Shown: positions 1 to 12,171 of the stretch, piece by piece | How the letters are laid out: the number at the start of each line of letters is the position of its first letter | Position numbering within the stretch: position 1 is the stretch's first letter | Virus genome (UHGV): UHGV-0231044 | Length of the DNA stretch: 12,171 nucleotides | Reading direction: 5' to 3' (one strand) | Origin: a virus | Translations under genes and position numbers: made by a program | The notes under the pieces: generated by a model | What the model was told of the DNA's origin: nothing | The model's database searches: none | The model's input: only the letters and a program-made list of their open reading frames with translations

Positions 1-916
1 CCGCCAGCTCGTTCAGCGTATTCAGTGCGTCAGGCGACGAGTCTACAAGGGCGGCAATCGCGGCCATAACGAAAGCCGTGTTTGCGATCTGAGTATTATT
101 CGTTCCCTGTCGCGCAGTTGGCGTCGTTGGCGTTCCGGTCAGTGCAGGACTGTTTAATGGCGCTTTTTTGTTCGTTTCATCCATTACCGTCTTAACAGCT
201 TTTGGTGTTGCCGCAAGCGTTTCAGACGTGCTGTTGGTCGCACTACTGAGCTGAACAAGGCCTTTTCGCGCCGTAGTGGCATCCTGCGCAGTATATTTCC
301 CGTTAGCAAGGTCATATGCGGCCTTTACCGCTTTCGGCGTTGCGGCGAGCGTTTCAGACGTACTGTTGGTCGCACTGCTTAACTGAGTAAAACCTTTTGC
401 GGTCAGCGAGGCGTCCGGGTGACGTCGTGACTGTTCATGCTCTGCAATCTTGTCATCAACGTAATCCTGCGTTGCCATCACCGTTGTGGTGTCAATAGTC
501 AGCTCCACTGAGGCCACACTGCTGACGATGATGACCATGCGGCAGGTCTGCGAACGCCCTGAGCCTTCGGCAAGGGCAGGCTTATAACTTTCGGCCATGT
601 TCGCCACGGCAATTAACGTTCCCGCATCATCGTACAGGCCAAGCTCACGCATCCAGAAACCGCCCACCTCCGGCGGAATAACCAGCTCTGCGATAATATA
701 ATTACTGTTTCGTTTGTCCTGGCTGATTTTGTTCAGCGCATGTCGCCAGACTTCGTGGATAAGCCCGGTCTGTCCGGCATCCGGAACAGGCAATTTACCA
801 CCGCCATCCCCGACGGCCATCGTGGTAATGTTGACCTTCCGCCCTCCCGGTGCGGTTGCCGCTGCCAGCTTTGCTGCACCGGCAGTGGTGATAACGGTTT
901 TGAATTTTGTGCTCAT
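1..916 (-). CDS. H: Tail fibre protein GpH, N-terminal about 305 codons (3' end lies beyond the window start)
   Basis: Minus-strand reading frame opens at ATG 916..914, preceded by GTGAGGA Shine-Dalgarno (revcomp of 919-925); translation begins MSTKFKTVITTAGAAKLAAATAPG... and contains the tandem LSSATNSTSETLAATPKAV motif typical of P2-type tail fibre N-termini; sits directly downstream of I as in the P2 V-W-J-I-H operon. Not in the ORF track because it runs off the window. Confidence 0.88.
   Translation of the reverse strand, partial: MSTKFKTVITTAGAAKLAAATAPGGRKVNITTMAVGDGGGKLPVPDAGQTGLIHEVWRHALNKISQDKRNSNYIIAELVIPPEVGGFWMRELGLYDDAGTLIAVANMAESYKPALAEGSGRSQTCRMVIIVSSVASVELTIDTTTVMATQDYVDDKIAEHEQSRRHPDASLTAKGFTQLSSATNSTSETLAATPKAVKAAYDLANGKYTAQDATTARKGLVQLSSATNSTSETLAATPKAVKTVMDETNKKAPLNSPALTGTPTTPTARQGTNNTQIANTAFVMAAIAALVDSSPDALNTLNELA
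199..398. repeat. Intragenic direct repeat in H (two copies of about 68 bp, about 199-266 and about 331-398, period about 132 bp)
   Basis: Directly visible: ctttTGGtGTTGCcGCaAGCGTTTCAGACGTgCTGTTGGTCGCACTaCTgAgCTGAacAAggCCTTTT versus ctttCGGcGTTGCgGCgAGCGTTTCAGACGTaCTGTTGGTCGCACTgCTtAaCTGAGTaaAAcCTTTT; in-frame (132 = 44 codons), encodes duplicated peptide in the tail fibre. Confidence 0.7.
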
Positions 917-926
917 TATTCCTCAC

Positions 927-1457
927 TTATCCGGGGTAAACCGTAATTACATCGCCGTCGTAAGCCACACCACCGGCGAACAGGTAGCCGGGAATGTCCC
1001 GGGTAATGTTCAGGCCGATAAGGTGGCGGCTTGCAGGTTTGGCATCAGCAATCAGCCGTTCCATTTCCTGATACATTGCCTCTGTGATGCCGCTTTCCAG
1101 TACACCAATATCAAGCCGGAAGGTGCCTGGCGGGTCACTGTTTTCCCACCACTCCGTCACGTTGATGAGATAGCCGAGCGGCTCCACCACACGCCGGATT
1201 GCACCGATAGTGCCCTTATGACAGTGGATGAAATAGGCATCGCAGATAACGGCGCGTTTTGTCGCTTCCGGCCACTTTTCATCCCACCTGTCGACCGAAA
1301 ACGCCCACGCCAGCCACGGCAGCAGATTTGCCGGACAGGTATCCGGGTTCCACAGTTCACGAATCCTGACCGGCGTTTTTTCAATTTCCGCACAGGCTTT
1401 TGCGGCAGCAATTTCAAGCGGTGATGAGCCGGTCGGCAGCAGTCGCGAATCACTCAT
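927..1457 (-). CDS. I: Baseplate assembly protein GpI
   Basis: 176-aa ORF (MSDSRLLPTGSSPLEIAAAKACAEIEKTPVRIREL...), size and sequence typical of P2 gpI; 8-nt overlap with upstream J, 10 nt before H. Confidence 0.9.
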   Translation of the reverse strand: MSDSRLLPTGSSPLEIAAAKACAEIEKTPVRIRELWNPDTCPANLLPWLAWAFSVDRWDEKWPEATKRAVICDAYFIHCHKGTIGAIRRVVEPLGYLINVTEWWENSDPPGTFRLDIGVLESGITEAMYQEMERLIADAKPASRHLIGLNITRDIPGYLFAGGVAYDGDVITVYPG

Positions 1458-2358
1458 CCGAGCCTCCGGTCACGACGCGGTATTCGGTACAGAAAGACGC
1501 CTGCGTACTGTTGAGCACGATGTCGGCCAGCGGTGCAGTCAGTTCGACACGCTGCACGCCTTCCACATGCAAAGCGGCATAAATGGCAGACAGACGGATG
1601 TCGCGCCCCAGCCGGTGCTGTGCCGTGATGTACGCTTCCAGTTTTTTCACGGCAGCAGCGCGTATGGGTTCGCTTTCGGGACCAGGGTAAAGGTAAAGCG
1701 TGGCGTTTATCTGGTATTCAACAATGGCGGCAGACTGCACGGTCACGCGGTCGGCCACCGGTCTGACGTCCTCGCCATTAAGGGCGTTACGCACCACGGC
1801 CAGCAGGTCTTCGGATGCGACACCGTTATTTTCACGTGACAGCACAGAGATGGTGACGCAGGCCGGAGACGGACTGGTGACAGAAATATCGGCGACACGC
1901 CCGTCAGCACTGCGTCCATGATACTGATAGGCACCCACTGACCCGGCGACGCTTAAACCTTCAAACGCCTGCTGAATACGCAGACGATAATCGGTGTCAG
2001 ACTCCATCACTACCGGTGTCGGCGGGATGGTCGAATCATCTGCCGGGGTGATAGTCAGGCGCGTGGTGTTGTAATTGGCACCAATCACATCAAGGTCATT
2101 ACCGGCGGCACAGGCCAGCATCACCGCCCGCGCAGCCTCATTCACACGCTGACGCCAGATAAGCTCACGATAAGCATTTTCCTCCAGCAGTTTGACGAGA
2201 GGCTCAGATTCCAGTGTCAGGGTATGGGCGACCGCCTCCTGCTGGTCTTCCGGGTAAAGGGAAATCAGTGTCGCCTTGCGTTCGGCAAGAATGGTTTCAA
2301 AGTCCAGCTCCTCGACCACATCCGGTGCGGGTAGCTGGTTCAGGTCGATAATCGGCAT
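1450..2358 (-). CDS. J: Baseplate assembly protein GpJ (baseplate wedge, gp6-like)
   Basis: 302-aa ORF (MPIIDLNQLPAPDVVEELDFETILAERKATLISLYPEDQQ...), matches P2 gpJ size and sequence; position between W and I. Confidence 0.92.
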   Translation of the reverse strand: MPIIDLNQLPAPDVVEELDFETILAERKATLISLYPEDQQEAVAHTLTLESEPLVKLLEENAYRELIWRQRVNEAARAVMLACAAGNDLDVIGANYNTTRLTITPADDSTIPPTPVVMESDTDYRLRIQQAFEGLSVAGSVGAYQYHGRSADGRVADISVTSPSPACVTISVLSRENNGVASEDLLAVVRNALNGEDVRPVADRVTVQSAAIVEYQINATLYLYPGPESEPIRAAAVKKLEAYITAQHRLGRDIRLSAIYAALHVEGVQRVELTAPLADIVLNSTQASFCTEYRVVTGGSDE

Positions 2359-2362
2359 GGTT

Positions 2363-2710
2363 TCAACTCACAGGAATGGTTAACGAAAGTGGCTGGCCGG
2401 TGTCGTTGTGCTGGCCGGTTAACGTGACCGTCATTCGCCCGTCAAAACTGCGCGCCGTAGTGACGGATGACAGGGTGACGCGGGGTTCCCATTTCAGCAC
2501 TGCCATGTAACAGGCGACCTTAATCTGCAACTCAAGCGCCGGGGTCTGTGGCTGGTCAATCATTGACGCCAGCAATGAGCCGTAATCACGACGCATCACC
2601 CGTGAGCCGACCGGCGTGCGCAGGATATCGCCGATACTCTGGCTGATATGCTCAAGGTCAGTGACAGTCAGGCCATCACTGCGATTCATTCCGAGATAAC
2701 GCGCTGTCAT
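2363..2710 (-). CDS. W: Baseplate wedge protein GpW (T4 gp25-like)
   Basis: 115-aa ORF (MTARYLGMNRSDGLTVTDLEHISQSIGDILRTPVGSRVMRRDYGSLL...), size and sequence typical of P2 gpW; 4-nt stop/start overlap with V. Confidence 0.9.
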   Translation of the reverse strand: MTARYLGMNRSDGLTVTDLEHISQSIGDILRTPVGSRVMRRDYGSLLASMIDQPQTPALELQIKVACYMAVLKWEPRVTLSSVTTARSFDGRMTVTLTGQHNDTGQPLSLTIPVS

Positions 2711-3336
2711 AGAGGTCCCCCGGTTGTGCCGCCGCTGTCGCCGGGGTGTTTATGGGTATGCAGTACCTTACCGTTTGATGAGAGCTCACCGCCGGTATGA
2801 GCGATGTTGCCGCGCATCGTCCCGCCCTTCTGTACTTCCAGCGTGCCGGTAATCAGCCTGTTGGTGCAGACCACCTCCGGTGTGTCCAGGGTGATGCGGG
2901 TTGACGCTTTCACCATGACCACCGGCACCGTGGCAGTAACAGAATCAGAAGCCGTCACGCTGGCCGTTTTAATTCCGCTTACCGTGAGTGCACTGGTTTC
3001 GGGTTCATACTCAATCACCGCCCCGTCAGGGAAACGGATATGCAGGGCATCAGACGACGCAGACGGCGCTGGGTTATCGCCGGAATAAATCCCCGGCAGA
3101 ACGAACGCCGTGTCGAGTTCACCGCCCACGGCCAGAATCAGCACCTGTTCCCCCACGGAAGGTGCCCACCATGTGCGCGAACGCCCAGCGCGATGGGTCA
3201 GCCACTGAAGCCAGTCGGTGCACATGCCGCCGGTCTGCACACGGCAGCGACCGGCATTAAGGTCGGTTTCGACGATAATGCCAGTGCGAATCATATTGCG
3301 TATAAAGCGAAGAATTTCATTGTATTGTGCATTCAT
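2707..3336 (-). CDS. V: Baseplate hub/spike protein GpV
   Basis: ORF track gives 2707..3414 but its first codon at 3414 is not ATG (TTG); first ATG is at 3336 (MNAQYNEILRFIRNMIRTGIIVETDLNAGRCRVQTGG...), giving 209 aa, consistent with P2 gpV length about 211 aa. C-terminal HTHKHPGDSGGTTG is the conserved spike tip. No obvious Shine-Dalgarno before 3336, so start is less certain than the rest. Confidence 0.85.
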   Translation of the reverse strand: MNAQYNEILRFIRNMIRTGIIVETDLNAGRCRVQTGGMCTDWLQWLTHRAGRSRTWWAPSVGEQVLILAVGGELDTAFVLPGIYSGDNPAPSASSDALHIRFPDGAVIEYEPETSALTVSGIKTASVTASDSVTATVPVVMVKASTRITLDTPEVVCTNRLITGTLEVQKGGTMRGNIAHTGGELSSNGKVLHTHKHPGDSGGTTGGPL

Positions 3337-3360
3337 TCGATAATAATGATTCTGTACAAT
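3332..3360 (+). promoter_or_regulatory. Candidate sigma70 promoter for the cargo gene (TTCATT - 17 bp - TACAAT), inside the 86-bp V/cargo divergent region
   Basis: Seen in sequence: -35-like ttcatt 3332-3337, 17-nt spacer, -10 tacaat 3355-3360 preceded by TG; about 60 nt upstream of ATG 3423. Prediction only; -35 is a weak match. Confidence 0.3.
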
Positions 3361-3422
3361 CTCGAAGTAAATCACACCACGATTTCTGGTGCACAGAACA
3401 ACAAGGGACAACAAAATCCATT

Positions 3423-4496
3423 ATGAGTACTTACTTTTTCTCGTCAGAAACAATGAAAGAATTGTTCAAAGATTATCTGGTCTTTTTGAACACGCTGACT
3501 CCCAGCACAAACTTTGAATCAAACAGAAACAAAATAATTGCTCAAGCAATAAACTTCATTTCCGAAAACCCTGAAGATTGGGACAAAAAATCCCAGTACA
3601 ACATTGCTATGATTGGCGACACCTTTAAAAGTTTCTTAAGAGAAAAGGGGGAAGATAACAACAGCATCAACCTTATATTCACTTGCTTTTTTAGATTTAT
3701 CATTGAACCAAGCATTCTCTCTCCGGAAATAGAGTCTCACTTTTCACCACTAAGAACCATCAAGGATTTTGCTCTGTATAACTATAATGAATTCGATGAG
3801 CGGAGCAGAGCACAGATAGACTTTTCTCTTAGAGAACTGCCATTAGCAATGGTTAAAGAAGTTTTAAGCTCCAGCAATGTTGACACATATAAAAAATACA
3901 TTGATAGTTTAAACGAAGGGCGTCAATTTTTCGAAAAGTGCGACTCCTTCTTAAAGGAGCAACATGCCAAAATAGAGTCAATTAAAGAGTCATTAAAAGG
4001 GTATGAGGTCGCATTTAATTTTGTTGGATTGTTTGATGGCTTTAATTCACTTGGCAAAAAGAAAGAAAGTGAAATCATGCTATCAAGAATAATTCTTATC
4101 ATCTTGGCTATAATCATTCCCTCCCCGCTGATATACTATGGAATGCATAAATTACCAACTCTGGAAACGACAAATGCTGCCACATATTTTATGTCAGCAC
4201 TACCTTTTGCATCAGTTACATTGATTTTTATGTATTACTTTAGAGTTGTACTGATAAATCATATATCGTTACGAACTCAGATTATGCAAATAGAACTCAG
4301 AAAGAGCCTTTGTCAGTTCATTCAGAGTTATAGCGACTATTCCTCAGAGATAAGGAAAAACAATCCGGAAGCGCTTTCAAAATTTGAAGACGTAGTATTT
4401 TCAAACATCATGCTATCCGATGATAAGATACCATCTACATTTGATGGTATTGAACAAATAGCATCGTTAATCAACGCATTGAAAAATGGCAAGTAA
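3423..4496 (+). CDS. Hypothetical membrane-anchored protein (357 aa), AT-rich cargo gene at the S/V (orf30-type) moron slot; candidate phage-exclusion/abortive-infection protein of unknown family
   Basis: Long ORF in strongly AT-rich DNA; ORF track extends to 3327 but ATG 3423 (MSTYFFSSETMKELF...) has AGGGA 12 nt upstream and avoids overlap with V start. Two hydrophobic helices near the C-terminus (IMLSRIILIILAIIIPSPLIYYGM and AATYFMSALPFASVTLIFMYYFRVVLI, about nt 4075-4265). Ends TAA 4494-4496 followed immediately by a hairpin terminator. No Walker, HxH, DEAD or nuclease-type motifs seen by eye. Confidence 0.8.
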   Translation: MSTYFFSSETMKELFKDYLVFLNTLTPSTNFESNRNKIIAQAINFISENPEDWDKKSQYNIAMIGDTFKSFLREKGEDNNSINLIFTCFFRFIIEPSILSPEIESHFSPLRTIKDFALYNYNEFDERSRAQIDFSLRELPLAMVKEVLSSSNVDTYKKYIDSLNEGRQFFEKCDSFLKEQHAKIESIKESLKGYEVAFNFVGLFDGFNSLGKKKESEIMLSRIILIILAIIIPSPLIYYGMHKLPTLETTNAATYFMSALPFASVTLIFMYYFRVVLINHISLRTQIMQIELRKSLCQFIQSYSDYSSEIRKNNPEALSKFEDVVFSNIMLSDDKIPSTFDGIEQIASLINALKNGK

Positions 4497-4500
4497 TGAT

Positions 4501-4530
4501 AAAAGGCCAATAACTGGCCTTTTATTTATT
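4501..4530. terminator. Rho-independent terminator hairpin (stem AAAAGGCCA / TGGCCTTTT, loop ATAAC, then ATTTATT); likely bidirectional for the cargo gene and the convergent late operon ending in S
   Basis: Seen in sequence: 4501-4509 aaaaggcca, loop 4510-4514, 4515-4523 tggcctttt (perfect 9-bp inverted repeat) followed by T-rich run; lies 5 nt after cargo stop and 70 nt beyond the S stop on the other strand. Confidence 0.6.
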
Positions 4531-4599
4531 AACGTAAAGATTCAAAATAAATCATACTAAATCAAATAATTTCATTCTTATATTCTCAGATCAATAAAG

Positions 4600-5052
4600 C
4601 TAGCGATTCAGGTGAGCCAGAATAATCTCTTCAATCATCTGCACATCCTCACCGGTAAAGCCGAGCAGAGGACGCGCCGGATAATCAATTTTCTTACCGT
4701 CTTTCCGGTTTTCTTCCGACAGACCGAACTGATGCACGCAGGCGATTTTCGGTGACTTCCCGCCGTAAAATTCCATTGATGCCTGCTCCGGGCTGGCGCG
4801 GATATGCAAAAAACGACTGGTGATAAGTTTCGCAAACATTTTTCGCTTAACACGACCGGTCTTTTTTCTGGCGCTCTGCTGCTGGCGTGGCGCGTAGGGT
4901 GTGCCGTCCGGGGCTTTCTGTGCCATCACCCGACGCTGCTGACTCTGCCGCAGACGTTTCGCCAGTTCGGCGCTCAGTCGCCGACGCCCTGACGGTGACA
5001 GCGATTCAGTCAGTCCGGTCAGCCGGTCTTCAAAACGCTTAAACTCATTCAT
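4600..5052 (-). CDS. S: Tail completion protein GpS
   Basis: 150-aa ORF (MNEFKRFEDRLTGLTESLSPSGRRRLSAELAKRLRQSQQRR...), size and sequence typical of P2 gpS; overlaps R by 8 nt. Confidence 0.9.
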   Translation of the reverse strand: MNEFKRFEDRLTGLTESLSPSGRRRLSAELAKRLRQSQQRRVMAQKAPDGTPYAPRQQQSARKKTGRVKRKMFAKLITSRFLHIRASPEQASMEFYGGKSPKIACVHQFGLSEENRKDGKKIDYPARPLLGFTGEDVQMIEEIILAHLNR

Positions 5053-5512
5053 CCCACTTGCTCACGAGTTCGCCATTGATATGCAGCTCCATCGGGCGGG
5101 TGACCGGCTCCGGCGGCGGAGGTTCCGGGATATTCTTCACATGCAGTGCGCCGCCAACCTCACTGACCAGCGTGCGCTCGGTCAGCATCAGGCTGATACT
5201 GATATCAAAGCTGCTGTCATTGTTGATGTCTGCATAAAACGTGAAGCCCTTTTTCTGGCCTTCGTCGGTGGTCATGATGTCGGGCTGATTTTCCCGCAGC
5301 CACGCCAGCACCGGCACAATGAGCAGGTCAAAATCACCGGTAAAGTCGGTCACAATCACATTGAGCGTGTAACGCTTTTCGAATGACAGCGACGTCGCCA
5401 GTGTGGAGGCAATACTCCCGTTATCCACGAATATCCGCAGCATATCGGGGTTAGTTTTCAGCACCGTGACGGCATCAGTCAGCGCCCTGCGCAGGCTGTC
5501 GGGTTTGAGCAT
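5045..5512 (-). CDS. R: Tail completion protein GpR
   Basis: 155-aa ORF (MLKPDSLRRALTDAVTVLKTNPDMLRIFVDNGSIASTLATSL...), size and sequence typical of P2 gpR. Confidence 0.9.
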   Translation of the reverse strand: MLKPDSLRRALTDAVTVLKTNPDMLRIFVDNGSIASTLATSLSFEKRYTLNVIVTDFTGDFDLLIVPVLAWLRENQPDIMTTDEGQKKGFTFYADINNDSSFDISISLMLTERTLVSEVGGALHVKNIPEPPPPEPVTRPMELHINGELVSKWDE

Positions 5513-5765
5513 CGTTTTCGTCCTGACAGTGTTTAATCATTTTTACCTGGCTGGCACAGCGTGCCAGCGCGTTCTCAAGCTGCCGGATATCAGCACTTAA
5601 ATCGCCGTTCGTCTCCGGGTCACTGCCCGGCATCGGGCAAAGGCTCACTTTCGGGCAGGCGTTGTGAACAATCACTGGCGTCGGCGCAGGCCGGGCGCTG
5701 GTGCAACCGGCGCACAGCATCAGGCAGGCCAGCGCCGTACCAGCGGCGAAAATCTTCGTTTTCAT
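5475..5765 (-). CDS. lysC: LysC, Rz1-like outer-membrane lipoprotein o-spanin (start embedded out of frame in lysB, 3' end overlapping R)
   Basis: 96-aa ORF MKTKIFAAGTALACLMLCAGCTSARPAPTPVIV...: signal peptide ending in a Cys lipobox-like LCAGC, proline-rich mature region; begins inside lysB in another frame, the classic embedded spanin arrangement. Confidence 0.72.
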   Translation of the reverse strand: MKTKIFAAGTALACLMLCAGCTSARPAPTPVIVHNACPKVSLCPMPGSDPETNGDLSADIRQLENALARCASQVKMIKHCQDENDAQTRQPAQGAD

Positions 5766-6045
5766 TCAGTAACCTCGTGATGGTTTTCTCGCGCTGTGCT
5801 TCACGCTTCGCGGCGTTCTCCAGTTCCTGACGCAGTGCCACCTGCGCCAGCTCGTTTTTGTCTGCTCTGGTGAGGGCAACATGAAGCTGATTTTTCAGCA
5901 TGGTGATGGTCGTCTGCTGTTCACTGGCGACGTTATTCGCCCTGTCCAGCGAGGCGCGCAGGCTGTCATTTTTGTGTTTCACCAGAAACAGACCGGCCAC
6001 CGCCAGCGATAACAACACGACCAGCACAATCATCAGCTTTGACAT
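5620..6045 (-). CDS. lysB: LysB, Rz-like inner-membrane i-spanin
   Basis: 141-aa ORF with N-terminal TM helix (MSKLMIVLVVLLSLAVAGLFLV) followed by charged coiled-coil-like region (ELENAAKREAQREKTITRLLNENEDFRRW); position after lysA as in P2. Confidence 0.8.
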   Translation of the reverse strand: MSKLMIVLVVLLSLAVAGLFLVKHKNDSLRASLDRANNVASEQQTTITMLKNQLHVALTRADKNELAQVALRQELENAAKREAQREKTITRLLNENEDFRRWYGAGLPDAVRRLHQRPACADASDCSQRLPESEPLPDAGQ

Positions 6046-6458
6046 GGTTCCCGCCCCTCAAGACGCTGACGACAGGCTTTACGTATCAGCCGGAAAAACA
6101 GCGACGTCACAAGATAAATCAGCGCGGTAAAAATCCACCCGGCAGCGACCAGCGAGATAAACGTCGCCACCATCACCACCAGAGCCGCCGCCCGTCTGCG
6201 CCACGGCACCGGCTGCAAAAACAGCGCCGTGACAATCTTCACGGCCAGCGATTCCGGCGGCAGCTCCCGCCCGTAGCGTTCCAGCACATACTCAGTGGCA
6301 TACACGCCGACACCACCGGCAACCACACAGATAACCGTCGCCAGAATCGCCCAGGCAGCGACAAAACTGACGGCCACGCTCTGCGGATAAATCAGGGACA
6401 GTGCCAGCATCAGCGCCAGCGACACGTTCAGCATCAGTGAAAGGGATAATTTCTTCAT
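6033..6458 (-). CDS. lysA: LysA, multi-pass membrane lysis-timing protein
   Basis: 141-aa ORF, about four hydrophobic helices (LSLMLNVSLALMLALSLIY..., WAILATVICVVAGGVGVYA..., AALVVMVATFISLVAAGWIFTALIYLVTSLFF); position between K and lysB. Confidence 0.78.
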   Translation of the reverse strand: MKKLSLSLMLNVSLALMLALSLIYPQSVAVSFVAAWAILATVICVVAGGVGVYATEYVLERYGRELPPESLAVKIVTALFLQPVPWRRRAAALVVMVATFISLVAAGWIFTALIYLVTSLFFRLIRKACRQRLEGREPCQS

Positions 6459-6472
6459 GGTGTTTACTCCGT

Positions 6473-6970
6473 TTAAGCCGGTACGCCGCCAGCGGTACGC
6501 CAGACGGTGACCAGTTTTTCCAGTGAATGCTCACGCTGACCGTAACCGGCACCCGGCAGGGACGCCCAGATATTGCGACAGCGTGAAATGGCGCGCTCAA
6601 TGCGTCCCGCCCGGATGTCATCCAGTGCACCGCGTTCGCGGATCAACTGAATGGCAAGTCTGTCCTGTGACAACGGACTGAAATCCGGCAGGGCAAGCTG
6701 TTTGCGGTAATGCGGCCAGAACAGGTAAAGTTGCTGATAACGACCGGAGGCCGTGGATTTTTCACCGCGACGGTTAAACACCTTCGCCGGTCGGTCATGC
6801 GCGAACGGGTGGTCACTGTAGTCAGTGAAGATTTCCGGCTTCCCGTCCAGTCCGGTGACTATCACGTCATAGCCCCGGTTTTTCGTCAGCGGATGATTCG
6901 CCGTCCCTTCGGACACCGCCAGCATGTCGAGAAAGGCAGCGATATTCTGATGCGTGTTAATTACCGGCAT
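6473..6970 (-). CDS. K: Endolysin GpK (lambda R-like lytic transglycosylase family)
   Basis: 165-aa ORF MPVINTHQNIAAFLDMLAVSEGTANHP...GYDVIVTGLDG...FTDYSDHP...SGRYQQLY...NIWASLPGAGYGQREH: strongly resembles lambda R/P2 K including the catalytic-Glu FLDMLAxSEGT block. Start overlaps Y stop (TAATG). Confidence 0.92.
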   Translation of the reverse strand: MPVINTHQNIAAFLDMLAVSEGTANHPLTKNRGYDVIVTGLDGKPEIFTDYSDHPFAHDRPAKVFNRRGEKSTASGRYQQLYLFWPHYRKQLALPDFSPLSQDRLAIQLIRERGALDDIRAGRIERAISRCRNIWASLPGAGYGQREHSLEKLVTVWRTAGGVPA

Positions 6971-7251
6971 TACGGTTTCCCCCTGCCCTTAAAGCGGCGC
7001 TGAATGGCAATCTCAATCACCTGATAACCGGCGATACCCAGCATGGAGCCGATGCCGCACACCGCAGGCAGTGACAGGTCAGGAAACTGCACCAGAACAA
7101 CACCGGCAACCATCGAGACAAAACCACCGAGCAACATGCGCCCGATAAACAGACGCGGGGTGATGGGTTCACCACCGGCAAGCACCTTGCCGACAACAAT
7201 CAGCACCCCAATCATGAAAAGCGACAGGACGCTTTTTTCTTCTGCTGTCAT
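6970..7251 (-). CDS. Y: Holin GpY
   Basis: 93-aa ORF with hydrophobic helices (VLSLFMIGVLIVVGKVLAGG; LFIGRMLLGGFVSMVAGVVLV; AVCGIGSMLGIAGY) and basic C-terminus RRFKGRGKP; immediately upstream of endolysin. Confidence 0.88.
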   Translation of the reverse strand: MTAEEKSVLSLFMIGVLIVVGKVLAGGEPITPRLFIGRMLLGGFVSMVAGVVLVQFPDLSLPAVCGIGSMLGIAGYQVIEIAIQRRFKGRGKP

Positions 7252-7254
7252 GCG

Positions 7255-7458
7255 TTACTCCCACAGATTGACAGTTTCAGCCACGGGCGCGGTCTGAACG
7301 TCGGGCAGTTCGACGGCGGTGCCGTGTGGCAGCACCGCACCCAGTTCAGCCAGTCCCGGATTTGCGGCGAGCACGGTCTCAACCACGCCCTCAGTGCGCC
7401 CGTAATACCGGACACAAATGGCGTCGAGCGTGTCGCCCTGTAGCGCAAAGGTCTTCAT
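7255..7458 (-). CDS. X: Tail protein GpX (67 aa)
   Basis: ORF track gives 90 aa from 7527, but the in-frame ATG at 7458..7456 (MKTFALQGDTLDAICVRYYGRTEGVVETVLAANPGL...) gives the P2 gpX length of 67 aa and overlaps the L stop as ATGA; upstream extension would lie inside L. Confidence 0.8.
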   Translation of the reverse strand: MKTFALQGDTLDAICVRYYGRTEGVVETVLAANPGLAELGAVLPHGTAVELPDVQTAPVAETVNLWE

Positions 7459-7967
7459 CAGATTTGACTCACGATGCAGCGCGGCTTGTCCTGGATGCGC
7501 GCCACTGCCCAGCGCATATCCCGCCACAGCTCATCAATGGTGCTGTCAATGCTGTCGGCCTTCTTGTCGCCTTTGGCACTGGCATCCACGCCGCGGTAAC
7601 GCTCATAAAGCGACGCGGTCGCCATCGCACACACGGCGCGCTCGTAGTAAAAAACTTTGATGCTTTCACCGTCGATGTCGTCCGCCGGGACTTCCGCCAG
7701 ACGCGTAAAACCGGCGGCAATTTTCTGTTCGCGGTACTCGTACAGCTCCGCATTCGTCTCCGCCATGCCTGACTTGATGGCCTCACGCAGACGGGCGGGG
7801 GCGACGGTCTGCTCAAGGCGCATACGTTCCCGGACGCGCTTCGGGTCGATATCGGGAAAAAAGAACGTGTTTTTAATCACCGGCTCGTCGCCTGCCGGTT
7901 GCGGGATGACCACCGTACCCTCACCGGACACGGGAGCCTCCTTTCGCGGAATAATCAGCGTCATCAT
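7458..7967 (-). CDS. L: Head completion/stabilisation protein GpL (169 aa)
   Basis: ORF track starts at 8027, but ATG 7967 (MMTLIIPRKEAPVSGEGTVVIPQPAGDEP...) has a GAGG Shine-Dalgarno 6-9 nt upstream and gives the P2 gpL length (169 aa). Confidence 0.87.
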   Translation of the reverse strand: MMTLIIPRKEAPVSGEGTVVIPQPAGDEPVIKNTFFFPDIDPKRVRERMRLEQTVAPARLREAIKSGMAETNAELYEYREQKIAAGFTRLAEVPADDIDGESIKVFYYERAVCAMATASLYERYRGVDASAKGDKKADSIDSTIDELWRDMRWAVARIQDKPRCIVSQI

Positions 7968-8066
7968 GACTACCTCTGAAAAGTCGGGCGGTGGACGCCG
8001 GTGCAGTGTCAGGTGATTCACCCTCACTGACCGGCGTGCCGCCCTGGCGCGGGGCGCATTCGGTTG

Positions 8067-8810
8067 TTAACTGGCTTTCTTTTTCGGGCGTCCACGTTTT
8101 GCCGGTGTCACGCTCCGGGTCTTACGCGGGGCGCGGGTGGCCGCTTTGGGCTGCGGCTCCGGCTTCGGTTTCAGCTCCCGCTCCAGTCGTTCAATCTCTT
8201 TTTTGACGCCTGCCTGACAGTCGAGCTGTGTCGCACGTTGCAGGTGTGCCAGCGCACCGGCGGCATCACCACCGTCACGCAGAAACAGACCGGTGATTTT
8301 GTGCAGCTTTGCGCGCACTTCATCAGGCATGTCTGCCGTGGCGGTCAGTTCAAGGGTCTCCGTCAGCAGGCGGGTATCCACAGACTCACCGGCAGCGTGA
8401 GCGCGCATGGCCGCAAGCGCTACCTCCTCGGTGAACATGTACGGCGGGGTACGGCGGTGTTTACCCGGCATGGTCAGACCGTACTTCAGGGCATAACGGG
8501 CAATCTCCAGCGCACCGGCAATATCGCCGGTATCCAGACGCCACAGCATGACCGTCATCAGAATGTCATCCTGTGCACCTTTGCCCTGCTCCAGCACGCC
8601 GTTCACCCACGGCAACCAGAACGGCAGCAGTTCGCGTTTTTTCGCGGCCTTCAGCTCTTTTGAATAAATCGCTTTCAGTGTGCGCTGGTCTGCGGCGAGC
8701 TTAACCAGCATCTGCTCATAGACAGTTGCATGTCGCAGCGGGGCGGCTTCCCGCTGCGCGGTCATCGCTGCCGAGACCCGCATCATGTGGCGCTGTGCGG
8801 GACTCGTCAT
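8067..8810 (-). CDS. M: Terminase small (endonuclease) subunit GpM
   Basis: 247-aa ORF MTSPAQRHMMRVSAAMTAQREAAPLRHATVYEQMLVKLAADQRTLKAIYS... with basic C-terminal tail (RAPRKTRSVTPAKRGRPKKKAS); size and sequence typical of P2 gpM; 4 nt after N. Confidence 0.92.
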   Translation of the reverse strand: MTSPAQRHMMRVSAAMTAQREAAPLRHATVYEQMLVKLAADQRTLKAIYSKELKAAKKRELLPFWLPWVNGVLEQGKGAQDDILMTVMLWRLDTGDIAGALEIARYALKYGLTMPGKHRRTPPYMFTEEVALAAMRAHAAGESVDTRLLTETLELTATADMPDEVRAKLHKITGLFLRDGGDAAGALAHLQRATQLDCQAGVKKEIERLERELKPKPEPQPKAATRAPRKTRSVTPAKRGRPKKKAS

Positions 8811-8813
8811 CGG

Positions 8814-9887
8814 TTACGCTCCCGGCTCTGCGGTCGCCCTGGCCGGTGTGGAGAAATCACCGACCTTAATTTTTTCCACCAGGCAACCGGCGGCGTAGTC
8901 TTCCACCACGAAATCAATATTCATTGACTCGTAGTTCTCCACGCGGTCGAGTTTCGGGTTTTCCTCAATCACGCGGCGATGGCTGTCATCCATGTAGTAG
9001 ATGGACAGGTTTTCCAGCTTCGTGATGAGCATCGCATCCGCCGGGAAGTACGGGACGCGTACCGCTGGCAGGTTGCCGATGCGTTTCTGGCTGATGATGA
9101 CGTCAGCGGCCAGCATCTCGCTGTTGTCCTGCTCCTTGTTGACGATGGGGAAATACTTGTCCGCCAGTAGCTGACGCCCCACAATCACCACAAGGTCAGG
9201 GTCTTCCTGATACCACGGTTCAATCAGGTTGTTGGTCGCATCCATCACCAGTGCATCAAGGCTGGCATAATCACCGCCCTTACCCACGCGGATAACCTCA
9301 GAGGTGGTGCGGCCTTCCTCGTCAGTGACCTTGCTCATCACGCGCGCCGGGGCTTCATTGCGGTATTTCTGCAGCCAGCCGACCGCCACATCCTGCAACA
9401 TCGGATTGCTGCTGCGGTCAGAGGTTTCGGCACGCTTCACGCCGTTAAAACCGGCCATGATGAAATCAAGGGACTGGCGTTTGATAATGGCGTTACGGAT
9501 ACGGAGCTGGAAATCCTGATAACGCGCCCACAGGTCCAGCGTTTTGTAGCGGATATAAAAATCGAAGTTAATCTGGTCGCATTCGTACTTGTTTGACGCC
9601 AGCTTCGAGAAGTCCTTCGGCTGACGTTCGGTGCCACCGGCGGTGTCGGTGGTGCTGGCGATGGAGCCGGTGACACCGATGCCAATTTTTTCCCCTTTCA
9701 TTTCGCTGACCGGCACAATGTTGATGCTGGTCAGAAAGTCAGAGGACTCCTGCATGGTGTTCATCAGGGTCTGGGTGACCGACGGTTCAACGGTGAATTT
9801 TTTCGACACATCACCGGCGTCGATGCCGTTCAGTTCGGCAACACGGGACAGATAGGCATTAAATTTAAAACGGGTTTCCTGGCGCAT
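8814..9887 (-). CDS. N: Major capsid protein GpN
   Basis: 357-aa ORF MRQETRFKFNAYLSRVAELNGIDAGDVSKKFTVEPSVTQTLMNTMQESSDFL...; size and sequence typical of P2 gpN (HK97-fold major capsid). Confidence 0.94.
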   Translation of the reverse strand: MRQETRFKFNAYLSRVAELNGIDAGDVSKKFTVEPSVTQTLMNTMQESSDFLTSINIVPVSEMKGEKIGIGVTGSIASTTDTAGGTERQPKDFSKLASNKYECDQINFDFYIRYKTLDLWARYQDFQLRIRNAIIKRQSLDFIMAGFNGVKRAETSDRSSNPMLQDVAVGWLQKYRNEAPARVMSKVTDEEGRTTSEVIRVGKGGDYASLDALVMDATNNLIEPWYQEDPDLVVIVGRQLLADKYFPIVNKEQDNSEMLAADVIISQKRIGNLPAVRVPYFPADAMLITKLENLSIYYMDDSHRRVIEENPKLDRVENYESMNIDFVVEDYAAGCLVEKIKVGDFSTPARATAEPGA

Positions 9888-9945
9888 ATTTGTTCCTGAA
9901 ATTAAGGGTTAATCGTGAAGGTTTTCCCGGACTGACTGACGCCGG

Positions 9946-10800
9946 TCAGCAGTTCGTCATCAGGGCGTCTCCGCCACCGCCGGTGGCCTTGCTGCGGCGC
10001 TGCTGGGTCAGACTTTCGGTGTGGTCGAGACTGTTTTTCAGGCGGGTGAATGCCTGGCTGGTTTCATCCGCCCTGTCAGTCACATCCTGCTTAAGTGCGG
10101 AAAAGGCGGTTTCCATCTCAGCGAGGCGCTGCTCAGTGGCGCTCAGTTTTTCCTGCACATGTTCAGCAACAGCGGTCACCGCTTCATGCACATCATTCAG
10201 ACGGGCGTCATCACTGGCCTGTTTGCGACCAAAAATGGATTTCACCTTTTCGGTCAGGGCGGTGAACACGGTTTCAGGCAGGTCTTCAAATTCCAGCTCA
10301 ACGGGCGTTGCCACTGAAATCAGGTTTTCAGGGCTTAATTTGAAGCGGTTCAGGGGGTTGTGTTTTGCCTTGCGGCAGAATTCCAGGTATTCCGTGCCGA
10401 GGCTCGCCGGGTCGTCGGTGACGGCCAGACCCACCAGATAACATTTGCCGGTATTGGCAAAGTTCGGCTGAATTTCCATTGAGGTGTAGACCTTCTGCGC
10501 GGCCTTGTTCATCGCGATAAGGTCATCGGTCGGGGTGATTTTCGCAAACAGCGCCCATTTGCCTTTCAGCGCCGAATCGTCGTCAATCTTTTCGGCCTTC
10601 AGTTCGACCACATCGCCATAACGTTTAAAAATACCGTCAGGCAGGATGCCGCGCAGATGTTCCAGGTTAATGCGGCAACCATAGACACGCGGGTCAAAGG
10701 TTTCGGCCATTTCCTGAATATCCTGCGCACTGATGACACGCCCGTCACAGGTGTCACCCTCAACGCCGATACGAAAGAATTTTGAGACTTTTTTTGCCAT
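9946..10800 (-). CDS. O: Capsid scaffolding protein GpO (284 aa)
   Basis: ORF track starts at 10866, but ATG 10800 (MAKKVSKFFRIGVEGDTCDGRVISAQDIQEMAETFDPRVYG...) gives the P2 gpO length (284 aa); the 22 upstream codons lie in the divergent promoter region. Confidence 0.9.
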   Translation of the reverse strand: MAKKVSKFFRIGVEGDTCDGRVISAQDIQEMAETFDPRVYGCRINLEHLRGILPDGIFKRYGDVVELKAEKIDDDSALKGKWALFAKITPTDDLIAMNKAAQKVYTSMEIQPNFANTGKCYLVGLAVTDDPASLGTEYLEFCRKAKHNPLNRFKLSPENLISVATPVELEFEDLPETVFTALTEKVKSIFGRKQASDDARLNDVHEAVTAVAEHVQEKLSATEQRLAEMETAFSALKQDVTDRADETSQAFTRLKNSLDHTESLTQQRRSKATGGGGDALMTNC

Positions 10801-10973
10801 TGTCAGGAGTCCTGAATAGTGATTAGAGGAGTCACATGTCGGCATCAGTTTCCCGACGATGCGCATCCTCCGCCATCAGTCCCGGATGGCTTATCACTGA
10901 CACAACAGCACCTTAGCGAATCGCGGGGCGCGACTCAGTAGCCTTGCCGTGTATTCATCACGGCGAGGTATTC
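10801..10973. promoter_or_regulatory. Divergent late promoter region between O and P (expected Ogr/Delta-activated late promoters); candidate activator half-site pair TGG-N12-ACA at about 10886-10903
   Basis: 173-bp non-coding gap between divergently transcribed O and P, the position of the P2 PO/PP late promoters (established for P2). Motif call is by eye, one mismatch to TGT-N12-ACA; other dyads present (GTCGG-N10-CCGAC around 10838-10857). Confidence 0.45.
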
Positions 10974-12171
10974 ATGACCATCACCACAGACACCACTCTT
11001 TTACACGACCCGCGTCGTCAGGCGGCGCTGCTGTACTGGCAGGGGTTTTCCGTGCCGCAGATTGCCGCCATGTTGCAGATGAAACGTCCGACGGTGCAGA
11101 GCTGGAAACAGCGCGACGGCTGGGACAGTGTTGCCCCCATCAGCCGTGTCGAAATGAGCCTGGAAGCGCGGCTGACCCAGCTCATCATCAAACCGCAGAA
11201 AACCGGCGGTGACTTCAAGGAAATTGACCTGCTGGGACGCCAGATTGAACGACTGGCACGGGTCAACCGCTACAGCCAGACCGGCAACGAGGCAGACCTT
11301 AATCCGAACGTCGCTAACCGCAACAAAGGCGGGCGGCGCAAACCGAAAAAGAATTTTTTCAGTGACGAGGCCATCGAAAAGCTGGAGCAGATTTTCTTTG
11401 AGCAGTCTTTCGAATATCAGTTGCACTGGTATCGCGCCGGGCTTGAGCACCGCATCCGCGATATCCTGAAATCCCGCCAGATTGGCGCGACGTTTTATTT
11501 TTCCCGCGAGGCGCTGCTGCGTGCCCTGAAAACCGGTCATAACCAGATTTTTCTGTCGGCCAGTAAAACGCAGGCGTATGTGTTCCGCGAATACATCATC
11601 GCCTTTGCCCGTCTGGTTGACGTTGACCTGACCGGAGACCCGATTGTCCTGGGCAATAACGGTGCAAAACTGATTTTTCTCGGCACCAACTCCAACACCG
11701 CACAGAGCCATAACGGCGACCTGTACGTCGACGAGATTTTCTGGATCCCGAATTTTCAGGTACTGCGTAAGGTGGCATCAGGTATGGCCTCACAGAGTCA
11801 CCTGCGCTCGACCTATTTCTCCACCCCGTCCACGCTGGCGCACGACGCCTACCCGTTCTGGTCAGGTGAACTGTTCAACCGGGGACGCGCCAGCGCCGCC
11901 GAACGCGTGGAAATCGACGTCAGTCATAACGCCCTTGCCGGTGGGCTTCTCTGTGCGGACGGCCAGTGGCGGCAGATTGTCACCATTGAGGACGCCCTGA
12001 AAGGTGGCTGCACGCTGTTCGACATTGAGCAGCTCAAACGTGAAAACAGCGCCGACGATTTTAAAAACCTGTTCATGTGTGAATTTGTTGACGACAAGGC
12101 GTCAGTGTTCCCGTTCGAGGAGCTGCAACGCTGCATGGTCGACACGCTGGAAGAATGGGAAGACTATGCGC
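10974..12171 (+). CDS. P: Terminase large (ATPase) subunit GpP, N-terminal 399 codons (3' end beyond window)
   Basis: ATG 10974 with GAGG 7 nt upstream; MTITTDTTLLHDPRRQAALLYWQGFSVPQIAAMLQMKRPTVQSWKQRDGWD... continuing to window edge; contains Walker-B-like hhhhDE (LYVDEIFWIP); divergent from O as in P2. The 236-aa minus-strand ORF 11001..11711 is an antisense shadow. Confidence 0.93.
   Translation, partial: MTITTDTTLLHDPRRQAALLYWQGFSVPQIAAMLQMKRPTVQSWKQRDGWDSVAPISRVEMSLEARLTQLIIKPQKTGGDFKEIDLLGRQIERLARVNRYSQTGNEADLNPNVANRNKGGRRKPKKNFFSDEAIEKLEQIFFEQSFEYQLHWYRAGLEHRIRDILKSRQIGATFYFSREALLRALKTGHNQIFLSASKTQAYVFREYIIAFARLVDVDLTGDPIVLGNNGAKLIFLGTNSNTAQSHNGDLYVDEIFWIPNFQVLRKVASGMASQSHLRSTYFSTPSTLAHDAYPFWSGELFNRGRASAAERVEIDVSHNALAGGLLCADGQWRQIVTIEDALKGGCTLFDIEQLKRENSADDFKNLFMCEFVDDKASVFPFEELQRCMVDTLEEWEDYA

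Follow-up and report, generated by a model that had tools for sequence, protein, structure and literature searches.

What is the AT-rich segment that separates the tail-completion gene S from the baseplate gene V in a P2-like prophage, and what might the gene that it carries do? We addressed these questions with a stretch of 12,171 nucleotides from the virus genome UHGV-0231044, hereafter called the window. A sequence-only reading had described the segment as an island of foreign cargo in a variable, non-essential locus, and had proposed by analogy that this would be a prime place for a lysogenic-conversion or anti-phage module.

A swappable cassette between S and V

The compositional part of this description is borne out by computation. 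The island (positions 3295-4599) has a GC content of 0.340, compared with 0.569 across the rest of the 12-kb window. In 200-nt windows, values from 3300 to 4599 are always between 0.28 and 0.375, versus 0.51-0.63 on either side, and nowhere outside the island does GC content fall below 0.51. Four 300-nt windows within the island lie 8.5-9.7 SD under the mean of 34 windows outside it (z -8.5 to -9.7), and the GC content at third codon positions (GC3) is 0.378 in the cargo gene versus 0.59-0.66 in S and V. The profile is thus far from flat, and an AT-rich island between S and V of this P2-like prophage is confirmed.

Alignment places the edges of the segment inside both flanking genes, whose sequences in this prophage are approximately 96% identical to those of P2. 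Their identity as S and V accords with the P2 annotation and with tblastn comparisons that used S, V, W and R. On the left, identity to P2 and pro483 stops at 3295-3301, within V codons ~12-14, in agreement with the earlier placement of this edge in the first codons of V. The V N-terminus encoded here is also present in the MS1737 allele, whereas P2, pro483 and AHB3 carry MNTLANIQELARALRN instead. On the right, where the island had been thought merely to abut the S stop codon, identity picks up again only at ~4611. The last two or three codons of S therefore differ as well, and this edge intrudes slightly into S.

The S/V position is known as variable. The orf30, Z and TO regions are the three loci that commonly hold non-P2 genes (PMC3091744), and work on the orf30 locus by Nilsson and Haggard-Ljungquist is cited in the same paper. 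Our comparisons agree with the earlier statement that S/V (orf30) is a variable P2 locus for foreign, non-essential cargo, in that the backbone is conserved and the insert varies. Among prophages that are otherwise nearly identical, the content of the slot differs: it contains orf30 in P2 and only a 66-nt spacer in pro483 and many others; it is without an insert in the isolated phage records pro483 and P37. Among 5426 complete E. coli genomes, 1648 (~30%) have the P2-like backbone, and the present cassette occurs in only 58-60 of these (60 of the 5426), such that its gene is not fixed in P2-like phages. In a systematic sample drawn from 1651 E. coli records, the slot was empty in ~35 cases (roughly 60%) and held an orf30-type gene in ~14 (~25%), this cassette in 3 and other cargo in 4 (~7%).

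At least three further cargo types occupy the slot in other E. coli prophages, and at least five alternatives are recognized in all: the present family, Orf30, a PDC-S59-like ATPase, an HNH-like protein and an unknown protein of 247 aa. Every example seen has one short gene per slot. The ATPase, a 414-aa protein of E. coli KW21, is likewise encoded antisense and matches the candidate defence system PDC-S59 (E 3e-31). Although a PDC-S59 homologue thus shares the slot and the orientation, the protein is unrelated to the cargo described here, and PDC-S59 has only candidate status.

Synonymous divergence among cargo alleles (dS 0.29-0.62) is far greater than that of the adjacent S gene (0.08-0.12), which indicates that cassettes have been swapped. 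Taken together, these comparisons show that the known variable S/V (orf30) slot holds a cassette acquired by horizontal exchange, and that exchange proceeds by recombination inside the conserved flanking genes. As a result, codons 1 to ~13 of V travel with the cassette, as do the final two or three codons of S. Its load consists of the V-operon promoter region, a two-way terminator and one antisense gene under purifying selection (Table 1). An insertion sequence or site-specific mobile element was rejected, given that the cassette has no recombinase gene. A 19-nt imperfect repeat near the edges (3303-3321 and 4558-4576; 16/19 matches) was attributed to chance after comparison with shuffled sequence, of which 8 in 1000 equalled it, and with the MS1737 allele and other cassettes, which lack it.

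The closest precedent is the orf30 locus of P2 itself, where AT-rich, non-essential and horizontally acquired cargo also lies antisense between S and V, with a terminator on the S side of the cargo and the pV promoter region on its V side. In contrast, the first ~13 codons of V are exchanged as well in the present cassette, whose 357-aa product with two transmembrane (TM) segments differs from P2 Orf30, which has 261 aa and ~3 hydrophobic segments and is unrelated at tblastn sensitivity. The cassette is a new occupant of a locus that was already known to vary.

Table 1. Features of the cassette and its flanks (window coordinates)
Feature	Position	Strand	Basis
Gene V (baseplate)	2707-3336	-	
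Whole swappable cassette, AT-rich, unlike P2/pro483, bounded by conserved V and S sequence	3295..4611	.	Alignment junctions, GC
5' end of V tied to the cassette: first ~13 codons (MNAQYNEILRFIRN), with P2 having two more	3295..3336	-	Alignment
Probable -10-like CATTAT/TATTAT of the V-operon late promoter, few bases upstream of V ATG	3340..3348	-	Conservation
Weak -10-like hexamer TACAAT, best candidate for a cargo promoter, overlapping the V promoter region	3355..3360	+	By eye; absent from consensus scan
Candidate late-activator (Ogr-type) site TTGT-N10-AGAA, centred ~56 nt upstream of V ATG	3384..3401	-	Probable; in register with annotated pV activator site of P2
Cargo gene, 357 aa from ATG, antisense to all late genes	3423..4496	+	Family alignments, PGAP annotation
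Variable N-terminal all-helical domain, codons 1-150, predicted cytoplasmic	3423..3872	+	AF2 pLDDT 93, pTM 0.89
Long helix (coiled-coil-like), codons 153-217, ending in conserved juxtamembrane motif AFNFVGLFDGFNSLGKKK	3879..4073	+	Alignment, AF2 model
Membrane hairpin, codons 218-280: TM1 218-240, loop 241-258, TM2 259-280	4074..4262	+	Hydropathy
Most conserved part of the family, codons 281-345 (QIELRKSLCQFIQSY, KFE..IFSNIM, KIPSTFDG), predicted cytoplasmic	4263..4457	+	Entropy 0.64-1.6 bits, invariant columns
Two-way intrinsic terminator hairpin, U-run on both strands	4499-4525	.	Folding; 11-bp perfect inverted repeat I5
AT-rich 3' untranslated spacer of S, with cassette-specific final codons and stop of S (..HLNR*)	4526..4611	-	Alignment
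Gene S (tail completion), stop codon 4600-4602	4600-5052	-	

Transcription signals within the cassette

The island had been described as having one gene that runs against all late genes, with its own promoter-like sequence and terminator. The gene and its orientation are as stated, and the terminator is strong. The hairpin is predicted to fold with -16.2 kcal/mol on the plus strand (z -5.7) and -14.3 kcal/mol on the minus strand (z -4.8), and it would end both the cargo transcript and, on the opposite strand, the O-operon transcript after S. A terminator is annotated at the equivalent place in the P2 record. A simple terminator scan did not list this hairpin. The S spacer beyond it shows no stable structure (z +1.76), and an Rfam scan of the whole window returned no RNA family.

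The promoter half of the claim fared less well. A consensus sigma-70 scan upstream of the cargo gene gave no match of 9/12 or better. By eye, the -10-like hexamer listed in Table 1 and a second one, GATAAT (3339-3344), can be discerned, both without a good -35 element, and no late-promoter motif is evident in the direction of the cargo gene.

Probable signals for the V operon were also located. CATTAT is present at a constant distance in the window, in MS1737 and P0005, and in the Citrobacter, Erwinia L006 and 504838 examples, and the P2 record gives the first base of V as the start of V transcription. The late-activator consensus is TGT-N12-ACA (PMC3931495), and this canonical form is absent from the V promoter region of the cassette, which offers only the degenerate candidate. 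That candidate has one half-site mismatch and lies in a stretch that is identical in the MS1737 allele.

The cargo gene, its protein and its relatives

The open reading frame called mechanically begins at GTG 3327 and would encode 389 aa; the ATG start is preferred on the strength of family alignments and PGAP annotation. Ratios of dN/dS against two alleles are 0.117 and 0.235, with lower values for the C-terminal half (0.09-0.10) than for the N-terminal half (0.12-0.32). No positive selection was detected, and dN/dS is below 1 everywhere tested. The cargo is a real gene under purifying selection.

The protein combines a changeable part with a conserved one. Codons 1-150 have column entropies of 1.9-2.6 bits, and distant members have unalignable domains in their place; such members retain the C-terminal module joined to unrelated N-terminal domains. 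Across 33 diverse members of the family, 38 columns are invariant. The two TM segments have hydropathy peaks of 2.40 and 1.84 with K/R residues at both cytoplasmic flanks, and the loop between them is short, variable and nearly uncharged (one acidic residue). These characteristics predict a topology in which both termini are cytoplasmic, two helices cross the membrane and only ~18 residues are periplasmic. We have high confidence in this description of cassette and protein structure as a whole.

The protein matches PHROG 9373 over its full length (E 3e-134; residues 13-356 aligned to positions 7-387 of the 388 in the profile). This group has no functional annotation, and so membership names the family and explains nothing. 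The family comprises 928 clusters at 50% identity from several phyla, with a uniform length of ~355 aa. Antisense solo genes are found in the same slot in P2-like prophages of Yersinia, Citrobacter, E. albertii, Erwinia, Pectobacterium, Rouxiella, Pantoea, Enterobacter and Cronobacter. Of 14 Enterobacterales members examined, 13 occupy exactly the S/V slot in the same orientation, with S and V proteins that are only 40-80% identical, and in Pantoea and Enterobacter the 3' end of the gene overlaps S by 4 nt.

Other members reside elsewhere. A Klebsiella phage-plasmid carries the gene solo and antisense among replication genes, one integrase-AlpA-primase island has it as cargo, and another element that bears it also has putAbiC and resolvases. 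In Buttiauxella it stands alone between a U32 peptidase gene and yegS, and in E. albertii, whose allele is 76% identical to the present one, an IS200 is inserted beside it. Homologues in non-phage contexts are found in Beta-, Delta- and Gammaproteobacteria, Nitrospirales and Bacteroidota. In all 57 loci measured, the family gene had a lower GC content than the flanking sequence, a pattern in keeping with persistent mobility.

Searches for characterized relatives of the 357-aa protein gave little. PADLOC-DB v2.0.0 yielded 0 families at E <= 1 and NCBIfam none, while the only Pfam families reached at E <= 1 (DUF3810, Mlp and MOV-10_N) scored far under their cut-offs. Neither this protein nor P2 Orf30 belongs to a Pfam family, and eight distant members gave no Pfam match. 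A sequence profile search of the PDB reached a best E of 0.16. Foldseek against BFVD found nothing at E <= 0.001, a match to a SLATT-domain protein (E 1.3) being insignificant. A profile of the C-terminal module revealed only truncated copies and no fusion to known sensor or effector domains. Among 50,697 phage records including P2, tblastn of the 357-aa protein matched only Yersinia and Klebsiella phages, with P2 Orf30 unmatched. The literature searched makes no mention of PHROG 9373, UniProt A0A3B7PGP4 or WP_087904339.

Possible functions of the cargo

The proposal that the cargo is an anti-phage gene is an argument from analogy and context, and the protein matches no PADLOC model. The characterized exclusion genes of P2 sit in its other two variable loci. 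We nevertheless regard it as possible, if short of probable, that the cargo is a single-protein anti-phage module. Expression from the prophage would not depend on the late operons; because no good sigma-70 promoter is predicted, expression in the lysogen is an assumption. The fast-evolving and sometimes replaced N-terminal helical domain would sense a product of the infecting phage, whereupon the conserved module of coiled coil, membrane hairpin and C-terminus might oligomerize, disturb the inner membrane and abort infection. During late development of the prophage itself, the activated V promoter, which overlaps the putative cargo promoter, would shut the cargo off.

Among the single-protein or two-TM effectors of abortive infection are the SLATT-type proteins of CBASS-like systems and the RexB-type membrane proteins. 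Judged by hydropathy, charge and the AF2 model, the cargo resembles these in architecture only, with a membrane hairpin, cytoplasmic helical domains and no enzymatic motif; it is also carried on mobile elements and joins a variable part to a conserved one. Unlike SLATT-type effectors, it has no partner sensor gene, and it matches neither Pfam SLATT nor any PADLOC model at E <= 1.

Genomic neighbourhoods provide a further hint. At 38 non-P2 loci, ~10 of 150 genes within two positions match defence or candidate models, a modest number that stands without a background control. The matched models are PDC-S35, PDC-S20, HEC-06, JukA, ThsB, DRT and a type I specificity subunit; two CAP12-TIR and two putAbiC matches come in addition to these ~10. 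Most neighbours are housekeeping genes, and six mad3 matches are probably histidine kinases. Mobile accessory contexts, neighbours of this type and the PDC-S59-like occupant of the slot make defence plausible. Points against it are the lack of positive selection, the lack of fusions to known sensor or effector domains and the long tie to one slot across Peduoviridae genera, the last of which could mean a P2-specific function.

The Z/fun and tin/old loci are similar to S/V in being variable and non-essential, with alternative cargo swapped between near-identical backbones, but their occupants include experimentally validated anti-phage genes (PMC9122126, PMC9519451), and in the P2-hotspot literature searched a function is demonstrated for none of the S/V occupants. 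That literature does not resolve the slot or treat it as a separate hotspot, and the P2-locus literature searched assigns no function to orf30. The broadest form of the proposal is that the 357-aa protein founds a new and widespread one-protein anti-phage family, in which a swappable helical sensor is linked by a coiled coil to a two-helix membrane effector, and that S/V is a third, unmined defence hotspot of P2-like phages. This we consider doubtful.

Several alternatives deserve consideration. The cargo might be a lysogenic-conversion or host-fitness membrane protein unrelated to defence, acting for example in envelope stress tolerance, signalling or host interaction, which P2-like prophages would carry because the lysogen benefits. 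No defence HMM matches the protein, many members stand solo among housekeeping genes as in Buttiauxella, and cytolethal distending toxin and partition systems are known examples of cargo in P2 hotspots that does not serve defence (PMC9122126). However, the searches detected no domain for transport, enzymatic activity or signalling, and the union of a conserved module with a variable domain, the consistently low GC content and the positions in prophages, phage-plasmids and islands are more typical of conflict genes. This explanation seems rather unlikely.

It is improbable that the protein acts in superinfection exclusion, blocking phage genome entry at the inner membrane of the lysogen without cell death. 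Several exclusion proteins (HK97 gp15, P22 SieA, T4 Imm) are small inner-membrane proteins, and the cargo, encoded on a prophage against the direction of the late genes, is a predicted inner-membrane protein as well; Orf30 in the P2 slot likewise has hydrophobic segments. Yet the sole periplasmic part, the loop, is the least conserved (2.93 bits), conservation being concentrated in TM2 and the cytoplasmic C-terminus, and members of the family are common outside prophages, in several phyla.

A role in the life cycle of the phage itself, whether in lysis timing, assembly or control of the V operon, would explain the fixed place beside V. The constancy of slot and orientation across diverged Peduoviridae lineages, the overlap of the cassette with the V promoter and the 4-nt overlaps with S are all in keeping with it. 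Such a role is nonetheless very improbable, as the slot is empty in most sampled E. coli P2-like prophages and in pro483 and P37, the gene opposes the late operons with no late-promoter motif of its own, and homologues occur outside phages. Finally, truncated or remnant copies (L062, L070-L072), many short matches and the IS200 in E. albertii could be read as signs of a selfish or decaying passenger without current function, retained through linkage to the cassette promoter and terminator, but this is scarcely credible for a gene whose dN/dS is 0.12-0.24, whose 357-aa frame is intact across alleles and whose family maintains invariant columns and a uniform length.

The two other variable loci of P2-like phages have already yielded many new anti-phage systems. 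If the cargo is defensive, it would be a compact single-gene system of broad taxonomic range, and S/V would be a further small hotspot to mine; if it is not, it would be an ordinary prophage passenger gene. The cassette shows how accessory genes can be exchanged inside an essential late cluster, in that the ends of both essential neighbours, the late promoter and the operon terminator are exchanged along with the cargo.

An AT-rich cassette between genes S and V

The segment at 3295-4599 has a GC content of 34.0%, against 56.9% for the remaining window. In 200-nt windows, values range from 0.28 to 0.375 across 3300-4599 and from 0.51 to 0.63 on either side, and GC below 0.51 is found nowhere else in the window. 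Four 300-nt windows within the island lie 8.5-9.7 SD under the 34 outside, and third-position GC is 0.378 in the cargo gene versus 0.59-0.66 in S and V. The computed profile thus bears out the abrupt compositional break claimed by the sequence-only reading. Between V and S there is a single long plus-strand open reading frame (see table). Mechanical calling starts it at a GTG at 3327 (389 aa), but the ATG is favoured both by the family alignment and by how RefSeq annotates a sister allele, and it yields the 357-aa product originally proposed.

The flanks are approximately 96% identical to P2 and its relatives, but a 2.4-kb query across the slot aligns over only 46% of its length. In junction alignments, the match to P2 and phage pro483 ends at 3295-3301, within V, and so the first ~13 V codons (MNAQYNEILRFIRN) belong to the island; this N-terminus is two codons shorter than that of P2. 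On the right, identity returns only near 4611, so that S differs too in its final two or three codons (C-terminus HLNR, versus HLER or HLDR). The left edge lies in the first V codons, as had been claimed, but the right edge runs a few codons into S. No recombinase gene was found in the cassette, and the only edge repeat, a 19-nt direct repeat just inside both edges that is absent from the sister allele and other cassettes, is probably due to chance (equalled by 8 of 1000 shuffles). The cassette is thus exchanged through recombination within the conserved genes on either side and does not insert site-specifically.

Comparisons with two sister alleles indicate that the cargo gene is real and under selection. 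Against the E. coli MS1737 allele, dN/dS is 0.117, with dS of 0.29 in the cargo gene and 0.12 in adjacent S. Against the E. albertii allele, dN/dS is 0.235 for the whole gene (0.32 in the N-terminal half, 0.10 in the C-terminal half), with dS of 0.62 in the cargo gene and 0.08 in S. Divergent cargo alleles within near-identical backbones are a signature of cassette swapping.

The cassette also carries candidate transcription signals. A hairpin with a U-run on each strand (-16.2 and -14.3 kcal/mol) lies between the cargo gene and S and would terminate the cargo transcript as well as the O-operon transcript past S. Likewise, the P2 record has orf30, the P2 occupant of the slot, separated from S by a terminator and from V by a pV activator site. 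From sequence comparison, we infer that the V promoter region and activator site would be supplied by the cassette; the consensus for such sites is TGT-N12-ACA (PMC3931495). A promoter-like sequence had also been claimed for the cargo gene itself, for which a promoter scan gives no support.

Several further observations concern these signals. A dyad, TTCTGGTGCACAGAA, overlaps the candidate activator site, and a scan calls a terminator-like hairpin close by; the 43 nt around the dyad are the same in the MS1737 allele, though the cargo gene is ~8% different. In the P2 record (AF063097; L002:1143), V-operon transcription starts with the initial nucleotide of the V reading frame, implying a leaderless V message, and the position of the -10-like element in the window fits this arrangement. 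In Pantoea (L086:7065-7068) and Enterobacter hormaechei (L087:7068-7071), the 3' ends of the cargo homologue and S overlap by 4 nt on opposite strands, leaving no space for a terminator hairpin of the type in the window.

Features of the S/V slot in the window and of alternative occupants in compared E. coli loci (L numbers)
Feature	Record	Position	Strand	Remarks
V	window	2707-3336	-	ORF map
Direct repeat	window	3303-3321 / 4558-4576		16/19 positions; probably chance
-10-like CATTAT/TATTAT of putative V promoter	window	3340-3348		few bases upstream of V ATG; conserved across cassettes
Terminator-like hairpin	window	3373-3393	-	from scan
Dyad	window	3382-3396		centre ~53 nt upstream of V start
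Candidate activator site	window	~3384-3401		degenerate TTGT-N10-AGAA; in register with annotated P2 site
Cargo gene	window	3423-4496	+	ATG start at 3423; ORF map
Hairpin	window	4499-4525	both	putative terminator
S	window	4600-5052	-	ORF map
ATPase, 414 aa	L078 (KW21)	1450-2694	antisense	PADLOC candidate PDC-S59, E 3e-31
Protein of unknown function, 247 aa	L079 (strain 504838)	1424-2167	antisense	no family
Gene, 246 aa	L080 (isolate AHB3)	1421-2161	late-gene strand	weak HNH-like motif

Occupants of the slot and spread of the cargo family

The claim that the orf30 slot holds variable, non-essential cargo holds up well. P2 carries orf30, antisense like the cargo gene, and in pro483 the S-V gap is just 66 nt. 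A 3.8-kb query spanning the slot matches 1648 of 5426 complete E. coli genomes, full-length in only 58, and island DNA by itself occurs in 60, chromosomal every time. Sampling at even steps down the ranked E. coli matches gave ~35 empty slots, ~14 of orf30 size, three with the window cassette and four with other cargo. A 741-bp ORF of unknown function, possibly the same as the 246-aa gene of AHB3, has been reported at this position in phage R18C (PMC6823313). The orf30, Z and TO regions are listed as loci commonly carrying non-P2 genes (PMC3091744), so variable loci of this kind, the slot among them, are already known. In the literature on defence hotspots of P2-like phages that we examined, the slot gets no separate treatment, and the literature examined assigns no function to any occupant.

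Two compared loci hold additional elements. In Pectobacterium zantedeschiae, a 210-aa late-strand gene (L009:5097-5729) with an ORF6N domain (E 2e-19) and weak matches to candidate defence model PDC-S05 lies between the cargo homologue and S, and so the slot can hold two genes. In E. albertii, an IS200-type element encoding a Y1 transposase (L083:4157-4591) occupies the corresponding position.

Thirteen of 14 Enterobacterales members examined reside in the S/V slot of P2-like prophages, all antisense: E. coli, E. albertii, a metagenome contig, Citrobacter, Yersinia phage vB_YenM_31.17, two Erwinia, Pectobacterium, Rouxiella, Symbiopectobacterium (a degraded copy), Pantoea, Enterobacter and Cronobacter. 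The remaining member, from Buttiauxella, is a solo insertion amid housekeeping genes. Outside this order, a scan of species-representative genomes found homologues without P2 context in Gamma-, Beta- and Deltaproteobacteria, Nitrospirales, Bacteroidota and Sulfuricurvum. Other mobile elements carry the family too: a Sedimenticola homologue is among the cargo of an integrase-AlpA-primase island, another is accompanied in its element by a D5 primase, putAbiC and resolvases, and the 110-kb Klebsiella phage-plasmid pJN2-26 encodes a 388-aa relative (L085:3572-4738) as a lone antisense, primase-adjacent gene in its replication region. This relative is 26-28% identical across the C-terminal two thirds and has a different N-domain. 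Apparently decayed copies, C-terminal fragments only, are present in Halomonas, Aquabacterium, a Rhodospirillales MAG and Undibacterium (L062:3968-4303, L070:3821-4333, L071:4001-4180, L072:4001-4111).

Homologue GC is lower than flank GC in 57 of 57 loci among L001-L072 (mean 0.345 versus 0.493, difference 0.148), even in hosts above 60% GC, consistent with continued mobility of the gene. In an uncontrolled count of 150 genes lying no more than two positions from a homologue at non-P2 loci, most are unrelated housekeeping genes and ~10 match defence or candidate-defence models; two CAP12-type TIR proteins and two putAbiC proteins are also present. Such neighbours are suggestive.

Architecture and possible function of the cargo protein

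The 357-aa protein has no match among Pfam, NCBIfam and PADLOC models, and its sole family match is PHROG 9373, of unknown function. A word-indexed database yielded 348 relatives, every one named hypothetical, and an exhaustive profile search found 928 clusters at 50% identity, with a uniform length of ~355 aa among the 150 listed. An alignment of 33 members and its entropy profile divide the protein into several parts. The N-terminal region is variable (1.9-2.6 bits) and is followed by a long helix whose end reads AFNFVGL.GF..LG..K; then come a pair of hydrophobic helices (residues 218-240 and 259-280) and a highly conserved stretch (QIELRKSLCQFIQSY .. KFE..IFSNIM .. KIPSTFDG; 0.6-1.6 bits). 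Conservation is lowest in the short, nearly uncharged loop between the hydrophobic helices (2.9 bits). Because Lys and Arg flank this predicted membrane hairpin on both cytoplasmic sides, both termini are predicted to be intracellular.

AlphaFold2 models the protein as all-helical (pLDDT 78; 93 for the N-domain alone), and structure searches were uninformative, returning nothing beyond helical hairpins and bundles of a generic kind. Distant relatives (Methylobacillus, Undibacterium, a gammaproteobacterial MAG, the Klebsiella phage-plasmid) have unalignable N-domains and share with the cargo protein the coiled coil, the hairpin and the C-terminal module. A profile search with the C-terminal module found no fusions to known domains.

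We tentatively favour, as a possibility short of even odds, a single-protein anti-phage module expressed from the prophage; such a role, already proposed alongside the variable-cargo interpretation that stands, is plausible by analogy. What the data establish is the make-up of the cassette, selection acting on its gene, a predicted topology, a division into conserved and variable portions, and carriage by mobile elements. Beyond this, the gene would be expressed in the lysogen, the variable cytoplasmic N-domain may sense an infecting phage through some trigger, and the conserved part (coiled coil, hairpin and C-terminal module) would then perturb the inner membrane. That the product is instead a membrane protein serving host fitness, not defence, seems doubtful. 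Superinfection exclusion is unlikely, since the periplasm-exposed part is tiny and unconserved. A part in the phage's own cycle is very improbable given the empty slots, those of the isolated phages pro483 and P37 included, and the homologues in non-phage settings. Least credible of all is a passenger without function, against which the dN/dS values count.

The anti-phage proposal concerns a large, uncharacterised family that is cheap to test, in a slot unmined so far. The window cassette adds a new occupant to an already known type of variable locus.

What the first reader, a model, noticed from the sequence alone, without database searches (positions are those of the whole stretch)
3297..3422. 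86-bp divergent control region shared by V (late baseplate operon) and the cargo gene; V's first codons are island-derived
The V start codon (3336..3334) and the cargo start (3423) are separated by only 86 bp of AT-rich DNA, and the first 14 or so codons of V (MNAQYNEILRFIRN, nt about 3295-3336) are themselves AT-rich. The late promoter driving V-W-J-I-H must therefore lie inside or overlap the island and the cargo gene's 5' end. I could not find a convincing TGT-N12-ACA Ogr-type site here. Either V is expressed from an atypical promoter or read-through, or the cargo promoter and the late V promoter overlap and could interfere with each other, for example cargo expression in the lysogen shutting off when late transcription fires.
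Basis: partly seen in the sequence, partly recalled or inferred. Interest (0 to 1): 0.6.

Follow-up and report, generated by a model that had tools for sequence, protein, structure and literature searches.

The report
Back-to-back V and cargo promoters
The 86-bp gap between the P2-type baseplate gene V and a divergent AT-rich accessory gene holds a normal Ogr-dependent late promoter, which probably starts V's mRNA at its ATG, packed back-to-back with the accessory gene's own promoter; this is a tidy variant of a known P2 layout rather than an anomaly.

Summary
V starts at 3336 (minus strand), the cargo ORF starts at 3423 (plus strand), the spacer is 86 bp (37% GC), and V codons 1-14 (31% GC) belong to the variable segment; homology with P2 resumes at about 3295.

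The idea of an atypical promoter or read-through is not supported. P2 has the same layout: orf30 and V are 83 bp apart, the activator site lies in the gap, and the V transcription start is annotated on the A of the ATG. A PWM trained only on other lineages gives two outliers in the window: the known pO/pP Ogr site (20.6) and a site at 3405-3376 (17.3; next best 6.5). That site lies at the usual distance from V. A -35-like TTTACT (3371-3366) and a -10 CATTAT (3348-3343) put +1 at or near the ATG. Strict TGT-N12-ACA also fails on P2's own annotated sites.

The overlap idea is supported by comparison, not by experiment. A cargo-sense promoter, TTGTAT (3320-3325)-16-AATAAT (3342-3347), shares its -10 with P_V. 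Its -35 lies in V codons 4-6. It is conserved across genera and survives in a Kosakonia relic that has lost the V start and the Ogr site. That explains why V's first codons travel with the cargo gene.

The parts
3295..3336 (-). V codons 1-14 (MNAQYNEILRFIRN). They belong to the exchangeable cargo module, and nt 12-17 double as the cargo -35 hexamer on the other strand.
   Evidence: Breakpoint with P2 at V nt 42/43. About 200 genomes match only up to ~3300. GC is 0.31. The 14-aa N-terminal subtype co-occurs with the cargo family in 7 of the genera examined.
3334..3336 (-). V start codon. The predicted P_V transcription start is at or within about 3 nt of its A (3336), giving a leaderless V mRNA.
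   Evidence: P2 annotates the V TSS on the A of the ATG. There is no Shine-Dalgarno sequence upstream. The -10-like hexamer is locked at -13/-12 from the ATG in 45 of 59 clusters. The internal Met15 is Leu or Ile in many relatives.
3343..3348 (-). P_V -10 hexamer CATTAT, at -12 to -7 from the V ATG.
   Evidence: CATTAT sits at exactly -12 to -7 in E. coli, Citrobacter, Enterobacter, Lelliottia, Cronobacter and Pantoea, whose spacers are otherwise unalignable. It is unchanged in the 93%-identical CD45 copy.
3366..3371 (-). P_V -35-like hexamer TTTACT, at -35 to -30 with a 17-nt spacer to the -10.
   Evidence: It is in register with the family's conserved ATTGCC; T at -35 is present in 52 of 59 clusters. 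It is unchanged in CD45 and E. albertii.
3376..3405 (-). Ogr-type activator site. The core is TGT (3403-3401)-N11-CCA (3389-3387), with TTGTTGT at -68 to -62 from the V ATG.
   Evidence: PWM score 17.3, second of 24,284 positions after pO/pP (20.6), with the third at 6.5. Chance is about 1e-6 per position, and 0.0002 of shuffles of 3300-3460 reach this score. On flanks alone it scores 9.4, against -1.5 for the next of 75 TTGTs. TTGT lies at -70 to -65 in 54 of 58 clusters. There are no substitutions here in CD45.
3320..3325 (+). Predicted cargo promoter -35 hexamer TTGTAT, inside V codons 4-6.
   Evidence: The same position holds TTGAGT in Citrobacter, Enterobacter, Lelliottia and Cronobacter, and it is retained in the Kosakonia relic.
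3342..3347 (+). Predicted cargo promoter -10 hexamer AATAAT. It shares 5 of 6 bp with the P_V -10 on the opposite strand. The predicted cargo TSS is about 3354, 18 bp from the V TSS.
   Evidence: CATAAT occupies the same offset in four genera, with 72/72 pairwise hexamer identity against 0.42-0.66 around it. It scores 48/48 in the Kosakonia relic. The 18-bp spacing is the commonest class of bidirectional promoter (PMC12825309).
3332..3360 (+). Alternative or secondary cargo-sense promoter candidate, TTCATT-17-TACAAT (8/12).
   Evidence: It is conserved only among the E. coli, CD45 and E. albertii copies, not in other genera.
3423..4496 (+). Cargo gene: a 357-aa all-helical protein with a transmembrane hairpin, family phrog_9373, function unknown.
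   Evidence: It is unrelated to P2 Orf30.
4501..4530 (.). Bidirectional intrinsic terminator (A-run, GGCCA-loop-TGGCC, U-run). It ends the cargo transcript on the plus strand and the O-to-S late operon on the minus strand.
   Evidence: Fold z-scores are -3.5 (plus strand) and -2.6 (minus strand). P2 annotates the O-operon terminator at the same place.

Best explanation
The 86-bp spacer plus the first ~17-42 nt of V form a compact bidirectional control region. It is a variant of the P2 orf30-V region.

V direction (minus strand). A normal P2-type, Ogr-dependent late promoter P_V lies wholly within the spacer:
- activator site TGT-N11-CCA at 3403-3387, about -59 from the ATG;
- weak -35 TTTACT at 3371-3366;
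- -10 CATTAT at 3348-3343;
- transcription starting at or within a few nt of the A of the V ATG (3336), so the V-W-J-I-H-G mRNA is leaderless, as annotated for P2.

Cargo direction (plus strand). A sigma70-type promoter, TTGTAT (3320-3325)-16-AATAAT (3342-3347), starts the cargo mRNA near 3354 and gives a ~69-nt leader. Its -10 shares 5 of 6 bp with the P_V -10. Its -35 lies in V codons 4-6. The P_V -35 and the Ogr site lie in the DNA that encodes the cargo leader.

Consequences.
- The cargo promoter needs V nt 1-17, so recombinants that move a working cargo gene carry V's first codons with it. That explains the breakpoint at V nt ~42.
- Inferred, not shown: in the lysogen there is no Ogr, P_V is silent and RNAP uses the cargo orientation. 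After induction, Ogr recruits RNAP to P_V, and RNAP cannot occupy the shared -10 in both orientations at once.

What is shown and what is inferred. Shown here: the sequence elements, their positions, and their conservation or decay across lineages. Inferred: the two transcription start sites, Ogr dependence, and any interference.
For: Same layout in P2. orf30 diverges from V across 83 bp, the pV activator site lies in the gap, and the V TSS is annotated on the A of the ATG. Site centres lie 55-58 bp from all four annotated late TSSs.

The activator. Ogr in the 99.6%-identical prophage is 100% identical to P2 Ogr. P2's own sites read TGT-N12-CCA (pO/pP, pF) and TGT-N11-ACA (pV).

The Ogr-type site in the window.
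- TTGT lies at -70 to -65 from the V ATG in 54 of 58 independent clusters.
- The PWM, trained without the window type, scores pO/pP 20.6, the spacer site 17.3 and the next hit 6.5.
- Chance is about 1e-6 per position; 0.0002 of shuffles reach this score.
- The flank-only control gives the same two outliers.

The -10 and the leaderless start. CA[TA][CT][CA]T starts at -13/-12 in 45 of 59 clusters. CATTAT is at exactly -12 to -7 in six genera that carry this cargo family.

The V start codon. The N-terminal peptide is conserved while the internal Met is not.

Selection on the spacer. Between E. coli and E. albertii the spacer is 91.9% identical and the cargo CDS 80.8% (Fisher p = 0.009; p = 0.0008 against the first 300 nt). 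The six CD45 substitutions in the spacer all fall outside the Ogr site, the -35 and the -10.

The cargo promoter.
- TTGAGT-16-CATAAT is identical in four genera at the same offset, with 72/72 pairwise hexamer identity against 0.42-0.66 around it.
- The Kosakonia relic has lost the V ATG (now CGG, with an in-frame TAA) and the Ogr site (PWM -3.4). It keeps both hexamers (48/48) while the rest is 41-50% identical.

Other points. The 18-bp TSS separation at a shared -10 is the commonest bidirectional-promoter class (PMC12825309). A terminator at 4501-4530 makes read-through unnecessary.
Against: - No transcript mapping exists for this phage. Both TSSs are inferred from geometry.
- The right half of the Ogr site is degenerate (CCA at N11). 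The family shows N10-N13 spacings, so the exact contacts are uncertain.
- If the site centre must lie -55.5 from the TSS, the V TSS would be 2-4 nt upstream of the ATG rather than on it.
- The E. coli cargo promoter is weaker (8/12) than in other genera (9/12). In E. albertii the -10 is AATGAT. A second candidate, TTCATT-17-TACAAT, is equally conserved among the Escherichia copies.
- Hexamer conservation is partly confounded by V coding and by the V -10. Only the single Kosakonia relic separates these constraints, and it could simply be young.
- The cargo Shine-Dalgarno (AAGGGA) lies 14 nt from the ATG, which is far.
- PMC12825309 reports that basal activity at the five bidirectional promoters it tested was too low for RNAP competition, so interference cannot be assumed.
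- The Pantoea lineage has CATTAT but no good Ogr-PWM hit (5.0) and no cargo-sense promoter at my threshold.
Confidence: 0.72

Rival explanations
1. P_V is the canonical Ogr-dependent leaderless promoter as described. The overlap with the cargo promoter is only a packing consequence with no regulatory effect. The cargo gene may be driven mainly by another start (for example TTCATT-17-TACAAT, TSS about 3367), and the two transcripts are made independently.
For: The TACAAT candidate scores 8/12 and is conserved in the E. coli, CD45 and E. albertii copies. [quoted passage not shown] Empty S-V junctions show that P_V works in only 59-76 bp with no partner promoter.
Against: The TACAAT candidate is absent from the other genera. 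TTGAGT-16-CATAAT is position-locked in four genera and survives in the Kosakonia relic. P_V is strongly activated late, so occupancy would not be basal. Any promoter inside the spacer still overlaps P_V.
Confidence: 0.2
2. V is expressed by read-through from the O-to-S late operon across the island, antisense to the cargo gene, because the island displaced or destroyed P_V.
For: There is no strict TGT-N12-ACA in the spacer. S and V are on the same strand.
Against: A high-scoring Ogr-type site, a -35 and a -10 lie at the family's canonical positions. A strong bidirectional terminator lies at 4501-4530, where P2 annotates the O-operon terminator. The strict pattern also misses real P2 sites. Read-through would need 1.1 kb of antisense transcription through the cargo gene.
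Confidence: 0.04
3. The true V start is the internal Met (codon 15, about 3294). Nt 3295-3336 would then be a 5' UTR supplied by the island, so no V codons are island-derived.
For: The Pfam OB-fold domain of V begins at residue 17. The homology breakpoint coincides with this Met. Neither ATG has a Shine-Dalgarno sequence.
Against: The Met is Leu or Ile in many relatives, while the upstream peptide M(N/K)xxxx(I/L)xE(L/I)xRxLRN is conserved as protein across genera and always opens with an in-frame ATG. P2 annotates the V CDS and TSS at the upstream ATG. PGAP calls the 209-aa form.
Confidence: 0.03
4. The Ogr site works bidirectionally, like the shared pO/pP site. It would also drive a late, cargo-direction promoter starting near 3447-3450, just upstream of the second ATG (3453).
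For: In P2 one site serves pO and pP, whose TSSs are 111 bp apart. 3336 + 111 is about 3447. PGAP calls some copies from ATG 3453.
Against: Met11 is not conserved; the Citrobacter homologue has no Met there. Full-length homologues cover the 357-aa form. No -10-like hexamer is evident at 3435-3442. The Ogr site is lost in the Kosakonia relic although the cargo gene is kept.
Confidence: 0.03

Closest known systems
Bacteriophage P2 late promoter P_V and the orf30-V intergenic region (GenBank AF063097 annotation; mapping attributed from memory to Christie & Calendar 1985)
   Same: Same position between S and V. A divergent AT-rich accessory gene lies 83 bp away (86 bp here). The activator site lies in the gap about 55-59 bp from the start, and the TSS is on the A of the V ATG. 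The O-operon terminator sits between S and the accessory gene. Ogr is identical.
   Different: The spacer DNA is not alignable (no blastn match). The cargo protein is unrelated to Orf30. The -10 is CATTAT at -12 to -7 rather than CAATCT/TGCAAT. The module boundary lies 42 nt inside V rather than at the ATG. P2 shows no obvious cargo-sense promoter sharing the -10.
P2 pO/pP divergent late promoters sharing one Ogr site
   Same: The site has the same half-site composition (TGT...CCA) and is recognised by the same PWM. The window's own copy at 10887-10905 is the top hit.
   Different: At pO/pP both divergent promoters are Ogr-dependent and sit symmetrically about the site. Here only the V side is positioned for activation. 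The opposing promoter is sigma70-like, shares the -10 rather than the activator site, and persists without the site.
Bacterial bidirectional promoters with a shared, pseudo-symmetrical -10 element (Warman et al. 2021; PMC12825309)
   Same: Two -10 hexamers on opposite strands overlap by 5 bp. The predicted divergent TSSs are 18 bp apart, the commonest class. One RNAP binding event excludes the other.
   Different: One arm is a phage late promoter that depends on a zinc-finger activator and makes a leaderless mRNA. The -35 of the other arm lies inside the first gene's coding sequence. Neither TSS has been mapped.
Phage morons: accessory genes with their own promoter and terminator inserted between essential genes. 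The S-V (orf30) position is one of three recognised moron regions of P2-like phages (PMC6823313, PMC3091744).
   Same: The gene is AT-rich and non-structural, lies at the orf30 position, and has its own promoter and terminator.
   Different: It is not a sporadic insertion. The family has kept this position, orientation and 83-90 bp spacer across at least eight genera while diverging to 36-40% identity.
Leaderless mRNAs such as lambda cI from P_RM
   Same: The predicted transcript starts at the A of the AUG and has no Shine-Dalgarno sequence.
   Different: It is the first gene of a six-gene late structural operon rather than a repressor gene. The leaderless state is inferred here from P2's annotation and from conserved geometry.

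Membership tests
P2-type Ogr/delta-dependent late promoter | Activator-binding element of partial dyad symmetry (nominally TGT-N12-ACA), centred about 55 bp upstream of the TSS | tested here: met
   TGT-N11-CCA at 3403-3387. PWM score 17.3, second only to pO/pP in the window. The centre is about -59 from the V ATG, against -57 for P2 pV. The strict consensus is not met, but P2's own annotated sites do not meet it either.
P2-type Ogr/delta-dependent late promoter | Lies immediately upstream of a late morphogenetic operon (V-W-J-I-H-G) | tested here: met
   V, W, J and I follow on the minus strand.
P2-type Ogr/delta-dependent late promoter | A cognate Ogr-family zinc-finger activator is encoded by the same phage | tested here: met
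   ogr lies outside the window. In the 99.6%-identical prophage, OgrK is 100% identical to P2 Ogr.
P2-type Ogr/delta-dependent late promoter | Transcription depends on Ogr (and on the RNAP alpha subunit) | not testable with these tools
   This needs reporter or in vitro transcription assays.
Leaderless mRNA | The TSS coincides with (or lies within a few nt of) the A of the start codon | tested here: inconclusive
   No transcript data are available. It is supported indirectly by P2's annotated TSS on the ATG and by the -10 locked at -13/-12 in 45 of 59 clusters, with CATTAT at -12 to -7 here.
Leaderless mRNA | No Shine-Dalgarno sequence upstream of the start codon | tested here: met
   The sequence ...AATCATTATTATCGA-ATG has no purine-rich SD. 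The same holds across the family (...CATCCTTTCCCC-ATG).
Bidirectional promoter with shared -10 element | Overlapping -10 hexamers on opposite strands, compatible with divergent TSSs 18 bp (or 10 or 23 bp) apart | tested here: met
   CATTAT at 3348-3343 (minus strand) and AATAAT at 3342-3347 (plus strand). The predicted TSSs are 3336 and about 3354, 18 bp apart.
Bidirectional promoter with shared -10 element | Both divergent transcripts are actually initiated | not testable with these tools
   This needs TSS mapping. Comparative support comes from the cargo-sense hexamers retained in the Kosakonia relic.
Moron at the P2 orf30 (S-V) locus | A non-structural gene between S and V with deviant (low) GC and its own terminator | tested here: met
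   Cargo GC is 0.35 against 0.55-0.60 in the flanks. The terminator lies at 4501-4530. The locus is recognised in the literature.
Moron at the P2 orf30 (S-V) locus | Homology to P2 Orf30 | tested here: not met
   BLASTP E = 1.3. The two proteins fall in different PHROGs, 9373 and 2407.

The most novel reading that the evidence does not exclude
The V late promoter and the cargo promoter form a single conserved bidirectional switch built on one shared -10 element. Without Ogr, RNAP reads toward the cargo gene (lysogenic expression). With Ogr, RNAP is captured in the V orientation, and Ogr bound at +33 to +49 of the cargo leader also blocks it, so the accessory gene is shut off as tail assembly begins. 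The cargo -35 is written in V codons 4-6, so the cargo gene, the spacer and the V N-terminus have co-evolved and recombine as one module across at least five enterobacterial genera.
Probability: 0.3. Interest if true: 0.5.

Novelty: new variant of a known kind. Interest (0 to 1): 0.38.

Why it matters
- It removes an apparent anomaly. The late baseplate operon of this prophage has an ordinary Ogr-type promoter. The textbook TGT-N12-ACA string is a poor detector even for P2's own sites; a family PWM anchored on TTGT at about -65 works much better.
- It suggests that leaderless expression of V is a conserved design across P2-like phages, not a quirk of P2. That design lets the whole late promoter fit into 59-90 bp.
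- It gives a concrete, testable example of how an accessory gene is wired into an essential phage operon: a shared -10, with the -35 written inside the neighbour's coding sequence. This explains why recombination breakpoints fall inside V, and why this cargo family keeps a fixed position and spacing while diverging to about 40% identity.
- If the switch behaviour is real, it would be a minimal mechanism for turning a lysogenic-conversion gene off at the onset of late transcription.

Tried and rejected
- Strict TGT-N12-ACA search. It gave two intragenic hits (771-788 and 5973-5990), no more than chance, and missed the real pO/pP site. A relaxed TTGT-N11/12-MCA pattern finds both real sites but is not enriched overall (4 hits against 7 expected). 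I used a PWM instead.
- blastn of 3280-3480 against phage genomes found no match, so homology-based transfer of P2's annotation was not possible.
- Internal Met15 as the V start: rejected.
- Hairpin CACCA-N7-TGGTG at 3393-3373, flagged as terminator-like and as a V-sense fold with z = -2.5. Rejected as functional: its right arm is broken in the CD45 and E. albertii copies, it would not be transcribed from a TSS at 3336, and the cargo-sense leader shows no structure (z = 0.06).
- Sigma70-like CTGACG-16-CATAAT on the minus strand at 3447-3420. The number of such hits does not exceed shuffles (5 against 4.4), and I did not examine it in other lineages.
- A symmetric Ogr-driven cargo promoter near 3447: rejected (see rival explanations).
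- Cargo function. No significant Pfam, PADLOC or NCBIfam hit; PHROGs gives only an unknown-function family. The AlphaFold model (pLDDT 79.5) is all-helical with a TM hairpin and has no meaningful PDB match (best TM-score below 0.3). The afdb50 library was unavailable.
- Rfam found nothing in the window.
- Literature searches for published statements on the leaderless P2 V transcript found nothing in the held library, and Julien & Calendar 1995 is not held. That point rests on the GenBank annotation and on my recollection that P2 gene V appears in reviews of leaderless mRNAs.
Full report
**Context.** The window is a P2-like prophage with its late genes on the minus strand: I, J, W, V (2707-3336), S (4600-5052), R, the lysis genes, then X, L, M, N and O. 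P is on the plus strand from about 10973. Between V and S lies a 1.26-kb segment of 35% GC, flanked by DNA of 55-60% GC. It carries one plus-strand ORF, 3423-4496 (357 aa).

**1. The observation.**
- The V ATG is at 3336-3334 and the cargo ATG at 3423, so the spacer is 86 bp (37% GC).
- V codons 1-14 (3295-3336) are 31% GC.
- PGAP makes the same two gene calls in a 99.6%-identical prophage of E. coli LR-45.
- An alignment with P2 and pro483 shows a sharp breakpoint. From ATGATTCGCACTGG (V nt 43) onward the window is about 98% identical to P2. Nt 1-42 are unalignable and differ by a 6-nt indel.
- About 200 complete E. coli genomes match my query only up to window ~3300. Sixty carry the whole island.
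- No strict TGT-N12-ACA occurs in the spacer.

**2. This is the P2 layout.** In the P2 GenBank record (AF063097), orf30 is divergent from V and 83 bp away. An "activator binding site; activation of pV promoter" lies inside that gap. The "transcription start site for V operon" is placed on the first base of the V CDS. A terminator for the O operon lies between S and orf30. For all four annotated late promoters the centre of the activator site is 55-58 bp from the annotated start, so the V annotation is not a placeholder: P2's V mRNA is leaderless. I also recall P2 gene V being listed among classical leaderless mRNAs, but I could not find that in the held literature. The S-V (orf30) position is one of three recognised moron regions of P2-like phages (PMC6823313, PMC3091744).

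P2's own annotated sites are not TGT-N12-ACA. pO/pP reads TGT-N12-CCA, pF reads TGT-N12-CCA, and pV reads TGT-N11-ACA. In this window the strict pattern gives two intragenic hits (2.9 expected by chance). It misses the pO/pP site at 10887-10905, which is identical to P2's.

**4. An unbiased test for a late promoter.** I fetched 160 loci encoding V relatives and anchored each on the V ATG.
- TTGT begins at -70 to -65 in 54 of 58 independent clusters of upstream sequence, whatever lies upstream (the S stop codon, orf30 or other cargos).
- I built a 30-nt PWM from those 54 sites. It excluded the window's own type and did not use pO/pP.
- I scanned all 24,284 positions of the window with it. The top hit is the pO/pP site (20.6). 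The second is CTTGTTGTTCTGTGCACCAGAAATCGTGGT at 3405-3376 on the V-sense strand (17.3). The third scores 6.5.
- Chance gives such a score at about 1e-6 per position. It occurs in 0.0002 of shuffles of 3300-3460, anywhere on either strand.
- With the TTGT columns removed, the same two sites still stand apart from the other 73 TTGTs in the window: 12.7 and 9.4, against -1.5 for the next (mean -15, sd 7.6).
- The core reads TGT (3403-3401)-N11-CCA (3389-3387). This combines the N11 spacing of P2 pV with the CCA half-site of P2 pO/pP and pF.
- Ogr in the near-identical prophage is 100% identical to P2 Ogr.

**5. Core promoter and start point.** Across 59 clusters a -10-like hexamer CA[TA][CT][CA]T starts at -13 or -12 from the V ATG in 45. 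T at -35 is present in 52, and G at -14 in 48. A -10 locked to the start codon is what a leaderless transcript requires. The window has TTTACT at -35 to -30 (3371-3366), a 17-nt spacer, and CATTAT at -12 to -7 (3348-3343). No Shine-Dalgarno sequence precedes the ATG. CATTAT sits at exactly -12 to -7 in six genera that carry the same cargo family, although their spacers are otherwise unalignable. The ATG at 3336 is the real start. The internal Met15 is Leu or Ile in many relatives, while the N-terminal peptide is conserved as protein (MNTLxxIQELARALRN; here the shorter MNAQYNEILRFIRN). P_V therefore occupies about -69 to +1 and fits within the 86 bp without touching the cargo ORF.

**6. Read-through is unnecessary.** A strong bidirectional intrinsic terminator lies at 4501-4530, between the cargo stop and the S stop. 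It has an A-run, the stem GGCCA/TGGCC and a U-run. Fold z-scores are -3.5 and -2.6.

**7. The cargo gene is an old resident of this locus.**
- The protein belongs to an uncharacterised family (phrog_9373) with no significant Pfam, PADLOC or NCBIfam match. It is all-helical with a TM hairpin and has no structural match. It is unrelated to P2 Orf30.
- Homologues at 76% to 36% identity all lie between S and V and divergent from V. They come from E. albertii, Citrobacter, Enterobacter, Lelliottia, Cronobacter, Pantoea, Pectobacterium and Yersinia.
- The spacers are 83-90 bp, with 99-102 bp in one Pectobacterium lineage, 129 bp in Yersinia and 314 bp in Kosakonia.
- In a survey of 90 distinct S-V junctions the junction is either empty (59-76 bp) or holds islands of 0.6-2.7 kb in either orientation. 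The tightest well-supported divergent spacers are 83-89 bp, found in P2 orf30 and in this family. A 57-bp value in L086 comes from an unverified ORF call.
- The 14-residue V N-terminus co-occurs with this cargo family.

**8. The cargo promoter overlaps P_V.**
- On the cargo-sense strand, Citrobacter, Enterobacter, Lelliottia and Cronobacter share an identical TTGAGT-16-CATAAT (9/12 to consensus). Its -10 begins 6 nt beyond the A of the V ATG, and its -35 lies in V nt 12-17.
- The window has TTGTAT (3320-3325)-16-AATAAT (3342-3347) at the same offsets.
- The two hexamers are 100% identical among the four genera (72/72 pairwise). The 16 nt between them are 66% identical, the V-coding side 64% and the downstream side 42%.
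- The predicted cargo TSS (about 3354) is 18 bp from the V TSS (3336), and the two -10 hexamers share 5 of 6 bp. This is the commonest geometry of bacterial bidirectional promoters, at which one RNAP binding event excludes the other (PMC12825309).
- Kosakonia provides a natural dissection. Beside its cargo gene lies a decayed V 5' fragment, with ATG changed to CGG and an in-frame TAA. The Ogr-type site there is gone (best PWM -3.4). Both cargo-sense hexamers and their spacing are intact (48/48), while surrounding positions are 41-50% identical. The functional V, with a separate canonical P_V, lies about 230 bp further on. So the hexamers serve the cargo gene and the Ogr site serves V.
- The spacer is under selection. 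Between E. coli and E. albertii it is 91.9% identical, against 80.8% for the cargo CDS (Fisher p = 0.009; p = 0.0008 against the first 300 nt). The six substitutions in the 93%-identical CD45 copy fall at -86, -42, -40, -28, -26 and -5, outside the Ogr site, the -35 and the -10.

**9. Synthesis.** V's 5' end moves with the cargo gene because the cargo -35 lies in V codons 4-6. A functional cargo cassette therefore includes at least V nt 1-17, and the observed crossover is at nt ~42. Still inferred: both start sites, Ogr dependence, and whether late activation of P_V actually lowers cargo expression. PMC12825309 cautions that competition was negligible at basal activity in the five promoters it tested.

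**10. Verdict.** This is a well-behaved variant of the known P2 orf30-V control region. The new detail is that a leaderless late promoter and a moron promoter share one -10 element, conserved across genera. It is moderately interesting and readily testable.

Noticed in passing
L164:30860-33203 (E. coli LR-45 prophage, outside the window): The near-identical prophage carries a reverse-transcriptase family protein plus an AAA family ATPase (retron-like pair) at the old/tin position. It also has a 175-aa hypothetical protein at the Z/fun position, so all three P2 moron regions are occupied by non-P2 cargo.
   Followed up: no
L002:1644-1709 and many loci (e.g. L112, L126, L129): In phages with an empty S-V junction, the O-operon terminator-like hairpin (ATTGCCGCC...GGCGGCATCCTTTCCCC) lies between the -35-like and -10-like elements of P_V. 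The 3' arm of the stem runs into the CATCCT hexamer, so terminator and promoter are superimposed within about 66 bp.
   Followed up: partly
window 3423 vs 3453; L166/L167:804: PGAP is inconsistent about the cargo start: 357 aa from ATG 3423 in LR-45 and CD45, and 347 aa from the second ATG in the 98.3% variants, although the DNA there is identical. Neither ATG has a well-placed Shine-Dalgarno sequence (AAGGGA lies 14 nt before 3423).
   Followed up: partly
L168/L169:3657-4091: In E. albertii an IS200/IS605-type Y1 transposase gene (PF01797) is inserted between the cargo gene and S, enlarging the island to 1.9 kb.
   Followed up: no
window 5972-5990 (+): A perfect TGT-N12-ACA (TTGTGTTTCACCAGAAACA) lies inside the lysA/lysB region, on the strand antisense to the late genes. 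Its PWM score is only 6.3. It is probably chance, but it is the third-to-fourth best hit in the window.
   Followed up: partly
window 3393-3373 (-): An inverted repeat CACCA-N7-TGGTG overlaps the right half of the Ogr-type site. Its right arm is disrupted in the CD45 and E. albertii copies, so it is probably not functional.
   Followed up: yes
L180 (Sedimenticola MAG): A 38%-identical cargo homologue lies in a non-enterobacterial genome with no neighbouring P2-type tail genes called, so the family is not strictly confined to the S-V locus.
   Followed up: no
L178:1-332 (Yersinia enterocolitica): In this locus V is followed by a small ORF and a PIN-domain gene where W and J would be expected, which suggests a degraded prophage or a toxin-antitoxin insertion.
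   Followed up: no
L173/L174 (Pantoea): The Pantoea lineage keeps CATTAT at -12 to -7 but has no good match to the Ogr-site PWM (best 5.0; TTGT at -70 and -64). This suggests a diverged activator specificity.
   Followed up: no

Follow-up and report, generated by a model that had tools for sequence, protein, structure and literature searches.

An AT-rich cargo gene in the orf30 (S/V) slot of P2-like prophages encodes a predicted two-helix membrane protein with a possible anti-phage role

Introduction

What is the role of a foreign gene that sits between the tail genes S and V of a P2-like prophage? The orf30 region, which corresponds to this position, is one of three regions of phage P2 that commonly hold horizontally acquired genes (PMC3091744). 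In the other two lie the exclusion genes old/tin and Z/fun, and many defence systems have been found at these hotspots. That the S/V slot accommodates foreign genes was already clear from the P2 genome papers. No function has been assigned to the orf30 slot, however, and the S/V site is not treated in the P2 hotspot papers that we searched.

Here, we analysed one such gene in a stretch of 12,171 nucleotides of viral DNA (UHGV virus genome UHGV-0231044), the whole of which is referred to below as the window. An earlier note on the same DNA had described the product of this gene as a soluble N-terminal domain followed by a two-helix membrane hairpin, a layout that it compared with single-gene abortive-infection effectors. 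In this study, we examined the gene and its flanks, the architecture and conservation of the protein, and the distribution of the family in bacteria and phages, and weighed the possible roles of the protein against each other.

Results

Genomic context of the cargo gene

The window corresponds to the late region of a P2-like prophage, with the minus-strand order I, J, W, V, then S, R, LysC/B/A, endolysin, holin, X, L, M, N and O. Gene V (baseplate spike; 2707..3336, minus strand) forms the left flank and gene S (tail completion; 4600..5052, minus strand) the right flank of the cargo gene, which lies at 3423..4496 on the plus strand, that is, on the strand opposite to the late genes. This open reading frame has 357 codons and a stop, and its translation gave an intact protein of 357 aa, exactly the one that had been quoted earlier. 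The GC content of the cargo gene is 0.34-0.37, compared with 0.56-0.60 in the flanks. Some RefSeq records place the start of the gene at Met11; since Phe6 is invariant among 52 homologues, the ATG at 3423 is favoured as the start. A copy with 99.5% identity is present in Escherichia coli LR-45, in a complete P2-like prophage inserted between pflB and pflA.

The spacers on the two sides of the cargo gene are short (86 and 103 bp). The 86-bp divergent intergenic region from the gpV start to the cargo start (3337..3422) must hold both the late promoter pV and the cargo promoter, and the P2 annotation has an activator site and the pV start in the equivalent region. No sigma-70 consensus promoter was found on the plus strand upstream of the cargo gene, and no conserved motif was detected when the upstream regions of family genes were compared between genera. 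The Shine-Dalgarno sequence is weak or distant. Because no promoter was identified, expression of the cargo gene in the lysogen is an assumption of what follows. Downstream, a symmetrical hairpin with an A-run and a T-run (4494..4531) is located between the convergent cargo gene and gpS late operon (dG -16.2 kcal/mol, z -4.9, with 0 of 200 shuffles as stable). Considering its folding energy and the terminator that is annotated at the equivalent position of P2, it is likely a bidirectional intrinsic terminator, which could stop both transcripts. Scanning of the window against Rfam returned no family.

The exchange of foreign DNA at this site may reach into the neighbouring late gene. The first ~14 codons of gpV (3295-3336, minus strand) are AT-rich and differ from those of P2 and of an empty-site E. 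coli prophage, whereas the remainder of V aligns closely with both. The 5' end of V thus appears to have been exchanged together with the cargo.

Architecture of the cargo protein

Kyte-Doolittle (KD) analysis with 19-residue windows gave values above 1.6 only at window starts aa 214-224 and 259-260, and the maximum of 2.40 was matched by 39 of 2000 shuffles of the cargo protein alone. These two peaks correspond to TM1 (aa 217-243; 4071..4151, plus strand), which holds the KD maximum, and TM2 (aa 256-279; 4188..4259, plus strand), which ends in a conserved YYFRV. Each of the 261 family members that were aligned has both hydrophobic segments (best-19 KD of 1.29 or more, with a median of 2.28 for TM1 and of 2.05 for TM2), so the two strongly hydrophobic helices of the earlier note stand; their separation, which it had put at about 25 residues, does not, as the end-to-end gap is only ~10-12 residues. 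The short loop between them (aa 244-255; 4152..4187, plus strand) varies from 9 to 17 aa among aligned members and is unconserved, with a mean top-residue frequency of 0.15. On average, 3.3 lysines and arginines (K+R) precede TM1, 1.1 occur in the loop and 4.2 follow TM2. This distribution fits an N-in/C-in hairpin, in which the loop is predicted to be periplasmic and all of the protein except these ~12 residues to be cytoplasmic.

Structure prediction by AlphaFold2 from a 52-sequence alignment, a check that had been proposed beforehand, produced an all-helical model with a mean pLDDT of 80.6 (above 90 over most of aa 10-150). The predicted cytoplasmic N-terminal region (aa 1-195; 3423..4007, plus strand) comprises an eight-helix bundle and a long helix (aa 152-194 within this region, ~aa 152-197 in the model as a whole), after which a further helix enters TM1. 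The expectation of a helical N-terminal part was thus borne out by the model, although its description as K/E/N-rich was not, the composition being S/F/E/K/L/I-rich. At the other end of the hairpin, TM2 runs on as a single helix to residue 313 and so enters the C-terminal tail (aa 280-357; 4260..4493, plus strand), in which this helix is followed by two motifs, KFEDVIFSNIM and KIPSTFDGIEQ. A soluble tail had been anticipated, and its length is ~80 aa.

Conservation is distributed very unevenly along the protein. The N-terminal region is variable across the family, with F6, W53 and E95 as invariant residues, and the median pairwise identity is 0.24 for aa 1-195 versus 0.46 for aa 196-345. Immediately before the membrane lies a conserved motif, AFNFVGLxxGFxxLGxxK (aa 196-216; 4008..4070, plus strand), with seven invariant residues (N199, F200, L203, G206, F207, L210 and K214) and a mean entropy of 1.68, compared with 2.76 in the N-terminal domain. 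In TM2, residues P261, Y271, F273, R274 and L277 are at least 93% conserved, and the helix that extends it has a conserved face formed by S282, Q286, Q289, R293, C297 and Q301. Over aa 256-313, conservation shows a periodicity of about 100 degrees. The C-terminal tail is the most conserved part of all. Therefore, the part of the protein that the earlier note had taken for a sensor is not the best conserved one; that place belongs to the tail together with TM2. The segment at aa 330-350, which contains the KIPSTFDGIEQ motif, combines high conservation with low pLDDT, which would fit a segment that folds only upon oligomerisation or partner binding.

Family membership and database searches

PHROG 9373 was the sole library match of the cargo protein (E 3e-134; aa 13-356 on profile positions 7-387 of 388). 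This PHROG is without annotation, so membership says nothing about function. No significant family for the cargo protein was found in Pfam or NCBIfam, and no family of PADLOC-DB 2.0.0, which covers Abi, PD-T4/T7/Lambda, Rst and PDC candidates among others, matched it at E of 10 or below. When PADLOC was run over 52 family members, only scattered single matches with E values of at least 0.003 were obtained. Matches to DUF3810, Mlp, TrbE, BrkB and Cas proteins that appeared in the scans of the protein and these 52 members were rejected as sub-threshold noise. These results agree with the previous statement that no enzyme signature is recognisable: Pfam, NCBIfam and PADLOC were insignificant for the protein and nothing consistent emerged among its relatives. 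The best E value in a profile search against PDB sequences was 0.28, and fold comparison returned no match for either the whole model or the N-terminal domain.

The family itself is large. It comprises 348 clusters at 90% identity, all of which are named 'hypothetical', and 927 representatives at 50% identity, nearly all of 350-370 aa and with full-length matches. More distant clades, including those of Klebsiella phage-plasmids, Moraxella, Undibacterium and Providencia, align only over the C-terminal 200 residues, and no recognisable domain was detected in the replaced N-termini of divergent members. A literature search on the UniProt, RefSeq and PHROG identifiers, which covered papers other than that of Brenes and Laub (2025) on the defence systems of E. 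coli prophages, returned no paper. That the protein could not be assigned to any named family and might be undescribed had already been suspected, and the unannotated PHROG 9373 is indeed all that was matched. As judged by sequence and predicted fold, the family is undescribed, being absent from PADLOC 2.0 and Pfam and having no fold match.

Occupancy of the S/V slot

The position of the cargo gene is that of the P2 orf30 site: it lies between S and V, opposite to the late operons. Composition and dispensability also agree with this class, as the gene is AT-rich and E. coli P2-like prophages with an empty site were found among those sampled. In E. coli, 1583 of 5426 complete genomes (~30%) have this V-S region, and the cargo gene is present in 60 of them. 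Among the remaining E. coli V-S records, those sampled at intervals had no insert (a span of 1155 bp), an insert of about the size of orf30 (2029 bp) or one of a few other spans. The slot is also the usual home of the family in viruses: 61 of the 80 family loci on IMG/VR viral contigs were located between V/W and S/R, and 12 more had one P2 flank. Among the fetched loci, the gene immediately upstream was an opposite-strand gpV in 71 cases, and the one immediately downstream was an opposite-strand gpS in 68. Alleles in this slot may be as little as 36-50% identical, as in Pantoea, Yersinia phage vB_YenM_31.17, Pectobacterium, Erwinia, Citrobacter and Kosakonia.

P2 Orf30 (NP_046770) resembles the cargo protein in its S-V position on the opposite strand, its AT-rich composition, its nonessential nature and its prediction as a membrane protein. 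However, it has 261 aa, a different arrangement of hydrophobic segments and no sequence similarity to the cargo protein; homology between the two was rejected (best BLASTP E 1.3).

Distribution and neighbours outside P2-like phages

Outside Enterobacterales, 51 of 54 loci in species-representative genomes were not in P2-like phages. Hosts in which the gene occurs alone belong to Gamma- and Betaproteobacteria, Campylobacterota, Desulfobacterota, Nitrospirota and Bacteroidota. Some of the family loci are integrase/primase islands. A distant clade is carried by 224 Klebsiella phage-plasmids of ~110 kb; its gene (L007:5572-6738) encodes 388 aa, matches only aa 137-349 of the cargo protein, has a different N-terminus and lies opposite to replication genes. 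The GC content of the family gene was below that of its flanks in all 137 family loci compared (L001-L163; median difference -0.225), in hosts that range from about 25% to 63% GC. Retention of the gene after loss of the phage was seen in Enterobacter ludwigii (L078:1124-2376), in which an intact family gene lies beside a 61-aa remnant of gpS while the rest of the P2-like prophage is gone. The same gene adjoins chemotaxis and sucrose-utilisation genes.

We also examined the neighbours for possible partners. No conserved partner gene recurred across the fetched loci. Two-component (9 loci) and ABC-exporter (7 loci) genes were considered as candidates and rejected, as these counts are about what chance would give for such abundant families, and three of the loci represent a single Beggiatoaceae lineage. 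Defence genes were found next to the family gene at some non-phage loci; they encode GmrSD, ATPase AAA_15/21, the S subunit of a type I restriction-modification system, a C5 methylase, a KAP NTPase and putAbiC, among others. PADLOC analysis of 150 neighbour proteins identified TIR effectors (3), PDC-S35 (2), ATPase-Toprim (2), HEC-06, JukA and a dGTPase. On the other hand, many non-phage loci have housekeeping neighbours only, such as tRNA synthetases, DnaK, ribosomal protein L13 and MurJ, and the enrichment of defence neighbours is a qualitative one, given without a background rate.

One locus has a different arrangement. In Vibrio brasiliensis (L047:1325-3956), the first 8 bp of the family gene are shared with a same-strand gene for a KAP-family P-loop NTPase; no other locus suggests a two-gene operon.

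Selection on the cargo gene

The cargo gene is under purifying selection. Comparison with an E. coli allele of 95% identity gave a dN/dS of 0.14, and comparison with the E. albertii allele one of 0.24 (0.29 in the N-terminal half and 0.11 in the C-terminal half). Across comparisons, the N-terminal domain had values of 0.13-0.29, indicating purifying rather than diversifying selection. Since this domain is variable and yet under purifying selection, a sensor role for it is something that we infer.

Discussion

Comparison with known membrane-acting proteins

A prophage cargo gene that encodes a protein with a soluble domain and TM helices is of a familiar kind. Small TM modules that are thought to kill by membrane disruption are carried in the P2/P4 hotspots (PMC9122126). 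Those of CBASS Cap14/Cap15, Pycsar PycTM, the 2TM effector of retron Ec48 and AC1 TIR+TM (Rousset et al. 2022) resemble the cargo protein in having a small TM module. However, signalling TM effectors of this type need a partner enzyme or a nucleotide-binding domain, and the cargo gene has neither: no conserved neighbour was found as in CBASS, Pycsar or Thoeris-like systems, no SAVED, cNMP or other ligand domain was detected, and TIR proteins accounted for just 3 of the 150 neighbour proteins. The cargo protein instead unites a soluble domain and a small TM module in one polypeptide, without a partner gene.

A precedent is the lactococcal abortive-infection protein AbiZ, which is presented in PMC13064643 as a single two-TM protein with no recognisable domain that raises membrane permeability and leads to premature lysis. 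The hosts of AbiZ are Gram-positive whereas those of the cargo gene are Gram-negative, and no PADLOC model matches the 52 members of the cargo family. AbiZ speeds holin-dependent lysis, and it is presumably represented among the PADLOC models.

Possible roles of the cargo protein

Judging from its context, this membrane protein is probably an anti-phage or exclusion factor. Among the possible roles, that of a single-gene, membrane-acting anti-phage protein encoded by a foreign cargo gene of a P2-like prophage is the one that we favour, albeit tentatively. The gene is lone, dispensable, mobile and AT-rich, it occupies a known slot for foreign genes, it has defence genes as neighbours at some loci, it may be retained after loss of the prophage, and it encodes a variable and a conserved part; taken together, these features fit an anti-phage membrane protein best. 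The comparison with abortive-infection effectors made in the earlier note holds in part: a soluble domain and a TM module in one polypeptide, the foreign-gene slot, the mobility and the defence neighbours are in agreement with it, whereas the PADLOC models gave no match. The latter counts against it, as the profile searches indicate no homology to any defence model, those of the AbiZ type and of TM effectors included. So do the many non-phage loci with housekeeping neighbours only and the purifying selection, rather than a diversifying one, on the N-terminal domain.

If the protein acts in this way, it might be made at a low level in the lysogen and insert in the inner membrane as an N-in/C-in two-helix hairpin, with the variable cytoplasmic N-terminal domain keeping the module of TM2 and the C-terminal tail inactive. 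The trigger would be a phage product or a change induced by infection. Once released, the module could oligomerise, with the conserved polar face of the helix beyond TM2 and the C-terminal motifs as contacts, and the oligomer would permeabilise or otherwise disable the inner membrane, so that the infection is aborted. Expression in the lysogen, sensing, oligomerisation, membrane damage and the anti-phage phenotype are all steps that we infer.

Exclusion of superinfecting phages without abortive infection, in which DNA entry or an early step is blocked at the inner membrane and the cell survives, appears unlikely as the function of the protein. P22 SieA, T4 Imm and HK97 gp15 are exclusion proteins that act at the inner membrane without killing the cell. 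A role of this kind would suit a prophage cargo gene on the strand opposite to the late genes whose product is a predicted inner-membrane protein and which, in viruses, is tightly tied to one phage lineage and one slot. However, the predicted periplasmic exposure is confined to an unconserved loop of 9-17 residues, and the occurrence of the family in several phyla and at non-phage loci is a poor fit with the recognition of a single injection apparatus. PHROGs and Pfam gave no similarity to known exclusion proteins, and neither homology to the SieA, Imm and gp15 types nor a periplasm-exposed surface was found in the cargo protein. We would give a similarly low chance to an accessory membrane protein outside defence, which might act in envelope stress or lysis timing or modulate a host membrane complex to the benefit of host or phage. 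The strongly conserved C-terminal tail could bind a conserved host partner in such a non-defence role, and it is in the tail motifs that conservation is highest, as would be expected for a conserved cellular partner; in addition, many chromosomal neighbours are housekeeping genes, no defence model was matched, and in P2-like phages the gene is two genes away from the lysis cassette. Against this stand its sporadic occurrence in E. coli (60 of 5426 genomes), its AT-rich composition at every locus examined, the three kinds of mobile element that carry it, its proximity to defence genes at some loci, and its absence from most P2-like prophages, which are functional without the cargo gene.

Two other roles are highly improbable. 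ClyA, XaxAB and Hbl, alpha-helical pore-forming toxins directed against other cells in virulence or competition, resemble the cargo protein in combining a helical bundle with a hydrophobic helical hairpin that lies between long helices, but the cargo protein is predicted to be integral in the inner membrane of its producer. Membership in this group was rejected, as there was no significant structural or profile similarity and the structural scores did not rise above background. Equally improbable is an addiction toxin that is paired with a small RNA or a small unannotated ORF as its antitoxin. Small membrane-active toxins are common on mobile elements, and the cargo gene is a single unit with weak translation signals; however, the intergenic regions leave just 86 and 103 bp for an antitoxin, neither an Rfam family in the window nor a conserved neighbour was found, and, with its 357 aa and a structured domain of 195 aa, the protein does not resemble type I toxins.

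It is conceivable, though we would put it with some doubt, that the cargo protein is the first known example of a widespread and hitherto unrecognised family of single-protein membrane immune effectors, with more than 900 clusters at 50% identity in at least five phyla, a helical sensor without a known fold and a conserved killing module made of TM2 and the C-terminal tail. If the protein is protective, the S/V (orf30) slot would be a further antiviral hotspot beside old/tin and Z/fun, in which more defence genes could be sought, and the gene would represent a compact single-gene system of 1.1 kb whose product has a new fold and is clearly divided into variable and conserved domains. Such a division suits domain-swap and escape-mutant studies of how membrane effectors are gated. 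If it is not protective, a conserved, mobile and always AT-rich membrane protein of several phyla would still be without an explanation.

Further variation at the foreign-gene sites

Several other arrangements were observed at these sites. In E. coli A2, the S/V site contains a 786-bp hypothetical gene (L073:547-1332) whose product of 261 aa has the same length as P2 Orf30, and a gpV pseudogene without its C-terminus adjoins it. In E. albertii (L082, L083:4157-4591), a gene for an IS200-type Y1 transposase is inserted between the cargo gene and gpS. The E. coli LR-45 prophage also has genes in the other two P2 hotspots, both outside the window (L001:13752-14279 and 30687-33030): a pair encoding a reverse transcriptase and an AAA ATPase at old/tin, and a gene for a 175-aa hypothetical protein at the Z/fun site.
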